DNA from: a bacterium
Lineage (GTDB): Bacteria; Patescibacteriota; Minisyncoccia; UBA6257; GWB1-50-10
Direction: 5' to 3'
NCBI GenBank assembly: GCA_021812365.1
Contig: JAKANQ010000003.1
Span: forward strand, 1-56,088
DNA: 56,088 bases
Shown here: positions 1 through 56,088 of the stretch, one piece after another
Layout of the letters: each line of letters begins with the position of its first letter
Position numbering within the stretch: the first letter of the stretch is position 1
Position numbers and translations under genes: made by a program
The notes under the pieces: model-generated
Databases searched by the model: none
What the model was told of the DNA's origin: nothing
Seen by the model: the letters and a program-made list of their open reading frames with translations, nothing else

Positions 1-199
1 TGAGGAGCATTTTGATATCGCGTTTTTCATCATTAATACGGTAGCGGTATTCATCGGCGTGTACTTGTTCATCAAATATAACGAGCCCCAGTGGGTTCCC
101 ATACTGGTCATCGAATACACATGGGCGTTGGATAATATGCGCCACAATAGGCCATAACCGTATTGTGCGCGGGTGTCTATGATGTGATATATTGCAGAT

Positions 200-883
200 A
201 TGAGAAAAGTAGCCATTTTTGATATTGACGGGACCATCTTTCGGTCCAGCCTTCTCATCGAAATAACGGAGGCATTGATTCAAGAAGGAATATTTCCGTC
301 CAAGGCTCAAAAAGTATACGCGTCTTCGTATAAGAAATGGCTTGATAGGAAGGGAGATTACGACTCCTATATCAATGCCGTGGTGAGGGCCGCGGAAACC
401 TATATCGTTGGCGTGGAAAAGAAGGAATATTCCCGCATCGCGCGGAGAGTCGTTTCGTTCCATAAGAATCGCGTCTATCGATATACGCGAGACCTTGTCG
501 CCGAACTGCGAAAAAATAATTATTACATCATTGCGATATCGAACTCTCCAAAGGAGATGGTAGACGCATTTTGCAAGACGATGGGATTCGATAAATCATA
601 TGGGCGCGTGTACGAGGTTGATGAGCTTCGCCGATTTACCGGCAAGACGCATCTTGAGCTTTTTGATGATAAGGCCGAACTTTTGAAATTTATCGTAAAG
701 AGAGATGGGCTTTCATTGAAAGATTCGGTGGGAGTCGGGGATTCAGAGGGGGACATTTCCTTTTTGGGGCTTGTATCAAGGCCAATATGTTTCAATCCGA
801 ATTCCAAATTATATAATCATGCGAAGAAAGAAGGGTGGAAGATAGTCGTTGAGCGGAAAGATATGGTGTACCACCTTCATTAA
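200..883 (+). CDS. HAD-superfamily (IB, SerB-like) phosphatase
   Basis: Motif I FDIDGT, motif II SNS, motif IV GDSEGD, C-terminal NP. Confidence 0.85.
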   Translation: MRKVAIFDIDGTIFRSSLLIEITEALIQEGIFPSKAQKVYASSYKKWLDRKGDYDSYINAVVRAAETYIVGVEKKEYSRIARRVVSFHKNRVYRYTRDLVAELRKNNYYIIAISNSPKEMVDAFCKTMGFDKSYGRVYEVDELRRFTGKTHLELFDDKAELLKFIVKRDGLSLKDSVGVGDSEGDISFLGLVSRPICFNPNSKLYNHAKKEGWKIVVERKDMVYHLH

Positions 884-885
884 AT

Positions 886-1221
886 ATGAATTCTCCGCTT
901 CATCATCTTCACATCAGAAAACGCATCTATCGCAATTTGGAGGAGTTCCCTCATAGGGTTGCGTGGAAGAGACGTTTCGACCGGTGTATGTATGCAATCG
1001 CCATTTTTTCTCCATTGGCCACAGTGCCTCAGATCTATGATGTGTTCGTACGCAGATCGGTGGCCGGCATCTCGGTAACTTCTTGGACCTTATACGGACT
1101 TTTGAATTTTGTGTGGGTTGCGTACGGAATCATTCATAAGGAAGCTCCCATAGTCATTTCGAACATCATATTCGCAATATTCAACTTTTCTATCGTATTT
1201 GGCGTTCTCATATTCAGATAA
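886..1221 (+). CDS. SemiSWEET / PQ-loop family transporter
   Basis: Three hydrophobic helices, TVPQ (PQ motif), GIS..W, YG..., PIVISN. Confidence 0.8.
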   Translation: MNSPLHHLHIRKRIYRNLEEFPHRVAWKRRFDRCMYAIAIFSPLATVPQIYDVFVRRSVAGISVTSWTLYGLLNFVWVAYGIIHKEAPIVISNIIFAIFNFSIVFGVLIFR

Positions 1222-1236
1222 TTTCTATTCTACGGC

Positions 1237-1270
1237 AAAGGGGAGCGGCGTTTATGAACGCCGCCCTTTT
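1237..1270 (+). terminator. Intrinsic terminator
   Basis: GCGGCGTT-TATG-AACGCCGC hairpin followed by T-tract. Confidence 0.7.
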
Positions 1271-1330
1271 ATTCAATGAATATTTATACACAATCGCTAA
1301 TATTCGAAAGTAGTATACTAATGGCAGATT

Positions 1331-1975
1331 ATGGAAGAGCTCTTTATTGACCGCATAGATGCTGCGCGACAATTGGTGCCGCTTCTTGCGAGATACCGTA
1401 ACAGCCCCGACGCTGTCATACTTGGTCTTCCGCGCGGAGGAATGATACTCGCCGATTATGTGGCAAAAGAATTGAATCTTCCGCTTGATTTCGTAATAGT
1501 CAAAAAGGTTGGTGCTCCTAAAAATGAAGAGCTGGCAATAGGAGCGGTTACCGAAGATAACATAAGTTATTTCGATTGGAATCTTATTCGGGACATCAAT
1601 ATATCTACGGAATATGTAGATGAGGTGGTTGAACGGAAGCGTGGCGAGATTGAGGCGCGCGTATCAAAATACAGGAAGGTAGTACCGCAAAGAAATTTAC
1701 ATGGGAAGATAGCAATTATCGTTGATGACGGGATTGCCACGGGTTCAACCGCATGTGCGGCGGCATGTTCGGCGATTGCGCGAGGCGCGAATAAGGTGGT
1801 GATAGCGGTTCCTGTTGCATCAAAGGAAAGCATTCAAACCGCAAAGAAGAATGCGAATGAGGTGTACTGTCTTTTCGAACGAGCGCGTTTTGGCGCAGTT
1901 GGGCAATTCTATGAAAAATTTCTCGAGGTGAGCGACAATGAAGTTCTCGCGCTTATAAAGGCGTACCAATCATAA
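1331..1975 (+). CDS. Phosphoribosyltransferase-family protein
   Basis: LGLPRGG, VKKVGAP..EELAIGA, PRPP loop IVDDGIATGST, VGQFY. Confidence 0.9.
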   Translation: MEELFIDRIDAARQLVPLLARYRNSPDAVILGLPRGGMILADYVAKELNLPLDFVIVKKVGAPKNEELAIGAVTEDNISYFDWNLIRDINISTEYVDEVVERKRGEIEARVSKYRKVVPQRNLHGKIAIIVDDGIATGSTACAAACSAIARGANKVVIAVPVASKESIQTAKKNANEVYCLFERARFGAVGQFYEKFLEVSDNEVLALIKAYQS

Positions 1976-2877
1976 TGTCCTATTTATTATTCAGCACCAA
2001 TACCAATAGTTCGCTTGCAAATGCGATTGCGCATATCGTCGGAATGCGCATGGGGAGGTGTGTCGTGTCCGAGTATCCCAACAGGGAGGTTCATATACAA
2101 GTGTATGAATCCGTAGAGGGGAAGGACGTGTTCGTATTGGGGTCCACGTTTTCTCCCGCTGAAAACATCCTTCATCTCGCGATAATGATAGATACGCTTA
2201 AATTGCATGGGGCGAAGTCGGTAAGCGTGCTCATTCCTTTTTTTGCGTATGGCCGTTCCGATAGAGTTGATAAACCCGGAGCGTCCGTGTCGGGACAGGT
2301 CATTGCCGACATCATCCAAGAATGCGGTGCTACAAGGATCATGACCATCAATATTCATAGCGCCTTTGCGGAACAATTTTTCATCGTACCGTTCATCAAT
2401 ATGAGCGCCCTTACGCTCTTGGCGGACGCGGTACGCCGCGTGAAGATTCATAATCCTATCGTTGTTTCGCCGGATGAGGGAGGTGTTCGCCGCGCGAGGG
2501 AATTTGCACTTGCGCTCGGCATTCCTGACGTGGTCACCATTTCCAAGGAACGAACCGATTCCGGAAAGGTGAAGATATACGCGGTGTCGGGTGAGGTAAA
2601 GGCAAGAGATGTCATCATTGTGGACGACATCGTTGAGACGGGAGAGACGATGGTGTGCGCGGCAAAAAGGTTAAAGCAGATGGGCGCAAAGAACATATAT
2701 GCGGTTGCAGTTCACGCGGGACGCGAGGGTGGGGGGATGCAAAAACTTGTAAGAGCTCGCGAACTCAAGAAGATATTTGTGACTGATACGATACCGCCCA
2801 AGCGGCCATTTTCTAAAAAGATATCCGTCATTTCCGTAGCTCGCTTGTTCGGCGAGGCCGTACAAAGGTCGGATTGA
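1975..2877 (+). CDS. prs: Ribose-phosphate pyrophosphokinase
   Basis: PFFAYGRSDR, VVSPDEGG, IIVDDIVETGET, TDTIP; overlaps the upstream stop (TAATG). Confidence 0.9.
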   Translation: MSYLLFSTNTNSSLANAIAHIVGMRMGRCVVSEYPNREVHIQVYESVEGKDVFVLGSTFSPAENILHLAIMIDTLKLHGAKSVSVLIPFFAYGRSDRVDKPGASVSGQVIADIIQECGATRIMTINIHSAFAEQFFIVPFINMSALTLLADAVRRVKIHNPIVVSPDEGGVRRAREFALALGIPDVVTISKERTDSGKVKIYAVSGEVKARDVIIVDDIVETGETMVCAAKRLKQMGAKNIYAVAVHAGREGGGMQKLVRARELKKIFVTDTIPPKRPFSKKISVISVARLFGEAVQRSD

Positions 2878-2884
2878 TGATATA

Positions 2885-3100
2885 TTGAGTATGAAAAATA
2901 TAAATTACGATCTTTTAAAATTACTCCATTCCAAACTCGATACCGTGTGGCGATTGGAAAAATTCTATGTGCGGGATGCGGATGACGCGAAGTGTCACAG
3001 TAAGGGCGCGTTGGAGCAGATTCTTAAGGAAGAAAAGGAGCATATCGCAATGCTGCGCCAGGAGATAAAGGGACGCATTGATGCCGGCATTTTTGACTGA
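2885..3100 (+). CDS. Small two-helix ferritin-like protein
   Basis: YDLLKLL...VWRLEKFY..DA and EEKEH (ExxH) on amphipathic helices. Confidence 0.55.
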   Translation: MSMKNINYDLLKLLHSKLDTVWRLEKFYVRDADDAKCHSKGALEQILKEEKEHIAMLRQEIKGRIDAGIFD

Positions 3101-3112
3101 TATTTCTTTGTT

Positions 3113-4957
3113 CTAACGAGACCTAAAAAGACGCATCGAATTCATTATTGGGATGAAGTCGGTCAGGAAGTTATAGGCGGCCGCTCCTTCGGGGCCGATG
3201 ACGCGGGTAATCACGAGTATGAGACCCGCGATATTGACTGCACCCCAAATGATGAAGTTCTGCATTACCACGCGCATGGTGTCATTTCCAAGCTCTATCA
3301 TTTCCGGAATTTTTGAAAAATCATCCTTCATAAGCGCAACATCGGCCGCTTCGATTGCCGCATCCGAGCCTATGGTTCCCATCGCGATGCCGACATCGGA
3401 TAGGGCAAGCGCGGCGGCATCATTCACGCCATCTCCCACCATCGCCACCTTCTCTTTCTCTCCAAGGTGCGATTTTAAAAACTCAAGTTTTTGTTCCGGA
3501 AGCATATTTGCATGGAATTCCGTGATGCCCACTCGTTCCGCGATTCTTGATGCGATCTTCTCATTGTCTCCCGTGAGCATGATTATCGAGCGTATGCCGA
3601 GTTGTTTGAGGCGGGTGATGGCCGACCTTATCTCAGGACGGACCTCATCCGCCGAAGTTATCATTCCTACCGCCTTATTATCAACCGCAAATATGTTTAT
3701 ATTGAGGCCGCGCATCTCCGCTTCGTGTATCGCTTCCGCCGCTTCTTTTGAAAACGCGCCCGTTTTTGATTCTATAAAGTGAATATTTCCGAATGCGATC
3801 GTTCTATTATCCTTTATTGCTTCAATTCCTTTCCCTGGAAATTCTTTTACATGGTCAGGCTTCTCGATGCGAATTTTTTGCAATTTTAAATGGTCCGCAA
3901 TAGCGCGCGAGACGGGATGCTGCGAGTAGACTGTGGTAAGGCCCGCATATCGCAATACCTCTTCTTTTGAATGGCCTTCGAACGGACGTATGTCCTGTAC
4001 CATTAGTTTTCCCAATGTAAGCGTTCCTGTTTTGTCTACAATGATCGCTCTCACGTTCGTGAGTCCTTCAAGGAAGTTTCCACCTTTTATGATGACGCCG
4101 CGCCGTGCCGCGTTTGCGATTCCCGCGAGAAAGCCCATAGGTATCGCGATTGCAATATCGTCCGCGCACGCGACAAGAAGCAGCGAAAGGAGAAGTGGAA
4201 GATTATGGAATATCCCATAGATGAGAAGCGAACTTAGAAGCATAATGGCGATATACCACGCGGCAAATCTATCCGCGACTGTTTTTATCCGTGCCTTGCC
4301 TTTTTGCGCGCTTTCTATGAGTGCAATGATGCGTTCAAGGGTCGTATCGTTGCCGATTCGTTCCGCGCTCATTATGAATGAACCTGATGCCAAGAGCGTG
4401 CCGCTCCATACTTTGTCGCCAACTATCTTAGTGACGGGGAGAGATTCGCCCGTGAGCGTTGATTGGTCCACTTCGCCATCTCCTTCCTGTATCATGCCGT
4501 CCACCGCAATACGTTCCCCCGCCTTCACTATGATGAGGTCTCCCACCGCAATCGCTTCAACCGGAATATCTTCGATGGCCTCGCCTCGTTTTATGCGCAC
4601 CGTTTTTGGTCTGAACTTCAATATGCTTTCAATGGCATTTCGCGCTCGTACCGCCGTGTAATAGTCGAATAGGCGGGCAGAGGTAAGCATAAGATTTATG
4701 AATGCTGCAGAACCCCATTCCTTTGCGAGAATGGATGCGAAAAGCGCAATGCTCGCCAACAGGTCAACGGATATTTTTTTGTTGCGAAGCGATTTTATCG
4801 CGCTCAAGAACACCGGCACGAATCCGCTTATGGAAGCAAAAAAAAGAGCGGCGGTATCATATGCGGCGGGTATCGCTTTCAAGTAGTGAGCGACGAGCAA
4901 TATTAAAAGAGCCCCAAAGAGGGCAATATCGAATATCGGCTTCTTTTCTTTCTCCAT
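3113..4957 (-). CDS. P1B-type heavy-metal ATPase, non-canonical CADD transmembrane motif
   Basis: TGES, DKTGT, SQHP, TGDN, GDGVNDA; no N-terminal HMA domain. Confidence 0.92.
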   Translation of the reverse strand: MEKEKKPIFDIALFGALLILLVAHYLKAIPAAYDTAALFFASISGFVPVFLSAIKSLRNKKISVDLLASIALFASILAKEWGSAAFINLMLTSARLFDYYTAVRARNAIESILKFRPKTVRIKRGEAIEDIPVEAIAVGDLIIVKAGERIAVDGMIQEGDGEVDQSTLTGESLPVTKIVGDKVWSGTLLASGSFIMSAERIGNDTTLERIIALIESAQKGKARIKTVADRFAAWYIAIMLLSSLLIYGIFHNLPLLLSLLLVACADDIAIAIPMGFLAGIANAARRGVIIKGGNFLEGLTNVRAIIVDKTGTLTLGKLMVQDIRPFEGHSKEEVLRYAGLTTVYSQHPVSRAIADHLKLQKIRIEKPDHVKEFPGKGIEAIKDNRTIAFGNIHFIESKTGAFSKEAAEAIHEAEMRGLNINIFAVDNKAVGMITSADEVRPEIRSAITRLKQLGIRSIIMLTGDNEKIASRIAERVGITEFHANMLPEQKLEFLKSHLGEKEKVAMVGDGVNDAAALALSDVGIAMGTIGSDAAIEAADVALMKDDFSKIPEMIELGNDTMRVVMQNFIIWGAVNIAGLILVITRVIGPEGAAAYNFLTDFIPIMNSMRLFRSR

Positions 4958-5068
4958 ATATCCTTATATTACTACTTTCATTTTTTTGAATCTAATAAGG
5001 AGTGTGCATTCTGCGGGCTTAACTACGCATTTTTTGTTATTGAGATTGAGTGGTATCATTCATACGAA

Positions 5069-8047
5069 ATGCACGACGAAGAATTCAAAAAGCGATATGC
5101 CGCATTGAACGCGGCGCAAAAGGAGGCGGTCGATGCGATTGAGGGACCCGTGATGGTGGTTGCCGGTCCGGGCACCGGTAAAACGCAGATATTGACGCTT
5201 CGCATCGCGAATATTTTGAAAAATGCCGATGTGAATCCGGAGAATATCTTGGCACTCACATTCACCGAGGCTGGCGCCACCAATATGAGGAAGCGTCTTG
5301 TTGATATCATCAGCACCCCCGCCTATTCGGTCATCATCAGCACCTTTCACGGGTTTTGTAATTCGATCATACGCGACTATCCCGAGGAGTTTCCTCATAT
5401 CATCGGTTCCGAGAGCATCACTGACGTTGAACAGATATCACTCATAGAGGACATCATTCAAGAGGGGGAATTCGCCATTCTAAGACCGTTCGGCGATCCG
5501 TTCTATTATACGCGGACCGTCTTGTCCGCGATCAACAATTTGAAGCGTGAGGGAGTGGATCCTGACGCGTTTCTTGCGATAGTGAATAAGGAAAAGAAGC
5601 GATTTGATGAATCGCCCGATCTCTACCATGAGAAGGGGCCGCATAAAGGCAAGATGCGCGGAGAGTATCAGGAGGAATTGAAGAGAATCAACAAGAATAT
5701 CGAGCTTACGGACCTCTATCGCACATATGAGACGCGTCTTCGCGAGAATAAATTGTATGATTACGCGGATATGATAATGGAGGTTCTTCGCACGCTTCAG
5801 AAAAACAAGGACATCCTCCTCATTTTGCAGGAGAAGTATCAGTACATCCTCGTTGATGAGCATCAGGATACCAACAATGCGCAAAACGGAATATTGGAGC
5901 TCCTGTGCAATTTCCACGAGAATCCGAATATATTCGTGGTGGGCGATGAGAAGCAGGCCATCTTCAAATTCCAAGGTGCCTCGCTTGAAAACTTCCTCTA
6001 TTTTAAGAAGGCGTATCCTGAAGCGAAGCTCGTCATATTAGAGGAGAATTATCGTTCAACTCAGCATATTCTCGATTCAGCACATTCGTTGATTCCGGGT
6101 AAGCGCGAGCTTATTGCCCGCGCGCACCATGAGAATGCGCGTATTCGTCTTTTTGCGTTCTCTCGTTCCGACGTTGAGGCGTATTTCATTGGGGCGGACA
6201 TTCGAAAGAAGATCGATTCGGGAACCCCACCCAACGAGATTGCGGTGCTGTATCGGGATAATGCGGATTCGATTGCTTTGGTGAGAATGTTGGAACGAAT
6301 CGGTATTCCTTTTACCGTGGAATCGAACGACAGCGTACTTCGCGACAATGATATACGAAAACTTCTTGCGTTGTTGCGTGCGGTAAGTGAATTCGGTAAC
6401 GACCGTTATGTGGCTGAGGCGATGCATGTTGATTTTTTGAAACTTGATGTGCTTGATGTCTATAAGGTGATAGCCGAAGCCGGAATGAAGAAGGTGTCCA
6501 TCTATGACGTATTGCGCTCTGATGCCGCCATTCGCGCACTTTTGTTGAATGATGAGAGGGGCCTTCGTCATTTTTACGGCGTACTGTCCGAGTTGGCAGT
6601 TGCCTCGAAAAATAAAGGTCTCCAGGAATTTTTCAGTGATTTCATACGCACGATAGGATTCATGTCACATATTCTTGCGCTTCCCGATGCGGTGGAAAAG
6701 ATGGAAAAATTGAATGGGTTCTATGACGAGATACAAAAGGTGACCGAGCGGCATCCCAATAAGACGCTGAAGGAATTCCTTGAGCATATCGACACGATTG
6801 AGACGCACAATTTGAATATAGAAAAAAGTTCTTTCGGCGGCACGACAAATCGCGTACGCCTTATGACCGCGCATAAGTCGAAAGGATTGGAGTTTGAGCA
6901 CGTGTATATCGCGGGCGCGTTCGATGGGCACTGGGGAAACAAGACAAGGAGGGAATCTCTCAAGTTGCCTCGCGTGGTGTTCGCATCACTCAATGAGACC
7001 GGTTCGGATGACCCGCTTGATGATGAACGCAGATTATTCTATGTTGCGCTCACCCGAGCCAAGAAGACCGTGACCGTTTCTTACGCAAAGGAGAGCATAT
7101 CGGGGAAGGAGCAATTGCCATCCGTCTTTTTGGGTGAGATGCGCGCCGAGTTGTTGGAAGAACAACGAGCGGATGAGATTGAGTCTGAATTCGCATCAAA
7201 TAAGGGAATCGTGTTCGCCGAACCGCAAGTGGTATCGGCGAGTGCGAATGATGCGGCATTCATTCGCGAGCTCTTCTTGCATCGAGGATTTTCCGCAACA
7301 TCGCTTAATAACTATCTCAGCTGCCCATGGAAATATTTCTATCAGAATCTTTTGAGGATTCCGGCCGCAAAGACAGGGCATCTTATGTTCGGTACCGCGG
7401 TTCATGGAGCACTTCAGGATTTCTTCAATGAGGTGAGTGAGGGCAAGAACGCCTCAAAGGAATTCCTGCTTCAAAGATTCATAGCTCATCTTGAACGCGA
7501 ATCATTCAGGGAAGAGGAGATTGTTGAGTGGAAAAAGAGGGGCGAACACGCTCTTGCGGGATATTATGACGAATATGCAGGCCGCTTCGCGACCAATGTA
7601 AGAACGGAATTGGATATAAAAGGGATCTTGCTTACTCCTGAGATCAAACTTTCCGGAAAGATAGATAAGCTGGAAATTTTAAATGAAAAGAACGAGGTGA
7701 ATGTGGTCGACTACAAGACCGGTAAACCGAAATCGCGCGGCGATATAGAGGGGTCCACGAAGAATTCCGATGGCGATATAAAGCGTCAACTCGTGTTCTA
7801 CAATTTATTGCTCAATAACTACGAGGACGCTCGATATAAGATGATATCCGCCGATGTCGATTTCGTTGAACCGACGGAAAGCGGGAAGTACAAAAAGGAA
7901 CCGTTCACCATCCTTGAGGAAGAAGTCAAGGAATTGGAAGGGGTGATACGGAAATCCGCGGATGAATTATTGTCGCTTTCGTTCTGGAATTCGCGCTGCG
8001 AGGACGAAACATGTGAGTTTTGCGAATTGCGTGAAATGATGGGGTAA
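5069..8047 (+). CDS. UvrD/PcrA-family helicase fused to a C-terminal PD-(D/E)XK nuclease
   Basis: AGPGTGKT, VDEHQD, VGDEKQAI, NYRST, TAHKSKGLEF, YVALTRAK; C-terminal SATSL..Y..CP, GKIDKL, VDYKTG, C..C..C. Confidence 0.92.
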   Translation: MHDEEFKKRYAALNAAQKEAVDAIEGPVMVVAGPGTGKTQILTLRIANILKNADVNPENILALTFTEAGATNMRKRLVDIISTPAYSVIISTFHGFCNSIIRDYPEEFPHIIGSESITDVEQISLIEDIIQEGEFAILRPFGDPFYYTRTVLSAINNLKREGVDPDAFLAIVNKEKKRFDESPDLYHEKGPHKGKMRGEYQEELKRINKNIELTDLYRTYETRLRENKLYDYADMIMEVLRTLQKNKDILLILQEKYQYILVDEHQDTNNAQNGILELLCNFHENPNIFVVGDEKQAIFKFQGASLENFLYFKKAYPEAKLVILEENYRSTQHILDSAHSLIPGKRELIARAHHENARIRLFAFSRSDVEAYFIGADIRKKIDSGTPPNEIAVLYRDNADSIALVRMLERIGIPFTVESNDSVLRDNDIRKLLALLRAVSEFGNDRYVAEAMHVDFLKLDVLDVYKVIAEAGMKKVSIYDVLRSDAAIRALLLNDERGLRHFYGVLSELAVASKNKGLQEFFSDFIRTIGFMSHILALPDAVEKMEKLNGFYDEIQKVTERHPNKTLKEFLEHIDTIETHNLNIEKSSFGGTTNRVRLMTAHKSKGLEFEHVYIAGAFDGHWGNKTRRESLKLPRVVFASLNETGSDDPLDDERRLFYVALTRAKKTVTVSYAKESISGKEQLPSVFLGEMRAELLEEQRADEIESEFASNKGIVFAEPQVVSASANDAAFIRELFLHRGFSATSLNNYLSCPWKYFYQNLLRIPAAKTGHLMFGTAVHGALQDFFNEVSEGKNASKEFLLQRFIAHLERESFREEEIVEWKKRGEHALAGYYDEYAGRFATNVRTELDIKGILLTPEIKLSGKIDKLEILNEKNEVNVVDYKTGKPKSRGDIEGSTKNSDGDIKRQLVFYNLLLNNYEDARYKMISADVDFVEPTESGKYKKEPFTILEEEVKELEGVIRKSADELLSLSFWNSRCEDETCEFCELREMMG

Positions 8048-8087
8048 TCATTTTTCAAAAGGAACATTGTGTGGTATTAGTGTATAT

Positions 8088-8297
8088 ATGAAGCATCTTT
8101 ATAGAAGCAAAGAAAACAAGGTCTTGTTCGGAATTTTGGGTGGCATAGGCGAGTACTATGATATCGATCCCGCGCTCGTTCGCCTTGCGTTCGTGTTCTT
8201 GACCTTATTTGCCGGCGTCTTCCCGGGCATCATTGCGTACTTCATCGGTATATTCATCGTGCCGAAGAGGCGCCATGAGGAGAAGAAAGACGCATAA
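8088..8297 (+). CDS. PspC domain protein
   Basis: LYRS..NKVLFGILGGIGEYYDIDP.LVR, single TM; start chosen at ATG 8088. Confidence 0.85.
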   Translation: MKHLYRSKENKVLFGILGGIGEYYDIDPALVRLAFVFLTLFAGVFPGIIAYFIGIFIVPKRRHEEKKDA

Positions 8298-9052
8298 TGC
8301 AGAAAAAAAATACATCATGGGGAGGTGTTGCCGAGTGGTACAACGAACTTCTCGAGAAGGAGGGGACATACCAGAAGGAGGTGGTGCTTCCCAATATATT
8401 GCGCGTGCTGCGTTTAACGAATGACGACACGGTTCTTGATCTTGCGTGTGGCACGGGATTTTTCTCGCGCGCCTTCGCGGGGGTTGCGGGGAAGGTGATA
8501 GGAGTTGATGTGGCAAAGGATCTTATTGCGATTGCAAAACAAACACCGCAAAAGAACATCGCCTACAAAATATCTCCGGCTCATAAATTGGATTTTTTGG
8601 AATCAAGGAGTGTTGATAAGATAGCGCTTGTGCTTGCCGCGCAAAACATCGAAGAGCTCCAAAAAACCTTTGCGGAATGTGCGAGGGTACTGAAGCCTGG
8701 TGGTATGATGGTCATCATATTGAATCACCCCGCGTTCAGGATACCTAAGCGCTCAAGTTGGGGATGGGATGAGAAGGAGGGGGCGCAATATCGCCGCATC
8801 GATGGCTATATGTCGGAGGCGACCGAAAAAATTCAGATGCATCCGGGTGATAAGCCTTCCGAATATACTCTTTCGTTTCATCGTCCGTTGCAGGTTTATT
8901 TCAAAGACCTGAAACGGGGAGGATTCGTGGTGCGAGGATTGGAAGAATGGATATCCCACAAGAAGAGCGAACCGGGACCTCGTGCCGCGGCGGAAAATAA
9001 GATTCGGAAAGAGATTCCGATGTTTCTCATGATCGAGGCCGTTAAATCATAA
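8297..9052 (+). CDS. Class I SAM-dependent methyltransferase
   Basis: VLDLACGTG, LKPGG, HP.F, FHRPL. Confidence 0.88.
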   Translation: MQKKNTSWGGVAEWYNELLEKEGTYQKEVVLPNILRVLRLTNDDTVLDLACGTGFFSRAFAGVAGKVIGVDVAKDLIAIAKQTPQKNIAYKISPAHKLDFLESRSVDKIALVLAAQNIEELQKTFAECARVLKPGGMMVIILNHPAFRIPKRSSWGWDEKEGAQYRRIDGYMSEATEKIQMHPGDKPSEYTLSFHRPLQVYFKDLKRGGFVVRGLEEWISHKKSEPGPRAAAENKIRKEIPMFLMIEAVKS

Positions 9053-9071
9053 CGATACGCATACTGAACAT

Positions 9072-9527
9072 ATGGAAGAAATAATACAAAAAGGAAAAAA
9101 GGTGAAGGAGCCTCGCAAAGAACTTTTTTCCGAGCGCATCACCAAATGGATAGGTTCAACGAGTTCGCTTGTCGTTCACTCGATATTCTTCATAACCTCT
9201 TTTTCGTTGGTCTTCGCCGGTGTCGCCACCGATATGGTTCTTCTTATATTGAATACCATAGTGTCGCTTGAGGCGATCTACCTTGCCATCTTCATTCAGA
9301 TGACGGTGAATCGACAAGCGGAGAGTTTGGAAGACGTTGAGGAGGATATCGATGAGATTCAGGAAGATGTGGAGGAAATAAGCAAGGATATCGATGAGAT
9401 ATCCGAAGATATCGACGACATCCAGGAGCATGATGAGACTAAGGAGGGAGCATCACTTGATAAGATAGAGGCTATGCTTCGAAAAGCGGTTGAGGACCTG
9501 GAAAAATTGAGGGGTCAGATGAAATAG
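9072..9527 (+). CDS. DUF1003-like membrane protein with acidic coiled-coil tail
   Basis: Two TM helices, VSLEAIYLAIFIQM..NRQ, repeated D/E-I heptads. Confidence 0.7.
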   Translation: MEEIIQKGKKVKEPRKELFSERITKWIGSTSSLVVHSIFFITSFSLVFAGVATDMVLLILNTIVSLEAIYLAIFIQMTVNRQAESLEDVEEDIDEIQEDVEEISKDIDEISEDIDDIQEHDETKEGASLDKIEAMLRKAVEDLEKLRGQMK

Positions 9528-9550
9528 TTCAGATGGCGGTGCGTATATGA

Positions 9551-9577
9551 AAAAACCCCGCGATGAGCGGGGGTTTT
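9551..9577. terminator. Bidirectional terminator; member of a three-copy hairpin family
   Basis: AAAAACCCCGC-GATGA-GCGGGGGTTTT between convergent genes. Confidence 0.75.
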
Positions 9578-9583
9578 GGGTAC

Positions 9584-10066
9584 TTAGCCGATGTGGCTTG
9601 GTACGATCACTTGAATGGAGTCTTGCGGCCGTTTCGTGCCGAGGGGGTCAACGCCGATATTCGCCACTCCGTTCAGGTCGATGAGCAGCATTGCGACAAA
9701 GTATTGATCGCAATCTCTGAAGAGAAAAAGCGACAATTTGTGTATCTTTCCGAGCTCGTCTTTGTGGTGGTGGACGATGCTTTTGATCTGATGCTGGGTG
9801 AAGCAGAGCTCATCCAAGTCATGCGAGAGGGAGGCGAATATCTGCGTGAATTTCGCACTCGCGCGCGTCTCGTACGCTCGAATCCTCGTCTCCTTGGTGC
9901 CGACCGCTTCGTTCTCGTCGGAGAGGCTTTGAAAATCGGGGTCGATATAGAAGAACACATCACTTGCGTCTGCGATTCGTTCCTTCCCACTTTGTGCGGG
10001 AATCACCATTTCTTTCTCCGATACACATTTGAGTGGGCGGTTCGTAGGGGATGTGTGCGGCGGCAT
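9584..10066 (-). CDS. Hypothetical protein (orphan, own promoter and SD)
   Basis: 160-aa ORF; AAGGAG before ATG 10066; TTGACA-17-CAAAAT upstream; hairpin downstream. Confidence 0.7.
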   Translation of the reverse strand: MPPHTSPTNRPLKCVSEKEMVIPAQSGKERIADASDVFFYIDPDFQSLSDENEAVGTKETRIRAYETRASAKFTQIFASLSHDLDELCFTQHQIKSIVHHHKDELGKIHKLSLFLFRDCDQYFVAMLLIDLNGVANIGVDPLGTKRPQDSIQVIVPSHIG

Positions 10067-10217
10067 CTTTGCTCCTTTTCTAGTGAGTGTTGTTAAGAGA
10101 CTTCTCACATTTTGTCATTAAATATATCGTTTGTCAATGTTTGTTTGACAAAACCTTCATTAATGCGTATTGTTAACACACTTACTTAAACAAAAGCCTC
10201 GCGCGAGGCATTTTTAT

Positions 10218-12056
10218 ATGGATTCAATACGAAAAGACATCAGAAATATCGCGATCATTGCGCACGTCGACCATGGCAAAACAACTCTCGTTGATGCGCT
10301 TTTAAAGCAATCCGAAAATTTTCGTTTGAAGGCGGATGAAGATAAGGATCTGATCATGGATTCGAATGAGCTTGAGCGCGAGCGCGGTATCACCATCTTC
10401 TCGAAGAACGCGTCCATTCATTATAAAGGCGTAAAAGTGAACATTGTTGATACGCCCGGACACGCTGATTTTGGCGGTGAGGTTGAGCGCATCATGCGCA
10501 TGGTGGATGGTGTTTTGCTTCTTGTGGACGCAAAGGAGGGGCCGATGCCTCAGACAAAATTTGTATTACGCAAGGCAATTCAAGCGGGTCACAAGGTTAT
10601 TGTGGTAATAAATAAAATAGACAAGCCTGACGCGCGTCCCATGTGGGCACTCGATCAGACATTCGACCTTTTCATTGAGCTTGGCGCATCTGATGAGCAG
10701 TCGAATTTTCCAGTCATCTACGCGGCAGGGGCGCAAGGTAAGGCGGGCATTACCCCCGAGCTTGAAACGATGAAAGATGTGGACGTGCTTTTTGAGGCTA
10801 TCGTGAAGCATATTCCTGGCCCCAAAATATCGGAAGTGAATCCATTGCAGATGCTTACGGTGAGCTTGTTTTATGATAATTACAAAGGAAAGATAGCGAT
10901 TGGCCGTTTGTATTCAGGATCATTGAGAAAGGGAATGAGGGTGATGCACGTGAATCGCCAGGGTGAGATGAAGAAGGTTGAGATTTCCTCAGTGCTCGGC
11001 TTCGAAGGAATGAAGCGCGTTGAAGTGGATGAAGTGAGTGCGGGAGATATTGTGGGGATTGGTGGAATCCCCGATGTTTCTATTGGTGAGACCATCACCG
11101 ACATTGAGAACCCAATGCCGTTGCCTCCGATTGAGATCGATGAGCCTACCATCAAGATGGTATTCGGCGTGAACACTTCCCCTTTCATGGGAAAAGAAGG
11201 ACAGTACACCACTTCGCGTAATTTGCGCGAGCGGTTGATGCGTGAACTTGAGACCGATGTCGCGCTTTCCGTGACGGCAACTGATTCTCCCGATAAGTGG
11301 ACGGTTGCGGGGCGCGGAGAATTGCACCTCTCCATCATCATCGAGAAGATGCGCCGAGAAGGATTTGAACTCGAAGTTTCAAAACCTCAAGTCATCTTTC
11401 ATGAAGCGGAGGGAAAGAAGAAGGAGCCTGTTGAGCTCGTGTCATTCGAGGTCCCCGAAGAATTCAGCGGCACTGTCATTGAAATGATGGGGCGAAGGCT
11501 TGGTATCATGAAAGATATGCGCGTTGATCGAGGGACGACGCACATGGATTTCAATGTGCCGACACGCGGCCTTATCGGAATCCGCAACGCTTTTCTTACC
11601 AGCACCAAGGGGAGGGGTATCATGAACAGCATCTTTTTGGGTTATGAAGATTTCAAAGGCGACTTGCCGCCGGAACTTCACGGCTCGCTTGTGTCTTCTG
11701 ATACGGGAGATTCGAATAGTTACGGCCTTATCACCGCGCAAGGCAGGGGTAAGCTTTTCATCGGACCTGCGGTTCCTGTATATGAAGGAATGGTGATAGG
11801 ACAGAATGCAAAAGCGGAAGACGTCATCGTGAACATTTGCCGCGCAAAAGAATTGACCAATTTTCGCACCAAGAACTTTGGAATTCAGGAAACGCTGGAT
11901 GTGCCGAAGGAGATGGGACTTGAAGATGCGCTTGATTATATTGCGGACGATGAACTCGTTGAGGTTACGCCCAAGAACATTCGCATTCGAAAGATATTTT
12001 TGAAGGAATCGGACCGTAAGAAGTTCGAGCGGGAGGCAAAAAATAAAGTGGAATAG
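10218..12056 (+). CDS. typA: Translational GTPase TypA/BipA
   Basis: [52 protein letters not shown]. Confidence 0.97.
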
Positions 12057-12065
12057 CGGAATATG

Positions 12066-12103
12066 AATTCAGCCCATCTATAAAAGATGGGCTGAATTTC
12101 TTT
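12066..12103 (+). terminator. Intrinsic terminator after typA
   Basis: AATTCAGCCCATCT-ATAAA-AGATGGGCTGAATT then TCTTTT. Confidence 0.75.
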
Positions 12104-12151
12104 TATAATACTACACATTTCGCTTATTTGAGGTGGTGGTATAATGAATCA

Positions 12152-12480
12152 ATGAAGATAGAAATATCGTGTACGAATGTGGACTTAACGCCGGCATTTC
12201 GCGAATATATCCTTGAAAAAATGGAAGCGTCTCATGACGCGGTTCGGCGTTTTGAGGAGGGGGGGGGCTTAGCCTCTTCTTCAAGATAGCAAGGACGACA
12301 AGGCATCTTCATGGGGACGTGTTTGATGCTGAAGCGATACTTCAGCTTCCCGGCAAGATGATCCACGTGAAGAGTACCGGCTCCAACGCGCGCGCCGTGG
12401 TTGATGACATTAAGGATGAGTTGAAGATAGAACTGCGAAAATATAAAGAGAGATTTGTTGCAAGGACGGCAAAAAAATAA
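12152..12480 (+). pseudogene. raiA: Ribosome hibernation factor HPF/RaiA, frameshifted in a G9 tract (absent from the ORF track)
   Basis: Initial frame MKIEISCTNVDLTPAFREYILEK...RRFEEGGG stops at 12287-12289; the -1 frame continues LSLFFKIARTTRHLHGDVFDAEAILQLPGK...VVDDIKDELKIELRKYKE to TAA 12480; G run 12259-12267. Confidence 0.8.
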
Positions 12481-12499
12481 AAAAGCTTCACCGTACCAT

Positions 12500-14059
12500 A
12501 TGAAAAAATCAAAAAGAAAATATATCTGGCTCGTCGCAATATTAGCCTTGCTCTTGGGGGCGGGCATCGCATGGGCGCGATTTCAGAGTAAGCCGAAGTA
12601 TGAGACCGTAAATGTTACGCGCGGTGACATCGTTGAGAATGTTTCGGTAACGGGCCGAGTGAAGCCCGTGGACAGCGTCGACCTTGCGTTTGAGAAGGGT
12701 GGAAAGGTGAAAGAGGTGGATGTGCAGATAGGTGACAGGGTTATCGCGGGGCAGCAATTGGCTCGCCTTGATTCAACCGACCTTTCCGCGCAGCTTTTGC
12801 AAGCTGAGGCGAATGTTGAAACCGAACAGGCAAAACTTGATGAATTGAAGAAAGGCACGAGGCCTGAGGAGATTTCCGTGAAGCAGACTGAACTGAAAAA
12901 AGCGGAACAAGATCTTGCGAATCTGTATTCCAGCGTGGGAGATATTTTGAATGATTCATACGCGAAAGCGGATGATGCGGTTCGCTCGAAAGCGGACCAG
13001 CTTTTTGTGAATGCCGACTCCGACGCGCTTCAGCTCGTGTTTCAGGTTTCCGATTATCAGACGCAGATCGACGCGACTAATTTGCGGAGGTCATGCAGCG
13101 TTGAGCTTTCTGCGTGGAAGAGCGAACTTCTTTCAATATCTTCAACCACAACGCCAGCGGATCTTGGTACGCTCATGAAAAAAGCAGAGAGTCATCTTTT
13201 TGTGGTGCGCAGTTTCTTGGCGCGCGCATTTGACCTCGTGGATAATGCTGTTGGTCTTTCTGCGGCCAGCATAAGTACGTATAAGACGAATATCGGGCTT
13301 GGAAGAGACGCCGTGAATCTTGCAATTTCCGCAGTGACGGGGCAGGAGCAGGCAATTGCCGCGCAGGTAGTGACGGTGGAACGCATAAAAAATGAACTCG
13401 CGTTGGAATTGGCGGGGTCCACGCCCGAGAGTATCGCGGCGCAGAACGCGCAGGTGCAACAAGCGGTAGCGAATGTTTCCTCAATCAATGCGCAGATCGC
13501 AAAGACGGTACTTTTCGCTCCTATTAGCGGCATTGTGACAAGACAAGATGCAAAGGTTGGCGAGATTGCCGGTCCGAATGTGCCGCTTATTTCGCTTATG
13601 ACGGAATCAAATCTTGAGATAGATGCGAATGTGCCCGAGATCGATGTAGGAAGGATTGCGGTGGGGAACAGCGTTTCCATCACCCTCGACGCCTTTCAGG
13701 GAGAAACATATACCGGAAAGGTTTCTTACATTGATCCTGCCGAGACTGTCATCGATGGCGTGGTCAATTTCAAGGTGACTGTGCTTTTTGATCAACCAAA
13801 TTCGAAGTTTCGCAGCGGTCTTACCGCAAACCTTGATATTGCGAGCGCGAAGAAAACAGACACGCTTCTACTTCCCGAATTTGCCATCATCGAGAATGAC
13901 AGCGGAAAATTCGTTCGTATTTTGAATGCAGATGGTACAACGAAGGATATTCCGGTAAAGACGGGATTGCGCAGCAAGGATGGATTCGTTGAGATAACTG
14001 ATGGCGTATCCGAAGGAGAATCCGTGGTCAATGTTGGCCTGAAAACATCGGCGAATTAA
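12500..14059 (+). CDS. MacA-like periplasmic adaptor (membrane fusion protein)
   Basis: N-terminal TM, GRVKP...LAFEKGGKV, long coiled coil, APISGIV, VPEIDV, GLTAN. Confidence 0.9.
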   Translation: MKKSKRKYIWLVAILALLLGAGIAWARFQSKPKYETVNVTRGDIVENVSVTGRVKPVDSVDLAFEKGGKVKEVDVQIGDRVIAGQQLARLDSTDLSAQLLQAEANVETEQAKLDELKKGTRPEEISVKQTELKKAEQDLANLYSSVGDILNDSYAKADDAVRSKADQLFVNADSDALQLVFQVSDYQTQIDATNLRRSCSVELSAWKSELLSISSTTTPADLGTLMKKAESHLFVVRSFLARAFDLVDNAVGLSAASISTYKTNIGLGRDAVNLAISAVTGQEQAIAAQVVTVERIKNELALELAGSTPESIAAQNAQVQQAVANVSSINAQIAKTVLFAPISGIVTRQDAKVGEIAGPNVPLISLMTESNLEIDANVPEIDVGRIAVGNSVSITLDAFQGETYTGKVSYIDPAETVIDGVVNFKVTVLFDQPNSKFRSGLTANLDIASAKKTDTLLLPEFAIIENDSGKFVRILNADGTTKDIPVKTGLRSKDGFVEITDGVSEGESVVNVGLKTSAN

Positions 14060-14772
14060 TGATACATCTTCATAACCTGGAAAAAACATACTCCGAGGAC
14101 GGAGAAGTGACAAAAGCGCTTCGCGGCATTTCCTTTGATATTAAGAAGGGAGAATTCGTCGCCATTATGGGGCCCTCCGGTTCCGGAAAATCGACACTGC
14201 TTCACTTACTGAGTTTTTTGGATAGGCCAACGGGCGGAACATACGTGTTCAACAATAAGAACGTGACTACGCTTACCGATTTTGAAATGGCCCACATTCG
14301 TAATGCCGAGATGGGGTTCATCTTCCAATCGTTTAATCTGCTTTCACGATTTAGCGTGTTCGAGAACGTGGCAATGCCGCTTATGTATTCTCCTCACGTA
14401 TCGGTGACGCATCGGAAGAAATTGGTTGAGCGGGCGGTGGCGAGCGTCGGATTGGAAGAGAAACTGTATTCGGAAGCGGGGAAATTATCAGGCGGCCAGA
14501 AGCAGCGTGTGGCGATTGCGCGAGCGCTTGTGAATGACCCTGATGTGATATTCGCCGATGAACCTACAGGTAATTTGGATTCCGTGTCGGGCGCGCAAGT
14601 TATGGGTATTCTGCATCAACTTCATGAGAATGGCCGCACGGTAATTTTGGTCACGCATGAGACGTACACCGCGCAGTTTGCGGACAGGCTCATTCATATC
14701 AAGGATGGTCTTTTGGAATCGGATGAGCCCATTAAAAAGTCGCGCAAGACAAAAGAAGAATTTTTCAAATAG
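14059..14772 (+). CDS. ABC transporter ATP-binding protein (MacB/LolD-like)
   Basis: [36 protein letters not shown]. Confidence 0.95.
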
Positions 14773-14773
14773 C

Positions 14774-16018
14774 ATGCGTATACGCGATTCGATAAAAATA
14801 GCGGTTTCGGGGGTCATTCACGCAAAGATGCGTTCGTTTCTCACGATGCTCGGCATCGTCATCGGAATCGCATCTGTTATCTTGCTTATGTCGATAGGGG
14901 GATCCGCGCAGGCGCTTATCATCAATCAGGTAAAGGGAATCGGTTCAAATTTGATATTCGTGATTCCCGGCGCGACGAAGAGCGGGCGATTTTCCGCGCC
15001 CGCGTCGACGCAGGGAATCATCATTAAAACGCTTGTGAGTGGGGATGTGGACGCACTTTCGAGAAATCCGGCGATTGTCGCCATCTCTCCCGAGGTGCGG
15101 GGGCAGGCAAAGATCGTGTATGGAAATAATGATACCGATGTTACCTATCTTGGAGTCGATAGCGCGTTCTTTCCAATGCGCAATTTTAATGTTACGGAGG
15201 GAAGTACCTTTTCTAGCCGCGACGTAGACGCATATGAGCATGTGGTGGTGCTTGGTTCGGAAACCGCAAAGACCTTGTTTGGCGGCTACAATCCCGTGGG
15301 TAAAACGGTTCGGCTGAAGGATGTGTCGTTCACCGTGATTGGCGTGCTGGAAAAAAAGGGAATTGGGGCTTTTGGCATCGATCAGGACAACATCGCCATT
15401 CTTCCGCTTAGCGTGGGACAGAAGCAGATGCTTGGAATCGATTACTATACGGATATTACGCTGCAAGTGAGCGACGCGTACAACGCTGATTTTGCAAAAC
15501 AGCGTGTTACCTCCATCATGCGCGAGAGTCATGGGATTACCGATCCCAACAAGGATGATTTTACCGTGCGAACGCAAGAAGACGCGTTATCCATGCTGGG
15601 AACGATAACTTCGGTGCTCACTCTGTTTCTCACTTCAATTGCGGCCATTTCTTTGATTGTGGGAGGTATTGGCATCATGAACATAATGCTTGTCGCGGTC
15701 GTGGAACGCACGAGAGAGATAGGACTTCGTAAGGCGGTAGGAGCCACCACTGGTGATATCATGCAACAATTTTTGTGGGAATCGGTCATTCTCACGATGC
15801 TTGGGGGACTTATCGGTATTCTCATAGGATCATTCTTTACCGTGCTGGTATATCTCGTGCTTACTTATCTTGTGAAGATGGATTGGGTATTTGTACTGCC
15901 TTCATCCGCTATCTGGCTTTCAGTGGGGGTTTCGACAATCACCGGAATCATATTTGGCCTGTATCCATCGCGCGAGGCCGCGCGGAAAGATCCGATTGAA
16001 GCATTGCGCTACGAATAA
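14774..16018 (+). CDS. MacB/FtsX-family ABC permease
   Basis: RSFLTMLGIVIGIASV, GGIGIMNIML..V.ERTREIGLRKAVGA, P.EALRYE. Confidence 0.95.
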   Translation: MRIRDSIKIAVSGVIHAKMRSFLTMLGIVIGIASVILLMSIGGSAQALIINQVKGIGSNLIFVIPGATKSGRFSAPASTQGIIIKTLVSGDVDALSRNPAIVAISPEVRGQAKIVYGNNDTDVTYLGVDSAFFPMRNFNVTEGSTFSSRDVDAYEHVVVLGSETAKTLFGGYNPVGKTVRLKDVSFTVIGVLEKKGIGAFGIDQDNIAILPLSVGQKQMLGIDYYTDITLQVSDAYNADFAKQRVTSIMRESHGITDPNKDDFTVRTQEDALSMLGTITSVLTLFLTSIAAISLIVGGIGIMNIMLVAVVERTREIGLRKAVGATTGDIMQQFLWESVILTMLGGLIGILIGSFFTVLVYLVLTYLVKMDWVFVLPSSAIWLSVGVSTITGIIFGLYPSREAARKDPIEALRYE

Positions 16019-16044
16019 GCTGCTTTTATACTGTCACTATACCT

Positions 16045-17331
16045 ATGAAGATTTCATCAATTCACGCACGCGAGATATTGGATTCGAGAGGCAATCCGAC
16101 CATTGAGACTGATATCATTCTTGAAGACGGTTCGATGGGGAGAGCGTCCGTTCCGTCGGGCGCTTCTACCGGTTCTCACGAAGCGCTTGAGCTTCGCGAT
16201 GATGATTCAAAGAGATTCAGCGGAAGGGGTGTGTTGAATGCGATACGCAATGTGAATATGGAGATTGCGGGCAATGTTGCGGGGAAGGATGTTGAGAGTC
16301 AGAAGGCTCTTGATGATGCGCTTATCGCGCTTGATGGCACCGAACATAAATCAAGGTTGGGGGCGAACGCCATCCTTTCCGTTTCCATGGCATTTGCACA
16401 CGCATCCGCTGCGTCACAAAAGCTGCCCCTCTTCCGATATGTGCACACGCTTTCGGAGGTTAAGAAGGATATCGTGTTGCCGCTTCCTCTTTGTAATATC
16501 ATAAATGGCGGAAAACACGCCGCGGGTTCCACAGATATTCAAGAATATATGATAGCTCCCATCGGATTTTCGGCCTTTCACGAGGCATTGCGCGCAAGCG
16601 CGGAGGTATTTCATTCGTTGAAGAACGTACTTGAATCCCATGGCTACGGAACCACTGTCGGTGATGAGGGGGGATATGCTCCGCATGTGAAGCGCGGAAA
16701 TGATGAAGTGTTGGAACTTGTCTCCGAGGCGATTCAGAAAGCGGGATATTCTTTGGGGACGCATTTTGTATTCGCGCTTGATGTTGCCGCCTCTTCATTT
16801 TTTTCCAATGGCGCATACCTTCTAAAGACGGAAGGCAAGGAGATGACGGAAGATGAGATGATCGCATGGAACGTCAATTTGGCTGCGCGGTTTCCTATCG
16901 CATCAATCGAAGACGGGCTTGCGGAAGATAGCTGGTCTGGTTGGGCTAAACTGACCGAAGCGCTGGGTTCCAAGATTCAATTGGTAGGTGATGACCTTTT
17001 GGTGACAAACACGCAATTTCTTGCGCGCGCAATCAGTGAAAAGGCGGCCAATGCGATTTTGATAAAGATGAATCAGATAGGGACGGTGACTGAAACCATT
17101 CAGGCGGTTGATATGGCGCATAAGGCGGGTTGGCATACCATCATCTCGCACCGTTCGGGTGAGACAGATGACAGCACAATTGCTCATCTTGCGGTCGGAC
17201 TTGGAGCTGGGCAGATAAAGTCAGGTTCAGTGAGCAGGGGTGAACGCGTGGCGAAATACAATGAGTTGTTGCGTATTGAGGAGATGCTCGGTAGCGAGGC
17301 AAAATACGCGGGAAATGTCTTTTTACGATAA
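16045..17331 (+). CDS. eno: Enolase
   Basis: REILDSRGNPT, VPSGASTG, GDEGG, GDDL, SHRSGET, GQIKSG, KYNELLRIEE. Confidence 0.97.
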   Translation: MKISSIHAREILDSRGNPTIETDIILEDGSMGRASVPSGASTGSHEALELRDDDSKRFSGRGVLNAIRNVNMEIAGNVAGKDVESQKALDDALIALDGTEHKSRLGANAILSVSMAFAHASAASQKLPLFRYVHTLSEVKKDIVLPLPLCNIINGGKHAAGSTDIQEYMIAPIGFSAFHEALRASAEVFHSLKNVLESHGYGTTVGDEGGYAPHVKRGNDEVLELVSEAIQKAGYSLGTHFVFALDVAASSFFSNGAYLLKTEGKEMTEDEMIAWNVNLAARFPIASIEDGLAEDSWSGWAKLTEALGSKIQLVGDDLLVTNTQFLARAISEKAANAILIKMNQIGTVTETIQAVDMAHKAGWHTIISHRSGETDDSTIAHLAVGLGAGQIKSGSVSRGERVAKYNELLRIEEMLGSEAKYAGNVFLR

Positions 17332-17336
17332 TCGAT

Positions 17337-17423
17337 ATGTTGAAACATTTTGAATTTGTCCTATTTATAGTGCTCGGATTTCTGCTTCTGTATGTGGGAT
17401 ATATGATGCTTGGAGCAAAATAA
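17337..17423 (+). CDS. Possible 28-aa single-TM peptide
   Basis: MLKHFEFVLFIVLGFLLLYVGYMMLGAK fills the eno-nth gap almost exactly. Confidence 0.4.
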   Translation: MLKHFEFVLFIVLGFLLLYVGYMMLGAK

Positions 17424-17429
17424 CGCTCA

Positions 17430-18071
17430 ATGCGTACCAACAAGGGAATACTCATACAGCAGAAAAGAGCGAGAAAGATAGTCTCAGCTCTTAAACGGCT
17501 TTACCCCAAACGCGGGACGTTTTTGAATTTTAAGAATCCATGGGAACTTCTTGTAGCGGTGATCCTTTCGGCGCAGTGTACGGATAAGAAAGTGAATGAG
17601 GTGACCAAAACACTTTTTAAGAAATATAGAACATTGGCGGCATACGTGAACGCGAATCCACGTGAGTTCGAGTCTGATATTCGTCCCACAGGATTTTACA
17701 GAAGCAAAACGAGGAATATTCTTTCGACTGCCCGCATTGTGCGCGAACGATTTGACGGAAAGGTGCCGCGGACCATGGAAGAACTTTTAACGCTTCCCGG
17801 CGTGGGAAGAAAGACCGCGAATATCGTGCTTGAGCTTGCATATGGTATTGTGGTGGGGATACCCGTTGATACGCACGTGCGAAGACTGGCGCGCGTATGG
17901 AACCTTACAAGCCATAACGACCCGAATAAGATAGAACAGGACCTTATGACGCTTATTCCTAAGAAGGACTGGCCCGGAATCTCATACCGCATGGTCGCGT
18001 ACGGACGTGAATATTGCCCCGCAAAAAAGCATAATCACGCCCAATGCCCAATTTCCAAGATTCGGTTATAA
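17430..18071 (+). CDS. nth: Endonuclease III (HhH-GPD), atypical C-terminal metal motif
   Basis: LLVAVILSAQCTD, LPGVGRKTAN, VDTHV; C-terminus YCPAKKHNHAQCP. Confidence 0.92.
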   Translation: MRTNKGILIQQKRARKIVSALKRLYPKRGTFLNFKNPWELLVAVILSAQCTDKKVNEVTKTLFKKYRTLAAYVNANPREFESDIRPTGFYRSKTRNILSTARIVRERFDGKVPRTMEELLTLPGVGRKTANIVLELAYGIVVGIPVDTHVRRLARVWNLTSHNDPNKIEQDLMTLIPKKDWPGISYRMVAYGREYCPAKKHNHAQCPISKIRL

Positions 18072-18078
18072 TAGATAT

Positions 18079-18966
18079 ATGAAATCGCATATCGTCGTTT
18101 TGGGAATGGGTGATATGGGCACCGCTCTCGCATCGCTTCTCAGGAAGAATAAGCACGGCGTAGATTGTTGGGACAAATCGTCCGGCAAGGTGAAAGGGCA
18201 AAAATCGCTTTTCGAGATAATTCCGCGCGCGGATATTTTATTTTTATGCGTTCCCTCATGGAGCCTTCCGAGTGTCATTAAGACGATTCATCCCTTTGTG
18301 CATAAAAAGACGGTTATCGTCGGCGTCTCGAAGGGGCTACAAGACAACAAGGAAACAACCTATGAACTTCTTTCGCGTTCATTTTTCGAAGGGCAGCCCG
18401 TGGCTCTATTCGGCGGCGCAATGCTTGCGAATGAGCTTTTGAAAGGCGCGCCGGGCGTCGGCGTGATTGCGAGCAGGAATGCCGCATTGCGAGACCGCAT
18501 TGCGGAGCTTTTCCATGGAACGAATTTGAAAGTTTCTGTTTCTTCCGATGTTCGTGGTGTTGCGTTGTGCGGCGTATTGAAGAATATCTACGCGCTTGGA
18601 CTTGGCATCGCAAAGGGAATCGGTTGGGGTGAGAACGCGCGCGCATGGTTTGCATTCGAATCAATAAATGAAATGGAGCGCATTGTGAAACTCTTGGGAG
18701 GAAAAAGCGAGTCGGTGTATGGTGCGGCAGGAGTTATTGATTTCATCGCTACCGGATTCAGCGAGTATTCGAAGAATGTTGAAGCGGGAATGTTGGTGGT
18801 CAAGAAAAAGAAGTGCGTGTCCGGAAACGAGAGTGCAGTCTCGTTCGATCCGCTCCTGAAACTTATCAAAGCGGACACTCATTCCTTTCCATTAGTGCGA
18901 GCGACATACCGCGCTGCGATGTGCAAGGAGGCGCCAGATGAAGCATTTCGCAAGTTATTGAAGTAA
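18079..18966 (+). CDS. gpsA: NAD(P)H-dependent glycerol-3-phosphate dehydrogenase
   Basis: VLGMGDMG, SKGL, GVALCGVLKNIYA.G.G; start at ATG 18079 after TATAAT. Confidence 0.8.
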   Translation: MKSHIVVLGMGDMGTALASLLRKNKHGVDCWDKSSGKVKGQKSLFEIIPRADILFLCVPSWSLPSVIKTIHPFVHKKTVIVGVSKGLQDNKETTYELLSRSFFEGQPVALFGGAMLANELLKGAPGVGVIASRNAALRDRIAELFHGTNLKVSVSSDVRGVALCGVLKNIYALGLGIAKGIGWGENARAWFAFESINEMERIVKLLGGKSESVYGAAGVIDFIATGFSEYSKNVEAGMLVVKKKKCVSGNESAVSFDPLLKLIKADTHSFPLVRATYRAAMCKEAPDEAFRKLLK

Positions 18967-20084
18967 TGCGCGGGACCTCGAAAAAGAGCGCATTTCGTAT
19001 CATTGCTCATCTTGATATGGATGCTTTCTTTGCGTCCATCGAAGAGCGGGATAATGAGCGATTCAAAGGACTCCCCATCGTTGTCGGCGCGGACCCCGAG
19101 GGCGGTAAGGGGCGCGGCGTCGTGTCGACCGCGAATTATAAGGCGCGGGAATACGGCATTCGTTCCGCGTTGCCCATCTCAAGGGCGTGGGAGTATTCAG
19201 AGAAGGCGAGAAAGGAGGGGAAGCTGCCAGCCGTCTTTTTGGGTGTGAATATGAGGCGCTACTCGGAAGTTTCACGCAACATTATGGCAATTGTGCGGCA
19301 ATACGCGAAGGAATGCGAGCAGGCGAGCGTGGATGAGATGTATCTTGATTTGAGCTATCTCGGTAGTTTCGAAAAAGCGAAGAAAATTGGCGAGGCGATA
19401 AAGAAAGAGATCAGAGATAGGGAGAACCTTTCTTGTTCGATGGGTATCGGCTCCAATAAGCTCATTGCAAAAATAGCATCTGATTATAAAAAACCGGACG
19501 GACTCACCATGGTACGAGAAAGCGAAGCTGAAGCATTTTTAGAACCAATGGGTATTAGGAAGATTCCCGGCATCGGACCGAAGACGGAGGCGGTGTTGAA
19601 TAAGAAGAATATAACCCTTGTGGGAGACATTAAAAAATATTCCTTGGGGGAACTGCGGGATATGCTGGGCAAGTTTGGTGCCGAGCTTTATGGGAGGGCG
19701 CGCGGATTAGATGATTCTCCGGTGGTGGAAGAATATGAGACGAAGTCGATAGGAGAGCAGGAGACATTTGCAAAAGACACGCACGACGCCGCTTTTGTAT
19801 CCGAGCGGATGAATGCGTTATGTAATTCCGTATTCAAAAGTTTTCAAGGGAGCGAATTTGGCCATTTCCGTACTATTGCCATCACCGTGCGCTTCTCCGA
19901 TTTTGAGACGAAATCACGTGCACACACCCTTTCAAAGGATGCAAATGATATTACCACATTGGAGTTTGAAGCGCTGAAACTCTTATTGCCGTTCTTTGAT
20001 TCGCGCGAAAATCCAAAGCATAAAGAAATTCGTCTAGTAGGAGTGCGTATTGAGAAATTGGAAGAATGTGTTCTTTCATTGTAA
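18966..20084 (+). CDS. dinB: DNA polymerase IV (Y family)
   Basis: HLDMDAFFASIE, ANYKAREYGIRS, SVDEMYLD, NKLIAKIAS..KKPDG, IPGIG. Confidence 0.95.
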   Translation: MRGTSKKSAFRIIAHLDMDAFFASIEERDNERFKGLPIVVGADPEGGKGRGVVSTANYKAREYGIRSALPISRAWEYSEKARKEGKLPAVFLGVNMRRYSEVSRNIMAIVRQYAKECEQASVDEMYLDLSYLGSFEKAKKIGEAIKKEIRDRENLSCSMGIGSNKLIAKIASDYKKPDGLTMVRESEAEAFLEPMGIRKIPGIGPKTEAVLNKKNITLVGDIKKYSLGELRDMLGKFGAELYGRARGLDDSPVVEEYETKSIGEQETFAKDTHDAAFVSERMNALCNSVFKSFQGSEFGHFRTIAITVRFSDFETKSRAHTLSKDANDITTLEFEALKLLLPFFDSRENPKHKEIRLVGVRIEKLEECVLSL

Positions 20085-20123
20085 TAATTTACCAATCGGC
20101 TTGATGGTATATACTATGAACAT

Positions 20124-21125
20124 ATGGGAATGGAACAAGTTGCACCTCAGGCGGAGTTATCAAAAGAAGAACTTCAGTTTGAGGAAAGATTTAAAGAACG
20201 AGAAGTGGTGGAAGTGCCTGGGGGAACAGTTGAGGTTCTTGATATTTCTCCGGAAATAATGAAACACGAGACTCCAACATTGCTTATTCCCGGATATAGC
20301 GATGGTTCGCCCGAAGGAAGAAGGGCAAACGTATCCGCGCTTTTCAAAGAAGGAAGAAGGACAATAATGGTGAAAAGTTCCCACGGAGTTGAAGGGGAAA
20401 TAACAGATCCAAAAGCTCAAGAATTTCCGGATACGCTCGTAAGACAGGTTGCCGCAATTGCTCCTGTATTGGAACAAAAAAATATTAAAGTGGATGTGAT
20501 TGGGGAGTCGCGCGGAGGCATTGTAGCGTTAATGTCCGCCTATTTATATCCTGAAAAGTTCTCTAATATAGTTTTAGTTGATCCTGCGGGCATGGTAGAT
20601 TCTATGAATTCTGCAAAATTGACCCTCAGATTTATTATGGCTGGCATGGCGGAAGGTAAGATTTTCACACGACGCGATAAGGCGGGTGATGTTTCGCCGA
20701 TGGCGAAGGAGCAGGTTGTGTGGGGTACGGGCAATTTTATGAAATGGATTCTTGGTGATCCAAAAGCAACCGCGAAAGAAATACAAGAAATGGCGCATGC
20801 TGAAGTGGTTAAATTGCTGAAAGAAATTAAAACAAGCGGTATTGGCATCTCAGTGATTCATGGGGTCGATGACAAGGTTTTCTCCATGAATGATATACAG
20901 TCAAGCATACGCGGACAGGTGGAAGGGGTTGGTGAAATGCTGAAAAACGAAGGGGCGAGCGAGGATGAGATTACGCATGCTTATAAAAAAGTAGTTGATG
21001 GATTTTATTCCGTGAAAGGCGGACATGGTGAATTTAATACCAATCCTGAAAAATATACATGGCTGGCGGCGCAAGCGTTAACCGCGCTGGAAGAGAAGCG
21101 GGGGAATAACTCGCAAACAAGATAA
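20124..21125 (+). CDS. Alpha/beta-hydrolase
   Basis: IPGYS oxyanion region, GESRGG nucleophile elbow, HGVDD acid, GGHG His. Confidence 0.75.
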   Translation: MGMEQVAPQAELSKEELQFEERFKEREVVEVPGGTVEVLDISPEIMKHETPTLLIPGYSDGSPEGRRANVSALFKEGRRTIMVKSSHGVEGEITDPKAQEFPDTLVRQVAAIAPVLEQKNIKVDVIGESRGGIVALMSAYLYPEKFSNIVLVDPAGMVDSMNSAKLTLRFIMAGMAEGKIFTRRDKAGDVSPMAKEQVVWGTGNFMKWILGDPKATAKEIQEMAHAEVVKLLKEIKTSGIGISVIHGVDDKVFSMNDIQSSIRGQVEGVGEMLKNEGASEDEITHAYKKVVDGFYSVKGGHGEFNTNPEKYTWLAAQALTALEEKRGNNSQTR

Positions 21126-21159
21126 AGAAAACAAAAACCCCCTTCAGGGGGATTTTTTG

Positions 21160-22182
21160 TTAGGCCCAGCTCGCGTCTTCCAAGAATTTGAGTGTCTTCT
21201 CGTTCGTGAGCATTTCTTCCACGTAGCTTCTGAATGCTTCCGGATTCGCATCGGGGTAGTGTGATGCCGCATGTCCTACCTCTTTCTCGACTTCCGCCTC
21301 ATCAGCTTTGATGTTTTCCTTTGTCGCAATCGCTTTCAAGATGAATTTTGTCTTGAATTGGCGCTCAATCGCTTCTTTCCTTTCTTTTATATACTCCTCC
21401 TCGGTTTTCTTGATGAGCTTGAAATATTCCTCCTCACTCATCTTCCTTCGCTCAAGTTCCTTGTGAAGGCGTCCGTGTGCCGCATACAGCTCATCTTCCA
21501 CGAGAAGCGAGGGCACGACCACTTTTGATTCATCAACTAATTGTTTTGCAAGCTCCTCATATCGGACGCGCGCCGATTCTGATTCTTTTTCCGCTTGAAT
21601 GTTCGCTTTTAATTTCTCTTTAAAATCTTGCACATTCTCAAACTGACCCACCGTTTTCACGAATTCATCAGTGAGTTCGGGGAGTTTTCCATCCTCACCC
21701 TGCCTCATGGTAAGAAGCTGTTGGATGACCTCCTCAACGTCCTTGTCGGTAGCTTCTATTTTTTCTTTCTTATCCTTTATTGTTTTTGCTATCTTTTTGT
21801 AATTAGGGAGGCTGACCTCGGGTTCCACCGCGATATTGATCTTGAACACCAACGGGCTTCCAATCGCCAATTTTACGAACGTGACGCGCGGCGAGCTGAT
21901 GGGGACGATGTGATTATCATCAAGAATTGCCGGATAGGCGAGACTCAAAGCCTCTTCCGCGGCATCCTCAAGCACGTGGTTCATATTGACCTGTTTTTCC
22001 ACCATATCTTTCGGCGCGTTGCCTTTGCGGAATCCCGGAATCTCAATGTCTTGCCGCACTTCTTCCAAAACTTCCTTTCGGTGAAATTCGATCATATCCG
22101 CCGAGATTTCGCCTTCGATTTCGATGATTCCGTCTTTCGGTTTTCCGACTTTAAGGTTTGTATAGAGTTTTGTGTCTTCCAT
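21160..22182 (-). CDS. tig: Trigger factor (PPIase domain reduced)
   Basis: IPGFRKGNAP signature, LPELTDEFVK, C-terminal chaperone domain. Confidence 0.9.
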   Translation of the reverse strand: MEDTKLYTNLKVGKPKDGIIEIEGEISADMIEFHRKEVLEEVRQDIEIPGFRKGNAPKDMVEKQVNMNHVLEDAAEEALSLAYPAILDDNHIVPISSPRVTFVKLAIGSPLVFKINIAVEPEVSLPNYKKIAKTIKDKKEKIEATDKDVEEVIQQLLTMRQGEDGKLPELTDEFVKTVGQFENVQDFKEKLKANIQAEKESESARVRYEELAKQLVDESKVVVPSLLVEDELYAAHGRLHKELERRKMSEEEYFKLIKKTEEEYIKERKEAIERQFKTKFILKAIATKENIKADEAEVEKEVGHAASHYPDANPEAFRSYVEEMLTNEKTLKFLEDASWA

Positions 22183-22264
22183 AGGTCAATAGATTACTAT
22201 ATGAGATGCATATCGGCAAGCGCGGAAAAATCTATTATAATGAATTATACGAGCACAATATCAT

Positions 22265-23461
22265 ATGTTAATCGATAGGGCACAATTGAGTTTTTTCGGA
22301 AAACGCGAGGTAAATGCACTCTATGGCACGCTTGCCCTTACCAATTTTGGAGAGGGTCTTGTTAGTATTTTCGTACCCATCTTTCTTTGGAAAAACGGTG
22401 TGGTAATCTGGCAGATACTGTATTTTTATTTTTTAAGCTCGGCATATTTTGTGGGCCTAACATTCCTCATATTGCCGTTTCTCAAAAAGATGAGCGACAA
22501 GATGATGATGTTCTTGAGCGCCCCCTTTTTAATATTCTATCTTTTTGGCCTGTATTATATCTCTGCGGCGCCGATATTGTTTTATATACTTCCTCTCGCG
22601 CTCGCACTCAATACGCTTTTTTTTGATGTGGGATACAACCTCGATTTTTCCCAGTCGGTTGATGGTGAAAAGATAGGACGAGAGCTTGGTGCGCGTAATA
22701 CGATTTCCGCCCTCGTCAATTTCAGCGCCCCTTTTTTCGGCGGGTCACTCATCGTTCTTTTTGGATTTAAGATTACGTTTCTTATTGCGTCGCTCATTCT
22801 TTTGGGTGCTGTAGTGCCATTGTTCTTTTTCCCGCATCGACATCTTGTGTCCGATCTTAAGAGTTCGCAGATCATAAAATTTTTAACAGGGCGAGGCATA
22901 CAAAGTTTCAATCTGTCCGGTATCGCATACTCGATGATGCTTACCATTGATGGATTGTTGTGGCCATTCTTTATTTTCTTTGCAATCAGCAGTACGCGGT
23001 CATTGGGCGGCGTGGTCTCGGTTGGTCTTTTTGCGTCGGCTATTACCACCTATTTTATCGGTTTTCTTTCAGATGCCGGAGATCGGAGGAAAATCATCAC
23101 CATCACCACTGTTTTATTTTCGATAGTGTGGCTGTTCAGGATCATGTTTTCAAGTCCGGGGATGATCATGGCATTAAGTGTCGCGGGCGGCATCATATCA
23201 GCGGGACTTCTCGTGGCGTGGACGAGCCAGTTTTACAAGATTACCCGAGCAGTGCAGCACCCAAGCCCTTTTATTTTAAGCCGCGAGGTGCTTTATCAAT
23301 TGGCACGCGTGATATTTTTGCCAATATTGATGTTGTGCGCCTACGCTTTTTCGACCACTCATTTCTTCTATGCGAGTTTCGGCATTGCCGCGCTGTTGCA
23401 GCTTTTATTCTTATTCGCAAACAAATTTCATCTGAATGACCTTACCGCCATGGATGAATAA
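22265..23461 (+). CDS. MFS transporter
   Basis: About 12 hydrophobic segments, FVPIFLW, G.LSDAGDRRK loop motif. Confidence 0.8.
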   Translation: MLIDRAQLSFFGKREVNALYGTLALTNFGEGLVSIFVPIFLWKNGVVIWQILYFYFLSSAYFVGLTFLILPFLKKMSDKMMMFLSAPFLIFYLFGLYYISAAPILFYILPLALALNTLFFDVGYNLDFSQSVDGEKIGRELGARNTISALVNFSAPFFGGSLIVLFGFKITFLIASLILLGAVVPLFFFPHRHLVSDLKSSQIIKFLTGRGIQSFNLSGIAYSMMLTIDGLLWPFFIFFAISSTRSLGGVVSVGLFASAITTYFIGFLSDAGDRRKIITITTVLFSIVWLFRIMFSSPGMIMALSVAGGIISAGLLVAWTSQFYKITRAVQHPSPFILSREVLYQLARVIFLPILMLCAYAFSTTHFFYASFGIAALLQLLFLFANKFHLNDLTAMDE

Positions 23462-23481
23462 CGGCGGATATCATATCTATC

Positions 23482-24651
23482 ATGGTAATTAAAAAAAAGA
23501 GAGATGCATTTTCAGAAGTTGAGGAAGCGCCTAGGGGAAATCCTTTGAATGACGCGGTATTTTCCGTGTCCGAATTCATTGAGATATTGAACGTCGGTTT
23601 AAAGAAGGAGGCACGCATTACGGGCGAGGTTTCTCAAGTGCAGAAGGCCGCGTCTGGGCATGTGTATTTTACCATCAAGGATGGCAAGGAGGATGCGACC
23701 ATGAATTGCGTGGCGTGGAAGTTCAATTATTTGCAGTGCGGGATTGACATGCAGGTCGGAATGGAACTTATCCTTACTGGGAATCCGCAGATATACGCGC
23801 CCACGGGAAGATTTTCATTTGTCGCGAGCGCCATAGAATTCAAAGGAGAGGGAGCGCTTAAGAAGGCGTATGATGAATTGAAGAAGAAGCTTGCTATCGA
23901 AGGAGTGTTTGCGCCGGAACGAAAACGGGCGCTTCCGGAACTCGCGCGCAAGATAGGCGTCATCACTTCGAAGGATGGCGCGGTCATCCACGACTTCATC
24001 AATAATCTCGGCAAATTCGGATACGAGGTCAACTTGGTGGATTCTCGCGTTGAGGGGCAGCAAGCGGTCGCACCGCTCATAGAGGCGATTCAAACGTTCA
24101 AAACGAAGGATATCGAGGTACTGGTCATCATCCGCGGGGGAGGTTCTTTGGAATCGCTTCAGGCATTCAACAATGAAGCACTCATCCGTGAAATCGTTTC
24201 ATTTCCGGTTCCTGTTATCGCGGGTATCGGACACGACCAAGATGTTCCTCTCGCGGCTCTTGCGGCGGATTTCATGACCTCAACTCCGACTGCGGCGGCA
24301 CATCTCATCAATCGGTCATGGGAAGACGCATTTGCGAAAGTGAGGCAGTTTGCTTCCATTATGAACAGGATAGAGGACCGAATGCGACGCGTGCGAATGG
24401 ATTTGGATATCGCGCTGAAGTCCGTCATCGACCATACCGCAGATAGCATCTCCCGCATCAAGGAACGCCTTGAGAACGCGGAGCGGGTGATGAAAGTGAA
24501 TGATCCGACGCGTCAATTGAAATTAGGATATTCCATTGTGCGGGGACGTGGTAAGGTTATAAAGAGCGTGAAAGGGTTGGATACGGGCGATGAGCTTGAG
24601 ATTCAATTCAGCGATGGAGCCGTAGAGTCGAATATCACATCAATCAACTAA
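23482..24651 (+). CDS. xseA: Exodeoxyribonuclease VII large subunit
   Basis: GEVS...SGHVYFTIKD, IGVITS..GAVIHD, RGGGS, GIGHDQD, TPTAAA. Confidence 0.95.
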   Translation: MVIKKKRDAFSEVEEAPRGNPLNDAVFSVSEFIEILNVGLKKEARITGEVSQVQKAASGHVYFTIKDGKEDATMNCVAWKFNYLQCGIDMQVGMELILTGNPQIYAPTGRFSFVASAIEFKGEGALKKAYDELKKKLAIEGVFAPERKRALPELARKIGVITSKDGAVIHDFINNLGKFGYEVNLVDSRVEGQQAVAPLIEAIQTFKTKDIEVLVIIRGGGSLESLQAFNNEALIREIVSFPVPVIAGIGHDQDVPLAALAADFMTSTPTAAAHLINRSWEDAFAKVRQFASIMNRIEDRMRRVRMDLDIALKSVIDHTADSISRIKERLENAERVMKVNDPTRQLKLGYSIVRGRGKVIKSVKGLDTGDELEIQFSDGAVESNITSIN

Positions 24652-24656
24652 CAATT

Positions 24657-24863
24657 ATGCCGGCAAAAGAAACAAAAAGTTTTAAGCAACATTTGAAGGA
24701 GATAGCTCACATTTTGGAGTGGTTTGATTCACAGGAAGAATTGGACGTGGAGGAGGCGCTTCTTAAGGTGCAGGAGGCTGCGAAGCTCATTAGGGCAAGC
24801 AGAGAGAGGCTTCAGGAGGTAGAGAATGAGTTTAAGATAATAAAAAAGGAGATAGAGGGGTAA
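24657..24863 (+). CDS. xseB: Exodeoxyribonuclease VII small subunit
   Basis: Follows xseA; helical, LDVEEAL, RLQEVEN. Confidence 0.85.
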   Translation: MPAKETKSFKQHLKEIAHILEWFDSQEELDVEEALLKVQEAAKLIRASRERLQEVENEFKIIKKEIEG

Positions 24864-24923
24864 GAGAGAAGGTGTGCATAACCTATATTCGAATACCCGA
24901 ATGTGGTTTGGTATACTTTTGGT

Positions 24924-25097
24924 ATGAGGCATTATGTGTGTACCGGCGAATGCGGTACTGCCTTTGAAGAGGAGGGGGTTTGCACGTCGCCGGATTGTTC
25001 GCAAAACGGCCAGCCGCGTGAAAAATGCGATTGTACCGACGGGTATCACGGGGCGCTTTTAGAGGAGATTGACGAGGAGACCGATCCGGAGAGGTAG
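24924..25097 (+). CDS. Small Cys-rich putative metal-binding protein
   Basis: HYVCTGECG...GVC...DC...CDC.DG.H; TATACT 6 nt before ATG. Confidence 0.65.
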   Translation: MRHYVCTGECGTAFEEEGVCTSPDCSQNGQPREKCDCTDGYHGALLEEIDEETDPER

Positions 25098-25136
25098 TTT
25101 GGTTGCTTTTTTTTCTACGATATGGTATAACAGAAA

Positions 25137-25230
25137 CGTGAGTAGGTTTCTCAGTTGGGGTAATCCTTTTGCCACTTATGTGTGTAAGGAGCCAAGTGAG
25201 TGGTCGCCCTACGAAGCAAAAATACACAAC
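25137..25230 (+). promoter_or_regulatory. Structured 5' leader of the RRM gene (candidate cis-regulatory RNA)
   Basis: Extended -10 TGGTATAAC; nested stems GTAGG/CCTAC, CTCAGTTGG/CCAAGTGAG, GGTAA/TTGCC, CTTAT/GTAAG. Confidence 0.5.
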
Positions 25231-25527
25231 ATGGCAAAGAGATTATACATCGGTGGTTTGCCTTATTCTTCAACAGATGCTGAATTGAAAGAAGCATTTG
25301 AGAAGGTGGGACCGGTAACGTCTGCATCGATCATCATTGATAAAATGACTGGTCGCTCACGCGGATTCGGTTTCGTCGAAATGGAGAATGAAGCAGACAT
25401 CTCAAAGGCTATCGAGGTGTGGAATGGCAAGGATTTTGGAGGACGCACGCTTACGGTCAACGAAGCGCGCCCGATGGAATCACGCCCCGCACGCGGTGGT
25501 TTTGGAGGAGGAAGGAGAGATTACTAA
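25231..25527 (+). CDS. RRM RNA-binding protein with RGG tail
   Basis: RNP2 LYIGGL, RNP1 RGFGFVEM, GRTLTVNEARP, RGGFGGGRR. Confidence 0.93.
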   Translation: MAKRLYIGGLPYSSTDAELKEAFEKVGPVTSASIIIDKMTGRSRGFGFVEMENEADISKAIEVWNGKDFGGRTLTVNEARPMESRPARGGFGGGRRDY

Positions 25528-25665
25528 ATTTTCTTCGTAACTTAGCAGAAGTCCCCGCATCGCGGGGGCTTTTGTTATACGGAAATTTCTATAGTTGACA
25601 AAACATATACTAATTTGTATACTATAACTAGTATTTTTTAACATCTTTATATGTAAGGAGGACGT

Positions 25666-26328
25666 ATGAGCTCGTCTTTTTGGCTTGGTTCAAGCAGTGT
25701 GGGAATGCGCTCGTATGATGTTGATGCGCACTACGAAGATGGTTATGTTTGGTTAGGGAATAACAGTTGGAATAGTCCGCTCAATGCTGGCGCACGCTAT
25801 AAAGATGGTTGCGTGTGGCTTGGGGCAAGTGATGTGGGAAATCGTTCGTATGATGTTATCGCTCACTACGAAGATGGCTATATTTGGTTAGGGAATAACA
25901 GCTGGAATAGTCCGCTCAATGCCATCGCACGCTATAAAGATGGCTGTATGTGGCTTGGGGCAAGTGATGTGGGAAATCGTTCGTATGATACGTTTGCTCG
26001 GTATGATGGACCGGACGACGGCGCCGCAGCTGCTGTAGTTTTATTGCTGTTACTGAAAATCAATACTGAATCAACCTCGCAAGAGTCATCTTCGGATCAG
26101 GAAATTTCGGATTCCGGGTCTCGTGATTCCGAGGTCTGCGAAGAAGACGTGTGGGCGAGTAATTCATGCGAATCAATTTCCGAACCCTCATATGATGCGC
26201 AATCTGCTTCGGGGCGAGGAAATGAGGTTCCACAAGGAGGAAGTGAGTTTGAGCTGTTTGTGATCATGGCGATTATTTTACTTTGTGCTACGTTGGTTCA
26301 TTATATTGGGCCCATGTTTCATAATTAG
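25666..26328 (+). CDS. Five-repeat (WLG) protein with hydrophobic helix, acidic Ser linker and C-terminal TM; beta-flower-like
   Basis: TTGACA-17-TATACT promoter, AAGGAGG SD, WLG at aa 6/29/51/74/96, then GAAAAVVLLLLLK. Confidence 0.7.
   Translation: MSSSFWLGSSSVGMRSYDVDAHYEDGYVWLGNNSWNSPLNAGARYKDGCVWLGASDVGNRSYDVIAHYEDGYIWLGNNSWNSPLNAIARYKDGCMWLGASDVGNRSYDTFARYDGPDDGAAAAVVLLLLLKINTESTSQESSSDQEISDSGSRDSEVCEEDVWASNSCESISEPSYDAQSASGRGNEVPQGGSEFELFVIMAIILLCATLVHYIGPMFHN
25729..25988 (+). repeat. 135-bp tandem duplication inside the WLG-repeat gene
   Basis: CACTACGAAGATGG... at 25729 and 25864, near-identical copies. Confidence 0.85.
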
Positions 26329-26390
26329 TTTTTTGCAATGCAAAAGGCCGACGTTATATGTCGGCCTTTTTTTGTATTATACTCATATAT

Positions 26391-27140
26391 ATGTATAGCG
26401 CACCAAGAGCTCAGAATAAATTCAATCCAAGCAGTCGAGACCCCTTTAAACTAAGTCGAAGCAAGATAGAGAATTTCATCCGATGTCCTCGGTGTTTTTA
26501 TTTGGACAGGAGGCTTGGTATTGATATTCCTCCCACGCCGTCGTTCACGCTGAACAACGCGGTTGATGCGCTGCTCAAAAAGGAATTTGATATTCATCGC
26601 GCGAAACATATCCCGCACCCCATCATGGATGCGTATGGAATCGATGCGGTCCCATTCGAGCACGAACGCATGGATGCGTGGCGCGATGCGATACGGCGCG
26701 GCATTCAATTTTTATACGAATCGGAGAACCTTCTTATCACGGGTGGTATCGATGACGTATGGGTGAATTCAAAAGGAGAACTTATCATCGTTGATTATAA
26801 GGCGACCTCAAAGGCCGGAGACGTGACGCTTGAAGGGTCTGGATGGGAGATGAGTTATAAGAGGCAGATGGAGATCTACCAATGGCTTTTCAGGCAAAAC
26901 GGTTTCAAGGTGAGCGATACCGGATACTTCGTATATTGTAACGGTACTACCGACAGAGAAGCCTTCGATAAAAAATTGGAATTCAATGTGACGCTTCTTC
27001 CGCACAAAGGGAGTGATGCGTGGATTCCGCTTGCATTGAAAAAAATACGCGCGTGTCTTATGAGTGATACTATTCCCGCGGCAAGTCCCTCGTGCGATTA
27101 TTGCGCATATCGAAAAGCGGCTCAAAAGGCTGAGATATGA
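26391..27140 (+). CDS. Stand-alone PD-(D/E)XK (Cas4-like) nuclease
   Basis: LSRSKI...CPRCFY, GGIDD, VDYKAT, YKRQMEIYQWL, CDYC. Confidence 0.85.
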   Translation: MYSAPRAQNKFNPSSRDPFKLSRSKIENFIRCPRCFYLDRRLGIDIPPTPSFTLNNAVDALLKKEFDIHRAKHIPHPIMDAYGIDAVPFEHERMDAWRDAIRRGIQFLYESENLLITGGIDDVWVNSKGELIIVDYKATSKAGDVTLEGSGWEMSYKRQMEIYQWLFRQNGFKVSDTGYFVYCNGTTDREAFDKKLEFNVTLLPHKGSDAWIPLALKKIRACLMSDTIPAASPSCDYCAYRKAAQKAEI

Positions 27141-27210
27141 TACCATTAAAAATAAGAAAGGTCGGGAATAGAAAGAATAATGGATAAAAGGATAATAATT
27201 CAATAATCAT

Positions 27211-27438
27211 ATGGAACTATTAAATGTGTGGCTTGCGGAACATTCGTTCGTTATGGGGTTGGTATTCGCGTGGATTCTCATTTGGAAAGGACTCGCGCTT
27301 TGGAAATCGGCGCGGAAGAATGATATGTGGTGGTTTGTGGCATTGCTCGTGATAAATCTCTTCGGTATATTGGAAATTTTCTATTACTTCGTGTTCAGTG
27401 AAAGGAAAAGTTTGAAAGAAAAAGGAGAAAAAAATTAA
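27211..27438 (+). CDS. DUF5652-like small membrane protein
   Basis: W..IWKGLALWKSARKN...WFVALLVIN.FGILEI.Y. Confidence 0.75.
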   Translation: MELLNVWLAEHSFVMGLVFAWILIWKGLALWKSARKNDMWWFVALLVINLFGILEIFYYFVFSERKSLKEKGEKN

Positions 27439-27632
27439 TTGTAAAAATATTTTCTTACTTCCATTGCAAAAATAAAAGTTTTCCACAGTTTTTCGCGATG
27501 CAATAGTTGTATAATAAAGATATGTGAGCGAATGAATTTATAAAAAAATTTATTCGTAATGTGCGAACGAAAGAAAGAACCGCACGCACATCTCTCAAAA
27601 GGTCGAGGTAAAAAAATATTTTTTCAATTAAT

Positions 27633-27701
27633 ATGGCAGCAAAGAAAAAAGCAAAGAAAGTAGCAAAGAAAAAGGTAGCAAAGAAAGGAAAGAGAAAATA
27701 G
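27633..27701 (+). CDS. 22-aa Lys/Ala-rich histone-H1-like peptide (absent from the ORF track)
   Basis: MAAKKKAKKVAKKKVAKKGKRK; upstream TGTATAAT, downstream strong terminator. Confidence 0.65.
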   Translation: MAAKKKAKKVAKKKVAKKGKRK

Positions 27702-27710
27702 TCCTTTGAC

Positions 27711-27736
27711 AAAACCCCCGGGAATCCGGGGGTTTT
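27711..27736 (+). terminator. Intrinsic terminator
   Basis: AAAACCCCCGG-GAAT-CCGGGGGTTTT. Confidence 0.75.
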
Positions 27737-27816
27737 GTATTTCCCATTATTTCACTTTTTTGTCAACTATTTCAAGCATTGCACGCATATTCGATTTTCT
27801 GGTATTATCGGATTAT

Positions 27817-28347
27817 ATGAAGCAAGAAACATCAGCTCAAGGAGTGAGCGGACGCGGCAAAAAAGCCGTGCGGTATGCGGTCATCGCGGTCGTTGGTATT
27901 GGATTGGTCTGGTTCATCTTTGCGCGCGTAGCATCAAAGAGCGGTGCGGGCTCGGGTAATGCTATTTCCGAATCGCCGCTTGTGTTGGCGGGAAAGAACA
28001 CCATTACATTGGATGATCAGTTGTTCGGAAATACGGTTTCCATAAAGTCGATTGACCTTGCGAATGACAGTTGGGTCGCTATTCATGAGGACCTTGATGG
28101 AAAACCCGGAAATATTCTCGGAGCGGCATGGTTTCCCGCGGGTGTAAGTTCGGGTGTGGTTGAGTTGCAGCGTCCGACGGTTGATGGCGCGACGTACTAC
28201 GCAATGCTCCATGCGGATAAAAAACCGCGCGGAGAAGACGGCCACAAGGTGTTTGATCTGAAAGTCGATGTTCCTCTGACCGATGAATCGGGGCAGCCTC
28301 TGATGGCAAAGTTCATGACGACCGCGCATCCAGCGCCGCAGCAATAA
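27817..28347 (+). CDS. Membrane-anchored extracytoplasmic beta-sandwich protein (DUF7282-like)
   Basis: N-terminal TM; V.IKSIDL...SWVAIHED..GKPG.ILG; YYAMLH.D; FD...D.P. Confidence 0.6.
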   Translation: MKQETSAQGVSGRGKKAVRYAVIAVVGIGLVWFIFARVASKSGAGSGNAISESPLVLAGKNTITLDDQLFGNTVSIKSIDLANDSWVAIHEDLDGKPGNILGAAWFPAGVSSGVVELQRPTVDGATYYAMLHADKKPRGEDGHKVFDLKVDVPLTDESGQPLMAKFMTTAHPAPQQ

Positions 28348-28419
28348 CAGAGCGGTTTGATTCAATGAAATACTCCTTCGCATTACGCGAAGGAGTATTG
28401 GTATAATGGAATCCTATAC

Positions 28420-29241
28420 GTGACAACCGAACGATTTAAAAAACTAATTTGGGAATATTATAAGACGCATGGCCGTCATGCTCTTGTGTGGCGCACCAAG
28501 GCGCATTTCAACGATCCATATCGTATTTTGGTGTCTGAGGTGATGCTTCAGCAAACGCAGGTATCGCGCGTGATGAGGAAGTATCCGGAGTTCATCCGCC
28601 AATTTCCCAATTTCCGTTCACTTGCGAAGGCGAGTGTTCCGTCCGTGCTTAGCGTTTGGCAGGGAATGGGGTATAACAGGCGGGCATTGAACTTAAAGAG
28701 GTTGTCTGAGGAAGTCGTGGAACGCTATAAGGGTAGGCTGCCAAGCGAACCTGAGGCGCTTCGCGCACTTCCAGGTATTGGAGCGGCAACGGCGGGTTCC
28801 ATTGCCGCGTTCGCATTTAATAGGCCCGTTCCCTTCATTGAGACCAATATTAGGCGCGTTTTCATCCATTCGTTTTTTCCCGCAAAGGAAGGAGTATGTG
28901 ATGAGGATATCTTAGGAATGGTGCGAAAAACGCTTGATAGGGAGAATCCCCGCGAATGGTATTATGCGCTTATGGATTATGGGACAATGCTTGCAGCGGA
29001 GGAGAAGGAGAATCCGAATAGAAAAAGCCTTTCATATCGAAAGCAAGCTGCATTTACAGGTTCCCGCCGCGCGGTACGGGGCGGTATTCTTCGAACCCTT
29101 TTGGCGCATGGCCCCATGACCGAACGGTCGCTTGCTATATGGTTAGGCGAGCCGATTGCGCGTATTCGCGAAGTTCTGGATATTCTAAAAAAGGAGAAAT
29201 TCGTGATTCGGAAAGGGAATGTTGTCAAGATTGCGGGATAA
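28420..29241 (+). CDS. mutY: A/G-specific adenine glycosylase, Fe-S cysteines absent, C-terminal winged-helix-like tail
   Basis: PYRILVSEVMLQQTQV, WQGMGYNRRA, LPGIG, IETNIRRV, ALMDYG; GTG start. Confidence 0.85.
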   Translation: MTTERFKKLIWEYYKTHGRHALVWRTKAHFNDPYRILVSEVMLQQTQVSRVMRKYPEFIRQFPNFRSLAKASVPSVLSVWQGMGYNRRALNLKRLSEEVVERYKGRLPSEPEALRALPGIGAATAGSIAAFAFNRPVPFIETNIRRVFIHSFFPAKEGVCDEDILGMVRKTLDRENPREWYYALMDYGTMLAAEEKENPNRKSLSYRKQAAFTGSRRAVRGGILRTLLAHGPMTERSLAIWLGEPIARIREVLDILKKEKFVIRKGNVVKIAG

Positions 29242-29460
29242 TCGAAATCCACAGCCCCTGTTGAACTTTTACATTTAAGTTTGCTATGATTACAAGTGAA
29301 ATCAGATTCTGCCTTGTGAGGGGGCGGAATCGATTTTTTTTATACACATAATTGGGAAGTGAATCGTATGGTATCATTGATGGGAAGAACAACTCGGTCC
29401 GAAAGCGTTTAACATACGGGAGCAACTACACTCTCTCGCGACTATAACACTAAACCAATT

Positions 29461-29967
29461 ATGGACGAACAATACAAAATAAATCCGGAAGAAAAGCGAA
29501 AGTCAGGTCTTTGGAGGTTTTTTGGAGGACTTGTGGCAATTGTGGTGCTCGTGTTCGCGGGACTTTGGGGTATGGGTCAGTATGAACATTATCTTCGCGC
29601 CCAAAGCGTGCAGAAGCTTGCCGATGCGTTGGCTGAGGATGAGAAGGCCACGTACGCGCAAATGATGGCAGACACCTACGGAGGAAAGACTCCGCAGGAA
29701 ACGCTTTCGATGTATATTGCCGCGGTTGAAAAAGGAGATTATGTGCTTGCAAGCAAGTATTTTGTGCTGGATAAGCAGGCTGATGAATTGGCAAGCTGGA
29801 AGGGAACGAGGCCTGAGGATGTGACGAATGCGATTGTATTATTTAAGCAGGGTATGAATTCAGTTGGATCTTATTCTTGGGATAAGAAAGCATTTTCAAT
29901 TGAAAAACCAATTGTATTCGATTTCACACTGTATCCTAATGGTATTTGGAAGATAATAGAAATTTAA
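29461..29967 (+). CDS. Membrane-anchored hypothetical protein, co-oriented with the downstream PLC-like gene
   Basis: N-terminal TM, DTYGGKTPQETL..YI.AVEKGDY.LASKYFV, ends GIWKIIEI; 19-nt gap to the next gene. Confidence 0.8.
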   Translation: MDEQYKINPEEKRKSGLWRFFGGLVAIVVLVFAGLWGMGQYEHYLRAQSVQKLADALAEDEKATYAQMMADTYGGKTPQETLSMYIAAVEKGDYVLASKYFVLDKQADELASWKGTRPEDVTNAIVLFKQGMNSVGSYSWDKKAFSIEKPIVFDFTLYPNGIWKIIEI

Positions 29968-29986
29968 CAATTTAAGACATATCTAT

Positions 29987-32900
29987 ATGAAACTCAGGAA
30001 TATCGTTTCTTGCGGTTTAGTTTTAGTTGGGGTACTTTCCTCTTTTCGCGTTGCGCTTGCGTATGACGAAAAGACAACGCATCCCGCGCTTACGAATGAG
30101 ATTATCACGTTCTATAACCTTACCCATCCGGAATCAAAGATTACGGATGAAGAAAAAGGATGGCTCATTGAGGGGAGCAGGTTTGAGGACATTCCTCCGA
30201 GGTGGATCAACCATTTCTATGACCCCGTTCATAACACGGGATGGACCGGCAGCGGTGAGGGAAAAATCTCCGCAAATGCGGTACAGATCATATCCCAATT
30301 CGGTCTGTCACAGGACAAGCCTTTATCCGCGGTCCAGTGGGCCAACGATGATCTGCAGCAAGGGGATTATTCGCGTTATGACGGCAATCAAACGTGGAAG
30401 CAGGCGCTTAGCATGTTTGTGGCGGGGAAGACGCGGGAGGCATATATCGCGCTTGGCCACACACTGCATCTATTGGAGGATATGGCGGTGCCTGACCATA
30501 CGCGCAATGATACTCACGCGCCAATACCAGGTGTTGATAGTGGTTCCCCCTATGAAAGTTATGCGACGCGATTCACCATTTCAGGAATCAAAAATCTGAA
30601 TATCGCAAAAAATCTTGCGAACGCGAAAAGTAGCGCTGTACGAACATCCTCGATTGAGGAAAGTCTTGCTCTGCTCGCAACCTATTCAAACAAATATTTC
30701 TTCTCAAAGGACACCATCAATGACCCTACATTCGGTTTTCCCAAGATAGTTGCCGATGATGGAAGCTTTGGATATGGCATGGATGAGAGTGGAACCAAAT
30801 TTCCTTTGGTAAAGATTAGACAAATAAATATAGGAAATCACAAGTATGCAAGGATATACAAACTTGATGGAGTTCAGTCGGTTATCTTTAATTCGTATTT
30901 CTCCCATCTTTCGAAGCAGACCGTATTGCACGGTGCGGGAGTACTAGAGCTTTTTTATGGAAGTATCGAGAATGCTCGAATCGCGAAAGAATTTCCAAGC
31001 CATATCTATAAGCTTGATATGTCCATCTTCCGATTGCCCGTGGTCTCACTTTATGGCGAGGCAGTTAAGGTGAGGAATTATGTAGCAACAAGCTTTGATA
31101 CCGCTAAAAATTTCTTTTCCGGTTTGGCGGGAACGGTATTCAACAGTAATTCTTCTAATGTTCCAGAGAGTGCTGTGGCCGAGAACAATTATGCAAATGT
31201 AGATGTTCCTTCTTCATCTACTAATCCTGCCTCAGGTCAAGGCACCCAATCCGTAGAGGAAGAGCCCGAGACTCCTCTTGTTGATCTTCAAACCGCTGAT
31301 ATCGCGGATGAGCCGGCGGCAGATATTGGGTCAGCTCCAATCGCAATAGCCACTGTTACAACGACAATATCAGCACAAGAAATTCATAACAGCGCGGTGA
31401 GTTCAACTGTTTCACAACCGAGTGTGATACAGCCAATGCAATATTCTCATTCCGTTTCCGGCGGCGGCACTGTCTCGAGCGTGAGTGAGCCTAATAGGCC
31501 GAATTGCGTTTCCGACGGGGTAAGAATAACCGAATTCGTATATGACGCTCCAGGTTCCGATGATGGCAGGGAGTGGATAGAGATTTTAAATTCCGGAAAT
31601 GAAACAGCGACGGTATCTGAAATGAAGTTGGTGGAAGGCGGGTCAAATCATTCAATCAGATCGGAGCGTGGGGTTTCCTCGCTCGCGCCGGGTTCATATG
31701 CGATCATCGCGAATGACGCAACGCGGTTCATCTCCGAGAATAGCGGATATTCTGGCGGAGTTTTTAGTGCGTCATTTTCCCTTTCCAATGATGGAGAAAA
31801 GGTTGCTCTGAAATGCGGCGACGCTTTGATAAGCAGTTTCGAGTATGCATCAAGTACCGGAGGTCACGGTGACGGAAATTCGTTGCAATTGATTGATGGC
31901 GTGTGGCGCGCTTCGATTCCCACAATAGGAATGGAAAATATATATGCTATTCCGACAACCAATCAAATTCCCGAAGCGGTAGTTAATTATTTTCCGACAA
32001 ATCCAAAAGTTGGCGAGACGGTTCAATTGAGTGCCGCGTCCTCAACGGATGATGGACATATCGTTTCTTATCGATGGACATTTGGAGACGGGTCTTCGGA
32101 GAACTCCTCGAATCCTATCGTTTCGCATGTATTTGCCAATGAGGGCATTTATGCCATCGAGCTTATCGTATCGGATGATATAGGAGCGACTTCAACCGTC
32201 AGTTCCGTAAATATTCCCGTGGACGCGGAAAGGACAAGCAGCGGGAGCCATGTTGTTATAAGCGAGGTTCAGGTCGGAGGCCAGAAAGCCGACGATGAAT
32301 TCATAGAACTTTACAATCCGACAGATTCCATCATTTCTTTGGGCGGTCATTCGCTCCAATATTTGAGCGGTTCCGCAACGTCGACGGATTGGATAAAGGA
32401 TAGGAGCGTAAAAAAGAATTTCGAAGACGTTCAAATCTTGCCGCATAGATTTTATTTATTGGTTAATTCGGATGCGACATCTTCCTTGAAGAACAGAGCC
32501 GATGCGGTATATTCGAGCTTTTCCTTATCAGGAGATTCAAGGGGAGCAAGCATTTTCCTTGTAAGCACCACTTCTTATATTCTGGGAATTGACGACCCCT
32601 TGATTGCGGACAGTATCTCATATGGAGATATAAATCTTGAAAGCGTGTCAACCTCTTCACGCCCCACGTCGGGAAAAAGTTTAGAGCGGAAAGCAAACCT
32701 TGACGCCACCTCCGAATCAATGAGCAGCGGCCGAGATGAGTTTTTGGGAAATGGATATGTATCCCGCAATAGTAAGACTGATTTTGTGGTGCGTCTTTCA
32801 TCAAACCCTCAAAACTTCCAAAGCTATCCGGAACCGCGCGTGGCGCCCACCGTTCCTTTGGGAGCTGGCGGAGTTACGAGTACGATAGCCGAATATAGTT

Positions 32901-33934
32901 CAAGTACCAATTCCATTTCATTCAAGTGGGAGCCATCTACGGATTTTTGCGATGGTGATTCCGGAATGGTATATGAGCTTTACGATATTGGTTCAACATC
33001 AACTAAGCTGATCGCAACAATAGCCGAAAATACATATATCTTGAATTCAGTGGAGGCGGGACATATATATTCTTTCGGATTGCGTGCTCGTGATGTTGAT
33101 GGATTGCGGTCAGCGACAAGCTCATTTTCCGTAGATGCGCCGCTTCCGGAAAATAAAATTCCCACCGTCTCATTCCTTTATTCGCCCATAAACCCGAATG
33201 CGGGCGATGACGTTTATTTTGATGGAACTTCCTCATCCGATTTGGACGGTCGCATTACGGAATATCAATGGGATTTTGGAGATGGCACTGTTACCAGTTC
33301 CACTAATGCGACAACAACTCATGCATTCGATGATGCGGGCGATTATGATGTGCGGCTTACCATTACCGATAATAGGGGTGCTGTGGTTTCCTCCGTTTCT
33401 TTGGTCTCGGTTCCCTCAAGAGCGCCCACGTCGCTTGTATATTCTCAGGAAGATGTGAGCGGCGGAGAGGTCAATATGTATTATCAGGCAAATGATGTGG
33501 TTCAATATCTCGGCACCGACATGAAGGGCACTTTTGCAAAGGCAAAGATATATTACTCATCTTGCTGCGGTTATTATCCAACGCAGAAAATGGCCATTTA
33601 TGAAAGTGATTCATATTCAGGCGCGCCGAGAGTAAAGGTAGTTGAAGCAAGCGCAATGATCTTGAGCACGGGATGGCAAACATTTGTCGGACCCGCGTAT
33701 ACCTTTGCGCCCTCGAAGCATTACTGGCTTGTAGCTCCCGCCGGCTATTCCGCGTACCCACTTCATCCGGCAAAGGGTACGCTAAATACACCCCTCTCCA
33801 TTGATTACAAGCCATTCGCGTTTAATGGCAATTATATGATGCCGCTTGATTTTTCAAGCGGGGAAGACACTAAAAACTTCTTTCACGATCCCGCCGATGG
33901 CAAGATGGCGTATCAAATCATCACAACGCTGTAG
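29987..33934 (+). CDS. Secreted multidomain protein: Zn-dependent phospholipase C/P1-nuclease-like domain, two lamin-tail domains, two PKD domains, FN3-like domain
   Basis: Signal peptide ending ALA; YDEKTTHPAL, NHFYDP, LGHTLHLLEDMAVPDH, YESY; ITEFVYD...EWIEI; VISEVQ...EFIELYNP; WTFGDG and WDFGDG. Confidence 0.8.
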   Translation: MKLRNIVSCGLVLVGVLSSFRVALAYDEKTTHPALTNEIITFYNLTHPESKITDEEKGWLIEGSRFEDIPPRWINHFYDPVHNTGWTGSGEGKISANAVQIISQFGLSQDKPLSAVQWANDDLQQGDYSRYDGNQTWKQALSMFVAGKTREAYIALGHTLHLLEDMAVPDHTRNDTHAPIPGVDSGSPYESYATRFTISGIKNLNIAKNLANAKSSAVRTSSIEESLALLATYSNKYFFSKDTINDPTFGFPKIVADDGSFGYGMDESGTKFPLVKIRQINIGNHKYARIYKLDGVQSVIFNSYFSHLSKQTVLHGAGVLELFYGSIENARIAKEFPSHIYKLDMSIFRLPVVSLYGEAVKVRNYVATSFDTAKNFFSGLAGTVFNSNSSNVPESAVAENNYANVDVPSSSTNPASGQGTQSVEEEPETPLVDLQTADIADEPAADIGSAPIAIATVTTTISAQEIHNSAVSSTVSQPSVIQPMQYSHSVSGGGTVSSVSEPNRPNCVSDGVRITEFVYDAPGSDDGREWIEILNSGNETATVSEMKLVEGGSNHSIRSERGVSSLAPGSYAIIANDATRFISENSGYSGGVFSASFSLSNDGEKVALKCGDALISSFEYASSTGGHGDGNSLQLIDGVWRASIPTIGMENIYAIPTTNQIPEAVVNYFPTNPKVGETVQLSAASSTDDGHIVSYRWTFGDGSSENSSNPIVSHVFANEGIYAIELIVSDDIGATSTVSSVNIPVDAERTSSGSHVVISEVQVGGQKADDEFIELYNPTDSIISLGGHSLQYLSGSATSTDWIKDRSVKKNFEDVQILPHRFYLLVNSDATSSLKNRADAVYSSFSLSGDSRGASIFLVSTTSYILGIDDPLIADSISYGDINLESVSTSSRPTSGKSLERKANLDATSESMSSGRDEFLGNGYVSRNSKTDFVVRLSSNPQNFQSYPEPRVAPTVPLGAGGVTSTIAEYSSSTNSISFKWEPSTDFCDGDSGMVYELYDIGSTSTKLIATIAENTYILNSVEAGHIYSFGLRARDVDGLRSATSSFSVDAPLPENKIPTVSFLYSPINPNAGDDVYFDGTSSSDLDGRITEYQWDFGDGTVTSSTNATTTHAFDDAGDYDVRLTITDNRGAVVSSVSLVSVPSRAPTSLVYSQEDVSGGEVNMYYQANDVVQYLGTDMKGTFAKAKIYYSSCCGYYPTQKMAIYESDSYSGAPRVKVVEASAMILSTGWQTFVGPAYTFAPSKHYWLVAPAGYSAYPLHPAKGTLNTPLSIDYKPFAFNGNYMMPLDFSSGEDTKNFFHDPADGKMAYQIITTL

Positions 33935-33967
33935 AAATAATGCAAAACCCCCGCTCATAGCGGGGGT

Positions 33968-34285
33968 TCAATTTTCGGCGATGCCTTGTTTTCGGCAATG
34001 GCCGGGTTCGTGGAGGGTTTTGCAGACGGTGCAAATTTTTCGGGGGGTTGCCTGCTCGATTTCGAGATCCAGCTTGCAATGATTGCAAATAAGCGTGTGC
34101 TCATCGGTGACCCAGAGCGGTCTTTCGCACTCGGGGCAGCACATTACTTCGATGGGTCTGTATTTCAATGGCACATAAATGTTGCACCGTAAACAGCACA
34201 ATTTTGAGTTGTCCGCCATAAATATAGGACGTCTGCAGCAGGGGCAGAGGAGAATGTCTATGTCGCCTAAGTGCGTGCGTGTCAT
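33968..34285 (-). CDS. Multi-zinc-ribbon protein
   Basis: Two CPxCxRP...LxCxxC units plus CTVC...H...HC; GGAGG SD before ATG 34285. Confidence 0.65.
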   Translation of the reverse strand: MTRTHLGDIDILLCPCCRRPIFMADNSKLCCLRCNIYVPLKYRPIEVMCCPECERPLWVTDEHTLICNHCKLDLEIEQATPRKICTVCKTLHEPGHCRKQGIAEN

Positions 34286-34439
34286 TGGCCACCTCCGCGG
34301 TTTTTTCAAAGTATCTATATTCATGCTACACCCAAGAATATAGATTGCAAAATGCGGGAAAGGGATTACTATTCCAGTAGATACTTTCCATATTGATTCA
34401 AAGAAACGTAAGTAATGTCACGCAGAAAGGAGGCGCAGA

Positions 34440-35009
34440 ATGCGCTACATTGCGAAAATGGCGAGTTTCGTTTCCATACTTGTGTTTTGCCTTGGGGCGT
34501 ATGCCAGTATGCCCTTGCGAGGCCCGCTTCTTCGGAGCGTGACCATAAAGACCAACAAGGGGCAGGCGACTGGTGTTATTTTGAGGAAGGGGTTTGTGCT
34601 CACCAATTTCCATGTGCTTCATACCTATTCTGACGTGAAGGTGGATGGAAAAGAGGCGCGCATCGTGAAGGCTGACCCCAAGAACGACTTGCTCTTGCTC
34701 GCGGTCGAGACGGATGATGTGCCTACGCTTTTTCCCGCCCACATCATCACGCAGGATGAAAAGATTGTGGTCATCGGAAACCCGCTGGGGCATAAGGAGA
34801 TGATTCTGCACGGCCGCATTACCGACATCGCTGATAATCTTATCTATATCGACGCTCACGTTTTTTTCGGGAGTTCCGGAAGCGCGGTCTACAACGAGAG
34901 GGGCGAGTTGGTCGGCATCGTGCGCGGCATCGAAGGCGAGGAGGACGACGGATTCCCTTATGGAGTTGTGATTCCCGTCGACATCGTGCTGCATTTTCTT
35001 TCGAATTGA
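34440..35009 (+). CDS. Secreted trypsin-like (S1) serine protease, no PDZ
   Basis: Signal peptide; TNFHV (His), NDLLLL (Asp), FGSSGS (Ser), GNPLG; SD AAAGGAGG. Confidence 0.85.
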   Translation: MRYIAKMASFVSILVFCLGAYASMPLRGPLLRSVTIKTNKGQATGVILRKGFVLTNFHVLHTYSDVKVDGKEARIVKADPKNDLLLLAVETDDVPTLFPAHIITQDEKIVVIGNPLGHKEMILHGRITDIADNLIYIDAHVFFGSSGSAVYNERGELVGIVRGIEGEEDDGFPYGVVIPVDIVLHFLSN

Positions 35010-35118
35010 TTATCGTTCACATTCAAGAGCCTCGCCCATTGCGGGGCTTTTTGTTTGACGCGAGGTTTCTCATGGGGTAGCATACAAACGCTCATTAACA
35101 GTTTAAAAAGGAGGGGTT

Positions 35119-35694
35119 ATGGCATTTGAGAAAAAGGAAATCGAACGAAAGTTTCGAGTAATGAATTTCTCTCATGAGCTTATTCCCGCAGATTCAACCT
35201 CAGTGATCATTTTGCAGACCTATCTTGTGTGTGAGGGGCCTGGGGAGCGTCGCGTGCGGCATACCTATGGTTGGCATTCGCCGAGTACATTTCATTACAC
35301 GGAAAAGCTCCCTACGGGTGAGAGTGGCACTCGCATTGAACAGGAGCGAAAGATTGATTTTGCCGAATACCAATCATTATTTCGAGAGCGCGATAAGGCT
35401 CTTCTAACAATTTGGAAGACACGGCATTCATTTTCTTTTGAGGGAAAGACCCTTGAACTCGACGTGTTTAGGGGTGAATTGCACGGGCTTGTGATGCTTG
35501 AGATTGAATTACAACATCGTAACGAAGAGGTAACTCTTCCTCCAGGTTGGAAATTGATTGAAGTGACCGATCATCCTTTGTATAAAAATCATGCACTTGC
35601 AAAGCGCGGGAAGAAGCCGCGTGCATCATATTGGCTTAGTAGCATTTGGAAAACAGTATCTGACCTTTTTTATCGATATACCGCCGGAGACTGA
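35119..35694 (+). CDS. CYTH-domain protein
   Basis: EIERKF, QTYL, RVR, K.R..F, LELDVF...GLVMLEIE, EVT..P.YKN..LA. Confidence 0.85.
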   Translation: MAFEKKEIERKFRVMNFSHELIPADSTSVIILQTYLVCEGPGERRVRHTYGWHSPSTFHYTEKLPTGESGTRIEQERKIDFAEYQSLFRERDKALLTIWKTRHSFSFEGKTLELDVFRGELHGLVMLEIELQHRNEEVTLPPGWKLIEVTDHPLYKNHALAKRGKKPRASYWLSSIWKTVSDLFYRYTAGD

Positions 35695-35801
35695 TCTATC
35701 CAAAAGCCGCGCAATGAAGCGCGGCTTTTTCATTACTATAAAAAAGCAACGGTAAGTGATGTGTGTATAATTTGTCGAGTGTACATATTATAATGAGGGA
35801 C

Positions 35802-36143
35802 ATGAGATTTGTATTACGCTCGAAAATTCATAAGGCAACAGTGACCGACGCGAACCTCGCGTATATCGGAAGCATCACCATCGATGAAGCGTTGATGGAA
35901 AAAGTGGGGCTTTGGGTGGGGGAAAAGGTTTCGGTAGTCGATAACACGAATGGTGCAAGGCTGGAAACGTACGTCATCAAGGGAGAAAGGGATTCGGGTA
36001 TCATTTGCATGAATGGCGCCGCCGCGCACCTTATAAAGAAAGGGGATGAGATAATCATCATGGGGTTTGAGTTGACCGATGCGCCCATCGAACCCAAGGC
36101 AATATTGGTGGATGGAGAGAATAAGTTCGTGAAGTTTCTTTAA
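35802..36143 (+). CDS. panD: Aspartate 1-decarboxylase
   Basis: KIH.ATVT...Y.GSITID (Gly-Ser cleavage site), [23 protein letters not shown]. Confidence 0.93.
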
Positions 36144-36170
36144 ATAAAACTCCCGCAAAATGCGGGGATT

Positions 36171-36332
36171 CTCTTGTGCCCCCACAGGAAGAGTACTTCC
36201 GTGGTGGCACTGCGTTCGGAAATACGAATATGCTCTCTTGTGCCCCCTCAAGCGGAGTACCGCGTGAGGGCACTGCGTTCGGAAATAAAAAAACACCTAC
36301 TGGCGTTTTTTAATTTCCTCTCTTGTGCCCCC
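36171..36332 (-). repeat. Trailer repeats of tRNA-Lys: two 64-nt-period hairpin units, each ending in a copy of the tRNA 3' end
   Basis: CTCTTGTGCCCC at 36171, 36235 and 36320; GGCACTGCGTTCGGAAATA twice; stems differ but keep pairing. Confidence 0.8.
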
Positions 36333-36397
36333 ACTAGGATTTGAACCTAGAACCAACTGCTTAAGAGGCAGCTGCTCTACCGTTGAGCTATAGGGGC
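36326..36397 (-). tRNA. tRNA-Lys (CTT)
   Basis: GCCCCTA/TGGGGGC acceptor, loop CTCTTAA, TTCAAAT T-loop; no encoded CCA. Confidence 0.95.
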
Positions 36398-36458
36398 CCT
36401 TTGGATTTTTACTATATCCAATTCCACTTCGAAAATCAAACAATTCTGCTCTACCTAT

Positions 36459-36639
36459 TGTGCCCCCGGAGGGATTCTCCCGCGCCTCTCACCTCGCCGC
36501 CGCTCGGTTCGGGCTGGGCACCAACTCGCGGCGCATTCTACTGAATGCGCATCGCTCCGTTGTTCGACTCCCTCACACACGCAAATAAATTTGCGTGTTC
36601 GGGCGCACGCGCTGCGCTTATGTGCCCCCGGAGGGATTC
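36459..36639 (-). repeat. 19-bp duplication of the tRNA-Arg 3' end flanking a 143-bp structured insert
   Basis: TGTGCCCCCGGAGGGATTC at 36459-36477 and 36621-36639. Confidence 0.8.
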
Positions 36640-36694
36640 GAACCCCCAATAACAGGTTCGAAGCCTGTCGTGATATCCATTTCACCACAGGGGC
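36623..36694 (-). tRNA. tRNA-Arg (TCG)
   Basis: GCCCCTG/CGGGGGC acceptor, ACAGG-CTTCGAA-CCTGT, TTCGAAT T-loop; no encoded CCA. Confidence 0.95.
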
Positions 36695-36765
36695 AGATAT
36701 CAAACGTATTGTAATGGATTTTCAGGAAAAAGGAACCCCGCACGAGGCGGGGTTCCTTATCACTC

Positions 36766-37089
36766 CTATGAATTCAATTTGAATGGGGGGTACTTATCGG
36801 TGAGTCCGAATATATATGAATTCACACGCAGTTTCCAACGGAGCAGTCCTTTCACAATATCAAAGATGCCATGAGGATATTTACCCGTGAAGAGCACTGC
36901 GAATTGTGCAAATATACCGAGGATGATGCTTAAAAATGAGAGGAAGTAGAGCGCGAGGAAGTGAGGAATAAGAATGAAGAATTTCGGTATCAAAAAAAGG
37001 AGGGTGCCGGCCGCAAGCAACCGCGAGGACTTCTCGGGATGCTCAATTATGATGTCGACGTGATTAGTTGATTCATGTGCGTGTTCCAT
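36766..37089 (-). CDS. DUF4389-like membrane protein
   Basis: LIPHF, FAVLFTGKYP.GIFD...G.LRW..RV.SY..GLTDKYPPF. Confidence 0.8.
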   Translation of the reverse strand: MEHAHESTNHVDIIIEHPEKSSRLLAAGTLLFLIPKFFILIPHFLALYFLSFLSIILGIFAQFAVLFTGKYPHGIFDIVKGLLRWKLRVNSYIFGLTDKYPPFKLNS

Positions 37090-37161
37090 AATGCATTCAT
37101 TATACCATGCGCCACATGGCAATTTCATTTTTATGACGGGTAGATTACACTAAATATAGCT

Positions 37162-38664
37162 ATGAAAACCAAGATTCCCGCTGAAATAGAGGATATTGCG
37201 CGCATTCTGTCCGATGCGGGTTTTGAGGCATATCTTGTGGGCGGTTCCTTGCGGGACATGCTTTTGGGAGTTTCGCCCAAGGATTGGGATATTGCGACGA
37301 ATGCCACACCCGAAGAGACACAGAAACTTTTTGCCACCTATGGCGGACGCACGTTGGAAGACCCCGCTACGGTGTACGAGAACTCATTTGGAACGGTGGG
37401 AATAAAGACCGAATCGAAAGATGAATCGTTGAAGATAGTTGAGGTGACCACGTTCCGCGTGGAGGGCAAGTATACCGATAAGAGGCATCCTGATGAAGTT
37501 CAATTCGCAAAGACGGTCGAGGAGGACTTGAGCCGCAGGGATTTCACCATAAATGCGATTGCCTTCAATCTTGCGAATCACTCGCTTTCCAAATCCCACC
37601 TTGTTGACCCATTCAATGGGATGGATGATCTGCAGAAGAAATCATTGCGTACGGTGGGCGACCCCAACAAGCGATTCGAGGAAGACGCGCTTCGTCTTAT
37701 GCGCGCCGTCCGATTTGCGGCACAGCTTGGTTTTGAGATAGAGCACCAGACCATGAATGCAGTGAAAGAAAACGCCGGACTTTTGGATGTGATCGCGAAG
37801 GAAAGGATTCGCGATGAATTTTCAAAACTTATCATGACTCCGCGCGCCGCGATGGGGATAGTGATGATGGAGGACATGGGACTTTTGAAATTTGTGATTC
37901 CGGAACTCCGCGAGGGTATCGCGTGCGGGCAGAACAAGCATCACATCTATACGGTATTCGACCATAACGTGCGCGCGTTGAATTACACCGCGGAAAAGGA
38001 GTATTCATTCGTGGTTCGCATGGCCTCGCTTCTGCATGATGTGGGAAAGCCGCGCACCAAGGGGGGCGATGGTCCCGATTCGACGTTCTACAACCACGAG
38101 GTGGTAGGCGCTCGGATGGCCGTGAAGATATTGGACAGGTTGAGATTCTCAAAGGAGCATATCGAGAAGATATCGCATCTTGTGCGGTGGCATCTCTTTT
38201 ACTACAACGTGGGCGAGGTGACGGAAGCGGGCGTGCGGCGTTTCTTAAGCCGTGTAGGCTTGGAAAATGTCGATGACCTTTTGAAGGTGCGTGAGGCGGA
38301 TAGAATCGGTTCGGGCGTGCCGAAAGCATTTCCGTACAAGCTGCGCCACTTACTCTTCATGATAGACAAAGTGAAGAACGACCCCATTAGTCCGAAAATG
38401 GTGAAGTTGAACGGTGACGAGTTGATGAAGGAGCTTCAATTAACGCCGAGCAGAAAGGTGGGATATATTCTCTCCATCCTTTTGGAGGATGTGATTCAGG
38501 ATCCTGCGAAGAATGAGAAGGAATATCTCATCGCGCGCGCGAAAGAACTGAATGTGTTTGATGATGTGGAGCTGTCTGCAATGGCTGATAAGGCAAAGGA
38601 GCATGCCGATGAGTTTGAGGAGGGCATTGAGAGGGAGATGAAGAAGAAGCATAAGGTGGCATAA
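37162..38664 (+). CDS. cca: CCA-adding tRNA nucleotidyltransferase with HD domain
   Basis: YLVGGSLRD, DWDIAT, DLSRRDFTINA, RFEEDALRLMRAVRF, ERIRDE, LLHDVGKP, FYNHE. Confidence 0.88.
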   Translation: MKTKIPAEIEDIARILSDAGFEAYLVGGSLRDMLLGVSPKDWDIATNATPEETQKLFATYGGRTLEDPATVYENSFGTVGIKTESKDESLKIVEVTTFRVEGKYTDKRHPDEVQFAKTVEEDLSRRDFTINAIAFNLANHSLSKSHLVDPFNGMDDLQKKSLRTVGDPNKRFEEDALRLMRAVRFAAQLGFEIEHQTMNAVKENAGLLDVIAKERIRDEFSKLIMTPRAAMGIVMMEDMGLLKFVIPELREGIACGQNKHHIYTVFDHNVRALNYTAEKEYSFVVRMASLLHDVGKPRTKGGDGPDSTFYNHEVVGARMAVKILDRLRFSKEHIEKISHLVRWHLFYYNVGEVTEAGVRRFLSRVGLENVDDLLKVREADRIGSGVPKAFPYKLRHLLFMIDKVKNDPISPKMVKLNGDELMKELQLTPSRKVGYILSILLEDVIQDPAKNEKEYLIARAKELNVFDDVELSAMADKAKEHADEFEEGIEREMKKKHKVA

Positions 38665-38713
38665 TATGCTTTTCAGCCCAAAGTAAAAACGCGTCGAAAC
38701 GCGTTTTATCTTG

Positions 38714-38784
38714 TCGGGCTGCTGGGAATCGAACCCAGTCTACACGCACCCGAAGCGTGCGTACTACCGGTATACTACAGCCCG
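38714..38784 (-). tRNA. tRNA-Pro (CGG)
   Basis: CGGGCTG/CAGCCCG acceptor, CACGC-TTCGGGT-GCGTG, TTCGATT T-loop; no encoded CCA. Confidence 0.95.
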
Positions 38785-38790
38785 TAGAGA

Positions 38791-38942
38791 GGAGCAAAAT
38801 GAACAGTAGGTTCATTTTGTCCGAACGACCGGGATGCAACCTTCTGAGGTTGTAGAGCCCGAATGGAGAAGTAAGCTTCTACTTACAGTCCGAAGTGTTT
38901 TGTCCGAATGCCTGAGGAGTAAGCCTTCGCTTATGGTCCAAA
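38791..38942. repeat. Array of four hairpins with GGR...YCC(G/A)AA closure next to the tRNA-Pro 5' end
   Basis: Units 38791-38826, 38831-38863, 38865-38894, 38916-38942; extra TCCGAA at 38903. Confidence 0.65.
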
Positions 38943-39000
38943 GTGCCTATATACTGTATATGAGTTCCAAAAATTAGTAAATAATGGATAATAAATAGAC

Positions 39001-39678
39001 ATGAAGGCAATTATTGTGGGCGATAAGGCAAAGATCATTTTGCCGATGGTTAAAAAATACGGATTCTCAATCGTTGAGAAAAAACCCGATTTTATCGTGA
39101 GTTATGGCGGCGATGGGACGCTTATGATCTCCGAATATATGTATCCGGGAGTTCCCAAGATAATTCTAAAAGGAAGCCTTATCTGTAAAAAAGCCTCGCC
39201 TCTCCCCAATGAGGAGGTCTTGAAACGCGTGAAGGCGGGGAAGTATGAGATTGAAAAGGCGTGGAAGCTTGAAGCGAACGCGAACGGCAAAGCACTTTTG
39301 GGATTGAACGACATTGTGGTCCATAACAGCAATACGCGTCACGCGATGCGATACACCGTGTCGGTCGATGGAGCGGCAATTGGCGGAGGTATCATCGGTG
39401 ATGGAGTGGTCGTCTCAACACCATTCGGTTCTACGGGATACTATCGCAGCATCACCGACAGCTCATTCGAGGTGGGGATGGGGCTTGCGTTCAACAACAG
39501 TACCGAGCAGGCGGACCATATTGTTCTGAACGAAGAAAGACGTCTTTTAATAACGGTCACGAGGGGGCCTTCAACGGTATATGCGGATAATCAGGAAGAT
39601 TCGATAGTGTTGCAAACAGGAGATCTTGTTGCCATCAATAAATCAAAGCAATACGCGAAGATAGTGCGGCCAAAGTAG
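39001..39678 (+). CDS. NAD kinase (short form)
   Basis: SYGGDGT, LND, GDG..VSTP.GSTGY. Confidence 0.88.
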   Translation: MKAIIVGDKAKIILPMVKKYGFSIVEKKPDFIVSYGGDGTLMISEYMYPGVPKIILKGSLICKKASPLPNEEVLKRVKAGKYEIEKAWKLEANANGKALLGLNDIVVHNSNTRHAMRYTVSVDGAAIGGGIIGDGVVVSTPFGSTGYYRSITDSSFEVGMGLAFNNSTEQADHIVLNEERRLLITVTRGPSTVYADNQEDSIVLQTGDLVAINKSKQYAKIVRPK

Positions 39679-39799
39679 GGGGGCTAGTTGACATTATTTC
39701 TTAAAACATTTAGAATTTTTTCGTTCTAAAGGTTCTTTCACATATTCTTTTTTTCAAAACCAGCTGCGCCATACGCAGCATATCCAAGGGAGTTCTACG

Positions 39800-40306
39800 A
39801 TGAACGACAAGTTTAGGAAGAAGGGTAGCACGGCCACCGAGGAGAAGCAGAAGGCGACCGTGTTCAATGTGGACTGCAACGTGAATCCCAGGATTCCGCG
39901 CGGCCTGCGCCTCATCGGTCCCAACGCCAAGCACACGCGGATGGGTGTCGTGCGGGTCGAGCTGCGCGACGGGAAGCTCTACGCCAACGATCGCGAGGTC
40001 TCCCTCGTCTCGTGCTCGGATCCCAAGACGGGCGCCATGCTGTCGCATGACGACGTCCTCCAGGTGATCTCCGGCAAGCCGACTCTCAACGCGTGCTTCC
40101 GCGATTTCCTCGCGGACAACGTCAAGATGATTCCGCAGAGCTGGAAGGGGAAGTCCATCTTTTTCCTCAGTACCGCGTTCAGCGCGCCGAACAACGACCC
40201 GTGCGTCCCGTGCCTCTACGAGAACTGCGGCTGGAGCTGGTATGACCCCATGCTCGCGAAGCATGAGGTGTTCGGCAAGAACGCGTACATCGCGGTCCTT
40301 TCCTAG
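39800..40306 (+). CDS. Hypothetical protein with GC3-rich codons (orphan, own promoter and SD)
   Basis: TTGACA-17-TAGAAT promoter, GGGGAG SD; LNAC..DFL......IPQSWKGK.IFF; downstream hairpin. Confidence 0.75.
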   Translation: MNDKFRKKGSTATEEKQKATVFNVDCNVNPRIPRGLRLIGPNAKHTRMGVVRVELRDGKLYANDREVSLVSCSDPKTGAMLSHDDVLQVISGKPTLNACFRDFLADNVKMIPQSWKGKSIFFLSTAFSAPNNDPCVPCLYENCGWSWYDPMLAKHEVFGKNAYIAVLS

Positions 40307-40408
40307 GTTTTGAAATTTGTATCCCCCGCGATGAGCGGGGGATTTTTCTTAATATTTTTTAAATATTGTAAATCCTTAAAAATTCGTTACAATTGTAAGG
40401 TTCTCGTT

Positions 40409-40479
40409 GGGCCTGTAGTAAAGTGGTATTACGCGGCATTCGCATTGCCGAGTCGCGAGTTCGATTCTCGCCAGGTCCA
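40409..40479 (+). tRNA. tRNA-Ala (CGC)
   Basis: GGGCCTG/CAGGTCC acceptor with G3:U70, CGGCA-TTCGCAT-TGCCG; no encoded CCA. Confidence 0.95.
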
Positions 40480-40546
40480 CAAAGTAAAAACTCCGCGAAA
40501 GCGGAGTTTTTATCATGTCTCATAAGTAAAAGCGTATAATGAGTAT

Positions 40547-40942
40547 ATGAAAGGATATATCATAGACATTGAGAAGGAGACGTTGGAAAATGAGAATTTT
40601 CGCAAAGTTCTCTATACCGCACCGCATAGCCAGCTTGTGGTGATGAGCTTGCTGCCAAAGGAGGAGATTGGCGAGGAGGTGCATCACTTGGACCAGTTCT
40701 TACGCATTGAGGCCGGCGAAGGGTTGGCTATATTGGACGGCGTGGAACACATGATACAAAAAGATTCGGTGGTGGTCGTGCCCGCGGAAACGCGCCATAA
40801 CATCATCAATACTTCCGCGGAACTGCCAATGAAGCTCTACACGATCTATTCGCCCGCTGAACATAAGGATGGCACGATTCACAGGACGAAGGCGGATGCA
40901 CTTGCGGATAAAGAAGATCATTTTGATAAGACAACAGAATAG
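40547..40942 (+). CDS. Cupin-domain protein
   Basis: NENFRKVLYT, QLVVMSL, IGEEVH, DQFLRIE.G.G, HNIIN, LYTIYSP.EH. Confidence 0.88.
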   Translation: MKGYIIDIEKETLENENFRKVLYTAPHSQLVVMSLLPKEEIGEEVHHLDQFLRIEAGEGLAILDGVEHMIQKDSVVVVPAETRHNIINTSAELPMKLYTIYSPAEHKDGTIHRTKADALADKEDHFDKTTE

Positions 40943-40980
40943 CAAAAAAAGGGGCGTCTTGACCTTTCCTTGAAACCCTT

Positions 40981-41001
40981 ATAACCTAGGGGGTAGGTTA
41001 T
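40981..41001. promoter_or_regulatory. Putative CsoR operator
   Basis: ATAACCTA-GGGGG-TAGGTTAT inverted repeat around a G tract, overlapping the csoR start. Confidence 0.7.
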
Positions 41002-41287
41002 GACAACACACACTCATATACACACACGAACGCTTAGTAAAAAGACAAAAACGCTAAAACTCGCGCGACAGGCGAGCGGTACTCTTTCGAAAGTTACCTC
41101 GATGATAGAGGAGGATATCTACTGCCCAGAGATCATTCAGCAGGTTGATAGTACCATCGGACTTTTGAGGTCCGCCCGCAAGGAACTTCTTGAGGGGCAT
41201 TTGGATACGTGCGTTTTGAAGCAGCTGAGGGATAATAAGAGCGAGGCGGTGAAAGAGCTTTTGAAGATATACGATATTTCAAACTAA
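41000..41287 (+). CDS. csoR: CsoR/RcnR-family metal-sensing repressor
   Basis: YCPEIIQQ...LLEGHLDTC (Cys-His-Cys ligands). Confidence 0.85.
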   Translation: MTTHTHIHTRTLSKKTKTLKLARQASGTLSKVTSMIEEDIYCPEIIQQVDSTIGLLRSARKELLEGHLDTCVLKQLRDNKSEAVKELLKIYDISN

Positions 41288-41291
41288 CATC

Positions 41292-43583
41292 ATGAAACAA
41301 ACACTCAAAATACGGGGAATGCATTGCGCCTCATGCGCGGTCATCATCGGCAAGGAATTGAAAAACGCCGAAGGTGTGCAGTCGATTGATGTGAATGTGG
41401 GCACTGAGAGCGCAAAAATAGATTTTGATGAGAATAAGACAAGCGTCGAGACTCTTTCGAAAAAGCTGGAACCGCTCGGGTATGGGTTCATTATGGAAGA
41501 TGAGCATACAGGTCATTCCGGCGGAGATATGGAACACATGGACCATGCGGGGATGAATATGCAAAAGAGCGAGAAACTCGCTGAGCTTGCAGAAATGAAA
41601 CGCAAACTTATAGCTGCAATTCCGCTTGCGGCACTCAGCCTTTTTGTGATGGCGTGGGATATTTCGGCGAAGCTCGGATGGGTGCGGGGCGCGCCAGCCA
41701 GCGTGAGTGCATTCTTCAGCTATCTTTTGCCGCTTGCCGCAACCTATGTATTATTCGTGGTGGGAAGACCATATATCACGGGGGTCTATAGATTTTTGCG
41801 GTTTGGGAGCGCGAACATGGATACGCTTGTGGGTATCGGCACGCTTGTCGCATATCTCTATAGCATCATCGTTTCCGCATTGAAGGGACCGCTCGCGTCT
41901 TTCATAAACGTAGAGAATCTCTATTTTGATGTGGTCATCATCGTTATCACGTTCGTCTATCTCGGCGAATATCTTGAGGCAAAATCAAAATTGAAGACAG
42001 GCGATGCAATAGAAAAGCTTTTGAATCTACAAGCGAAGTTCGCATTGGTATTAAGGGACGGAAAGGAAGTTGAAATTCCAATATCCGAAGTAATGCACGG
42101 CAATCTTATCGTAATAAAGCCCGCGGGTAAGATTCCCGTTGACGGAGTGATTACCGAAGGGTCTTCATATATCGATGAATCAATGATAACGGGAGAGCCG
42201 CTTGCCGTGAAAAAAACCGTGAATGACGCGGTGGTCGCGGGTACGATAAATACGAGCGGTTCGTTCGTGTTCAAGGCAACGAAAGTCGGTTCCGAAACGA
42301 TGCTCGCGCGCATTATCCAGATGGTTGAGGAGGCGCAGGGAAGTAGGGCGCCCATTCAGGCGCTTGCGGACAGAATCTCGGGAATTTTCGTACCCGTGGT
42401 GCTTTCGGTGGCCTTTGCCTCACTTGCCGCGTGGCTTCTCATCGGTTCCCATTATCTTCCATTTTCACAAGCGCTTTCATTTGGGCTCGTGTCGTTTGTG
42501 AGTGTGCTGGTAATCGCGTGTCCGTGCGCCTTGGGTCTTGCGACGCCCACCGCAATCATCGTGGGTGTGGGTAAGGGCGCTCGAGAAGGAATCTTGATCA
42601 AGGACGCCGCCACGCTTGAGAAATTGCACAAAGCGAATGTGGTGGTGGTAGACAAAACAGGAACTATTACGAAGGGGAAACCCGAGGTGATATCTGTAAA
42701 AAACCTTTCATCAAAATCTGAGAATGAAATTGTCGCCCTCCTCGCATCATTAGAGAAAAAATCAGAACATCCGCTTGCGCACGCGATTGTGTCGTATGCA
42801 GATGAGAAAAAAATCACTGCCTTCGTGGTAGAAAATTTTGAAGCGTTGAAAGGCAAGGGCGTGCGCGCGAATATCGGCGGCATTCAATATTACGCAGGCA
42901 ATGCGCGCCTTATGGAGGAATTGCGTCTTCCATTTGATAAAAAAGTCATTGAGGAAGAAACGCTGAATGGTAAGACGCCTATCATTCTTGCGACTGCGCA
43001 AGAGGTATTGGGCATCGTCTTGGTCGCGGATGCAATCAAGCCCGAAGCGGTGGAAGCGGTAAGGCGCCTCCACGCGCTTGGCATGCGCGTTATCATGCTT
43101 ACGGGCGATGACAAGAATACCGCAGCCTATATTGCAAAACAGGCGGGCATAGATGACGTGGTGGCTGAAGTGATGCCGGAGGATAAGTTGAATAAGATTA
43201 AGGCGTTACAGGCGGAGGGCAAGATCGTGGTGATGGCGGGAGACGGTGTGAATGACGCGCCCGCGCTCGCGCAAGCCGATATCGGCATCGCGATGGCGAC
43301 AGGAACGGACGTGGCAATAGAGTCCGCGGGCATCACGTTGCTGCATGGCGATATTTCAAAATTAGTGAAGGCAATCTCGCTTTCCAAGCTTACTATGCGC
43401 GGCATCAAGCAAAATCTTTTTTGGGCGTTCTTCTACAACATCATTGGTATACCGCTCGCGGCGGGATTGTTCTATCCTTTGTTCGGGTGGCTCTTAAATC
43501 CGATATTTGCGGGCATGGCGATGGCGTTTTCGAGCGTATCCGTGGTTGGCAATTCATTAAGACTTAAAACAATAAAACTGTAA
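41292..43583 (+). CDS. copA: Copper-exporting P1B-1 ATPase
   Basis: GMHCASC HMA, His/Met linker, CPC, DKTGT, SEHP, GDGVNDAP, YN, MAFSS. Confidence 0.95.
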   Translation: MKQTLKIRGMHCASCAVIIGKELKNAEGVQSIDVNVGTESAKIDFDENKTSVETLSKKLEPLGYGFIMEDEHTGHSGGDMEHMDHAGMNMQKSEKLAELAEMKRKLIAAIPLAALSLFVMAWDISAKLGWVRGAPASVSAFFSYLLPLAATYVLFVVGRPYITGVYRFLRFGSANMDTLVGIGTLVAYLYSIIVSALKGPLASFINVENLYFDVVIIVITFVYLGEYLEAKSKLKTGDAIEKLLNLQAKFALVLRDGKEVEIPISEVMHGNLIVIKPAGKIPVDGVITEGSSYIDESMITGEPLAVKKTVNDAVVAGTINTSGSFVFKATKVGSETMLARIIQMVEEAQGSRAPIQALADRISGIFVPVVLSVAFASLAAWLLIGSHYLPFSQALSFGLVSFVSVLVIACPCALGLATPTAIIVGVGKGAREGILIKDAATLEKLHKANVVVVDKTGTITKGKPEVISVKNLSSKSENEIVALLASLEKKSEHPLAHAIVSYADEKKITAFVVENFEALKGKGVRANIGGIQYYAGNARLMEELRLPFDKKVIEEETLNGKTPIILATAQEVLGIVLVADAIKPEAVEAVRRLHALGMRVIMLTGDDKNTAAYIAKQAGIDDVVAEVMPEDKLNKIKALQAEGKIVVMAGDGVNDAPALAQADIGIAMATGTDVAIESAGITLLHGDISKLVKAISLSKLTMRGIKQNLFWAFFYNIIGIPLAAGLFYPLFGWLLNPIFAGMAMAFSSVSVVGNSLRLKTIKL

Positions 43584-43584
43584 T

Positions 43585-44622
43585 ATGACTGAAACAAAAA
43601 AATATCAATTTCATGTGAATGGAATGCATTGTAGGTCCTGTGTGCTTCTTATTGAGAGCGAGCTTCGCAATGCGCCGGCAATCCAATCTGTAAAGTCCAA
43701 TCTGGAAGATGAGACCGTGGAGGTGGTTGGCGATTTTGGAAATAAGAGCAGGGAAGATATCGCGCGCGAGTTCACTCACATTCTTTCCAAACACGGATAT
43801 GGCGTCTCATCCGAGGAGATGCAAGATATGGACAACAAGGGTAAGTGGAGTGATTTTAAGATAGCGGCTCCTATCGCACTCGCATTCCTCGTTCTTTTCG
43901 TGGCGCTTCAAAAGATGGGTTTGGTGAATCTTATCAATGTTGACCATATCTCGTATGGAACGGCATTCATCATCGGTATCATCGCATCGCTTTCGAGTTG
44001 TATGGCAATCGTAGGAGGACTCCTGCTTTCGATGTCCGCGACATTTGCCAAAGAAGATGATAAGGTGAAGCCTCAGATACTTTTTCACGTGGGGCGCATC
44101 AGCTCATTCTTCATCTTGGGCGGTATCATTGGGGTCATCGGCGCTACATTCCAATTGAATCAGTTTTGGAGTTTTGCTCTTAGTTTTGTAATCGGTCTTG
44201 TGATGTTGATACTCGGATTGAATCTGCTTGATGTGTTCAGTTGGACGAAGAAGGTGCAGCCCGCGATGCCGAAATTTTTAGCGGAACGCGCATTCAATGT
44301 TTCAAAGTTGAACCACACGCTCACGCCATTTTTAGTGGGTATTGCCACATTCTTTCTTCCTTGCGGATTCACGCAATCAATGCAGATATATTCGCTCTCT
44401 ACCGGAAGTTTTTTGATAGGAGGGCTGACTATGTTGGCATTTGCGCTGGGAACGTTTCCAGTGCTCGCGCTCATCAGTTTCAGTTCATTCAGCCTTGGTA
44501 AGGGGAGAAGGGCGAGCGTCTTCTTCAAGACCGCGGGACTTATCGTGGTTGCGTTCGCATTGCTGAACATCATGAATGGTCTTGTGGTTGCCGGCATCAT
44601 TCCGCCGCTCTTCAGTTTTTAA
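43585..44622 (+). CDS. HMA-domain plus DsbD_2/TauE-like membrane protein
   Basis: GMHCRSC, SLSSC, FHVGR, FLPCGFTQ. Confidence 0.85.
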   Translation: MTETKKYQFHVNGMHCRSCVLLIESELRNAPAIQSVKSNLEDETVEVVGDFGNKSREDIAREFTHILSKHGYGVSSEEMQDMDNKGKWSDFKIAAPIALAFLVLFVALQKMGLVNLINVDHISYGTAFIIGIIASLSSCMAIVGGLLLSMSATFAKEDDKVKPQILFHVGRISSFFILGGIIGVIGATFQLNQFWSFALSFVIGLVMLILGLNLLDVFSWTKKVQPAMPKFLAERAFNVSKLNHTLTPFLVGIATFFLPCGFTQSMQIYSLSTGSFLIGGLTMLAFALGTFPVLALISFSSFSLGKGRRASVFFKTAGLIVVAFALLNIMNGLVVAGIIPPLFSF

Positions 44623-44632
44623 ATCATAACCA

Positions 44633-45034
44633 ATGAAAAAATCCACAATAGTATCGCTTATCATCGGTGCCGGACTCATTATCCTCGCCCTTATCTTCGC
44701 GAGCGGTTCCAGTACTTCAAACGGAGTGCGCGATACTGCCAACGCGAACAACGTACATATGGAGAATGGGCAGCAGGTCATTGAGCTCAACGCAAAAGGC
44801 GGCTATTCGCCGCAAACGAGTTATGCCAAAGCAGATATTCAGAGTACGTTGAGAATAAGAACAAATGGGACGTTCGATTGTTCCTCATTCGTCGTCATCC
44901 CGAGCATCGGTTTCAGGGATAGCCTTCCGCAGACTGGAGAGAAAGATGTGGTGATTCCGCCACAAAAAGCGGGAAGCACGCTTCAGGGGTTTTGCGGAAT
45001 GGGGATGTACAATTTCAAGATTCAGTTCAACTGA
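44633..45034 (+). CDS. Membrane-anchored cupredoxin-like protein
   Basis: GYSP, FDCSS, FCGMGM; last gene of the cop operon. Confidence 0.8.
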   Translation: MKKSTIVSLIIGAGLIILALIFASGSSTSNGVRDTANANNVHMENGQQVIELNAKGGYSPQTSYAKADIQSTLRIRTNGTFDCSSFVVIPSIGFRDSLPQTGEKDVVIPPQKAGSTLQGFCGMGMYNFKIQFN

Positions 45035-45103
45035 TCTGTCTCGCGTCATATTTGTCCACACCTCATTCGCGAAGACTCCTAAATCCGTGTAAAATTATAA
45101 GCA

Positions 45104-46789
45104 ATGACTGGAGCTGTGTTTGATTTGGCAATCGTAGTTCTCATCGGTGCGGTATTTGGCGTCATCGCCAAAATATTGAAGCAACCGACCATTCTCGCAT
45201 ATCTTGCGACGGGTATCTTTATCGGCGGTGTCGGTATTTTTTCCGTGGGCGGGAATGAGACATTCCGCGCGTTTTCCGAGCTGGGCATCATGCTTCTGCT
45301 TTTTTTGGTTGGAATGGAAATCAACTATACCTCGCTGAAACTTGTGGGGCGTTCCTCGCTGTTCATCGGATTGGGACAGGTGATAGTGACATTCAGCGCG
45401 GGATATTTCCTTGCGCACTCATTCGGGTTCACCGCACTTGCCTCATCCTACATTGCCATTGCCCTTACCTTCTCAAGCACGGTCATCGTAGTGAAATTGT
45501 TGTCCGACAAGAGCGTTCTGAACAGTTTATATGGAAAAATAAGCGTGGGATTGCTTCTTGTGCAAGATTTTGTCGCGATTCTCATCCTCACGCTGCTTAC
45601 GGGCATCCAAGGAGGCGGTTCGGTATCGATTGCACAAATAATTCTCACCCTTTTGAAGGGGGCGGTACTTTTCGGCCTTATGCTCTATTTGGGACGCCGC
45701 GCGTTACCGTACATATTCAGCAGGGTCTCGCGTTCTCATGAACTTTTATTTCTGGTCAGCTTAGCGTGGGTATTTCTAGTTGCCGCGCTGCTCTCCAAAA
45801 TGGGATTTTCGGTTGAGATTGCGGGATTTTTGGCGGGTCTCGCGCTTGCGAACTCTTCGGAACATCATCAGATATCCGCGAGGATAAAGCCGCTCCGTGA
45901 TTTCTTCCTTATCATATTTTTCGTGGCACTCGGTGCCGAATCGGTATTTTCGAATTTCAGCGGCCTTTTCTTGCCGATTGTCGCATTCTCTCTTTTCGCG
46001 CTCCTTGTGAAACCGCTCATCGTTTTTGCGCTTATGGGAATCATGGGGTATCGAAAGCGTACTGGCTTTATGACGGGTATCACAATGGCGCAAATCTCTG
46101 AATTCAGTTTTGTACTTATGGCACTCGGATTGAAGTTAGGGCACGTGGATGATCGCGTGGTGGGACTTGTGACCGCGGCAGGCGTTATCTCGATTCTTTT
46201 CTCTTCATATATGATTCAGTTCAGCGAGAAACTTTACGTGGTGATGCGCCGCGGGCTCTTTATCTTTGAGCGCAAGAATAACATTGAACATGATATCGAT
46301 ATGACGGATATCAAAAAGCCCGTGGTGCTTATCGGGTTCCATAGGCTCGGTGAAAGTATCGCGATGGGATTGCCCCGCGAAAAATTGCTGGTAGTCGAGT
46401 TTGATCCTGAGATTATTAAGAAATTGAAACATGGCGGGTATCACTATCTTTTTGGTGATATTGCCGACCCAGAGATATTCGAGTCCGCGCATATTCAGGA
46501 TGCCGAGTTGGTCATTTCAACCAGCCCTGATATCGAAGATAATTTGGTTCTACTTACCGAGGTGAGGGGATATGAGAGGAGGCCGAAAGTGGTGGTTCGC
46601 GCGGAGACGGAACGAGAGGCGGAAACTCTTTATAAGGAGGGCGCGGACTATGTGCTCTTCCCGCATCTTACGTCCGGTCAGTATTTTGGAAAGACGGTCG
46701 CGATAGATTCGGAGATGAAGATATTGGAACAGCTAAAGACAAAGGACCTCGCGCTCTTGAGGAGCATTCAGAAGAACGGAGATTTTTAG
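45104..46789 (+). CDS. Kef-type cation:proton antiporter (CPA2) with TrkA-N domain
   Basis: KQP.ILAY, ELGI..LLFLVGME, FSST..VVKLL, LLVQD, QISEFS, GFHRLG, GD..DPE. Confidence 0.92.
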   Translation: MTGAVFDLAIVVLIGAVFGVIAKILKQPTILAYLATGIFIGGVGIFSVGGNETFRAFSELGIMLLLFLVGMEINYTSLKLVGRSSLFIGLGQVIVTFSAGYFLAHSFGFTALASSYIAIALTFSSTVIVVKLLSDKSVLNSLYGKISVGLLLVQDFVAILILTLLTGIQGGGSVSIAQIILTLLKGAVLFGLMLYLGRRALPYIFSRVSRSHELLFLVSLAWVFLVAALLSKMGFSVEIAGFLAGLALANSSEHHQISARIKPLRDFFLIIFFVALGAESVFSNFSGLFLPIVAFSLFALLVKPLIVFALMGIMGYRKRTGFMTGITMAQISEFSFVLMALGLKLGHVDDRVVGLVTAAGVISILFSSYMIQFSEKLYVVMRRGLFIFERKNNIEHDIDMTDIKKPVVLIGFHRLGESIAMGLPREKLLVVEFDPEIIKKLKHGGYHYLFGDIADPEIFESAHIQDAELVISTSPDIEDNLVLLTEVRGYERRPKVVVRAETEREAETLYKEGADYVLFPHLTSGQYFGKTVAIDSEMKILEQLKTKDLALLRSIQKNGDF

Positions 46790-47470
46790 TTAGCGCTTGC
46801 TGCGTGGCAATATCATCTTCTTTATCGTGTAGGGAAGCATCTCGCCCAAAAGACTTCTTGGTGAGGTTATATTTGTAAACTTGTTATTGCGAATTGCCTC
46901 AAAAAGCGAGGGTATGGTCTTTTCGCTCACCTCTATTTCCGCGTAATTCGTATTGAGAAATCTAAGGTCGTGCGTGTCCGATGTGGCGATAAAGGGAAGA
47001 TTCAATAGTTCTGAAACGCGCTTTGCGATAAGGTTGTAGTTTATGAATCGCGAATAGAACCAGGAATGCTCTATTGCGTCAAATAGGTCTTTGTTTCCCA
47101 TAAGCTTTTCCTGAAGCGAATAGCTGCCGGGAAAGTAAGGATGAGCTGCGATGACGAGTATCTCGTGGTGCTCTTTTTTATAGGCCCTTAATTCCTCAAA
47201 TGAGGTTACCTCTTTTATATCAGCGGCTGGATTTAGTATCACCACGTGCCGTTTTTCGATGGTGCGTTCGATACCGGGAACAAAAAGAATTCCGCGTTCT
47301 TCTGCCGCTTTCTTATATTCAGCATTATCAATGAACGCATTGTGGCAGGTGATGGCCATGCACTCGAAGCCGTTCTTCTTAGCTTCGTCCAGCGCGTCGA
47401 TGAATGAATATGGTATTTGGTCCTCGGGGTCGTCGTTTGTGTGGAGATGCAGGTTTGTCTTTAATTTCAT
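46790..47470 (-). CDS. PHP-domain metal-dependent phosphoesterase
   Basis: NLHLHT, AITCHN, GIE, AAHPY, SDTH. Confidence 0.85.
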   Translation of the reverse strand: MKLKTNLHLHTNDDPEDQIPYSFIDALDEAKKNGFECMAITCHNAFIDNAEYKKAAEERGILFVPGIERTIEKRHVVILNPAADIKEVTSFEELRAYKKEHHEILVIAAHPYFPGSYSLQEKLMGNKDLFDAIEHSWFYSRFINYNLIAKRVSELLNLPFIATSDTHDLRFLNTNYAEIEVSEKTIPSLFEAIRNNKFTNITSPRSLLGEMLPYTIKKMILPRSKR

Positions 47471-47556
47471 TTTTTCGGTTTGGGCTTCGGTATGTTATAA
47501 TTGTAGAAACAAAAGGTCGATGGGTAAATAGACATAAAAAACAACATATATTCAAT

Positions 47557-48234
47557 ATGGCATTTCAAAATTGGACATCTGCAGTGGTGAATTCATTGCA
47601 AAATTTGTGGGCGGGCGTAGTGGGCGTATTTGCGAACTTGTTAGGAGCACTTCTTGTTCTCATTGTCGGTCTTATCGTTGCGGGTGGATTGGGTGCGCTT
47701 GTGGAGAGACTCGTAAATCTCGTAAAGCTTGATAAATTACTTTCAGGCTTGGGACTTAACGAATACTTCGAGCGTGCCGGTCTTACCATCAACACCGGCA
47801 AGTTCTTCGGAAAGTTGGTCTATTGGTTCCTCGTGTTGGTATTCCTTCTCGCGGCAACCGATATTCTCGGCTTCTACTCGCTCTCAAGCTTCTTGAAGGA
47901 TGCTCTTATGTACATTCCTAACGTAATTGTTGCGGCACTTATCATGCTCGCATCAGTCGTACTTGCGAATGTGTTGAGAAAGGTGGTAAGCGCGTCGGTA
48001 AAGAGCGCGCGCCTTGGTGCTTCAGGTTTCTTGGGTTCACTCTCATGGTGGGCTGTTATCATGTTTGGCTTTTTGGCCTCGCTTATGCAGCTTGGCATTG
48101 CCGTTCAGATCATTCAGGCCCTTGTGACCGGATTGGTGGCGATGCTCGCAATCGCGGGCGGACTCGCATTCGGTTTGGGTGGAAAGGACTATGCGGCGTC
48201 TCTTATCAATAAAATGAGAGAGCACGTTCAGTAA
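47557..48234 (+). CDS. TM-helix repeat protein (MscS-associated/CmpX-like)
   Basis: NLLGALLVLIVG, YIPNVIVAALI, LAFGLGGKD. Confidence 0.8.
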   Translation: MAFQNWTSAVVNSLQNLWAGVVGVFANLLGALLVLIVGLIVAGGLGALVERLVNLVKLDKLLSGLGLNEYFERAGLTINTGKFFGKLVYWFLVLVFLLAATDILGFYSLSSFLKDALMYIPNVIVAALIMLASVVLANVLRKVVSASVKSARLGASGFLGSLSWWAVIMFGFLASLMQLGIAVQIIQALVTGLVAMLAIAGGLAFGLGGKDYAASLINKMREHVQ

Positions 48235-48340
48235 TACGGCCTTTAGCTCTAAAACCCCCGCGTTACGCGGGGGTTTTGATTTGTGGGATTTCTCGGCCTT
48301 GCTTGCTTTTTTTAGGGATATTGGGTATTCTATTCGAGAT

Positions 48341-48649
48341 ATGGCATTCGCAATCATAAAAACCGGCGGAAAACAGTATAAAGTCCGCAAAGGAGACAAG
48401 ATAAAAATAGAGAAACTTACTGGCGAAAAGGGAGCTTCCGTTTCATTTAACGAAGTGCTTCTCACCGCTGACAAGGATTCCGTCGTGGTCGGCACCCCGT
48501 TTGTGAAGGGTGCAATCGTGGAAGGAAGCATTGTTCGCGCGTTAAGAGATGACAAGAAGATAACCTTCAAGTACAGCTCAAAGGCGCGCACGCGAAGAAA
48601 GAAAGGACACCGCCAGGAATTGGTGGAAGTGGAGATTAAATCTGTATAA
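48341..48649 (+). CDS. rplU: 50S ribosomal protein L21
   Basis: FAIIKTGGKQYKV, VGTPFV.GA, GHRQ. Confidence 0.96.
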   Translation: MAFAIIKTGGKQYKVRKGDKIKIEKLTGEKGASVSFNEVLLTADKDSVVVGTPFVKGAIVEGSIVRALRDDKKITFKYSSKARTRRKKGHRQELVEVEIKSV

Positions 48650-48803
48650 CAAATGACAAAAAAACGCCGAAAGGCGTTTTTTTATTTCGAGACTTCATAT
48701 GTTTATTTTCCTACATTCATTTTTCCTCCCTTTCCGTTTATTCTACATTCTTTTGTAGTTACTGCATTCGAATAAAGTGAACATATTTAATTTAAAGGTA
48801 ATT

Positions 48804-48837
48804 AAAGAGGTGCTGTGCTATAGCACAGCACCTCTTT
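48804..48837. repeat. Perfect 34-bp palindrome (probable bidirectional terminator)
   Basis: AAAGAGGTGCTGTGCTA|TAGCACAGCACCTCTTT. Confidence 0.8.
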
Positions 48838-48987
48838 TACTGGTCAGATATTTTTGGGGTCAGATGTGTTTGAATTCGGAGATATTTTTTGTTCATTGCC
48901 CCCATGTTTTTATTACTCATTTCGAGTTCGTTGATAGATACCCCATTTAAATGGAGCACCTTTGCGTTTATCAAAAACCTCTTCTTT

Positions 48988-49587
48988 TTACATTCTTCGT
49001 TCGAGCGCGCTGCCCAACGTTTCTTCGTCCGCAAATTCTATCTCGCCGCCCGTAGGAATCCCTCGTCCAAGGCGGGTGATGCTCTCAGTGTGATTTTTAA
49101 AATCTTGTTTAATGATGCTTGCCACAAAATCGCCGAAAGTCGTCGGATTCAGAGCGATTATCAGTTCTTTCGCTTTTCCGTTCAGTTCGCTTTCAATTCG
49201 GGTCTTCAAATGCTGAAGGCGTGATTTATGAACCGTTTCGAGTGTTCCTTTTTCGGGGAGGTCTCCGAGCATCAGATAGTGACCGTTGAATTTGCGGGCG
49301 CGCTCAAGCGAGAGTATGTCGGTTTCCTTTTCCACTATTGCGATGACGGCGGGATTCCTTCGCGGATCCGCGCAGATGTCGCAAAGTTGCTTATTCTCGC
49401 TTTTCAAGAAAAAACAGCGCGGACATCGGTCGAGTGTGTTAAGCCCGCGAAGCGCAAGTTCAAGTTCCTGACGCTCCGCCTTCGAAAGGCCCAATATATA
49501 GAATGAGAGGCGCGTTGCAAGACGCGGACCTATTGAGGGAAGGCGAGAGAATTTTTCTATGAATTGGCGGATTTGGCTGGGAATCAT
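48988..49587 (-). CDS. recR: Recombination protein RecR
   Basis: LPSIGPR.A.R, C4 zinc finger CPRC...CDIC, TOPRIM, GIPTGGEIEFAD..TL. Confidence 0.95.
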   Translation of the reverse strand: MIPSQIRQFIEKFSRLPSIGPRLATRLSFYILGLSKAERQELELALRGLNTLDRCPRCFFLKSENKQLCDICADPRRNPAVIAIVEKETDILSLERARKFNGHYLMLGDLPEKGTLETVHKSRLQHLKTRIESELNGKAKELIIALNPTTFGDFVASIIKQDFKNHTESITRLGRGIPTGGEIEFADEETLGSALERRM

Positions 49588-49600
49588 TTTTCAGGTCCTT

Positions 49601-50962
49601 CTAGTAGTCTTCCGGAATGTGAGTGGCGTCAATATTTTTGAAGCTTGCTTTTTCTTTATCGAACCCAAGCTCGAACATACCCGTGGGGCCGTTGCGATGC
49701 TTCGCGACAAACACCTTTACGATGCTCTGGCCCTCCTCAGGAAGGTCTGCACGCTCGTTCATATCGCGCGAGAGGAACATAACGACATCGGCGTCCTGCT
49801 CCAAGCTTCCTGATTCACGTAAATCGGAAAGTCTTGGAAGTTTGGAATCGCGCTTTTCAATATCGCGAGAAAGCTGTGAGAGAGCAAGCACGGGGATATT
49901 GAGTTCGCGTGCAAGCGCTTTCAATCCGCGCGATATCTCGCTTACCTGGTTCACTACGTTATCGCTTGAAGTATTCGGTCGGATGAGTTGAATATAGTCT
50001 ACGATGAGGAGGTCCAGTTTATGTTCCAATTGAAGACGGCGCGCGATGGAGCGCATTTGCAGGATAGAAGGCGATGAGCTGTCATCGATGAAGATGGGCG
50101 CCTTTGAAAGTTCGTCGAGTGCTTGCTGCACGAGCGCGAATTCGAGTTCGTCGTTCAGGCGGCCGCTTCTCAAGCGCCAGAGCGGAATTTGAGCTTGGCT
50201 CGCGATGAAGCGGTCGATAATCTGGTCGCGGGACATTTCAATTGAAAAGATGCCGACGGCGTTGCCATGCATCGCCGCGTTGCGCGCGATATCGAGTGCG
50301 AACGCCGTTTTACCCGTTGAAGGACGCGCTCCGAGAATTATCATATCCGAGCGTTGGAATCCCGAGAGAAGATTGTCCAATTTAGTGAAGTGCGTCGCAA
50401 CGCCGCGCAACGTGTTCTTGTCTCCTTGGTGGAGTTTCTCAAGACGTTCATATGCTTCGGGAAGCCCCTCCTTGATATGCGCGAATTTTTGCGGGCGGGA
50501 ACGCTGTGAGATGCCGAATATCTTTTGCTCCACCTCGTCTATCAATGATTCAAAATCGGCGTGTTCGAACGCCTGTTCATTGATGACGGAAGACGCGTTG
50601 ATTATCTCGCGGCGCACGCGCTTTTCCTTTACGATGTTCGCATACTGTTCGATGTGCGCGGACGTGGGCACGCGCGATACGAGGTCGGAGAGATAATCCG
50701 TGCCGCCGATATCTTTGAATATCTTCTTGCCCTTCAGCTTATGAGAGACGGTAAGTATGTCAATCGGTTCTCCGCGCTCGAACAGTTCAAGGATGGTCTC
50801 GTATATCTTTTGGTGCGAAGGATGATAGAAATCATTTGGTGACAAAATATCCGCAACGTGGATGATCGCATTCTTATCAAGCATAAGAGAACCCAATACC
50901 GAAACTTCGGCATCAAGGTCCTGCGGTGGAACTTTAAATTGTGTCTGTTTTACTACGCTCAC
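49601..50962 (-). CDS. dnaB: Replicative DNA helicase
   Basis: PPQDLDAE.SVLG, GARPSTGKT, FSIEMS, VDYIQL, ALSQLSR, LRESGSLEQDAD, AKHRNGPTG. Confidence 0.96.
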   Translation of the reverse strand: MSVVKQTQFKVPPQDLDAEVSVLGSLMLDKNAIIHVADILSPNDFYHPSHQKIYETILELFERGEPIDILTVSHKLKGKKIFKDIGGTDYLSDLVSRVPTSAHIEQYANIVKEKRVRREIINASSVINEQAFEHADFESLIDEVEQKIFGISQRSRPQKFAHIKEGLPEAYERLEKLHQGDKNTLRGVATHFTKLDNLLSGFQRSDMIILGARPSTGKTAFALDIARNAAMHGNAVGIFSIEMSRDQIIDRFIASQAQIPLWRLRSGRLNDELEFALVQQALDELSKAPIFIDDSSSPSILQMRSIARRLQLEHKLDLLIVDYIQLIRPNTSSDNVVNQVSEISRGLKALARELNIPVLALSQLSRDIEKRDSKLPRLSDLRESGSLEQDADVVMFLSRDMNERADLPEEGQSIVKVFVAKHRNGPTGMFELGFDKEKASFKNIDATHIPEDY

Positions 50963-50964
50963 AG

Positions 50965-52395
50965 TTAGGATATTTTACGGACGAATGGCCCTAAGGGCGT
51001 GTCGTCTATAGAGTATCCTAATGCACCTATAGAAGCGCGCAAGTCGTCGGACTGGGTAAACTGTTTATTATGTCTGTATAACTCACGTTCCTTTACCAGC
51101 TTGCTGATTTTTGAAGGAATTCGCTCTGATTTAAGCGAGATACCAAATAGGGCAAGAGCGTCTTCAATCGGTTTTGCGGCTTGTTTCGCCGCACTCCTTG
51201 AAAGTTTCCAGAGGTTCGGCTTCAGGTCATTCGCATAACTCCACAATGCCGCAATCGCTTCTGGCGTGTTGAAATCGTCGCTTAACGCTTCGATGAATGT
51301 GCCGCGCACGCGGGCGGCGAGCGAGGGGATGTCCATAGTGGAACCTTTCTTTTCTCCTACCTTGGCAACGAAGAGAAGCCTTTCCCAAAACTCCTTCAAT
51401 GAGTCGAGTGATTGCGCGGCGCTCTTTGCTGTTGTGTCATCAAAATTGATAGGTGAGCGATAGTGGTGGGAGAGCACAAGCCAGCGGAGCGTATCCACAC
51501 TGTTCGTTTTCAAAAAGTCTTCGATGGTTATGAAATTATTCAAACTCTTGGACATCTTCTCACCGCGCACGCGAATGAAGCCCGTGTGAAGCCAGATGCG
51601 TACGAACGGTTTCTTTCCCGATGCGGCTTCTTGCTGCGCGATTTCCGCCTCGTGGTGGGGGAATTTCAAGTCCTCGCCACCCCCATGGATATCGTACTGC
51701 GGTCCGAAAAAGGTTTCTGTGATGGCAGTGTCTTCAATATGCCAACCCGGCCTGCCCCAGCCAAGTTTTGTGTTCCACGCGGGTTCGCTGTTTTCCAACG
51801 CAAATTTCTTCTTTTTGTTCTTATCGCTTACCGCGACAAATTTCCAGAGCGCAAAATCACCCCGATTTCTTTTTTTGAGATTCTCGTCAATGCGCGTCAT
51901 CGCGTCCTCCGCCTGCGCGACAGTTCGCTTTGAAAGTTTTCCATAATCGGAGAATGTCGAGATGTCAAAATAGTATCCGCTGCCCTCAATCACGTATGCG
52001 TGTCCGCGCGCGACGAGTGTTTCTATCTGTTTCACTATTTCCGGAATATAATCACTCGCCCTCGCGTATTTTGAGACTGAGGTCACCCCGATCTGTTTCA
52101 TCGTTTTTCTATACGCGGCGTCATTCAGGCGCGCGAGCGCGAGCGGGTCCATATGCGCCGTTCGCGCGCGTTCTATTATCTTGTCATCCACATCAGTGAT
52201 GTTTTGGAGATAGAACACTTTGTAGCCTTGTGAACGCAAAAAGCGCACGAGTGTGTCGAATGAGATGTAGGTGCGGGCATGACCCAAATGCGCCTTGTCA
52301 TACACGGTAGGTCCGCATACAAATAGATTGAGTGCGCCTCGTTCCGGTTTTAGTATCTCTTCTTTTTCTCCGCTTAACGTATTCAGTAATTTCAT
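50965..52395 (-). CDS. cysS: Cysteine--tRNA ligase
   Basis: CGPTVY..AHLGH, NITDVDDKI, GRPGWHIE, DIHGGG.DL.FPHHE.E, KMSKS. Confidence 0.96.
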   Translation of the reverse strand: MKLLNTLSGEKEEILKPERGALNLFVCGPTVYDKAHLGHARTYISFDTLVRFLRSQGYKVFYLQNITDVDDKIIERARTAHMDPLALARLNDAAYRKTMKQIGVTSVSKYARASDYIPEIVKQIETLVARGHAYVIEGSGYYFDISTFSDYGKLSKRTVAQAEDAMTRIDENLKKRNRGDFALWKFVAVSDKNKKKKFALENSEPAWNTKLGWGRPGWHIEDTAITETFFGPQYDIHGGGEDLKFPHHEAEIAQQEAASGKKPFVRIWLHTGFIRVRGEKMSKSLNNFITIEDFLKTNSVDTLRWLVLSHHYRSPINFDDTTAKSAAQSLDSLKEFWERLLFVAKVGEKKGSTMDIPSLAARVRGTFIEALSDDFNTPEAIAALWSYANDLKPNLWKLSRSAAKQAAKPIEDALALFGISLKSERIPSKISKLVKERELYRHNKQFTQSDDLRASIGALGYSIDDTPLGPFVRKIS

Positions 52396-52499
52396 ATGAC
52401 TACACTAATCAATACTGATTATAACGGATAAATGCGGATAAGCCATACAGCCCATCCGTATCAGTCAGTGTCCTTATTCGTATCAATCCGGTAGCAATA

Positions 52500-53498
52500 T
52501 TACTTGCCCCAGTTCAATATGATGGAATCCACGCGCGGGGTATCGGTCTGCGCGGTATCGCTGCGAAGGCGCACGCGATATTTGAAGTAGCGCATATTCT
52601 TAACTTGCGTCGGGTCTATGCAGATCGCGGTGCCCATCGGCGCGTTTCCTCCCGTATTGATTCCCCCGCGATATCCCGCGGCGCATGGCGCGCTATAATA
52701 GTCGTTGTTTGTTCCGCTTGGTCCGATGAAGTTCCATGGGCCCGTTGAATTGTTGGACACCGCGATTTGGAAATCGACGTATGTTTGCTGCGTGGTTCCG
52801 TTCGCGTTCTGAACGCCGTTCCAGATGAAGCTGTTCAAAGTCGCGCCCCCTACGGATTGAGTGTCGATGACCGCCGAATCGAGGTATGCGATGCTTGAGG
52901 TTGCGCGGTATGAAGTGATGACTTGATAATTGGAAGCTCCGCAGCTTGAATTGTTCGCGCAATTGAAGCTTATCCATCCGACCAAGTCGTTCCACGCATA
53001 GCCTGAAAATGTTCCCGTATTCTTATCCACGGTAACGCCCCAGTACGATGAATTGCCGGGAACTCCGCACAGCGAGTCGGTGTTGCGACAGCTCATACTT
53101 ATCCATCCGATAGAATCGTTCCACGCAAATCCCGAGAGCCAGCCGCTCGCGTCATAGTTGGTGCAATTGCCGGTCGATTGGTGAATCGCCGCAAGTCCGT
53201 TACATACGCCATAATTCGAAGTCGCGCAAATATTGCCGGCGGGTGAGTTTGCGCAATCGAATGAAACTTCTTTCGCGGAAGAACTCGCATAGCCTATCAT
53301 TTGAGAAACGGAAAGCTGTATGTTGTTCGTATTATACAAGTCCCACCATCCATCAATATCGTCCCATGCGAAATGTTCCGTGGTGGTAGCACTGATATTC
53401 GTGGCCGCGCTCGCGCGTGGCGTCCAGATGAGGTTCGCCACTGCGAGCATGAGCGCGATTGCAATCACGACCCATAAAACGACCTTCCACTTTTTCAT
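52500..53498 (-). CDS. Secreted Cys-rich protein with G(F/Y)AWND.GWIS repeats
   Basis: Signal peptide; FAWDDIDGWW, GFAWNDSIGWISM, GYAWNDLVGWISF; TATAAT 6 nt before ATG. Confidence 0.75.
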   Translation of the reverse strand: MKKWKVVLWVVIAIALMLAVANLIWTPRASAATNISATTTEHFAWDDIDGWWDLYNTNNIQLSVSQMIGYASSSAKEVSFDCANSPAGNICATSNYGVCNGLAAIHQSTGNCTNYDASGWLSGFAWNDSIGWISMSCRNTDSLCGVPGNSSYWGVTVDKNTGTFSGYAWNDLVGWISFNCANNSSCGASNYQVITSYRATSSIAYLDSAVIDTQSVGGATLNSFIWNGVQNANGTTQQTYVDFQIAVSNNSTGPWNFIGPSGTNNDYYSAPCAAGYRGGINTGGNAPMGTAICIDPTQVKNMRYFKYRVRLRSDTAQTDTPRVDSIILNWGK

Positions 53499-53640
53499 AC
53501 GTTCATTATAACGTACTTTGTTATCGCGCGACACGGATATGACGCCATTTCATTTTTATTCACTCCTTACTGCTACGAAATGCAAATTGTGAGCAATAAG
53601 ATATGAAAAAATATGCAAAGAAGTGTGATATAATGAATGC

Positions 53641-54159
53641 ATGACGAGGAACCAAATCTTAATCATCGTTGGTCTTGTTGTTTTTTTGCTTATCGTGGTG
53701 GTAATTGGTATGTGGAATAATAAAAATGTGCAAACCGCTCCCGGTACGATGACGGGCACTGGCGGAGTGGGCGAGGTTCCTACAGCGACAACGTCCATGA
53801 CGTATACACCCGAGGTTCCGAAGAATGCGGTGGTGACCGCGCCGGCCGCGAGCGCTCCTGCGGCACCTGATTCTTCCGCGGAGCTCGGCATTTTCAATAT
53901 CTCAATTGATAAGACGGGATTTCACCCCTCATCTCTCGTAGTGAAGAGCGGAAATGTGGTTCAGATCAAAGCAACGTCGCTTGATGGAGATTATGATTTC
54001 TACATTCCGAAAAATGCGATGTATCAGATGATAAAGAAGGGTGAGACGAAGCCGCTTATGTTCACCGCAAATATGGTGGGAACATTCTTATTCGAATGCC
54101 GCGACTATTGCCCTGGAGGCAAGCAGATACAGGGAACGCTTATAACTGTTGCGAAGTAG
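53641..54159 (+). CDS. Membrane-anchored cupredoxin-like protein
   Basis: N-terminal TM, P/T-rich linker, FHPSSLVVKSG..V, GTFLFECRDYC. Confidence 0.65.
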   Translation: MTRNQILIIVGLVVFLLIVVVIGMWNNKNVQTAPGTMTGTGGVGEVPTATTSMTYTPEVPKNAVVTAPAASAPAAPDSSAELGIFNISIDKTGFHPSSLVVKSGNVVQIKATSLDGDYDFYIPKNAMYQMIKKGETKPLMFTANMVGTFLFECRDYCPGGKQIQGTLITVAK

Positions 54160-54166
54160 CACGAAG

Positions 54167-56088
54167 ATGAACGTCTTCTCTAAAAAAATATTTTTTATAA
54201 GCTTTGTAGTAACCATTCTTTTAGGGTTGAATTTTGCGTATGCGTTCACCGGACCAGGCTCGCTCACCGCGGGCACGGGGAATGGTGCCATTTCCGCATC
54301 CGGAACCAATGTGGGAATCGGGACGGCGAATCCGTCGACAAGATTGTATGTATCGGGACCGGCTATCACCATCTCGAACGATTCGGGAAGTTCAAACGCT
54401 TCCATTAATTTAACCGGTTGGAATGCCGGAGTTTCGAGTCAGGCATATATTTTTGCCAACTGGACCGGCGGACTTGTATTCACGGCCGCGAATGGCCAGT
54501 CCACCAGCTTTTTTGATGGTGCGACCAACAATCTTACTATTACCGGCGCGGGCAATGTGGGTATTGGCACCACGACTCCTTCGCAGGCGTTATATGTCAA
54601 TGGCAATGCACAGGCAAACGCATTCATAGGAACGATTTCCGGCGCGATTGCGGCGGACAACGTTGCTTCCGGTGCGTTTGGTTCGCTTCAGGGCGGCGGC
54701 ATCTATTCATTTCCCGCGTCGGTGGGTATCGGGACGACAACACCAGGAACTTCATTAGAAGTTGTTAATCCTGCTAACGGGGTTCAGTCTGTAGTAACAG
54801 TTGGAACAAACGCATACACTGGGAACTCATCAGCATTAAGATTAAAGAGTACTTCTGGTTACACAAACTGGCAGGTTGCATCACAATGGAATGTTGCAAA
54901 CGCTTTGGAGTTTACTCCATCAACAGCAGTAAACGGTACGACTTTTTCTACTCCAGTTATGACTTTGTTGGCGGGTGGCAATGTCGGTATTGGGACGACG
55001 AATCCCGGAGCGAAGTTGGATATTCATACTACTAACGGCGCGGGGTCCGATGTTTTATTAACGCTCTCAAGAGCGGTGGGTAGTGGTCAATCTACATTTA
55101 CTCAATATCTTAATTCAGGTTCTGATTACGGATTGCGTATTGGAAACGGCGCGAGTAATTGGGTTACTGTAAATCAATATAACGGCAATGTCGGTATAGG
55201 TACGACGACGCCGGCGCAAAAACTTTCTGTTGCGGGAACCATCGAATCAACAACGGGTGGATTTAAATTTCCCGATGGTACGATGCAGACCACTGCGGGT
55301 GGAGGTCAGTGGACTACTTCAAGTACCAATATTTATAACACAAACACGGGCAATGTTGGTATCGGGACTGCGGCACCGGGAGCAAATCTAGACGTAAATG
55401 GTAATTTGTCAGTTAGGGGAACCTATATTTATTTGAATGGTGGCTTGGGTGGTGCTGTCAATGGTACCGGTGGTCCCCTTATTTATTCGGATGCAAACAA
55501 TACGGTTATGAAATTGGGAGCTACTGCCGGTGCTTTTCAAATTCAAAATTATGCAGGTTCAGCAGTAAATTCATTTTCAGTAAACGGTAATTCTTATTTT
55601 AATGGTGGCAACGTCGGTATCGGGACTGCGGCGCCTTCAACGAAACTTGATGTAAATGGAAATGTAGTTATGCGTTCAGGAAGTGCAAATAATGCAGTTT
55701 TGGAAATAAAAAATGCTTTAGGAAATAATGCGTTTAGATTTGTTGATTTAATTACTACCGATAATGCAAGATTAACCTTGCACGATGGATCGGGTAATGC
55801 ACAAGTTTTGATTTCTGCGGACGCAACAGCTGGGTCTTATTTTAATACGGGCAACGTCGGCATCGGCACGACGGCACCCGCATACAAGCTTGATGTTTCA
55901 GGCGCCGGCAACTTCACGGGCACAGTGAATGTCGGTACTCCCACCGCAGCAGGAAACGCGGCAACAAAAGCGTACGTGGATACTGCAGTGACAAGCGGTG
56001 TGACGGGCGGTATTTCCGGAACTACCAACTATATCTCCAAATTCACAGGTACGAACACGATTGGTAACTCCTTGCTTTTTGATAACGG
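54167..56088 (+). CDS. Large secreted GNVGIGT-repeat fibre/adhesin-like protein, 3'-truncated by the window end (absent from the ORF track)
   Basis: Signal peptide (AYA); frame open to the end of the window; eight (G/T/S)xVGIGT motifs; GGFKFPDGT.QTTA; AATKAYVD. Confidence 0.85.
   Translation, partial: MNVFSKKIFFISFVVTILLGLNFAYAFTGPGSLTAGTGNGAISASGTNVGIGTANPSTRLYVSGPAITISNDSGSSNASINLTGWNAGVSSQAYIFANWTGGLVFTAANGQSTSFFDGATNNLTITGAGNVGIGTTTPSQALYVNGNAQANAFIGTISGAIAADNVASGAFGSLQGGGIYSFPASVGIGTTTPGTSLEVVNPANGVQSVVTVGTNAYTGNSSALRLKSTSGYTNWQVASQWNVANALEFTPSTAVNGTTFSTPVMTLLAGGNVGIGTTNPGAKLDIHTTNGAGSDVLLTLSRAVGSGQSTFTQYLNSGSDYGLRIGNGASNWVTVNQYNGNVGIGTTTPAQKLSVAGTIESTTGGFKFPDGTMQTTAGGGQWTTSSTNIYNTNTGNVGIGTAAPGANLDVNGNLSVRGTYIYLNGGLGGAVNGTGGPLIYSDANNTVMKLGATAGAFQIQNYAGSAVNSFSVNGNSYFNGGNVGIGTAAPSTKLDVNGNVVMRSGSANNAVLEIKNALGNNAFRFVDLITTDNARLTLHDGSGNAQVLISADATAGSYFNTGNVGIGTTAPAYKLDVSGAGNFTGTVNVGTPTAAGNAATKAYVDTAVTSGVTGGISGTTNYISKFTGTNTIGNSLLFDN

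Follow-up and report, generated by a model that had tools for sequence, protein, structure and literature searches.

The DNA analyzed here, a window of 56,088 nucleotides, contains on its forward strand a unit of two genes separated by a gap of 19 nt. The first gene (29461..29967) encodes a protein of 168 aa, hereafter the partner, which is predicted to span the membrane once with its N-terminus inside (N-in) and to expose an extracytoplasmic domain. The second gene (29987..33934) encodes an exported multidomain protein of 1315 aa, hereafter the enzyme. Both open reading frames and the gap agree with what the sequence-only reading of this DNA had described. On the 5' side, a terminator-like hairpin on the forward strand (29305..29331; 11-bp stem and T-run, a match to the consensus only) would close the upstream HhH-GPD glycosylase gene and set the limit of the unit. 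The 3' limit is marked by a G+C-rich, terminator-like hairpin (33945..33969, no strand assigned) between convergent genes. No third conserved gene stands beside the pair in related loci. The best explanation is that both genes form a self-contained operon, a prediction that belongs to the overall reading given below, which we slightly favor.

The domains of the enzyme are all encoded on the forward strand. A signal peptide (29987..30061; residues 1–25) with predicted cleavage at VALA|Y, which would leave Tyr26 as mature N-terminus, is followed by a putative catalytic head of the tri-zinc phospholipase C (PLC) type (30062..31021; residues 26–345) and by a low-complexity linker (31124..31501; residues 380–505; 35% Ser/Thr/Pro). 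The stalk continues with a lamin-tail domain (LTD; 31517..31846; residues 511–620; Pfam E 3e-12), a PKD domain (31961..32215; residues 659–743; Pfam E 7e-19), a second LTD (32234..32554; residues 750–856; Pfam E 9e-12), an FN3-like domain (32897..33109; residues 971–1041; E 0.008) and a second PKD domain (33152..33394; residues 1056–1136; Pfam E 7e-21). The signal peptide, the Ser/Pro/Thr-rich stalk, both LTDs and both PKD domains noted earlier are thereby confirmed, while the FN3 assignment stays below threshold (16.8 bits vs. a Pfam cut-off of 25). Beyond the signal peptide the enzyme contains no hydrophobic anchor. Its C-terminal tip domain (33404..33931; residues 1140–1315) gives no match in Pfam or the PDB, is present only in the eight closest relatives and evolves fast, with an identity of 29–37% compared to 56–62% for the heads; it is a candidate target-recognition module. 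A set of 185 relatives, chosen through their heads, shares a constant head in every member but varies in the tail.

Predicted fold and putative metal ligands of the head

Neither the 1315-aa protein over its head nor the isolated head (residues 26–345) gives a Pfam match, even at E 10. The AlphaFold model of the head has a pLDDT of 88.4 and a pTM of 0.87, and its top 16 Foldseek matches in the PDB are all zinc PLCs (probability 1.00, E about 1e-3, TM at most 0.60 on target), including Bacillus cereus PC-PLC, clostridial alpha-toxins and Listeria PlcB. A profile of the head family matches 1ah7 and 8cqm in the PDB (E 0.008–0.02) and returns PLCs only. Moreover, Pfam Zn_dep_PLPC is reached by 18 of 29 relatives (E up to 1, best 1.7e-5), and none of the 29 matches S1-P1_nuclease. 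Profiles and structure prediction thus support the tri-zinc PLC/P1 fold that had been read from the letters, and they place the predicted domain on the PLC side rather than on the P1 side of the superfamily.

B. cereus PC-PLC (1ah7) and Listeria monocytogenes PlcB (8cqm), which are single-domain zinc phospholipases C of Pfam family PF00882, share with the head an all-alpha fold (Foldseek probability 1.0) and, as predicted, Sec export and a mature N-terminal aromatic residue available as zinc ligand. The head differs from them by an inserted three-stranded sheet (residues 261–292) followed by a 38-residue helix (residues 298–335), by the attached stalk of approximately 1000 residues, and by an identity of only 10–14% to characterised PLCs, and the 1315-aa protein scores below the Pfam threshold. 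The alpha-toxins of Clostridium perfringens and C. absonum (1ca1, 1olp) are a comparable structural match, and here too the zinc PLC head is followed by additional domain(s), which in alpha-toxin direct the head to the target membrane. However, alpha-toxin carries one C-terminal PLAT-like membrane-binding domain, whereas linker, LTD, PKD, FN3 and tip follow in the enzyme and no PLAT domain is matched by Pfam behind its head.

The predicted mature protein begins with YDEKTTH directly 3' of the cleavage site ALA|Y26, and the head contains NHFYDP at 75–80, LGHTLHLLEDMAVPDH at 156–171 and YESY at 189–192, so that every motif quoted before is found in the translation. H32, D68, H76, H161, D165, H171, H177 and E190 are invariant in 184 non-redundant relatives, a ligand conservation far above chance level. 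The residue at +1 after cleavage is Y, F or W in 182/184 relatives, position -1 is A, S or G in 179/179, position -3 is small in about 93%, and the median leader length is 25 aa, which suggests that an AXA-type signal-peptidase cut exposes the aromatic residue 1. In PLC and P1, the backbone of the mature N-terminal Trp1 ligates zinc; compared to PC-PLC and PlcB, the head has Tyr in place of Trp as residue 1, and its next His follows after 6 instead of 13 residues. The motifs HFYDP and H-x3-D-x5-H align to crystallographic ligands: by HMMER, H76, H161, D165 and H171 correspond to H69, H118, D122 and H128 of 1ah7, and E190 is matched to the PlcB Glu, the residue equivalent to Glu146. H32 and D68, candidate equivalents of His14 and Asp55, are invariant and stand in the right order outside of the HMMER-aligned region. 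At the position of the PLC ligand His142 the enzyme has Gly186, for which the invariant H177 is a candidate substitute. The putative zinc ligands are accordingly Y26 (backbone), H32, D68, H76, H161, D165, H171, E190 and, as a candidate, H177.

The long Ig-like stalk and the variable tip resemble adhesins, and the head might be a catalytically dead binding module of a purely adhesive protein. However, the metal-ligand positions and the amine-freeing cleavage site are invariant in 184 diverged relatives, the pattern expected under selection for catalysis; a pure adhesin is extremely improbable, and we are rather confident that the head is an active zinc phosphodiesterase of the PLC fold.

What this phosphodiesterase would cleave is less certain. 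As a P1/S1-like nuclease or nucleotide phosphodiesterase, with the LTDs holding DNA, it could feed a nucleotide-auxotrophic cell from extracellular or host nucleic acids. S1/P1 nucleases are members of the same superfamily with common tri-zinc chemistry and an N-terminal aromatic residue followed by a nearby His, and the spacing of 6 residues is nearer to P1 than to PLC. Furthermore, the LTD accompanies extracellular nucleases such as ExeM, in which its loss lowers the activity in vitro, and in ExeM/Xds a secreted phosphoesterase is likewise joined to a lamin-tail domain (PMC6085458). A fusion to an SNase domain is seen in two relatives (P0023 and P0074), and together with the LTD of ExeM this makes a nucleic-acid substrate possible. 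Nevertheless, the catalytic domain of ExeM/Xds is of the EEP superfamily, unrelated to the zinc PLC fold, with no described partner gene, and the S1/P1 nuclease TBN1 (3w52; PF02265) matches the head model only with E 1.6 and a Foldseek probability of 0.2 compared to 1.0 for the 16 PLC entries, in line with the absence of S1/P1 nucleases from the profile and Pfam matches. We regard a nuclease as unlikely.

Alternatively, the head might cut other phosphodiester polymers of the envelope, such as teichoic or lipoteichoic acids or capsular phosphodiesters of the host or of the producer itself. The low identity to characterised PLCs, the further invariant residues E67, R72, R173, D175 and S187, and the insertions in the head model (beta-hairpin and long helix) mean that the substrate pocket may differ from that of PLCs. 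On the other hand, no envelope-biosynthesis gene is linked, and we know of no precedent for a PLC/P1 fold acting on teichoic-acid-type or capsular phosphodiester polymers, so we consider this very improbable. The candidate substrate that we prefer, by a little, is phospholipid.

The membrane-anchored partner

The N-terminus of the partner is rich in Lys/Arg and precedes a hydrophobic helix (KD 2.32 at about residues 20–38; transmembrane helix at 29509..29574, forward strand, about residues 17–38), which argues for N-in topology with the domain outside. The one strong hydrophobic helix agrees with the membrane-anchored extracytoplasmic protein expected upstream of the enzyme. In the model, a single helix (residues 16–70, pLDDT >95) continues from the transmembrane segment as a stalk to residue 70 and is followed by an alpha+beta ectodomain (29671..29964, forward strand; residues 71–168). 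Invariant residues are D71, G74, G75, P78, T81, L82, Y158, W163 and K164. Pfam gives no match for the 168-aa protein, the Imm-NTF2 families included, while DUF4878 (PF12870) is matched by 4/9 relatives (best 8.6e-4) and one relative is named DUF4878 by NCBI. The partner profile matches designed NTF2 proteins in the PDB weakly (E 0.3–0.4), and the top Foldseek matches are NTF2-like and non-significant (E 0.4 or worse), the best structural neighbours being OCP-CTDH and designed steroid binders. These weak scores are consistent with an NTF2/DUF4878-like domain carried on a helical stalk.

The partner gene lies directly upstream of the head gene in 70/75 related loci, at a distance of -22 to +65 nt. 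Of 301 genomes, 76 contain both genes and 198 neither, while 18 have a head without partner and 9 a partner without head (odds ratio 93, p = 4e-43), so that the gene pair co-occurs and the earlier notion of a dedicated partner holds. Partner and head evolve at a similarly slow rate (p-distance 0.56 vs. 0.55), and the co-divergence of the partner with the head (rho 0.39) is no weaker than that of a covalently linked stalk domain (rho 0.34). In three loci, diverged copies of the partner in tandem and a remnant of a head are seen. We think that the partner probably binds the enzyme, and that it acts as inhibitor and/or tether is about an even chance.

Polymorphic toxin systems include NTF2-fold immunity proteins (Imm-NTF2 families), and the small NTF2-like gene adjacent to a secreted hydrolase, the occasional tandem partners and the head remnant are reminiscent of such toxin-immunity pairs. 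In contrast to these, the partner is encoded upstream, is membrane-anchored and is as conserved as the enzyme; moreover, among the 185 head-selected relatives it is the tail that varies, on a constant head, whereas polymorphic modules combine a variable toxin with a constant delivery part. To our knowledge, zinc PLCs are controlled by a propeptide or have no self-protection; where PlcB has propeptide latency, a conserved partner gene is found here.

Distribution and lipid metabolism

The source genome (626 kb, 98% complete) is that of a member of the CPR, and all relatives are from Patescibacteria, as the reading of a CPR origin had implied. The family is large: its heads form at least 828 clusters and its partners at least 2399, and it occurs in 297 species genomes. 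Within the class, only about 31% of the genomes carry the module, which is nearly absent from the rest of the phylum; it is therefore not essential to the lifestyle and is an accessory module, not "the" lipid-uptake machine of these bacteria.

The source genome lacks PlsY, PlsC, CdsA and KAS (fatty-acid synthase), which points to a lipid-dependent cell. CdsA is missing from the whole class, and the association between DgkA and the module is negative (observed 18, expected 28.7, p = 0.004), so that rebuilding of lipids from harvested diacylglycerol is unsupported. The gene gpsA, which had been cited as a sign of glycerolipid handling, is real, but it lies 11 kb from the two-gene unit among unrelated genes and, as PlsY, PlsC and CdsA are missing, feeds no phospholipid pathway here; it drops out as corroboration. 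Lipid harvesting as such is weakened by the lack of CdsA, the anti-correlation of DgkA and the presence of the module in about 31% of class genomes.

A related possibility is lipid piracy, in which the PLC head frees host diacylglycerol, or entire lipids, which the NTF2-like partner then carries into the producer membrane. It would suit a class without lipid synthesis, and the nearest folds of the partner are NTF2-type carriers of hydrophobic ligands. However, without CdsA there is no route from diacylglycerol to phospholipid anywhere in the class, the DgkA association is of the opposite sign, the module is missing from most genomes with the same auxotrophy (present in only about 31%), and the partner domain comprises only about 95 residues with non-significant fold matches (E at least 0.4). 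We judge lipid piracy distinctly unlikely.

Proposed function of the pair

The overall explanation that we favor, by a narrow margin over its being wrong, is a surface-held accessory phosphodiesterase directed against the membranes of neighbours and tethered and/or restrained by its partner. The enzyme would be a zinc phosphodiesterase that is exported by the Sec route, belongs to the bacterial phospholipase C lineage and works alongside the membrane-anchored partner. Cleavage by signal peptidase before Tyr26 would free the amino group for a tri-zinc site which, judged by conservation and alignment, would be completed by H32, D68, H76, H161, D165, H171, E190 and probably H177. The head would be carried on a stalk of approximately 1000 residues (Ser/Thr/Pro linker, then LTD-PKD-LTD-FN3-PKD) ending in the fast-evolving tip, which probably recognises the target surface. 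The partner would display its small NTF2/DUF4878-like domain on the long helix above the producer membrane and most likely bind the head, retaining it on the cell and/or keeping it inactive, and an inactive head would spare the producer's own scavenged membrane. The most likely target would be the phospholipid phosphodiester in the membrane of a neighbour or host cell, which would be weakened or remodelled or would release phosphorylated head groups; supply of diacylglycerol for resynthesis is unlikely in a class without CdsA.

A more far-reaching version, which we offer as a speculation with little expectation that it is right, sees in the pair a class-specific contact weapon of Paceibacteria-type CPR. 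The stalked PLC, aimed by its tip, would make diacylglycerol locally in the host membrane, which would turn unstable or fusion-prone and open the host to transfer of lipid and cytoplasm, while the NTF2-like partner would be a new resident inhibitor-tether whose invariant DTYGGKTP loop plugs the zinc cleft until host contact. If so, the partner would be without precedent as an "immunity" protein against a zinc PLC, and a partner acting as inhibitor or tether would represent a new mode of zinc PLC control.

Public records label the family only "lamin tail/PKD domain protein" or "hypothetical", and our literature search found no paper describing the head/partner family. Parcubacteria/Paceibacteria dominate groundwater, and we know of no host-attack enzyme characterised from them. 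The pair is an undescribed candidate for attack on the membranes of neighbouring cells and bears on how CPR/Patescibacteria acquire the lipids of their membranes and break into hosts; the phyletic results (accessory module, class-wide absence of CdsA, anti-correlated DgkA) correct its over-reading as "the" lipid-uptake machine. Both the soluble head (~320 residues) and the partner ectodomain (~130 residues) are suited to direct expression and assay.

The exported protein and the putative metal site of its head

The large ORF (29987-33934, forward strand) encodes a protein of 1315 residues which, on translation, has a typical signal peptide at its N-terminus; this ends in VALA and is followed by YDEKTTHPALT, and which carries the motifs NHFYDP, LGHTLHLLEDMAVPDH and YESY at residues 75-80, 156-171 and 189-192, respectively. 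Following the head (residues 26-345), Ser, Thr and Pro make up 35% of residues 380-505, and Pfam places two LTD domains (residues 511-620 and 750-856), two PKD domains (residues 659-743 and 1056-1136) and a sub-threshold fn3 domain (residues 971-1041) in the remainder of the protein. A hydrophobicity scan revealed no hydrophobic anchor segment in the large protein besides the signal peptide. The ORF pair, the motifs, the LTD/PKD/fn3 map and the upstream transmembrane protein described in the sequence-only reading were all recovered by translation, Pfam and hydrophobicity. For the C-terminal tip, comprising the last ~175 residues, Pfam and PDB searches yielded no relative, and it is detectable in only the eight closest relatives, in which tips share 29-37% and heads 56-62% identity. 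Judged by these identities, the tip of the stalk is fast-evolving, and it probably recognises a target surface.

Searched as a single sequence, the isolated head gave no match in Pfam even at E 10 and nothing useful in the PDB; NCBIfam returned irrelevant sub-threshold matches only and PADLOC none. The head is informative only via a family profile and a structure model. The family comprises at least 828 clusters in a collection of 5.8 billion proteins, of which the named ones are all Patescibacteria, and existing annotations read 'lamin tail domain-containing', 'PKD domain-containing' or 'hypothetical'. In an alignment of 29 diverse heads, 18 touched the Pfam family Zn_dep_PLPC (best E 1.7e-5) and none of the 29 touched the S1-P1 nuclease family. 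With the profile of this alignment, the phospholipase C (PLC) of B. cereus and Listeria PlcB were the sole meaningful matches in the PDB (E 0.008-0.02); crystallographic residues 69, 118, 122 and 128 of the B. cereus enzyme (1ah7) correspond to H76, H161, D165 and H171 of the head, and the corresponding Glu of PlcB is aligned with E190. An AlphaFold model of the head built on the same alignment (pLDDT 88.4, pTM 0.87) retrieved zinc PLCs as all of its top 16 Foldseek matches in the PDB, each with probability 1.00, while the best S1/P1 nuclease, 3w52, was matched at E 1.6 and probability 0.2. The PLC/P1 fold proposed from the sequence is thereby supported by profile and structure model, and it is the PLC side that is favoured, the S1/P1 match being far weaker.

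Residues H32, D68, H76, H161, D165, H171, H177 and E190 are invariant in 184 non-redundant relatives. Moreover, the signal-peptidase site always precedes the aromatic residue aligned with Y26, with A, S or G at position -1 in all 179 cases. The α-amino group of residue 1 binds zinc in PLC and P1, and because the cleavage geometry that would expose this group is conserved, the alignments argue strongly for a functional metal site in the head. The head has the fold and most of the ligands in common with the bacterial zinc PLCs, but it lies below the Pfam threshold and does not keep the position of His142, which is Gly186 in the profile alignment, leaving one defining PLC ligand out of place; the invariant H177 may substitute for it. 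Further differences from known PLCs are an inserted three-stranded sheet (residues 261-292) and a helix of 38 residues (298-335), both seen in the model, and the protein as a whole differs from zinc PLCs in its architecture and its dedicated partner. Most likely, the head would be a Sec-exported zinc phosphodiesterase that is switched on by removal of the signal peptide and carried on a long Ig-like stalk with a fast-evolving tip.

The membrane-anchored partner and the gene pair

The partner is encoded on the forward strand at 29461-29967, 19 nt before the large ORF, and has 168 residues with one strong transmembrane helix in the hydrophobicity scan. Terminator-like hairpins flank the two genes at 29305-29331 and 33945-33969. 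We surveyed 80 related loci from species genomes, of which 75 had enough upstream sequence; in 70 of these the head gene is immediately preceded by a partner homologue in the same orientation, with gaps of -22 to +65 nt, and no third gene conserved with the pair was found in the related loci. Among 301 genomes of the class Minisyncoccia, 76 contain both genes, 18 the head alone, 9 the partner alone and 198 neither, giving an odds ratio of 93 (p = 4e-43, kinship ignored). In several of the genomes with one gene only, this gene lies at a contig end or belongs to a divergent sub-family. The earlier description of the upstream protein as a dedicated partner is well supported by this adjacency and co-occurrence. 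Only four sequencing runs were found to contain the locus, all of them DNA from mine-drainage metagenomes and none of them RNA.

The partner family comprises at least 2399 clusters, all Patescibacteria, one of which is named DUF4878 by NCBI. The partner model (pLDDT 92.9) shows a continuous helix, residues 16-70, spanning membrane and stalk, and then a compact α+β domain; the protein has an invariant loop (D71-P78) and a C-terminal strand with the sequence YPNGIWKI. DUF4878 was matched by four of nine partner members, designed NTF2 proteins were matched in the PDB profile search, and NTF2-type ligand carriers top the Foldseek list at E 0.4 or worse, which is consistent, if weakly, with an NTF2/DUF4878-like fold. 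The evolutionary rate of the partner is as low as that of the head, and in a mirror-tree comparison head and partner co-diverge at least as closely as the head and a covalently linked stalk domain; both correlations are weak (rho 0.39 vs 0.34) owing to saturated distances, and the result is suggestive only.

The enzyme itself lacks an anchor, whereas its obligate partner is anchored in the membrane and faces outwards. Most simply, the partner would bind the head and thereby keep it on the producer and/or restrain it. A restraint would be sensible, as the membrane of the producer is made of the same scavenged lipids. No published description of this head-partner family was found in the literature; the nearest published idea is the suggestion that a phospholipase secreted by the CPR predator Vampirococcus may degrade host phospholipids (PMC8080830). 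We regard the pair as a real, well-supported variant of a zinc-PLC-type enzyme with a conserved partner.

Substrate, lipid metabolism and distribution

As the head is grouped by sequence and structure with PLCs rather than with P1, a phospholipid would be the somewhat favoured substrate. A nuclease would suit the LTD domains, which extracellular nucleases such as ExeM also bear (PMC6085458), and the SNase domain that is added in two relatives of the large protein, but the same grouping makes this activity the less probable one for the head. The genome (626 kb, 98% complete, a single copy of the module) was found to contain no ketoacyl synthase, PlsY, PlsC or CdsA and therefore has no fatty-acid or phospholipid synthesis; DgkA and gpsA are present. 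With 2 of 301 class genomes above the cut-off, CdsA is absent from virtually the entire class, so that no member can rebuild diacylglycerol into phospholipid. DgkA and the module are negatively associated (18 observed vs 28.7 expected, p = 0.004, kinship ignored). Of the lipid harvesting originally proposed, the dependence of a genome lacking lipid synthesis stands, but a route of harvesting and rebuilding diacylglycerol is unsupported. The suggestion that gpsA fits glycerolipid handling was abandoned, as this gene lies 11 kb from the pair, unlinked, among enolase, EndoIII and DinB-type genes.

The head is carried by 94 of the 301 genomes of the class, or by 87 of 279 when those of high quality are counted, and, outside the class, by two genomes of a single family within a phylum-wide sample of 351. 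Given this patchiness, the near absence outside the class and the CdsA and DgkA results, the module is a class-restricted accessory and not a general CPR lipid-uptake machine.

Paralogues, sub-families and neighbouring genes

Tandem diverged partner copies occur in three of the related loci. In L078 (4588-7515) a partner copy is followed by a 97-residue head remnant that stops just after HFYDP, a further partner copy that shares 35% identity with the first one, and a full head gene; L076 contains three and L042 two diverged copies (31-47% identity). Whole cassettes appear to duplicate and then decay. Unlinked partner-like paralogues (e.g., G183:C1, G004:C46, G265:C12, and in the class genomes G204, G225 and G283) match profile positions 65-160 only and are found mostly in family f13, sometimes in head-less genomes; these are perhaps orphan partners, or else members of a related DUF4878-like family. 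A divergent head sub-family (e.g., class genomes G010, G067, G071, G150, G158, G249, G256, G287, and G292) matches the profile in two pieces, ~5-90 and 112-340, and differs in the stretch ~90-112; in most of these genomes no partner was matched at E up to 1e-5.

Upstream of the pair in the window, a protein of 220 residues (25666-26328, forward strand) contains repeated 'ARYKDGCVWLG...SYDV.AHYEDGY.WLGNNSWNSPLNA' units; after these come an acidic tail rich in Ser and, at the C-terminus, a hydrophobic segment, and the sole match of the protein is a marginal one to Reg_prop. A Cas4-like PD-(D/E)XK nuclease (26358-27140, forward strand) and a membrane-anchored DUF7282 protein (27706-28347, forward strand) are also encoded upstream, and neither shows conservation alongside the pair. 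Convergent with the large gene lies a Cys-rich protein of 118 residues (33968-34324, reverse strand) with several CxxC pairs, zinc-ribbon-like and with a weak Trm112p match. Just downstream, a small exported trypsin-like serine protease (34440-35009, forward strand; Trypsin_2, E 2e-18) is encoded by a gene that does not recur beside the pair at other loci. Finally, two adjoining ORFs (41292-44622, forward strand) start with GMHCxSC heavy-metal-binding motifs and, judged by sequence alone, probably encode a P-type ATPase that transports metal and a protein related to it, which would agree with the sample coming from mine drainage.

Follow-up and report, generated by a model that had tools for sequence, protein, structure and literature searches.

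Structured mini-elements, probably target-matched insertions, at tRNA gene ends of a patescibacterial contig and its relatives

Background

Integrase-driven islands and prophages in tRNA genes (T-loop sublocation class) as well as CIMEs produce a direct repeat reaching from the T-loop to the 3' end of the gene, supply a replacement gene end with terminator and leave the old end joined to its original flank; these properties are shared by one of the two families described here (type A). In the XerCD-dependent CTX-phi and IMEX, two inverted target-like copies fold such that a hairpin presents the target as a duplex, as may be the case here; their integration leaves direct repeats and the enzyme is supplied by the host. 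The bridge RNA of IS110/IS1111 elements, encoded beside the recombinase in an element of 1.2-1.5 kb, is a structured RNA similar in size to the present elements and likewise carries short target-matched stretches, which program the insertion site. REP/BIME sequences with RAYT and the PATEs of IS200/IS605 are also short gene-less intergenic hairpins and are thought to be moved in trans as single-stranded hairpins. MITEs (including the Rickettsia palindromic elements) likewise are small non-autonomous elements at dispersed sites, which may lie within conserved genes, and the 9-nt duplication of the second family (M-T) is a common target-site duplication length. A full-text literature search yielded no description of elements such as those reported here.

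Results and discussion

Three tRNA-adjoining regions in the window

The analysed stretch (the window, 56,088 nt) contains three tRNA-adjoining regions of related layout; this part of the sequence is the same in four independent assemblies and present in four sequencing runs. All strings quoted in an earlier note on this DNA beside tRNA-Lys, tRNA-Pro and tRNA-Arg were located at the places given there. The pattern AGAGAGGA...CAGTAGG...TCCGAACG is found immediately past tRNA-Lys (36276-36324, minus strand) and again bordering the 5' end of tRNA-Pro (38785-38827, plus strand). In the whole 56-kb window, AGAGAGGA occurs twice and TCCGAACG three times, in each case at these tRNA-adjoining places. 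tRNA-Pro itself is encoded on the minus strand, and 38785-38945 therefore constitutes its 5' leader. The Arg insert carries GCGCATTC-AGTA-GAATGCGC (36531-36550), and GCCCGAAC is present twice in its region (at 36514 and 36604). The key feature, not stressed in the earlier note, is the direct repetition of gene ends: GGGGGCACAAGAGA occurs three times downstream of tRNA-Lys, two copies of GAATCCCTCCGGGGGCACA flank the Arg insert, and CGGGCTNTA is found upstream of tRNA-Pro.

These sequences represent two families rather than the single one originally perceived: the Lys and Pro units do belong together (M-T), whereas the Arg insert is a type A element having only the layout in common with them. 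In this layout, the working gene end is followed outward by a terminator-like hairpin, then by X', which is a short complement of this end, by a folded core and finally by X, which is a displaced copy of the same end. The same succession of gene end, hairpin spacer, target complement, folded core and displaced copy is observed in the Arg insert, in the M-T units and in a type B element located at tRNA-Ala in a sister contig, a site at which the window has none. The copies in the window are in part intact, in part tandemly duplicated and in part decayed. Their features are as follows.

36150-36167, no strand: bidirectional intrinsic terminator between panD and the Lys array (terminator consensus scan)
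36170-36183, minus: third copy of GGGGGCACAAGAGA, end of U2
36170-36232, minus: older Lys unit U2; unit number differs between strains
36176-36210, minus: M hairpin of U2 with different yet paired stem (GGAAG-TACT-CTTCC)
36213-36232, minus: truncated T of U2
36234-36247, minus: terminal repeat GGGGGCACAAGAGA of U1
36234-36273, minus: Lys M unit U1, with X' GTGCCCTCA, core hairpin CGCGG-TACT-CCGC and X TGAGGGGGCAC
36236-36324, plus: match to model R2 at the tRNA-Lys 3' end (50 bits)
36276-36324, minus: T module at the tRNA-Lys 3' end, within the R2 match, with AAGAGAGG, a 17-bp A/T-rich hairpin (36281-36318, loop AGTA) and CCGAACG
36325-36397, minus: tRNA-Lys(CTT), CCA not encoded, gene carrying the M-T array at its 3' end (ARAGORN; Rfam tRNA, 74 bits)
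36459-36477, minus: type A X, displaced copy of the tRNA-Arg 3' end
36460-36576, minus: type A element proper (tRNA-Arg insert); R3 131 bits, by construction (training sequence)
36478-36561, minus: type A core, P2 hairpin GCGCATTC-AGTA-GAATGCGC (36531-36550) followed by the P3 region
36562-36574, minus: type A X' GAGGGAGTCGAAC, complement of tRNA-Arg T-loop and T-stem
36577-36620, minus: terminator-like type A spacer (hairpins 36603-36617 and 36577-36598)
36621-36639, minus: near copy of the 19-nt direct repeat, i.e., the last 19 nt of tRNA-Arg
36622-36694, minus: tRNA-Arg(TCG), no encoded CCA (ARAGORN; Rfam tRNA model)
37162-38664, plus: CCA-adding enzyme gene, context, outside the elements
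38686-38707, no strand: inverted repeat, bidirectional terminator common to cca and tRNA-Pro
38713-38784, minus: tRNA-Pro(CGG), no encoded CCA (ARAGORN; Rfam tRNA model)
38785-38865, minus: intact M-T unit in the tRNA-Pro 5' leader (R2 match of 77 bits; gap of 1 nt to the tRNA 5' end)
within 38785-38865, minus: X CGGGCTCTA, tRNA nt 1-9 with one mismatch, old leader CATT before it
within 38785-38865, minus: following X in tRNA sense, core hairpin CAACCT-CAGA-AGGTTG, then GCAT, then X' CCCGG
within 38785-38865, minus: tRNA-proximal part, CGTTCGGA, T hairpin, CTCCTCTCTA, then directly the tRNA
38866-38945, minus: older decayed Pro units, displaced upstream (repeat at 75 % identity; sequence reading)
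38945-38911, minus: farthest decayed Pro part in tRNA sense, CACTT, TGGACCATA, hairpin
38910-38898, minus: decayed Pro T remnant CATTCGGACAAAA, hairpin deleted
38897-38866, minus: decayed Pro unit in tRNA sense, CACTT, CGGACTGTA, hairpin

Five AGTA loops had been taken as a family signature. This count mixes strands and resolves, outward from the gene, into three AGTA and two TACT loops. Conserved are the P2 loop of type A (AGYA) and the TACT loop found in the M units of tRNA-Lys, but not the loops of the T hairpins (CAGTAGG in the window; CAGCAGG, TCGC, GAAAC and others in relatives).

The M-T family at tRNA-Lys and tRNA-Pro

M-T units duplicate the outermost ~9 nt of the host gene. Toward the gene, they consist of X, a short core hairpin, X', CGYTCGGA, an A/T-rich hairpin and CTCC..CTT, the latter being flush with the working gene; X', the complement of the old end, measures 3-5 nt, or 9-11 nt in the units at tRNA-Lys. 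In the window, a covariance model built on the Lys/Pro unit (R2) has two matches only (E ~1e-17 and ~1e-10), each 1 nt from a tRNA end, and a chance origin of the unit can thus be dismissed. Of 21 R2 matches checked in related loci (692 kb; E below 0.01), 19 are situated at a tRNA end (gap 0-6) or one to two units out in a tandem array at such an end; of the remaining two, one partially covers a T hairpin on the reverse strand and the other lies next to a contig end. Metagenome loci fetched independently (494 kb) gave five R2 matches, four of which belong to arrays flush with the 5' ends of tRNA-Asp, -Ala and -Ile, the outer Ile unit lying one unit upstream of the flush one, and the flush units contain an exact copy of tRNA nt 1-9. 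Units flush with 5' ends recur at tRNA-Pro, -Ala, -Asp, -Ile and -Cys, with exact copies of nucleotides 1-9 among the recurrent units at the first four. Compensatory changes are present in 17 of 21 M-T pairs.

At tRNA-Pro (5' end) the units run in tRNA sense, whereas those at tRNA-Lys (3' end) are inverted. It is always their CTCCTCTCT end that borders the acceptor-stem end of the tRNA gene, whichever side of the gene they occupy. Occurrence at 5' ends with a 9-nt junction, together with the inverted occurrence at a 3' end, suggests the acceptor-stem gene end as DNA to be the common target. An internally deleted tRNA copy as the source of M is excluded for Lys, where X' pairs beyond the acceptor stem, and possible for Pro.

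The T hairpin at tRNA-Lys probably serves also as bidirectional terminator for the convergent panD and tRNA-Lys; it has the corresponding A-tract/T-tract form and was not called by the terminator consensus scan, the calls of which include 36610-36593 (Arg spacer) and 36150-36167. The T hairpin at tRNA-Pro is located within the leader, where termination would be harmful.

The type A family

Type A duplicates 19 nt of tRNA-Arg, from the T-loop through the 3' end, and is composed of a terminator-like spacer, X', a three-helix core with AGYA loop and the old 3' end in its displaced position. In the Arg element, GAGGGAGTCGAAC complements T-loop and T-stem of its own tRNA and forms the closing helix; complementarity of CGAAC to the T-loop, as noted earlier, thus holds for the Arg insert. 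A tRNA-blind pattern scan followed by model R3 retrieved 73 distinct type A copies, 54 of them behind a same-strand tRNA (median distance 58 nt; 30 anticodon types) and seven without nearby tRNA. Among the 54 tRNA-linked copies, 38 match at least 13 of the 14 nt of the tRNA 3' end. Stem covariation is pronounced, with 92 % of cells paired (slid controls ~40 %) and 467 double-change cells versus 134 in shuffles. An antisense tRNA-like gene was rejected as identity of the Arg insert, since its T-arm and anticodon-like arms pair inconsistently.

Gene-end copies and site polymorphism

Copies of the 3' gene end are present downstream of 48 of 277 tRNAs (3.2 in the control) and copies of the 5' gene end upstream of 28 (5.6 in the control), while the reverse arrangements are not enriched. 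Spacing of the repeats peaks at 100-200 nt and does not exceed 1 kb in any of the 174 tRNAs with that much downstream sequence.

Precise empty and filled sites as well as changes in copy number are observed between near-identical strains. The Arg site is empty in the related loci L008 and L012, truncated in L007 (99.6-99.97 % identity between L007 and L008) and full in L009 and the window, which is most simply read as decay or repeat-mediated loss (full to truncated to empty) and not as gain. The distal repeat copy is joined to the original flank at tRNA-Arg (empty L008/L012 versus filled L009) and also at tRNA-Ala (window versus L001). The Pro leader is empty in L005, and the strains possess 1, 2, 2 and 3 Lys units, the extra unit of L002 representing a plain tandem duplication.

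Eighty relatives retain the order tRNA-Arg/Lys, cca, tRNA-Pro, whether they possess elements or not. The formerly suspected tie to the CCA-adding enzyme gene is therefore discarded, adjacency reflecting inherited gene order.

Searches for enzymes and mobile forms

Integrase, HUH and RT domains were not detected in the 40 window ORFs scanned or in the window genes annotated. Rfam 15 at permissive threshold recognised only tRNAs, both in the window region and across seven related loci with types A, B and M-T. Neither an enzyme nor a free or circular form nor a de novo insertion was seen in the data examined. Joints in sequencing runs were traced to co-occurring relatives and short unitigs (DNA metagenomes as short contigs) and provide no proof of excision. 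One exact 15-16-nt pattern gave 31 viral-contig matches attributable to chance, mostly in G+C-rich contigs and none near a tRNA; with a second such pattern, the viral-contig matches listed were close to chance expectation.

Interpretation

The three regions most likely represent target-matched, protein-less, structured insertion elements (~65-190 nt) at tRNA gene ends, and such elements are widespread in ultra-small bacteria (Patescibacteria). The interpretation builds on the common layout, X and X' matched to the host gene, covariation of the stems, strict adjacency to tRNA ends across many tRNAs, and the empty versus filled sites and differing unit numbers described above. The non-autonomous, tRNA-targeting character considered in the earlier note is retained in it, the units behaving as target-matched elements and not as fixed repeats.

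As to the mechanism, the entry point of an element would lie in the terminal 9-20 nt of its target gene, and the observed pattern would result if a small circular form, probably single-stranded, recombined in a Campbell-type event. The element would supply a replacement gene end together with a terminator or leader, displacing the old end outward. The X':X helix may represent the address, and the conserved core may dock an enzyme encoded elsewhere. Arrays could grow via re-insertion or unequal crossing-over and shrink via repeat-mediated deletion, while units that are transcribed would be processed away with the leader or trailer; the T hairpin at tRNA-Lys presumably has a second role as terminator. 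One may speculate, rather tentatively, that insertion is nucleic-acid-addressed, i.e., the core docks a separately encoded enzyme and the X':X helix sets the entry site by sequence, at either tRNA end and retargetable via few nucleotides.

The main rival explanation views the units as cis-acting RNA modules of tRNA transcripts, which mimic the acceptor end (minihelix-like X:X') or the tRNA top half and spread by local duplication. A role in guiding or buffering the maturation enzymes (RNase P, RNase Z, CCA-adding enzyme) is conceivable, as is one as folding switches, with X' pairing to either the real or a spare 3' end. Besides the strong covariation of the stems, conservation of the AGYA loop in tRNA sense and the excess of G.U over A.C on the tRNA-sense strand (65:36 in type A; 16:4 in type B) argue for this possibility and hint at selection on an RNA. 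It also agrees with the position of the Pro units within the leader transcript and of the Lys units within the trailer, as well as with the absence of encoded CCA from all four tRNAs (ARAGORN; Rfam tRNA model). In addition, M-T units are kept at the same tRNAs in species with only 76-85 % identical cca protein, pointing to mostly vertical inheritance and possibly to retention for function. However, the M-T sequence, which has tRNA sense at Pro, Ala, Asp and Ile, is antisense at Lys, and a single RNA function cannot be encoded by both strands; types A and B are located past a terminator-like hairpin, which lies between tRNA and element. Moreover, units are missing from near-identical strains, seven of the 73 type A copies lack a nearby tRNA, and cores common to unrelated tRNAs with re-matched ends could not arise by local duplication. 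Taken together, this renders cis-acting modules an unlikely account of the units.

Still less probable are scars or miniatures of integrase-driven tRNA islands, in which attL and attR remain after deletion of the interior, or which lack an integrase and are mobilised in trans (CIME-like). Direct repeats from T-loop to 3' end, including the 19-nt repeat around the Arg insert, combined with a replacement gene end and terminator, do constitute the classic footprint of the T-loop class. On the other hand, full-length integrase elements at the same sites and remnants of variable size would be expected, whereas the repeats are spaced tightly at 100-200 nt, with none above 1 kb among the 174 tRNAs. 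A conserved, covarying interior across 30 tRNA types would require as many integrase specificities, X' varies with the target, the M-T duplication is just 9 nt long and situated at 5' ends, and the window ORFs scanned or annotated contain no recombinase domain.

tRNA cassettes often change orientation between relatives; that of tRNA-Pro is inverted in its entirety (promoter, leader, tRNA and terminator), which excludes an acceptor-stem-mediated inversion of tRNA-Pro alone. Such frequent flips, the abrupt shifts in sequence identity at tRNAs, the long near-palindromes formed by tRNA end, terminator and inverted copy (L009 Lys) and the persistence of pairing in rewritten stems, as template switching can achieve, would be compatible with an origin that involves no dedicated element, namely template switching and snap-back synthesis around terminator palindromes when tRNA genes, which are highly transcribed and rich in hairpins, are replicated or repaired. 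This origin is very improbable, however, since conserved cores of 60-100 nt recur in many genomes and at numerous unrelated tRNAs, the junctions do not vary (nt 9 in M-T; T-loop in types A and B), and spontaneous events would not remake the same cores, for which the models already indicate common descent.

Should the units be self-addressed insertion elements, they would represent mobile DNA beyond the transposon, integron, intron and integrase classes, common in a large and poorly understood bacterial radiation and, in principle, reprogrammable for protein-less site-specific DNA insertion. The window adds to this a second family, which has an exact 9-nt junction at tRNA 5' ends and occurs in inverted form at a 3' end. 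Cis-acting modules would instead constitute a new class of tRNA leader and trailer RNAs mimicking the tRNA's own end. With either reading, much hairpin-rich "junk" around tRNA genes of Patescibacteria is explained, and the units should be masked in the calling of att sites, islands or small RNAs.

Comparison with known systems

In contrast to integrase islands and CIMEs, the present elements are gene-less, span 65-190 nt and have an interior consisting of one conserved fold; they contain an internal X', possess the same core at 30 tRNA types with no integrase nearby, and include a 5'-end version with 9-nt duplication. CTX-phi and IMEX copy one fixed XerCD site (dif), whereas here the sequence that would be presented differs with each target gene. 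Unlike in IS110/IS1111, a recombinase is absent, and the matched stretch resides in the inserted DNA itself, beside the duplicated target. REPs are near-identical, numerous, provided with a GTAG foot and not tied to gene ends, while the present units vary in their stems, are few in the window, and are matched to and flush with tRNA ends. A REP-like or HUH-related nature, as contemplated in the earlier note, is not supported, the stems being unconserved, the M-T model matching only twice in the 56-kb window, HUH, integrase or RT domains not being found in the window ORFs scanned or annotated, and a conserved GTAG foot being absent; GTAG in the window units is restricted to the CAGTAGG loop of the two T hairpins. 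Compared with MITEs, M-T has no terminal inverted repeats and its insertion position is exact; above all, X' co-varies with the host tRNA, which is impossible for a fixed MITE sequence.

Gene-end repetition at the tRNA genes

The regions beside the tRNA genes of the window are organised by repetition of gene ends. Four tRNA genes, none of which encodes CCA, were identified by ARAGORN and Rfam:

36325-36397, minus strand, tRNA-Lys(CTT)
36622-36694, minus strand, tRNA-Arg(TCG)
38713-38784, minus strand, tRNA-Pro(CGG)
40409-40480, plus strand, tRNA-Ala(CGC)

The earlier note placed tRNA-Pro on the plus strand; since the gene lies on the minus strand, 38785-38945 represents its 5' leader. All strings quoted in that note are present in the window, with AGAGAGGA occurring twice and TCCGAACG three times in 56 kb, in every case within these tRNA-adjacent regions. 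The five AGTA loops described there are likewise present, but on mixed strands. Three copies of GGGGGCACAAGAGA are located behind tRNA-Lys, the final 19 nt of tRNA-Arg are repeated 162 nt downstream, and degenerate repeats of the tRNA-Pro 5' end (CGGGCTNTA) lie upstream of that gene. Four independent assemblies have this region in identical form, and four metagenome runs contain it as well.

A promoter-like site (TTGATT, 17 nt, TATAGT; 36411-36439, minus) just upstream of tRNA-Lys is kept in relatives. Therefore, tRNA-Lys probably has its own promoter, which would place the Arg element between two transcription units. Where relatives have TTGA beyond the distal Arg repeat, the window carries ATAGGTAGAGCAGAA (36443-36458); ten of these bases (GGTAGAGCAG) are identical to a stretch of the tRNA-Lys D-arm, and 11 are missing from some contigs of two runs. 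Unlike the tRNAs of the window, tRNA-Lys of some related genomes (L180, L195) encodes CCA (...GGGGGCACCA).

One layout, two families

In the window, the elements fall into two families with a single layout: (i) M-T, composed of a core-hairpin unit (M) and an A/T-rich hairpin module (T), at the tRNA-Pro 5' end and, in the opposite orientation, at the 3' end of tRNA-Lys, and (ii) type A, the tRNA-Arg insert (36460-36576, minus). The proposal of one family at three tRNAs thus holds for the layout, but not for the sequences. Starting at the working gene and moving outward, each unit comprises a hairpin spacer, a short complement of the gene end (X'), a folded core and a displaced gene-end copy (X), with the host-matched X' and X forming the closing helix.

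Enrichment next to tRNAs, a check proposed in the earlier note, is apparent for gene-end copies. Of the 277 tRNAs in related loci, 48 are followed within 400 nt by a second copy of their 3' end (3.2 with non-cognate probes) and 28 are preceded by one of their 5' end (5.6 in the control); reverse arrangements are not enriched. Covariation is likewise found in both families, as compensatory changes in 17 of 21 predicted pairs of M-T (16 aligned units, taken from leaders of Pro and Ala and trailers of Lys) and in 24 of 33 pairs of the three-helix fold of type A (seven copies located in the trailers of Arg, Lys and Pro).

The M-T family

The covariance model of M-T (R2) yielded only two matches in the whole 56-kb window:

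38785-38865, 77 bits, 1 nt from the tRNA end
36236-36324, 50 bits, 1 nt from the tRNA end

Across 692 kb from related loci, 19 of 21 checked matches (E < 0.01) are located at a tRNA end (gap 0-6) or one to two units out in a tandem array there; the other two are a partial reverse-strand match over the T hairpin and a match beside a contig end. Four of five matches in 494 kb of metagenome loci, which had been fetched for another reason, belong to arrays that directly abut tRNA-Asp, Ala and Ile at the 5' end; two of these four are tandem, the outer Ile unit lying one unit upstream. In the units flush with these three tRNAs, nucleotides 1-9 of the tRNA are copied exactly, and a regex scan revealed a further case at tRNA-Cys. 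M-T runs in tRNA sense at 5' ends and in the opposite direction at the 3' end of tRNA-Lys; therefore, its CTCC..CTT end always faces the acceptor-stem end. In the Pro leader of the window, the gene-proximal unit is intact and the outer ones are progressively decayed, one having lost its T hairpin by deletion. T-like hairpins with CGCTCGGA...CCCTCGCTT flanks and no detected adjacent tRNA (L259 7911-7949, L307 7119-7157, L312 992-1054) may represent other targets or decayed sites.

Types A and B

A metagenome scan with a core pattern made without reference to tRNAs, followed by the type A model (R3), retrieved 73 distinct copies. Their cores are common to many unrelated tRNAs: 54 copies lie behind a same-strand tRNA (median 58 nt, 30 anticodon types), and in 38 of these the match to the 3' end of that tRNA extends over at least 13 of 14 nt. 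Twelve copies lie too close to a contig edge for a target call, and seven are at other targets. Paired cells amount to 92 % (about 40 % in slid controls), cells changed on both sides to 467 (134 in shuffles), and the P2 loop is AGCA, AGTA or AGCT in 50 copies. Copies without a nearby tRNA occur in four metagenome loci (L327, L299, L268, L267). The one in L327 (4208) follows a sequence ending in TAA, possibly a protein-gene end, and the one in L267 ends tRNA-like (...GGGCTACCA).

The third family, type B, is absent from the window and present in the sister contig L001, and its behaviour matches that of type A and M-T. Of 20 matches, 18 lie 30-63 nt behind the tRNA whose end is copied, and 94.7 % of cells are paired. 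The L001 element (156 nt, 7320-7476) behind tRNA-Ala, where the window has only a terminator, comprises a terminator, a T-arm complement, a conserved core (GGGAAAGGGGTCGGG...GAGCGAC) and a 16-nt tRNA-end copy.

Presence and absence in close relatives

Comparison of relative loci, fetched via the CCA-adding enzyme gene, revealed precise presence or absence at the repeats; both empty and filled alleles, which the earlier note had suggested looking for, exist at the Arg and Pro sites. The tRNA-Arg trailer is empty in L008 and L012 (...GGGGGCACA, then TTGATTG), retains a 36-nt remnant in L007 and holds the complete 143-nt insert in L009 and the window; the junctions are exact, the distal repeat joining the original flank in every case. 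In the tRNA-Lys trailer, L008 has a single 63-nt unit, L007 and the window have two each, and L002 has three (the extra one an exact duplicate); the flanks of L007 and L008 are 99.6-99.97 % identical. The tRNA-Pro leader is short and devoid of units in L005, and arrays stand between promoter and tRNA in L007 and the window. M-T units stay at the same tRNAs in species with 76-85 % identical CCA-adding enzyme, and the strain differences look like loss or tandem duplication, not gain; both points count against the reading as insertion elements.

The earlier note pointed out that the repeats flank the CCA-adding enzyme gene (37162-38664, plus). This reflects inherited gene order, as tRNA-Pro, tRNA-Arg and tRNA-Lys lie beside this gene in most of 80 relatives, whether or not elements are present.

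Comparison of 38686-39000 with L005, L007, L013, L015 and L018 showed that the window has the whole tRNA-Pro cassette (promoter, leader, tRNA and terminator) in inverted orientation against several relatives, L005 and L007 included. Orientations of tRNA-Lys, Arg and Pro vary between nearly all related species; therefore, in-place flips of tRNA cassettes are frequent in this lineage. Identity between L001 and the window drops from 99.9 % to 86 % past tRNA-Ala (~40480), and that between L009 and L008 is 88 % on one side of the tRNA-Lys/Arg cluster and 98 % on the other, which reflects breakpoints of recombination at the tRNAs or else a change of strain during metagenome assembly. In the sister contig L003, the tRNA-Pro trailer harbours a 181-nt insertion (5552-5732) homologous to the Arg insert and flanked by an exact 50-nt repeat of trailer and terminator; its tRNA-end copy (GATTCCCATCATCTCAC) has clustered mismatches to tRNA-Pro and may stem from a different host tRNA.

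Interpretation

The elements are rather likely small insertion elements that encode no protein and are matched to their target. The site of insertion would lie in the terminal 9-20 nt of the gene, with Campbell-type recombination of a small circle as one possible route, the element bringing a replacement gene end plus terminator or leader, the X':X helix serving as address and the enzyme encoded elsewhere. Neither enzyme, free form nor new insertion was seen. Integrase, HUH transposase and reverse-transcriptase domains, the former two among the checks suggested by the earlier note, were absent from the 40 of 49 window ORFs scanned against Pfam and from all genes for which the fetched loci had an annotation; together these cover all window ORFs except two small ones.

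The main rival, a cis RNA module in tRNA leader and trailer sequences that mimics the tRNA's own end, appears unlikely. G.U pairs exceed A.C pairs on the tRNA-sense strand (65:36 in type A, 16:4 in type B); taken with the AGYA loop, this excess gives a hint of selection at the RNA level. However, M-T flips orientation relative to transcription, arguing for DNA-level recognition, types A and B are preceded by a terminator, units are dispensable in near-identical strains, and some copies lie away from tRNAs. Integrase scars fit more poorly than insertion elements and are quite improbable; template-switch by-products, also the poorer fit, are the least credible.

With respect to known elements, Rfam provided no family match. 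The earlier suggestion of a REP-like element with a short conserved foot is not borne out, as the REP-type foot is absent and the stem sequence not conserved; an element with terminal inverted repeats was rejected, such repeats being absent. Distances between the 3' repeats show a sharp maximum at 100-200 nt, and no pair lies more than 1 kb apart among the 174 tRNAs whose downstream sequence reaches that far; the elements therefore form a size class of their own rather than random remnants of large islands.

Follow-up and report, generated by a model that had tools for sequence, protein, structure and literature searches.

Integrases that target tRNAs leave a classic trace, namely direct repeats of a tRNA 3' segment with its start near the T-loop. 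Such att duplications, made by tyrosine integrases, consist of a same-strand duplicate of the tRNA 3' part (reaching from about the T-loop or T-stem into the first bases beyond the tRNA) downstream of the intact tRNA gene, and they can be stacked. The short repeat units described here share these properties. Unlike att duplications, however, they come without an integrase or cargo and lie 63 nt apart, each is equipped with a paired antisense copy as well as an invariant leader and loop, and they are conserved across species and do not decay. Another arrangement is known from the tyrT locus of E. coli, where trailer units of 178 bp end in the 3' end of tRNA-Tyr. Here too the repeats stand in tandem in a tRNA trailer, each ending in the tRNA 3' terminus, and in both systems the copy number probably changes by unequal recombination. 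The units of this study are three times shorter than the tyrT repeats, form hairpins with an antisense arm, have neither CCA nor a reading frame, and show no sequence relation to them. The tyrT repeats yield the stable RNA rtT or code for Tpr; the rtT RNA is mentioned in a preprint (bioRxiv 10.1101/2024.07.17.603846).

tRNA minihelices and t-elements resemble the units in their coaxial helix of about 12 bp, whose 3' strand is that of the acceptor and T stems. They differ in that the units have a tetraloop in place of the T-loop and a paired discriminator base. T-elements occur in plant mitochondria; minihelices and t-elements are tRNA-like processing signals on which RNase P, RNase Z, and the CCA-adding enzyme act. 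REP/REPIN elements and integron attC sites share several traits with the units: they are imperfect palindromes in the intergenic space between convergent genes, their flanks, loops, and bulges are conserved, and their stems covary. In contrast to these elements, the units were found behind tRNA-Lys only in the 0.9 Mb of loci searched, derive from the neighboring tRNA, and lack the signature motifs, and no cognate enzyme was seen. We found no description of the units, or of the larger tRNA-tail cassettes treated below, in the literature. The units look like the minimal, tandemly amplified form of an apparently undescribed family that copies tRNA tails.

Two tandem hairpin units behind tRNA-Lys

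The window, that is, the whole stretch of DNA that was analyzed (56,088 nucleotides), comes from a Paceibacteria (Patescibacteria) MAG from mine drainage, which represents an uncultured, ultra-small bacterium. Mine-drainage metagenomes hold contigs that are identical over the 1.4 kb compared, as well as close strain variants. On the 3' side of the tRNA-Lys(CUU) gene, two tandem units of 63/64 nt are present at the position given by the first-pass annotation, and its period of about 64 nt was borne out by the repeat search, in which the units were spaced 63-64 nt apart and exact repeats far exceeded chance. The features of this region are given below; the tRNA-Lys gene is encoded on the minus strand.

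36151..36167, both strands: strong bidirectional terminator for panD (plus) and the tRNA-Lys unit (minus), called by the terminator scan on both strands
36169..36224, minus: unit 1 (distal), from covariance model R1 (79.4 bits) and the fold
36169-36175, minus: trailer copy of unit 1, AAGAGAA
36176-36210, minus: hairpin of unit 1, 35 nt, GUGCC-A-CCAC-GGAAG-UACU-CUUCC-U-GUGG-G-GGCAC
36211-36224, minus: leader of unit 1, as in unit 2
36225..36232, minus: spacer between the units, CAUAUUCG
36233..36287, minus: unit 2 (nearest to the tRNA), from covariance model R1 (75.8 bits) and the fold
36233-36239, minus: trailer copy of unit 2, AAGAGAG
36240-36273, minus: hairpin of unit 2, 34 nt, GUGCC-CUCA-C-GCGG-UACU-CCGC-U-UGAG-G-GGCAC
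36274-36287, minus: leader of unit 2
36281..36318, no strand assigned: AT-rich 17-bp inverted repeat, GGAAAUUAAAAAACGCC-AGUA-GGUGUUUUUUUAUUUCC, from the repeat search and the fold
36318..36325, minus: tRNA-Lys trailer CAAGAGAG, which recurs after each hairpin in the tail-plus-trailer repeat
36326..36397, minus: tRNA-Lys(CUU) without encoded CCA, from ARAGORN and the Rfam tRNA model (74 bits)
36439-36411: promoter-like TTGATT-17-TATAGT ahead of tRNA-Lys
36459..36622, minus: class B cassette behind tRNA-Arg(UCG), from the repeat search and relatives

Each unit is composed of an invariant leader (UAUUUCCGAACGCA), a 14-bp hairpin with an equally invariant UACU loop, and a 3' arm. The latter is a copy of the last 16 nt of tRNA-Lys, AUCCUAGUGGGGGCAC (with the first trailer base counted in), and of 7 nt of trailer. 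On the tRNA strand the gene ends in ...UAGUGGGGGCA, and in the same orientation the units end in GGGGGCAC followed by AAGAGAG or AAGAGAA, which is identical to the 3' end of tRNA-Lys with its trailer; sequence identity thus upholds the proposal that the units end like the tRNA and its flank. Three exact occurrences of the 13-mer CTCTTGTGCCCCC were found (36171, 36235, and 36320), and with up to two mismatches there were five matches where 0.59 would be expected; the two degenerate copies lie at tRNA-Arg and at the tail copy downstream of tRNA-Arg. GGCACTGCGTTCGGAAATA occurs twice in exact form compared with an expectation of 0.01. Tandem Repeats Finder gave no report, as expected, because two diverged copies are too few for it.

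Folding of the tRNA strand yielded a single strong hairpin for each unit, with -26.3 and -26.1 kcal/mol and z-scores of -4.7 and -3.8. When units 1 and 2 are compared, 9 of the 20 inner-stem positions differ (45%), whereas only one of the 36 positions in the leader, basal stem, loop, and trailer does (Fisher p = 1.8e-4). This contrast indicates that the constant-variable-constant pattern with still-paired stems, which the first-pass annotation had put forward, is real. The basal helix GUGCC/GGCAC takes in the discriminator A and the first trailer C, and the copied "acceptor end" is therefore not free; the equivalent of A73 pairs with a U in the unit hairpin. From the loop to the equivalent of C72 the helix counts 5+4+3 = 12 bp with bulges, matching the length of the acceptor stem plus the T stem, and a UACU tetraloop is found where the tRNA has its T-loop and elbow.

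Several other identities were considered for the units. No plausible reading frame was found in them. A search of the window with Rfam 15 at E <= 10 gave no family for the units or for the tRNA-Arg cassette and no match of the tRNA model on the units; weak matches to tmRNA_permuted and to snoRNAs were dismissed as chance. A reading as intrinsic terminators was rejected, as no U tract follows either hairpin. The units are also not a CRISPR array, as had been noted on first inspection, since the parts that vary are not unstructured spacers but belong to a single hairpin, as its two self-complementary arms.

Read along the tRNA strand, the order is tRNA, trailer, AT-rich hairpin, unit 2, spacer, unit 1, and panD terminator. 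The AT-rich hairpin (36281-36318) stands between tRNA-Lys and its nearest unit, and the 3' half of this repeat, UAUUUCC, recurs in the leader of unit 1. Judged by its predicted structure, it looks like a weak bidirectional terminator; the terminator scan did not call it. The strong terminator at 36151-36167 forms the distal edge of the array, toward which panD (35763-36143) is transcribed, converging on tRNA-Lys. In the promoter scan, no promoter belonging to the units themselves was found, and they are placed behind a hairpin. None of the four tRNAs of the window (at 36325, 36622, 38713, and 40480) encodes CCA, and all their trailers begin with CA(A/U); as the genes lack CCA, the RNase Z/CCA-enzyme pathway is presumably in use.

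A gene for a CCA-adding enzyme lies nearby at 37162-38664. When cca was used as a query, 80 loci with 57-85% identity were obtained in Patescibacteria MAGs (labeled Paceibacterota, Jorgensenbacteria, and Brennerbacteria), and in most of them the cluster of tRNA-Lys(CUU), tRNA-Arg(UCG), tRNA-Pro(CGG), and tRNA-Ala(CGC) is syntenic with cca. A functional link between the units and cca was rejected as coincidental synteny: the nearness of cca reflects the old synteny of the tRNA cluster, given that it is common to 80 relatives, most of which have no units. Among the main reading frames of the window there is no integrase, transposase, reverse transcriptase, Y1 transposase, or integron integrase.

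Units in related genomes and their copy number

The leader-hairpin-trailer unit was found behind tRNA-Lys(CUU) in five related species-level MAGs. There is one copy in L003, three copies are present in L005, one copy and a fused half in L006, and one copy in L069/L098 (L098 is the same contig as L069). From nine units, a covariance model (R1) was built. Its search of 83 sources, comprising 0.9 Mb of loci, returned these units behind tRNA-Lys only. A pattern of the 3' half gave 13 chance matches and one true locus (L098) in metagenome_contigs, and two matches in viral_contigs, both in coding DNA and due to chance. The locus is absent from the metatranscriptome data; three runs from the same study yielded foreign tRNA fragments only.

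Across the relatives, little or no variation is seen in the UACU loop, in the leader core CGARCGC, and in the basal stem, and the unpaired bases C24 and G43-G44 are kept. Four stem pairs (28-35, 21-41, 26-37, and 27-36) are changed on both sides in a compensatory manner, with pair 28-35 occurring as A-U, C-G, or G-C and, in the fused copy of L002, as U-A. In total, pairing is present in 92.7% of the cells compared with 83.2% in shuffles, none of 500 shuffles reached the observed value, and pairing collapses to 36-58% when the register is slid. For strand asymmetry (G-U versus A-C), the unit stems offer two G-U pairs (both in the decaying copy L006b) and one C-A, a tally too sparse to name a strand. 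The stems are thus conserved as paired stems in relatives. The stronger proposal of the first-pass annotation, that selection acts on structure, agrees with the conserved pairing and its compensatory changes; templated correction and recombination between units, as seen in the hybrid units L002_U3 and L003 with their broken pairs, also give double changes, however, and selection is not their sole possible source.

Unit 1 of the window differs by 2 nt from the unit of L003 but by 9 nt from unit 2 beside it, and units b and c of L005 are likewise 2 nt away from the unit of L069. From this likeness across species it follows that two unit types predate the species splits, and both of these paralogous types keep their pairing. 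Among strains and species, the number of units ranges from one to three at orthologous tRNA-Lys loci, a comparison that had been recommended at the outset. Two contigs from one sample carry the arrays U2-U2-U1 (L099) and U3-U2-U1 (L002), respectively; in L002, the middle stem of the hybrid unit U3 is broken, and the AT-rich hairpin differs too. In the Logan contigs of four runs, joints of extra units and a two- to eightfold depth excess over the units were observed. Moreover, a soil run contains a one-unit allele with the joint 36232->36318, where 15 letters are ambiguous, as is expected if two tail-plus-trailer repeats recombine. The data show changes in copy number only; no mini-helix was caught being inserted or excised.

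Two further variants were observed. In rhizosphere metagenomes (X5 and X6) with a near-identical locus, another sequence, ...CACAAGACCACAATGGTTGCCTCGGAACAT (plus strand), replaces the hairpin of unit 1 after its leader (36213). Behind the unit of L003, there is an antisense copy of the tail and a class A core (see below) that breaks off after its first ~13 nt, and unrelated DNA continues from there up to the contig end. In that DNA, no recombinase-like protein was recognized by eye; its reading frames (L003:826-1155, minus strand, and 190-794) were labeled by eye as a Cys-rich zinc-ribbon-like protein of 109 aa, a zinc-ribbon-like membrane protein, and a cold-shock-like protein.

tRNA-tail cassettes of Paceibacteria

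Copies of tRNA 3' ends are not limited to tRNA-Lys. In the 80 related loci, 41 of 261 tRNAs have a copy of their own 3' end downstream on the same strand, and the tRNA types concerned are Pro, Arg, Ala, Lys, Met, Leu, Gly, Val, and Ile. The copies comprise the last 16 nt, usually exactly, and mostly lie 100-210 nt downstream, with a few closer or much further away. Among the 41, a few are no more than partial repeats of a tRNA; the remainder close a structured cassette without a protein. These cassettes are built from a hairpin, an antisense copy of the local T-stem/T-loop (sometimes with the acceptor strand), a conserved core, and the sense tail, whereby both the antisense and the sense arm match the local tRNA. 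In full-size cassettes, the arms enclose a multi-hairpin core of 100-150 nt, of which there are three types (A, B, and C).

The class A core contains GGGAARGGGGUCGGG, a GNRA-capped hairpin with compensatory changes, CCCGUGGCGGA, and a second hairpin, whose loop (CCGC/CCGA) covaries with an upstream GCGG/UCGG. As judged from the sequences, this covarying GCGG/CCGC pairing likely forms a pseudoknot. The class A core is strongly conserved across genera (L048:8195-8335, L003:3842-3980, L007:8802-8940, and 18 more). The window itself contains a class B cassette. Besides two hairpins and a structured core, it has an antisense T-arm (GAGGGAGUCGAAC) as well as the motifs GGUGCCCAGCCCGAA and GAGAGGCGCGGGAGA, and at 36459-36477 it closes with 19 nt that match the tRNA-Arg 3' end exactly. 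The same core is also found behind tRNA-Arg (L007 and L008), tRNA-Lys (L033), and tRNA-Ala (L010). Conversely, one and the same tRNA-Arg or tRNA-Pro site can carry class A, class B, class C, or nothing across close relatives. Rfam 15 gave no family for the cassettes (six relatives at gathering score and one class A cassette at E <= 10), and a pattern of the class A core had no match in viral_contigs. The tRNA-tail cassettes appear to be an undescribed, lineage-specific family in Paceibacteria. In the window, an array of four hairpins lies upstream of tRNA-Pro at 38785-38945; by eye, it has no class A, B, or C core.

Mini-helices and cassettes have a common layout (tRNA, trailer, hairpin, antisense arm, core if present, and sense arm with trailer). 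Like the cassettes, the units are located 3' of the tRNA on the same strand, after a trailer and a hairpin, and the antisense tail copy at their start pairs with the sense tail copy at their end. They differ from the cassettes in lacking the multi-hairpin core, the arms being joined by the UACU tetraloop alone, in being tandemly amplified, and in being limited to tRNA-Lys(CUU) in one narrow clade. Both kinds of element also occur together. Behind tRNA-Lys, L069/L098 carries a stack of two class C cassettes followed by a terminator and then a mini-helix, and the last two tail copies share a 9-nt trailer. L006 and L002 have fusions, with two different junctions, in which a class A cassette continues directly from its sense arm into a mini-helix loop and the adjoining 3' arm. 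These fused forms would fit independent deletions across the inverted repeat that is made up of a tail copy and the next antisense arm. Taken together, the shared architecture and the fused forms suggest that mini-helices and cassettes are homologous.

Origin and upkeep of the units

Since they have the same architecture as the cassettes and occur in stacked and fused forms in relatives, we read the units as core-less members of this family. The best explanation, to which we attach about an even chance of being correct, is that the units are core-less tRNA-tail cassettes that were made at the DNA level by insertion or recombination and whose copy number is set by unequal recombination. This comes close to the "repeated insertion scars" that the first-pass annotation had listed as an alternative. 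The first unit would have arisen by DNA-level insertion or recombination at the 3' end of tRNA-Lys, and its core may have been deleted across the inverted arms or may have been absent from the start. Each unit duplicates the tRNA tail with 7-9 nt of trailer, and unequal recombination or slippage at the 15-nt tail-plus-trailer repeats would then alter the size of the array. Selection on a folded trailer (as RNA or as DNA) might maintain the hairpin, as might templated correction in the palindrome, or the two together. A leaky AT-rich hairpin would let transcription of tRNA-Lys read through into the units, which would then form its trailer between the putative weak terminator and the strong one. 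We know of no enzyme or mechanism by which a target would be written in both antisense and sense copies.

The invariant leader and loop next to the hypervariable yet paired position 28-35 have the look of a functional RNA or protein site, and the word "remnant" may undersell the units. In a further, rather unlikely reading, the hairpins would be the minimal, arms-only state of a novel guide-directed insertion system, in which the antisense arm pairs with the tRNA 3' end (of the gene or the transcript) and directs the placement of a protein-less, structured cassette, the sense arm is the duplicated target, arrays record successive events, and the leader and UACU loop are recognition features for the enzyme.

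Alternatively, the units could act at the RNA level as mimics of the tRNA "top half", an idea already voiced for them as acceptor-stem mimics. RNase P and RNase Z would cleave the read-through trailer RNA hairpin by hairpin and the products would perhaps be tagged with CCA, giving small decoy or regulatory RNAs, or the hairpins would punctuate or stabilize transcript ends in a t-element-like way. RNase P, RNase Z, and CCA-adding enzymes recognize the acceptor/T helix together with the elbow (PMC4810234), and by analogy elbow-measuring enzymes could in principle accept the 12-bp helix of the units. This helix equals acceptor stem plus T stem and uses the tRNA's own 3' strand, leader and loop stay conserved across species with covarying stems, CCA is missing from the tRNA genes so that the RNase Z/CCA-enzyme pathway is presumably used, and on the tRNA strand the units sit between a putative weak and a strong terminator. 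The idea is thus supported in part, by the 12-bp geometry, but the mimicry is incomplete: the units have a UACU tetraloop without T-loop or elbow, pairing extends over the discriminator and the base after it, and the Rfam tRNA model does not match them at E <= 10. Furthermore, units occur at a single tRNA within a narrow clade, in contrast to the synteny of cca and the tRNA cluster, which extends over 80 relatives; pairs are broken in the hybrid units L002_U3 and L003; and the units have a hairpin ahead of them and no promoter of their own. We thus consider such a role unlikely. The same constant flank, constant loop, and unpaired C24 and G43-G44 beside covarying stems would also be the pattern of attC or REP sequences, and in-place inversions of tRNAs hint at recombination at inverted tail copies. 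The units could accordingly be DNA-level protein-binding palindromes, folded as single strands for recombination or transposition (as in REP/RAYT systems, IS200/IS605 ends, or integron attC-like sites) with flank, loop, and bulges serving for recognition. Against this, units were found behind tRNA-Lys only in the 0.9 Mb of loci, their sequence contains neither attC core sites (GTTRRRY/RYYYAAC) nor a GTAG-type REP head, and no Y1 transposase or integron integrase is present among the reading frames of the window, which makes this explanation very unlikely in our view.

Two explanations dispense with a cassette family. Integrase-bearing elements (a prophage or island) might have integrated serially at the 3' end of tRNA-Lys and been lost imprecisely, leaving attR-like fragments. 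The duplicated segment does start near the T-loop and takes in trailer bases; the spacing of 63 nt without any remnant of cargo, the matched antisense arm with the same leader and loop in five species (unlike random decay), the lack of an integrase in the window, and the viral contig scan, which with its two chance coding matches revealed no element carrying the motif, argue against it, and we hold att-site scars to be improbable. Plain local tandem duplication of the trailer is given a similarly small chance. Here, the arrays would be tyrT-like, with an accidental hairpin kept by quasi-palindrome correction and with neither a family nor a function behind it. Intrastrand template switching in quasi-palindrome mutagenesis can yield double changes in stems, so that those of the units would be explicable; the copy number changes via the 15-nt repeats, and E. 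coli tyrT sets a precedent for trailer repeats that end in copies of a tRNA 3' end. Such duplication does not, however, explain the tail echoes at 41 tRNAs of relatives, mostly with antisense and sense arms around conserved cores, nor the forms fused to class A cassettes, nor an invariant leader and loop beside 45% divergence of the inner stem.

If the core-less cassette reading is true, the tRNA-tail echoes of Patescibacteria are products of a recurrent, protein-less, and target-matched process and not random debris of integration, and the simplest product of that tail-copying process can persist and amplify alone. The unit of ~56 nt would be a small and tractable substrate for finding the enzyme that writes or reads the arms, and equally one on which the tRNA-processing enzymes of organisms without encoded CCA can be tested. 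In annotation, the units should not be labeled as tRNA pseudogenes, terminators, or CRISPR-like arrays.

The units also break metagenome assemblies at tRNA loci, and the contigs L002, L069, and L098 end in repeats. At L002:4620-4778, in a co-occurring strain, an inverted class A cassette takes the place of the tRNA body and meets the tail of tRNA-Lys, with its trailer and the units, at the T-loop. This join could reflect a genuine inversion or replacement, or, as L002 is the end of a metagenome contig, it could be chimeric through assembly. Changes of strand were moreover observed for whole tRNA genes: among close relatives, single genes flip strand and keep their place (38713-38784 in the window; L003-L011), with counts of 39 minus and 4 plus for Lys-CUU and of 53 plus and 14 minus for Pro-CGG. 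Inverted tail copies could mediate such flips. The tRNA-Pro of the window has the minority orientation.

Follow-up and report, generated by a model that had tools for sequence, protein, structure and literature searches.

The locus described here belongs to a 626-kb genome of 25 contigs with 42 tRNA genes and a tmRNA gene (hereafter G000), whose relatives by sequence are Patescibacteria/Paceibacterota MAGs; the window, by which we mean the whole analysed stretch of 56,088 nt, is contig C22 of this genome. A tRNA-Arg(TCG) gene is located on the minus strand (36623..36694; ARAGORN; Rfam tRNA model, 66.6 bits) and is intact beside an insert of 143 bp. The gene has no encoded CCA, and its discriminator A is followed by CA. 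The window contains the repeat TGTGCCCCCGGAGGGATTC two times and no more (36459-36477 and 36621-36639), and none is expected from 100 shuffles. On the tRNA strand it reads GAATCCCTCCGGGGGCACA, that is, the last 17 nt of tRNA-Arg(TCG) (positions 57-73, from the T-loop centre to the 3' end) plus CA. The copy at the gene (X1, 36621..36639, minus strand) recurs exactly over its 19 nt at a start-to-start distance of 162 nt downstream (X2, 36459..36477, minus strand). The duplicated tRNA-Arg 3' end that a sequence-only reading of this DNA had described was thus confirmed.

Read in the direction of the tRNA (minus strand), the insert begins with a 12-nt spacer, TAAGCGCAGCGC (36609..36620), which leads from the tRNA to the element and has no U-tract terminator in this copy. 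The left arm of the element follows in two parts. First, an antisense copy of the acceptor 3' strand is found at 36600..36608, where GTGCGCCCG agrees with the perfect complement GTGCCCCCG at 8 of 9 nt; in the predicted fold of the element alone this part pairs with X2. Second, after a 9-bp hairpin that splits the antisense arm in two (H1, 36577..36598; compensatory changes at 9/9 pairs in 87 sequences), the antisense T-arm GAGGGAGTCGAAC (36562..36574) complements tRNA positions 65-53 with one mismatch. The sequence-only reading had noticed this second part, and it holds: on the plus strand, GTTCGACTCCCTC differs from the tRNA T-arm GTTCGAATCCCTC by one base, which is the base expected for tRNA-Arg(GCG). 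The core of 84 nt (36478-36561) consists of two domains. Domain A (36522..36561) contains the helices CAAC/GUUG and GCG/CGC, an 8-bp hairpin (36531-36550) and a conserved CGGAGCG / GCGAG internal loop, and domain B (36479..36518) is an irregular hairpin with two tandem G.A motifs and the conserved GGUGCCCAGCCCGA ... GAGAGGCGCGGG. X2 closes the element as its right arm. Among the three hairpins previously proposed, those at 36531-36550 and 36577-36598 proved to be conserved helices of a family, whereas the third (about 36604-36618) is only a small local hairpin formed by the spacer and the first bases of the left arm.

Downstream of X2, a 61-nt spacer carries a promoter-like site for tRNA-Lys, TTGATT-17-TATAGT (36411..36439, minus strand), which is given for context only. 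It is followed on the same strand by tRNA-Lys(CTT) (36397..36326), which together with its tail occupies 36170..36397. The tail contains two mini-units with a plan like that of the element: an anti-acceptor segment, a hairpin with a GTACTC loop and an acceptor 3' copy. The antisense acceptor copy at 36600-36608, the mini-units at tRNA-Lys and the same design at 11 other tRNAs had been missed by the sequence-only reading. Since there is no terminator after tRNA-Arg(TCG), two co-oriented tRNAs flank the insert and tRNA-Lys has its own promoter-like site, the insert is almost certainly transcribed as a trailer. The sequence is real and not an assembly artefact: another sample, assembled independently, has the same locus without any difference (L192, 4143/4143 nt), and a third contig (L191) contains the same element unchanged; in addition, the k-mer length suggested by the contig names (k=141) greatly exceeds that of the repeat.

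In G000, at least 12 of the 42 tRNAs are followed, 117-188 nt downstream, by an exact repeat of their own 3' end, and the 12 inserts fall into two homologous families of six members each. Family 1 comprises the elements of Arg-TCG (the insert studied here), Arg-GCG, Phe, Leu-CAA, Gly-TCC and Asp, and family 2 those of Ser-TGA, Ala-TGC, Pro-GGG, His, Leu-GAG and Trp. All 12 elements are placed directly downstream of the tRNA and in the same orientation. The element-free tRNAs of this genome have no antisense copy, with the sole exception of tRNA-Cys, which has the first bases of a family-2 element. Among 96 genomes of the taxonomic family, family 1 is present in 48 (19 of 43 genera, 0-23 copies per genome) and family 2 in 64 (0-20 copies per genome). 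A 21-mer of the core (domain B) was found in 117 stretches from other species-representative genomes, nearly all of them Patescibacteria. With six family-1 copies in G000 and hundreds in relatives, the insert is clearly not unique. When the insert and the 11 other loci were searched with the covariance models of Rfam 15 at E up to 1, only the tRNAs were matched, so a known RNA family was rejected as the identity of the insert. As shown here, the insert is a member of a large family of small protein-less cassettes behind tRNA genes in the ultra-small Patescibacteria. There are at least three, and probably five, such cassette families, all about 90-180 nt long, protein-less and highly structured; they stand behind up to half of the tRNA genes, and a quarter to half of these genes are occupied in some genomes. 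A search of the full-text literature gave no description of these tRNA-tail elements, nor are they treated in recent preprints about tRNA mimics and about intergenic clustering; the cassette family is apparently undescribed so far.

The association with tRNA genes was also evident in the relatives. Of 118 family-1 matches, 98 had a same-strand tRNA upstream, 91 of these within 57 nt, and at least 35 tRNA species were involved. Some seemingly orphan copies were located behind tRNA-Phe genes with a group I-like intron or behind other elements in arrays. A terminator-like hairpin with a T-run was present between tRNA and element in 39 of the 91 copies. In 25 of the 91 loci, effectively including that of tRNA-Arg(TCG), the element abuts the tRNA and therefore must be co-transcribed with it. 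The layout is constant: the tRNA, a short trailer, the inverted tRNA 3' end split by a hairpin, the conserved core and the direct copy that starts at T-loop position 56/57. Expressed as a repeating unit, it consists of the tRNA segment from 56/57 to 74-76, the trailer (often with a terminator hairpin), the H1-split inverted copy and the Y-shaped core, and in the genome the 5' part of the tRNA is followed by 1.1 to more than 3 such units.

Both arms are copied from the local tRNA. In 69 of 88 family-1 members, 12 nt or more of the local tRNA 3' end are repeated exactly in direct orientation, which is true of none of the 88 when a different tRNA is used as the control. Likewise, 69 of 88 members (11 of 88 in the control) have 9 nt or more that are exactly antisense to their own tRNA, and the anti-T-arm is thus conserved as a rule of the design. 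The start of the direct copy is position 56/57, the midpoint of the TTCGAA palindrome, in 45 of 61 cases, and its end is at 74-76 in 36 of 61; the junction repeat is mostly 18-21 nt, with another 16 to 62 nt in 9 of the 61. If the gene encodes CCA, the copy has it too, and elsewhere the CA of the gene is copied, so the direct copy derives from DNA and not from the mature tRNA; mature-tRNA-primed copying was rejected on the same ground. The antisense arm spans the whole T-loop and reaches the complement of G53. In cases of a difference between the two direct copies, the antisense T-arm is complementary to the tRNA's own copy in 46 instances and to X2 in 2. We also considered that the left arm could be a sense copy of the 5' strands of the tRNA, and discarded this because it complements the G.U positions of the 3' strand and its acceptor complement adjoins the T-stem complement.

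Folded alone, the element adopts the exact consensus of the family with -78.4 kcal/mol (z -4.5), and the antisense strand reaches only -68.8. The consensus is Y-shaped. An alignment of 87 distinct family-1 sequences, drawn from many lineages of Patescibacteria and fitted to the model, had 93% of its cells paired and double changes at 37 of 42 pairs, and the original MAFFT alignment of 6 sequences already had 27 of 42 compensated pairs. The covariation score of the 87 sequences was 0.50, compared with 0.13 for shuffled and 0.05-0.08 for slid partners. The junction bases CGGAGC, GCGAGG, GGUGCCCAGCCCGA and AGAGGCG are kept in sequence, and G:U exceeds A:C in family-1 pairs (68 vs 33). With its conserved unpaired bases, tandem G.A motifs, strand bias and G:U excess, the core resembles a functional RNA more closely than it does a mere site of recombination.

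These data bear on the suggestion, made from the sequence alone, that the insert is a relic; it would then be the attL/attR pair of a large tRNA-targeting phage or island whose body was deleted. Such a pair is classically recognized by a direct repeat of a tRNA 3' end that begins in the T-loop, and G000 has two serine recombinase genes. However, 12 copies in two conserved families of fixed size and fold in one genome, with hundreds in relatives, speak against it, the cores of both families have no likeness to any other part of the G000 genome, and there are element-rich genomes without any serine recombinase. The core 21-mer was not found in viral contigs, and a phage origin was rejected accordingly. 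The core is strongly conserved and covarying, and "relic" is therefore wrong; family-wide conservation effectively refutes this reading, to which we give hardly any credence.

The occupancy of the tRNA-Arg(TCG) site differs among eight congeners. The site is empty in G009 and G010, holds family-1 elements with different cores in G000, G004 and G008, family-2 elements in G005 and G006, and a third, shorter type in G007. The duplication thus behaves as the junction repeat of an inserted element would, with orthologous sites that are empty in two congeners and hold different element families in five others. As the insert recurs elsewhere, orthologous sites exist empty and the anti-T-arm is conserved, none of the three outcomes that the sequence-only reading had named against itself came true. 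At this very locus, no empty allele was found among near-identical strains, and the predicted empty junction ...GGGGGTTC|GAATCCCTCCGGGGGCACA|ATAGGTAGAG was not present in the metagenome contigs; a unit-length circle is not detectable by a junction search, because the genomic 1.12-copy form already has every junction. In G004, the T-loop of tRNA-Arg(TCG) is TTCAAAT instead of TTCGAAT, and both arms of its element carry the same difference. In G005, an intact family-2 element adjoins the tRNA-Arg and a decayed family-1 element, orthologous to that of G004, is distal; the most decayed units of other arrays (G043) are also distal, and this order fits entry at the tRNA's own T-loop.

The cores cluster by genome and not by tRNA identity. 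For example, the similarity within G000 is 0.86 between the Arg-TCG core and its nearest relative, the Arg-GCG core, and 0.95 between those of Phe and Gly-TCC. The Arg-TCG core reaches at most 0.66 with the orthologous elements of G004 and G008 (0.66 for G008), neither of which is among its three nearest. The antisense T-loop of the studied element keeps the base of tRNA-Arg(GCG), which places one exchange boundary inside the T-loop complement. In a co-occurring strain whose flanks are otherwise identical, a family-2 core is present at tRNA-Lys, and the break falls exactly after ...GGATTTGAAC, at the T-loop; in one strain variant, the family-2 core at tRNA-Lys is inverted relative to this tRNA. 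The mini-units at tRNA-Lys number 2 or 3 depending on the strain. Tandem copy numbers are non-integer with variable 3' ends (1.1, 1.3-1.45, 2.0 with no terminal repeat, and >3), and the array L093 has its complete core last, without a terminal repeat. The non-integer numbers point to extra slippage, unequal crossing-over or rolling-circle-like copying.

Such numbers, and the strain differences in mini-units, are also what would be expected if replication had switched templates at tRNA 3' palindromes (the T-arm, TTCGAA and the terminator hairpin), giving direct-inverted-direct copies whose cores were homogenised by gene conversion, with neither mobility machinery nor function. In favour of this reading, a single long, imperfect palindrome with its centre in the terminator loop extends over the tRNA end, the terminator hairpin and the left arm at three loci (Phe, Arg-GCG and Leu-CAA); in addition, cores are most similar within one genome and no enzyme was found. 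Template switching, however, explains neither the origin of the conserved cores and H1 nor the exact placement at 56/57, nor the retention of the core 21-mer in more than 100 species, nor the single design common to unrelated core families. Furthermore, H1 breaks the inverted copy, so that the arm is no simple templated copy. We consider template switching as the full explanation quite improbable.

The main rival is an RNA role, in which the element would act chiefly as RNA, either as a structured, tRNA-like 3' trailer excised by RNase P and RNase Z, with sites predicted at the left arm and after X2, or through an antisense arm that gates tRNA maturation, with spread as DNA being secondary. 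Several features favour it. The left arm, H1, the T-stem-like pairing and the right arm have the strand topology of a tRNA acceptor stem, an inserted arm and a T-stem, and strong covariation goes together with conserved single-stranded bases. The element is always oriented as the tRNA, the sense strand folds better than the antisense strand, G:U is twice as frequent as A:C, and the antisense T-arm follows the tRNA's own copy and not X2 (46 vs 2). The copy at tRNA-Arg(TCG) has no terminator before it and stands between two co-oriented tRNAs, and the 25 abutting copies point in the same direction. In the MFE structure of the precursor (-114.6 kcal/mol), the antisense arm is paired to the 3' strand of the tRNA, compared with -106.9 for the cloverleaf plus the folded element, and tRNA positions 60-71 are paired downstream with a probability of 0.66; these energies ignore co-transcriptional folding, tertiary contacts and processing. 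Sequestering of the precursor by the antisense arm, as the sequence-only reading had suggested, is on these energies physically possible at tRNA-Arg(TCG). On the other hand, the terminator-like hairpin and T-run ahead of the element in 39 of the 91 copies argue against gating as a general role. The congeners that are element-free at tRNA-Arg(TCG) or have unrelated cores there argue against any single essential RNA function tied to this tRNA, and neither the range from 0 to 23 copies per genome nor the inverted family-2 core at the tRNA-Lys of one strain is expected from such a role. We regard a primarily RNA-based role as rather unlikely.

We favour the reading, with a probability of roughly 0.55, that the insert with its 19-nt repeat is a family-1 copy of a cassette that enters by recombination within the T-loop-to-3'-end segment of a tRNA gene. 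This reading draws on the architecture, the match of the arms to the local tRNA, the covarying fold, the patchy multi-copy spread, the empty or differently filled orthologous sites and the cores that do not follow tRNA identity. In the proposed mechanism, the crossover would take place inside this segment of the tRNA itself, at or beside the palindromic TTCGAA centre, and the cassette would supply a new tRNA 3' end and trailer and push the original 3' end downstream, so that the 19-nt repeat would be a junction repeat of the attL/attR type. A folded single-stranded hairpin site may recombine with the duplex tRNA target, with the junction resolved by replication and the enzyme supplied by the host or in trans; the order of site, cargo, anti-site, structured loop and site is the one that such a reaction would leave. 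This hairpin-site model would account for the direct repeat, the inverted arm, the fixed orientation, the arrays of unrelated cassettes with the newest unit next to the tRNA and the lack of an own enzyme. In addition, since homology to the tRNA flanks the cassette (the entire tRNA at its left end and X2 at its right end), it could also spread between genomes with the same tRNA by DNA uptake and ordinary recombination.

The hairpin-site model leaves three features unexplained: how arms for a new tRNA are acquired without a broken-tRNA stage, the interruption by H1 and the strong conservation of the core. The core could also seem mobile through gene conversion or through an exchange of cores between elements already in place. 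The RNA-like core, the 25 of 91 co-transcribed copies, the end of L093 without a repeat and the lack of an empty allele here also speak against the cassette reading, as does the search for a mobilising enzyme. No gene is encoded inside the elements, and no protein gene recurs beside them, so a recurrent neighbouring protein was dismissed as partner. In the 96 genomes, TnpB (PF07282) was detected in 5, IS110 (PF01548, DEDD recombinase) in 1, reverse transcriptase in 44, serine recombinase in 38 and a Xer-like tyrosine recombinase in 92; G000 has only the last two, with two serine recombinase genes. Reverse transcriptase is also absent from G004-G006, G008, G026, G034 and G045, and serine recombinase from the element-rich G005, G006, G026, G027, G034, G040 and G093. 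With TnpB, IS110, reverse transcriptase and serine recombinase absent from many element-rich genomes, partners of the omega-RNA, bridge-RNA, retroelement and serine-integrase kinds were excluded. No transposase, integrase or reverse transcriptase tracks the elements, and mobilisation in trans by an integrase, as proposed from the sequence alone, is thus unproven. Of the site-specific recombinases, only the Xer-like enzyme (~300 aa, usually one per genome; C18:682-1194 in G000) is shared by nearly all genomes; it is present with or without elements and generally not beside arrays, and a crude scan of G000 gave no convincing dif-like site. An HNH endonuclease gene stands behind the truncated element at tRNA-Cys. 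It was discarded as mobiliser, since 11 genomes have it in synteny between tRNA-Cys and tRNA-Leu(TAA), with no link to the elements.

Taken together, the observation made from the sequence alone is confirmed and its interpretation was partly right; the architecture and the population behaviour of the elements are well supported, and we infer the mechanism. tRNA genes are classic landing sites of phages and genomic islands. Here, this landing site is taken by non-coding cassettes of ~150 nt whose fold is conserved throughout an entire bacterial radiation. Movement as folded single strands, or through nothing but tRNA homology, would make them minimal site-specific mobile DNA and a possible compact tool for integration; if they act as RNA, they would represent a widespread unannotated layer of tRNA-linked structured RNA in very small genomes. 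In either case, the copies of tRNA ends can be mistaken for prophage att sites or tRNA pseudogenes in annotation. We also propose, tentatively, a more far-reaching possibility that we still hold to be doubtful: the cassettes may form a new mobile class, enzyme-less hairpins on the universal tRNA T-loop that integrate as folded single strands, or by recombination based only on tRNA homology at both sides, and restore the tRNA 3' end, with arms tailored to each tRNA and a Y-shaped core that takes an active part. Such a core might be the binding site of a host recombinase, or a guide or catalytic RNA steering recombination to tRNA genes. In that case, up to half of the tRNA genes in many Patescibacteria would have been colonised by an unnoticed self-spreading structure.

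Compared with known systems, the cassettes share separate features with several of them. The omega-RNA of TnpB/IscB resembles the element in its structured scaffold of ~130 nt followed by ~19 nt identical to the flanking target, and IS110 bridge RNA and tigRNA resemble it in having segments complementary to both strands of one target. Unlike these guide RNAs, the cassettes have no TnpB or IS110 in G000, no 36-nt box C/D units and no Rfam match, and their two "guides" are mutually complementary; the TIGR-Tas tigRNA of Parcubacteria (bioRxiv 10.64898/2026.07.30.739390) is only a conceptual parallel. A retroelement, acting by TPRT or tRNA-primed, is at odds with the missing reverse transcriptase in G000 and several element-rich genomes and with a copy that has CA and not CCA. 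MITEs, Correia/NEMIS, REP/BIME, RUP and BOX elements are likewise small, non-coding and multi-copy, with inverted ends, stable hairpins and a patchy distribution among strains. However, the inverted ends of the cassette copy the local tRNA and vary between copies instead of being shared transposase-binding ends, the cassettes stand strictly behind tRNA genes, and their junction repeat of 18-21 nt is set by tRNA positions. We know of no parent IS for the cassettes, and TnpB, IS110 and other transposases were not present as partners.

With integrative elements that target tRNA genes (T-loop sites of tyrosine integrases; CIME), the cassettes share the repeat starting in the T-loop, the intact tRNA, the newer insertions next to the tRNA and the empty orthologous sites, as tested at the element-free tRNA-Arg(TCG) of G009 and G010. 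They differ in their 143-nt gene-less body, the inverted tRNA copy, the structured core, the range of at least 35 tRNA species and the lack of a co-occurring integrase. In integron attC x attI recombination and in CTXphi with XerCD, a folded single-stranded hairpin integrates into a duplex target. The cassettes fail a defining test of integrative elements, MITEs and attC/CTXphi sites alike. As for the last of these, their target is the tRNA T-loop and not attI or dif, the cargo is just a tRNA 3' end with its trailer, and the loop is formed by a conserved core of several helices and not by a variable spacer. IntI was not found, and the Xer-like enzyme is generally not beside the arrays; with the CTXphi type of IMEX, given the T-loop target and no clear dif-like site in the crude scan, only the hairpin logic is common. 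Nevertheless, the order of site, cargo, inverted site, structured loop (~60-100 nt) and site is the same, with a hairpin of ~130-150 nt, and so are the tandem arrays of unrelated cassettes at one site and the element without an enzyme gene. The inner ends of the cassette, ...ATCGAAC and GTTCGAT..., are reminiscent of the R'' (RYYYAAC) and R' (GTTRRRY) boxes but are each one position off the consensus. Judging from the order of the parts, folded-hairpin recombination of the attC x attI or CTXphi-like kind is most likely the working principle of the cassettes.

The tail of tRNA-Lys(CTT) (36170-36332 of the window) is built of mini-units, short repeats related to the tRNA-Arg element, with a period of 64 nt, and each unit runs from an anti-acceptor through a hairpin with a GTACTC loop to an acceptor copy. 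Two mini-units are present in the window, compared with three in a co-occurring strain (contig L191). In another strain variant (contig L193), the tRNA-Lys 3' end is fused to a core of family 2, one of the families of small protein-less structured cassettes found directly downstream of tRNA genes, and the joint lies exactly at ...GGATTTGAAC. This core is apparently in the orientation opposite to tRNA-Lys, as far as it extends before the contig stops within it.

Among 96 related genomes, 92 have a Xer-like recombinase, which is the sole site-specific recombinase found in nearly all of them. The source genome (G000) has a single Xer-like tyrosine recombinase gene (C18:536-1194), convergent with tRNA-Leu(TAG), and in three relatives the gene is at most about 150 nt from a family-1 or family-2 element (G006 C1:30122-30903, G034 C3:105829-106518 and G027 C17:219-1026), a proximity that may be mere synteny. 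The CCA-adding enzyme gene of the window (37162-38664; PolyA_pol and HD domains) is about 470 nt from tRNA-Arg, and in four congeners this gene comes immediately after the tRNA-Arg element; the majority of tRNA genes in G000 are without an encoded CCA and have CA next after the gene. Behind tRNA-Cys(GCA) (G000 C4:3703-4295) there is a terminator, next an antisense T-arm and then the opening 6-7 nt of a family-2 core; after these comes an HNH endonuclease gene (158 aa), the end of which adjoins tRNA-Leu(TAA). The gene order tRNA-Cys, HNH, tRNA-Leu(TAA) is kept in 11 related genomes, and in every case the terminus of the HNH ORF is the tRNA-Leu 5' end.

In tRNA-Phe(GAA) of two relatives (G093 and G005), an insert of about 230 nt, which looks like a group I intron, splits the anticodon loop. 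These interrupted genes are overlooked by ARAGORN, and each has a family-1 element on its 3' side.

Other repeats in G000 are also found at tRNA ends. The 20-nt palindrome CCTGCCTGCCGGTAGGCAGG occurs five times (C3:5495-5581, C5:2398-2417, C13:94211-94230 and C15:189-208), and every occurrence belongs to a tRNA fragment or a truncated element, either inside it or at its broken end. One setting is the upstream region of tRNA-Ser(CGA), in which the tRNA 5' end is part of a 68-nt tandem repeat; the others are the interior of a pseudo-tRNA-Gln and the stretch 3' of the tRNA-His element. The 16-mer AAGTGAGCGAAGGCGA follows a 3'-end copy of tRNA-Gln(CTG) (C5:2472-2487) and a 5'-end copy of tRNA-Thr(CGT) (C5:22225-22240), which hints at one more repeat associated with tRNA ends. 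Finally, tRNA-Gln(TTG) (C9:49000-49320) has a partial copy of itself on either side: positions 1-21 are duplicated 86 nt upstream of the gene, and positions 20-72 are duplicated on the downstream side, at a distance of 48 nt. The copies have 2 nt in common, and they resemble the junctions that another kind of integration system, with its crossover in the D-arm, would leave.

Follow-up and report, generated by a model that had tools for sequence, protein, structure and literature searches.

Gene-less hairpin cassettes built around copies of the tRNA gene start form an array 5' of tRNA-Pro(CGG) in a patescibacterial genome

A compact row of hairpins separates tRNA-Pro(CGG) from the NAD kinase gene in a Patescibacteriota genome (626 kb in 25 contigs, 98% complete). 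Is this row a regulatory RNA, a cluster of DNA repeats or the product of some other process, and how did it come to lie at the start of a tRNA gene? We addressed these questions computationally in a stretch of 56,088 nucleotides (positions 1 to 56,088 of contig JAKANQ010000003.1), here called the window, and in related genomes. Genomes, contigs and loci are numbered with the prefixes G, C and L. Features of the locus are collected in Table 1.

Table 1. Features at and around the hairpin array (window coordinates)
Feature	Position	Strand	Sequence or basis
CCA-adding enzyme gene	37162-38664	+	
Terminator-like two-way hairpin	38686..38708	both	ACGCG-TCGAA-CGCGT, A and T runs flanking; sequence read
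tRNA-Pro(CGG)	38713..38784	-	ARAGORN; Rfam tRNA model 57.3 bits
Hairpin 1	38791-38822	+	GGAG, 10-bp stem CAAAATGAAC/GTTCATTTTG, TCC, then GAA
Hairpin 2	38831-38860	+	GGGA..CCC, then GAA
Hairpin 3	38865-38891	+	GGAG, stem GTAAG/CTTAC, AGTCC, then GAA
Extra TTTTGTCCGAA	38898-38908	+	sequence read
Hairpin 4	38916-38939	+	GGAG, stem TAAGC/GCTTA, TGGTCC, then AAA
Cassette 1, linkers and intact A core	38785..38830	-	UUCGGA-CAAAAUGAAC-loop-GUUCAUUUUG-C-UCC-UC; covaries; model R2 matches 38787-38826, - strand, 57.8 bits
Cassette 1, B minihelix	38830..38864	-	degenerate upstream a CGGGCUC, inner hairpin CAACC/GGUUG, a' GCAUCCCG; covaries; model R1 matches 38827-38864, - strand, 41.3 bits
Cassette 2, decayed	38865..38894	-	B-type hairpin GGAGAAGTAAG..CTTACAGTCCGAA (+ strand), resembling the B units of L005 and L009; A core lost; sequence read
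Cassette 3, decayed, A remnant and linker	38895..38915	-	3' half of A hairpin, TTTTGTCCGAA (+ strand)
Cassette 3, decayed, weak B-type hairpin	38916..38942	-	GGAG-TAAGC-CTTC-GCTTA-TGGTCC-AAA (+ strand); -6.5 kcal/mol on both strands (hairpin scan)
Promoter-like block, conserved	38950..38985	-	alignment with relatives
NAD kinase gene	39001-39678	+	

The four hairpins and one half hairpin described in an earlier sequence-only reading are present at 38785-38945 when the + strand is read. Each hairpin has a loop of 4-6 nt and is closed by GGR..YCC, followed by GAA or AAA. The hexamer TCCGAA occurs at 38820, 38889 and 38903; as it is not enriched across the window (48 sites versus 52.6 expected), its three copies within 90 nt represent a local cluster. 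When folded as RNA, the array was more stable than shuffled sequences on both strands (z = -3.1 for + and -3.2 for -), and a single-stranded DNA fold of 38770-38870 (+ strand) gave z = -6.1 against shuffles. No Rfam family was found within the array, either at gathering thresholds or at E values up to 10, and only tRNA models matched; eight related loci likewise gave nothing up to E = 1. A weak RT-15 match (13.8 bits, cut-off 82) spans the tRNA and runs into the tRNA start. Another weak match, to permuted tmRNA (22 bits), was rejected because it consists of the T arm and the terminator. This match is due to CAGCCCAAA at 38665-38675 (+ strand), which lies past the tRNA-Pro terminator, overlaps the end of the CCA-adding enzyme gene and reads TTTGGGCTG on the - strand, where it could pair with the 3' acceptor strand of tRNA-Pro.

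BLAST of the own genome with the array detected no second copy. When 40 relatives were searched at the DNA level, similarity to the tRNA extended into the hairpins in the same genus and in one neighbouring genus, and the base motif shared by the hairpins recurs at these related loci, as seen in the relatives' sequences. Homologous arrays lie directly 5' of tRNA-Pro genes in six of the eight genus genomes and in G012, with two to five units each, and the tRNA-Pro arrays of relatives cover all three anticodons (CGG, GGG and UGG). Two covariance models, R1 for one hairpin type (B) and R2 for the other (A), provided the further copies. R1 matched solely at tRNA-Pro loci (19 places in 7 of 41 genomes, two genera). 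R2 matched in addition 5' of tRNA-Ala(CGC), tRNA-Ala(GGC), tRNA-Ile(GAT) and tRNA-Lys, and also alone in 3'UTRs, where the copies have matched flanks of their own; family-wide, it was found in 21 of 96 genomes and 13 of 43 genera.

Comparison of many loci revealed a common order of parts within each unit. Read on the tRNA strand, a unit consists of an inner hairpin (UAAGC-loop-GCUUG), a segment a', a short linker, the A core, a second short linker and a segment a. Next to a tRNA gene, a is the first 9-10 nt of that gene: CGGGCUGUA for Pro (the first 9 nt in tRNA-Pro(CGG)), GGGCCUGUA for Ala, GGGCGUGUA for Ile and CCCCCCGUA for Lys. In stand-alone copies, a has the tRNA-start-like form N7-UAA. 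Segment a' is a near-complement of a, 7-10 nt in length, and is individually fitted to the local tRNA at the Ala, Ile and Lys loci. The A hairpin reads RYUCGGA, a stem with a conserved GAAAUGA/UCAUUUC core, and C-UCC-UC-RY; the B hairpin reads CGGGCUGUA, a short variable hairpin and GCAUCCCG. Each cassette, which carries no gene, is a folded structure with an inverted copy of the adjoining tRNA gene end on one side and a direct copy on the other. At tRNA-Ala, the copy ACAGGCCC corresponds to the complement of the 5' strand and differs from the true tail with its G3.U70 pair, indicating that a cassette copies the adjacent gene end.

The pairing within these units is conserved. The sequences flanking the A core are locus-specific inverted repeats, pairing over a mean of 8.4 bp at 47 loci compared to 5.1 bp with permuted partners (highest permuted mean, 5.8 bp). 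In A and B, 93-96% of cells in the alignments were paired, versus 34-56% with slid partners. Both hairpins covary, with compensatory changes in relatives, and for each the covariation score was reached by none of 500 shuffles; the covariation of the A core lies in the stem and the lower 2 bp. The B minihelix is formed by an upstream copy of a paired with a', and requires successive units with identical a, as in tRNA-Pro arrays. In G058, successive a segments differ and the only pairing left is that of a' and a around A, so the long a'-A-a hairpin is the primary structure. All B hairpins examined are mismatched at stem position 4, 5 or 6, and many retain a U.G pair. A small peptide read from AAAUGA in the A stem was considered and discarded, as several copies have AUA in place of the AUG, which is therefore not conserved, and the frames differ.

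With this anatomy, the array in the window is a stack of about three cassettes, with an intact cassette at the tRNA and two decayed cassettes farther out. In hairpins 2-4, the building blocks are the first 9 nt of the tRNA gene itself, present as a copy and as a near-complement, a relationship that the sequence-only reading had missed. The extra TTTTGTCCGAA, which that reading had proposed as able to pair alternatively with the first arm, is the 3' half of a decayed A hairpin and has a counterpart in the same remnant of the relative L007. The likeness of TTCGGR to the anticodon loop of tRNA-Pro is a coincidence, since the motif also flanks cassettes at the GGG and UGG isoacceptors and at Ala, Ile and Lys tRNA genes.

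The own genome contains two matches to the A model and three to the B model. A second array lies at tRNA-Pro(GGG) (C12:3520-3640, locus L031). This array has a third hairpin type (GGAGTGGAAACGCATAAT..) where A would be, and a B variant, GTAGGGCCC, that it has in common only with the array in the window, which suggests exchange between the two arrays within the genome. Directly before tRNA-Ile(GAT) in a 16S-23S spacer (C9:99497-99640, L038), an A core is accompanied by two B-type hairpins whose arms copy the tRNA-Ile start GGGCGUG; G003 and G060 have the same layout. Within the window itself, the trailer of tRNA-Lys (36171-36324) carries two cassettes of the same grammar on the strand opposite to the tRNA. 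Their a segment is antisense to the 3' end of tRNA-Lys, and R2 does not detect these copies. They share with the array a AGAGAGGA linker, an AGUAG loop and CCGAACG. Stand-alone A cores at orthologous positions in three genomes (L040 in G006, L048 in G002 and L049 in G004) lie behind a PilB-like ATPase gene, judged by its C-terminal residues only, and differ by compensatory U-A to C-G changes in the stem.

Cassettes of this kind were also sought more widely. A scan of metagenome contigs identified three contigs, all in a single sample; one of them, equal in length to G004:C8, may be identical with it. A pattern scan of genome contigs returned two Patescibacteria MAGs among the matches listed, most of which were due to chance. 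Eleven viral contigs with a 16-mer match were dismissed as chance as well, as none had a model match. No description of such cassettes was found in a literature search, and they apparently represent a repeat family of the ultra-small Patescibacteria without prior description.

The position of the array relative to transcription signals was examined next to the tRNA. The sequence-only reading had placed a leader of roughly 160 nt upstream of tRNA-Pro, behind a candidate promoter on the - strand (TTTACT at 38981-38976, a 17-nt spacer and TACAGT at 38958-38953). A block containing this candidate is conserved upstream of tRNA-Pro(CGG) in relatives, where it reads TTATTTACTAA..CTCATATA, also given as TTATTTACTAA..CTCATATATATT, in agreement with the proposal; the candidate itself scores under the threshold of a consensus scanner. 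The distance between the block and the tRNA is 42-56 nt in array-less relatives, 127 nt at L004, which has one cassette, and 197 nt in the window. Because the array lies between the conserved block and tRNA-Pro, it is expected to be transcribed as a leader of about 160 nt, and should therefore belong to the tRNA-Pro transcription unit. On the other side of the tRNA, the two-way hairpin at 38686..38708 would end both this unit and the convergent CCA-adding enzyme gene, although no call was made there by the scanner. RNase P is expected to remove the leader. The own genome has an RNase P RNA at C5:22133-22668 (99.6 bits, Rfam cut-off 100); its gene is directly upstream of tRNA-Thr(CGT), and the spacer carries a minihelix built from the tRNA-Thr start.

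A different arrangement was found in four relatives. At G001:C4, G002:C19, G004:C8 and G006:C2, tRNA-Pro and its array follow the CCA-adding enzyme gene directly and in the same orientation; these loci lack the promoter block, with no space for a promoter between the two genes; the array in these genomes would be an mRNA-tRNA spacer. In a comparison of window positions 37162-38945 with these four genomes, G000 and G005 have tRNA-Pro and its array in inverted orientation with respect to the CCA-adding enzyme gene.

Cassette content differs among close relatives. Orthologous loci within the genus carry between zero and five units, and neither G003 nor G007 has an array at the orthologous tRNA-Pro locus; the own tRNA-Pro(UGG) lacks one as well. 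Array-less relatives (L011-L013) read CAGCCCG followed immediately by AGTG and then the promoter, while the filled site L004 reads CAGCCCG, then cassette..CAGCCAG, then AGTC and the promoter; the junction CAGCCCG|AGTG is common to empty and filled sites. As seen from L011-L013 against L004 and the window, cassette presence varies with sharp boundaries at the tRNA end. A shorter-array variant, with a loose end at 38851, co-occurs in the same metagenome samples (short unitigs). Among these short unitigs there were no joints of an insertion or deletion inside the array, and neither an excised or circular cassette nor an insertion segregating in a population was seen, which counts against insertion. 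DNA of the organism is present in mine-drainage samples. By eye, the tRNA-proximal cassette is intact and the outer ones are truncated in the window, L005, L031 and L038.

Similarity among A units does not track the relatedness of the genomes. The A unit of the window is 98% identical to the tRNA-Pro(GGG) copy of G004 and 95% identical to the second tRNA-Pro(CGG) cassette of G002, versus 75% identity to the tRNA-Pro(CGG) copies of G005 and G001; for the adjacent gene of the CCA-adding enzyme, identity is 71-73% with each of these four genomes. The a' segment of the genus is CAUCCCG. It is fully complementary to CGGGAUG, with which UGG-type tRNA-Pro begins (own genome C13; G110), yet is located, with one mismatch, at loci where the tRNA starts with CGGGCUG. 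The presence of a UGG-type a' at CGGGCUG loci would be expected if a' moves along with the cassette and the target supplies a.

We favour, with moderate confidence, the explanation that the array consists of site-directed, gene-less palindromic insertion cassettes, the transcribed copy of which would be removed as a leader by RNase P. Cassettes would enter, or duplicate, exactly at the tRNA start, with a' as the putative target-matching segment. The newest cassette would then adjoin the tRNA, and older ones would be shifted outward and decay. Each new cassette would leave an extra copy of a upstream, and this copy together with a' would give the B minihelix. With the stack between promoter and tRNA, transcription would include it as a leader of about 160 nt, which RNase P would then cleave away. 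Under this model the stack would have no dedicated job, and could still slow or disturb folding of the tRNA.

Insertion at such sites would presumably involve an enzyme, and candidate genes were surveyed. Searches of the eight genus genomes found neither Y1 transposase nor TnpB, which counts against the favoured explanation. Within the genus, IS110 occurs only in G007, a genome without cassettes, and reverse transcriptase only in G003, G004 and G007. The only tyrosine recombinase gene found in the own genome (C18:682-1194) lies next to tRNA-Leu(TAG) (C18:536-1194).

Several known systems resemble the cassettes in part. In E. coli, the tyrT distal repeats (rtT RNA) are tandem non-coding units beside a tRNA gene that carry a copy of the tRNA end and are transcribed with the tRNA; they lie 3' of the tRNA, are about 178 bp in length and copy the 3' end without an inverted copy. 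By analogy these repeats provide the closest layout, from which the cassettes differ in their 5' location, inverted copy and A hairpin; rtT gave no Rfam match within the array (E up to 10). Folded single-strand recombination sites are known from integron attC and from CTX phage attP(+), which is recombined by XerCD. Both are imperfect hairpins of inverted and direct copies of the target core with conserved mismatches, and serial integration regenerates the target and builds arrays. The cassettes appear analogous in their hairpin with inverted and direct target copies, their fixed mismatches and their arrays, but they are about 75 nt long, no integron integrase or phage was recognised with them, and their target is a tRNA gene start instead of attI or dif; no RYYYAAC/GTTRRRY boxes were seen in them. 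IS200/IS605 elements such as IS608 have hairpin ends, read a short target through an internal base-pairing segment and have non-autonomous palindromic derivatives. Target recognition by pairing may be a common feature, whereas no Y1 transposase was found in the carrier genomes of the cassettes and the target is 7-10 nt and varies by locus. Plant mitochondrial t-elements and mascRNA are acceptor-stem-like hairpins within longer transcripts that RNase P or RNase Z could recognise. The B hairpins, whose likeness to them is one of predicted fold, differ in having no T arm and a mid-stem mismatch. Finally, attL/attR scars of tRNA-targeting integrative elements, in which direct repeats of the tRNA 3' part surround an element with an integrase, were rejected as an explanation: here it is the 5' end of the tRNA gene that is repeated, and the inserts, of about 75 nt, contain no gene.

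The main rival, which we regard as unlikely, is a functional leader RNA that gates maturation of the tRNA. Such a leader would act through two pairings with the tRNA, that of a' with the 5' acceptor strand and that of the upstream a copy with the 3' acceptor strand, in competition with the acceptor stem and hence with RNase P. The B hairpin (a with a') would form first during transcription and free the tRNA, and a factor bound to the A core could shift the balance. The minimum-energy fold of the 233-nt precursor predicts exactly such a strand swap, although a thermodynamic fold leaves out tRNA tertiary structure. A switchable leader had been among the proposals of the sequence-only reading. 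Its switch through the extra arm falls with the identification of that arm as a decayed remnant, while a different switch may operate, as the leader is predicted to be able to compete for both acceptor strands. The complementarity of a and a' is kept at 47 loci of differing sequence and the A core is conserved over 13 genera with covariation, in favour of a gating role; this role is opposed by the absence of the array from the orthologous locus of two congeners and from the own tRNA-Pro(UGG), by the decay of outer cassettes and by unit number and order that differ among congeners.

Strand-specific features of the hairpins bear on the same question. Wobble pairs show no strand preference (6 versus 9 in A, and 2 versus 3 in B apart from one fixed U.G), and the same type of unit lies antisense to tRNA-Lys in the same window; both argue against a gating RNA. 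Conversely, the orientation of the A core relative to transcription is constant at all of the approximately 25 tRNA-linked loci and at 7 of 10 stand-alone loci. This is also predicted by an RNA role and counts against insertion cassettes, as does the mid-stem mismatch or U.G pair of B, the retention of which looks selected. A model tied to the replication strand was rejected, as both orientations occur within 2.5 kb in the window. Overall, a DNA-level element is favoured by the G.U balance, the copy antisense to tRNA-Lys, the decay of outer cassettes and the array-less congeners, and an RNA role by the constant orientation of the A core, its conservation across genera, the B mismatch and U.G pair and the predicted strand swap in the precursor. 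The array is more likely selfish or neutral DNA that is co-read with the tRNA than a purpose-built regulatory RNA.

An explanation without any insertion is that the hairpins arose from one local duplication of the tRNA start and spread by tRNA-seeded ectopic recombination or gene conversion, with slippage changing their number. We consider this rather improbable as an account of the whole. The arrays are periodic, no transposase was found, and the tRNA-Pro paralogues are 78-97% identical, which would supply the homology for conversion; in G006, the A units at two tRNA-Pro loci are 98% identical. Gene conversion among these paralogues could explain part of the similarity within a genome. However, tRNA homology leaves unexplained the Ala, Ile and Lys cassettes with their individually fitted a and a', the stand-alone 3'UTR copies with matched flanks of their own and the UGG-type a' at CGG and GGG loci.

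More speculatively, the cassettes could represent a nucleic-acid-guided mobile element without a protein of its own, in which a' selects the insertion site through pairing with the opening 7-10 nt of a tRNA gene (N7-UAG) while cutting and joining fall to a host enzyme, and/or the leader could act as a competitor for both acceptor-stem strands that sets the speed of tRNA-Pro maturation. We assign this a low probability.

The sequence-only reading had also considered a REP-like cluster. REP and BIME elements of enterobacteria and pseudomonads are gene-less, short imperfect palindromes that are clustered in variable number at transcription-unit ends and in 3'UTRs and are co-transcribed. The cassettes share these traits, being dispersed palindromic units without genes at transcript boundaries, intergenic and in 3'UTRs, and to this extent the comparison holds. 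Mobilisation by a RAYT (Y1) transposase is largely refuted and, in our judgment, very improbable. The cassettes have heads of GGAG or GGGA with no constant GTAG-type head, occur in few copies per genome, and have flanks that are not constant; these flanks are target-specific, complementary to each other and match the tRNA start. Searches for PF01797 gave no match in the own genome (98% complete), the seven other genus genomes or G012, and did give matches in control genomes. Among 41 relatives, 11 encode this domain; these have no B match, nor any A match in the first search, with the caveat that a different genome of one PF01797-bearing genus (g15) matched A in the family-wide search.

Equally improbable is an RNA array that binds protein multivalently or serves as a guide, in the manner of a CsrB sponge or of TIGR stem arrays: the hairpins do share a GGA..UCC base, and TIGR arrays, which feature an adjacent Tas (Nop-domain) gene, box C/D-like motifs and spacers in loops, have been reported in CPR bacteria (PMC12045711), yet here the GGA is paired and not looped, the units are heterogeneous and decaying, no box C/D-like motifs were seen in the loops at the locus, and no Tas gene lies beside the array, the neighbours of which are the CCA-adding enzyme and NAD kinase genes.

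The cassette array is a real, conserved and unannotated structure, and its 5'-side form is apparently new. Loss of useless DNA is the expectation for genomes of about 0.6 Mb; this lineage nonetheless keeps and renews gene-less hairpin cassettes at the ends of tRNA genes. In the 5'-side form, the copied segment is the adjacent gene end and not the 3' tail of the tRNA, the conserved pairing is that of a' with whatever comes after the A core, and an a' that belongs to one type of tRNA can be found next to another, mismatched at just one position. With these three features, the choice of site by the cassettes becomes testable. For annotation, the cassettes account for many "structured" intergenic regions in Patescibacteria. 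Where organisms rely on RNase P and a CCA-adding enzyme, the leaders may also hinder the folding of tRNAs.
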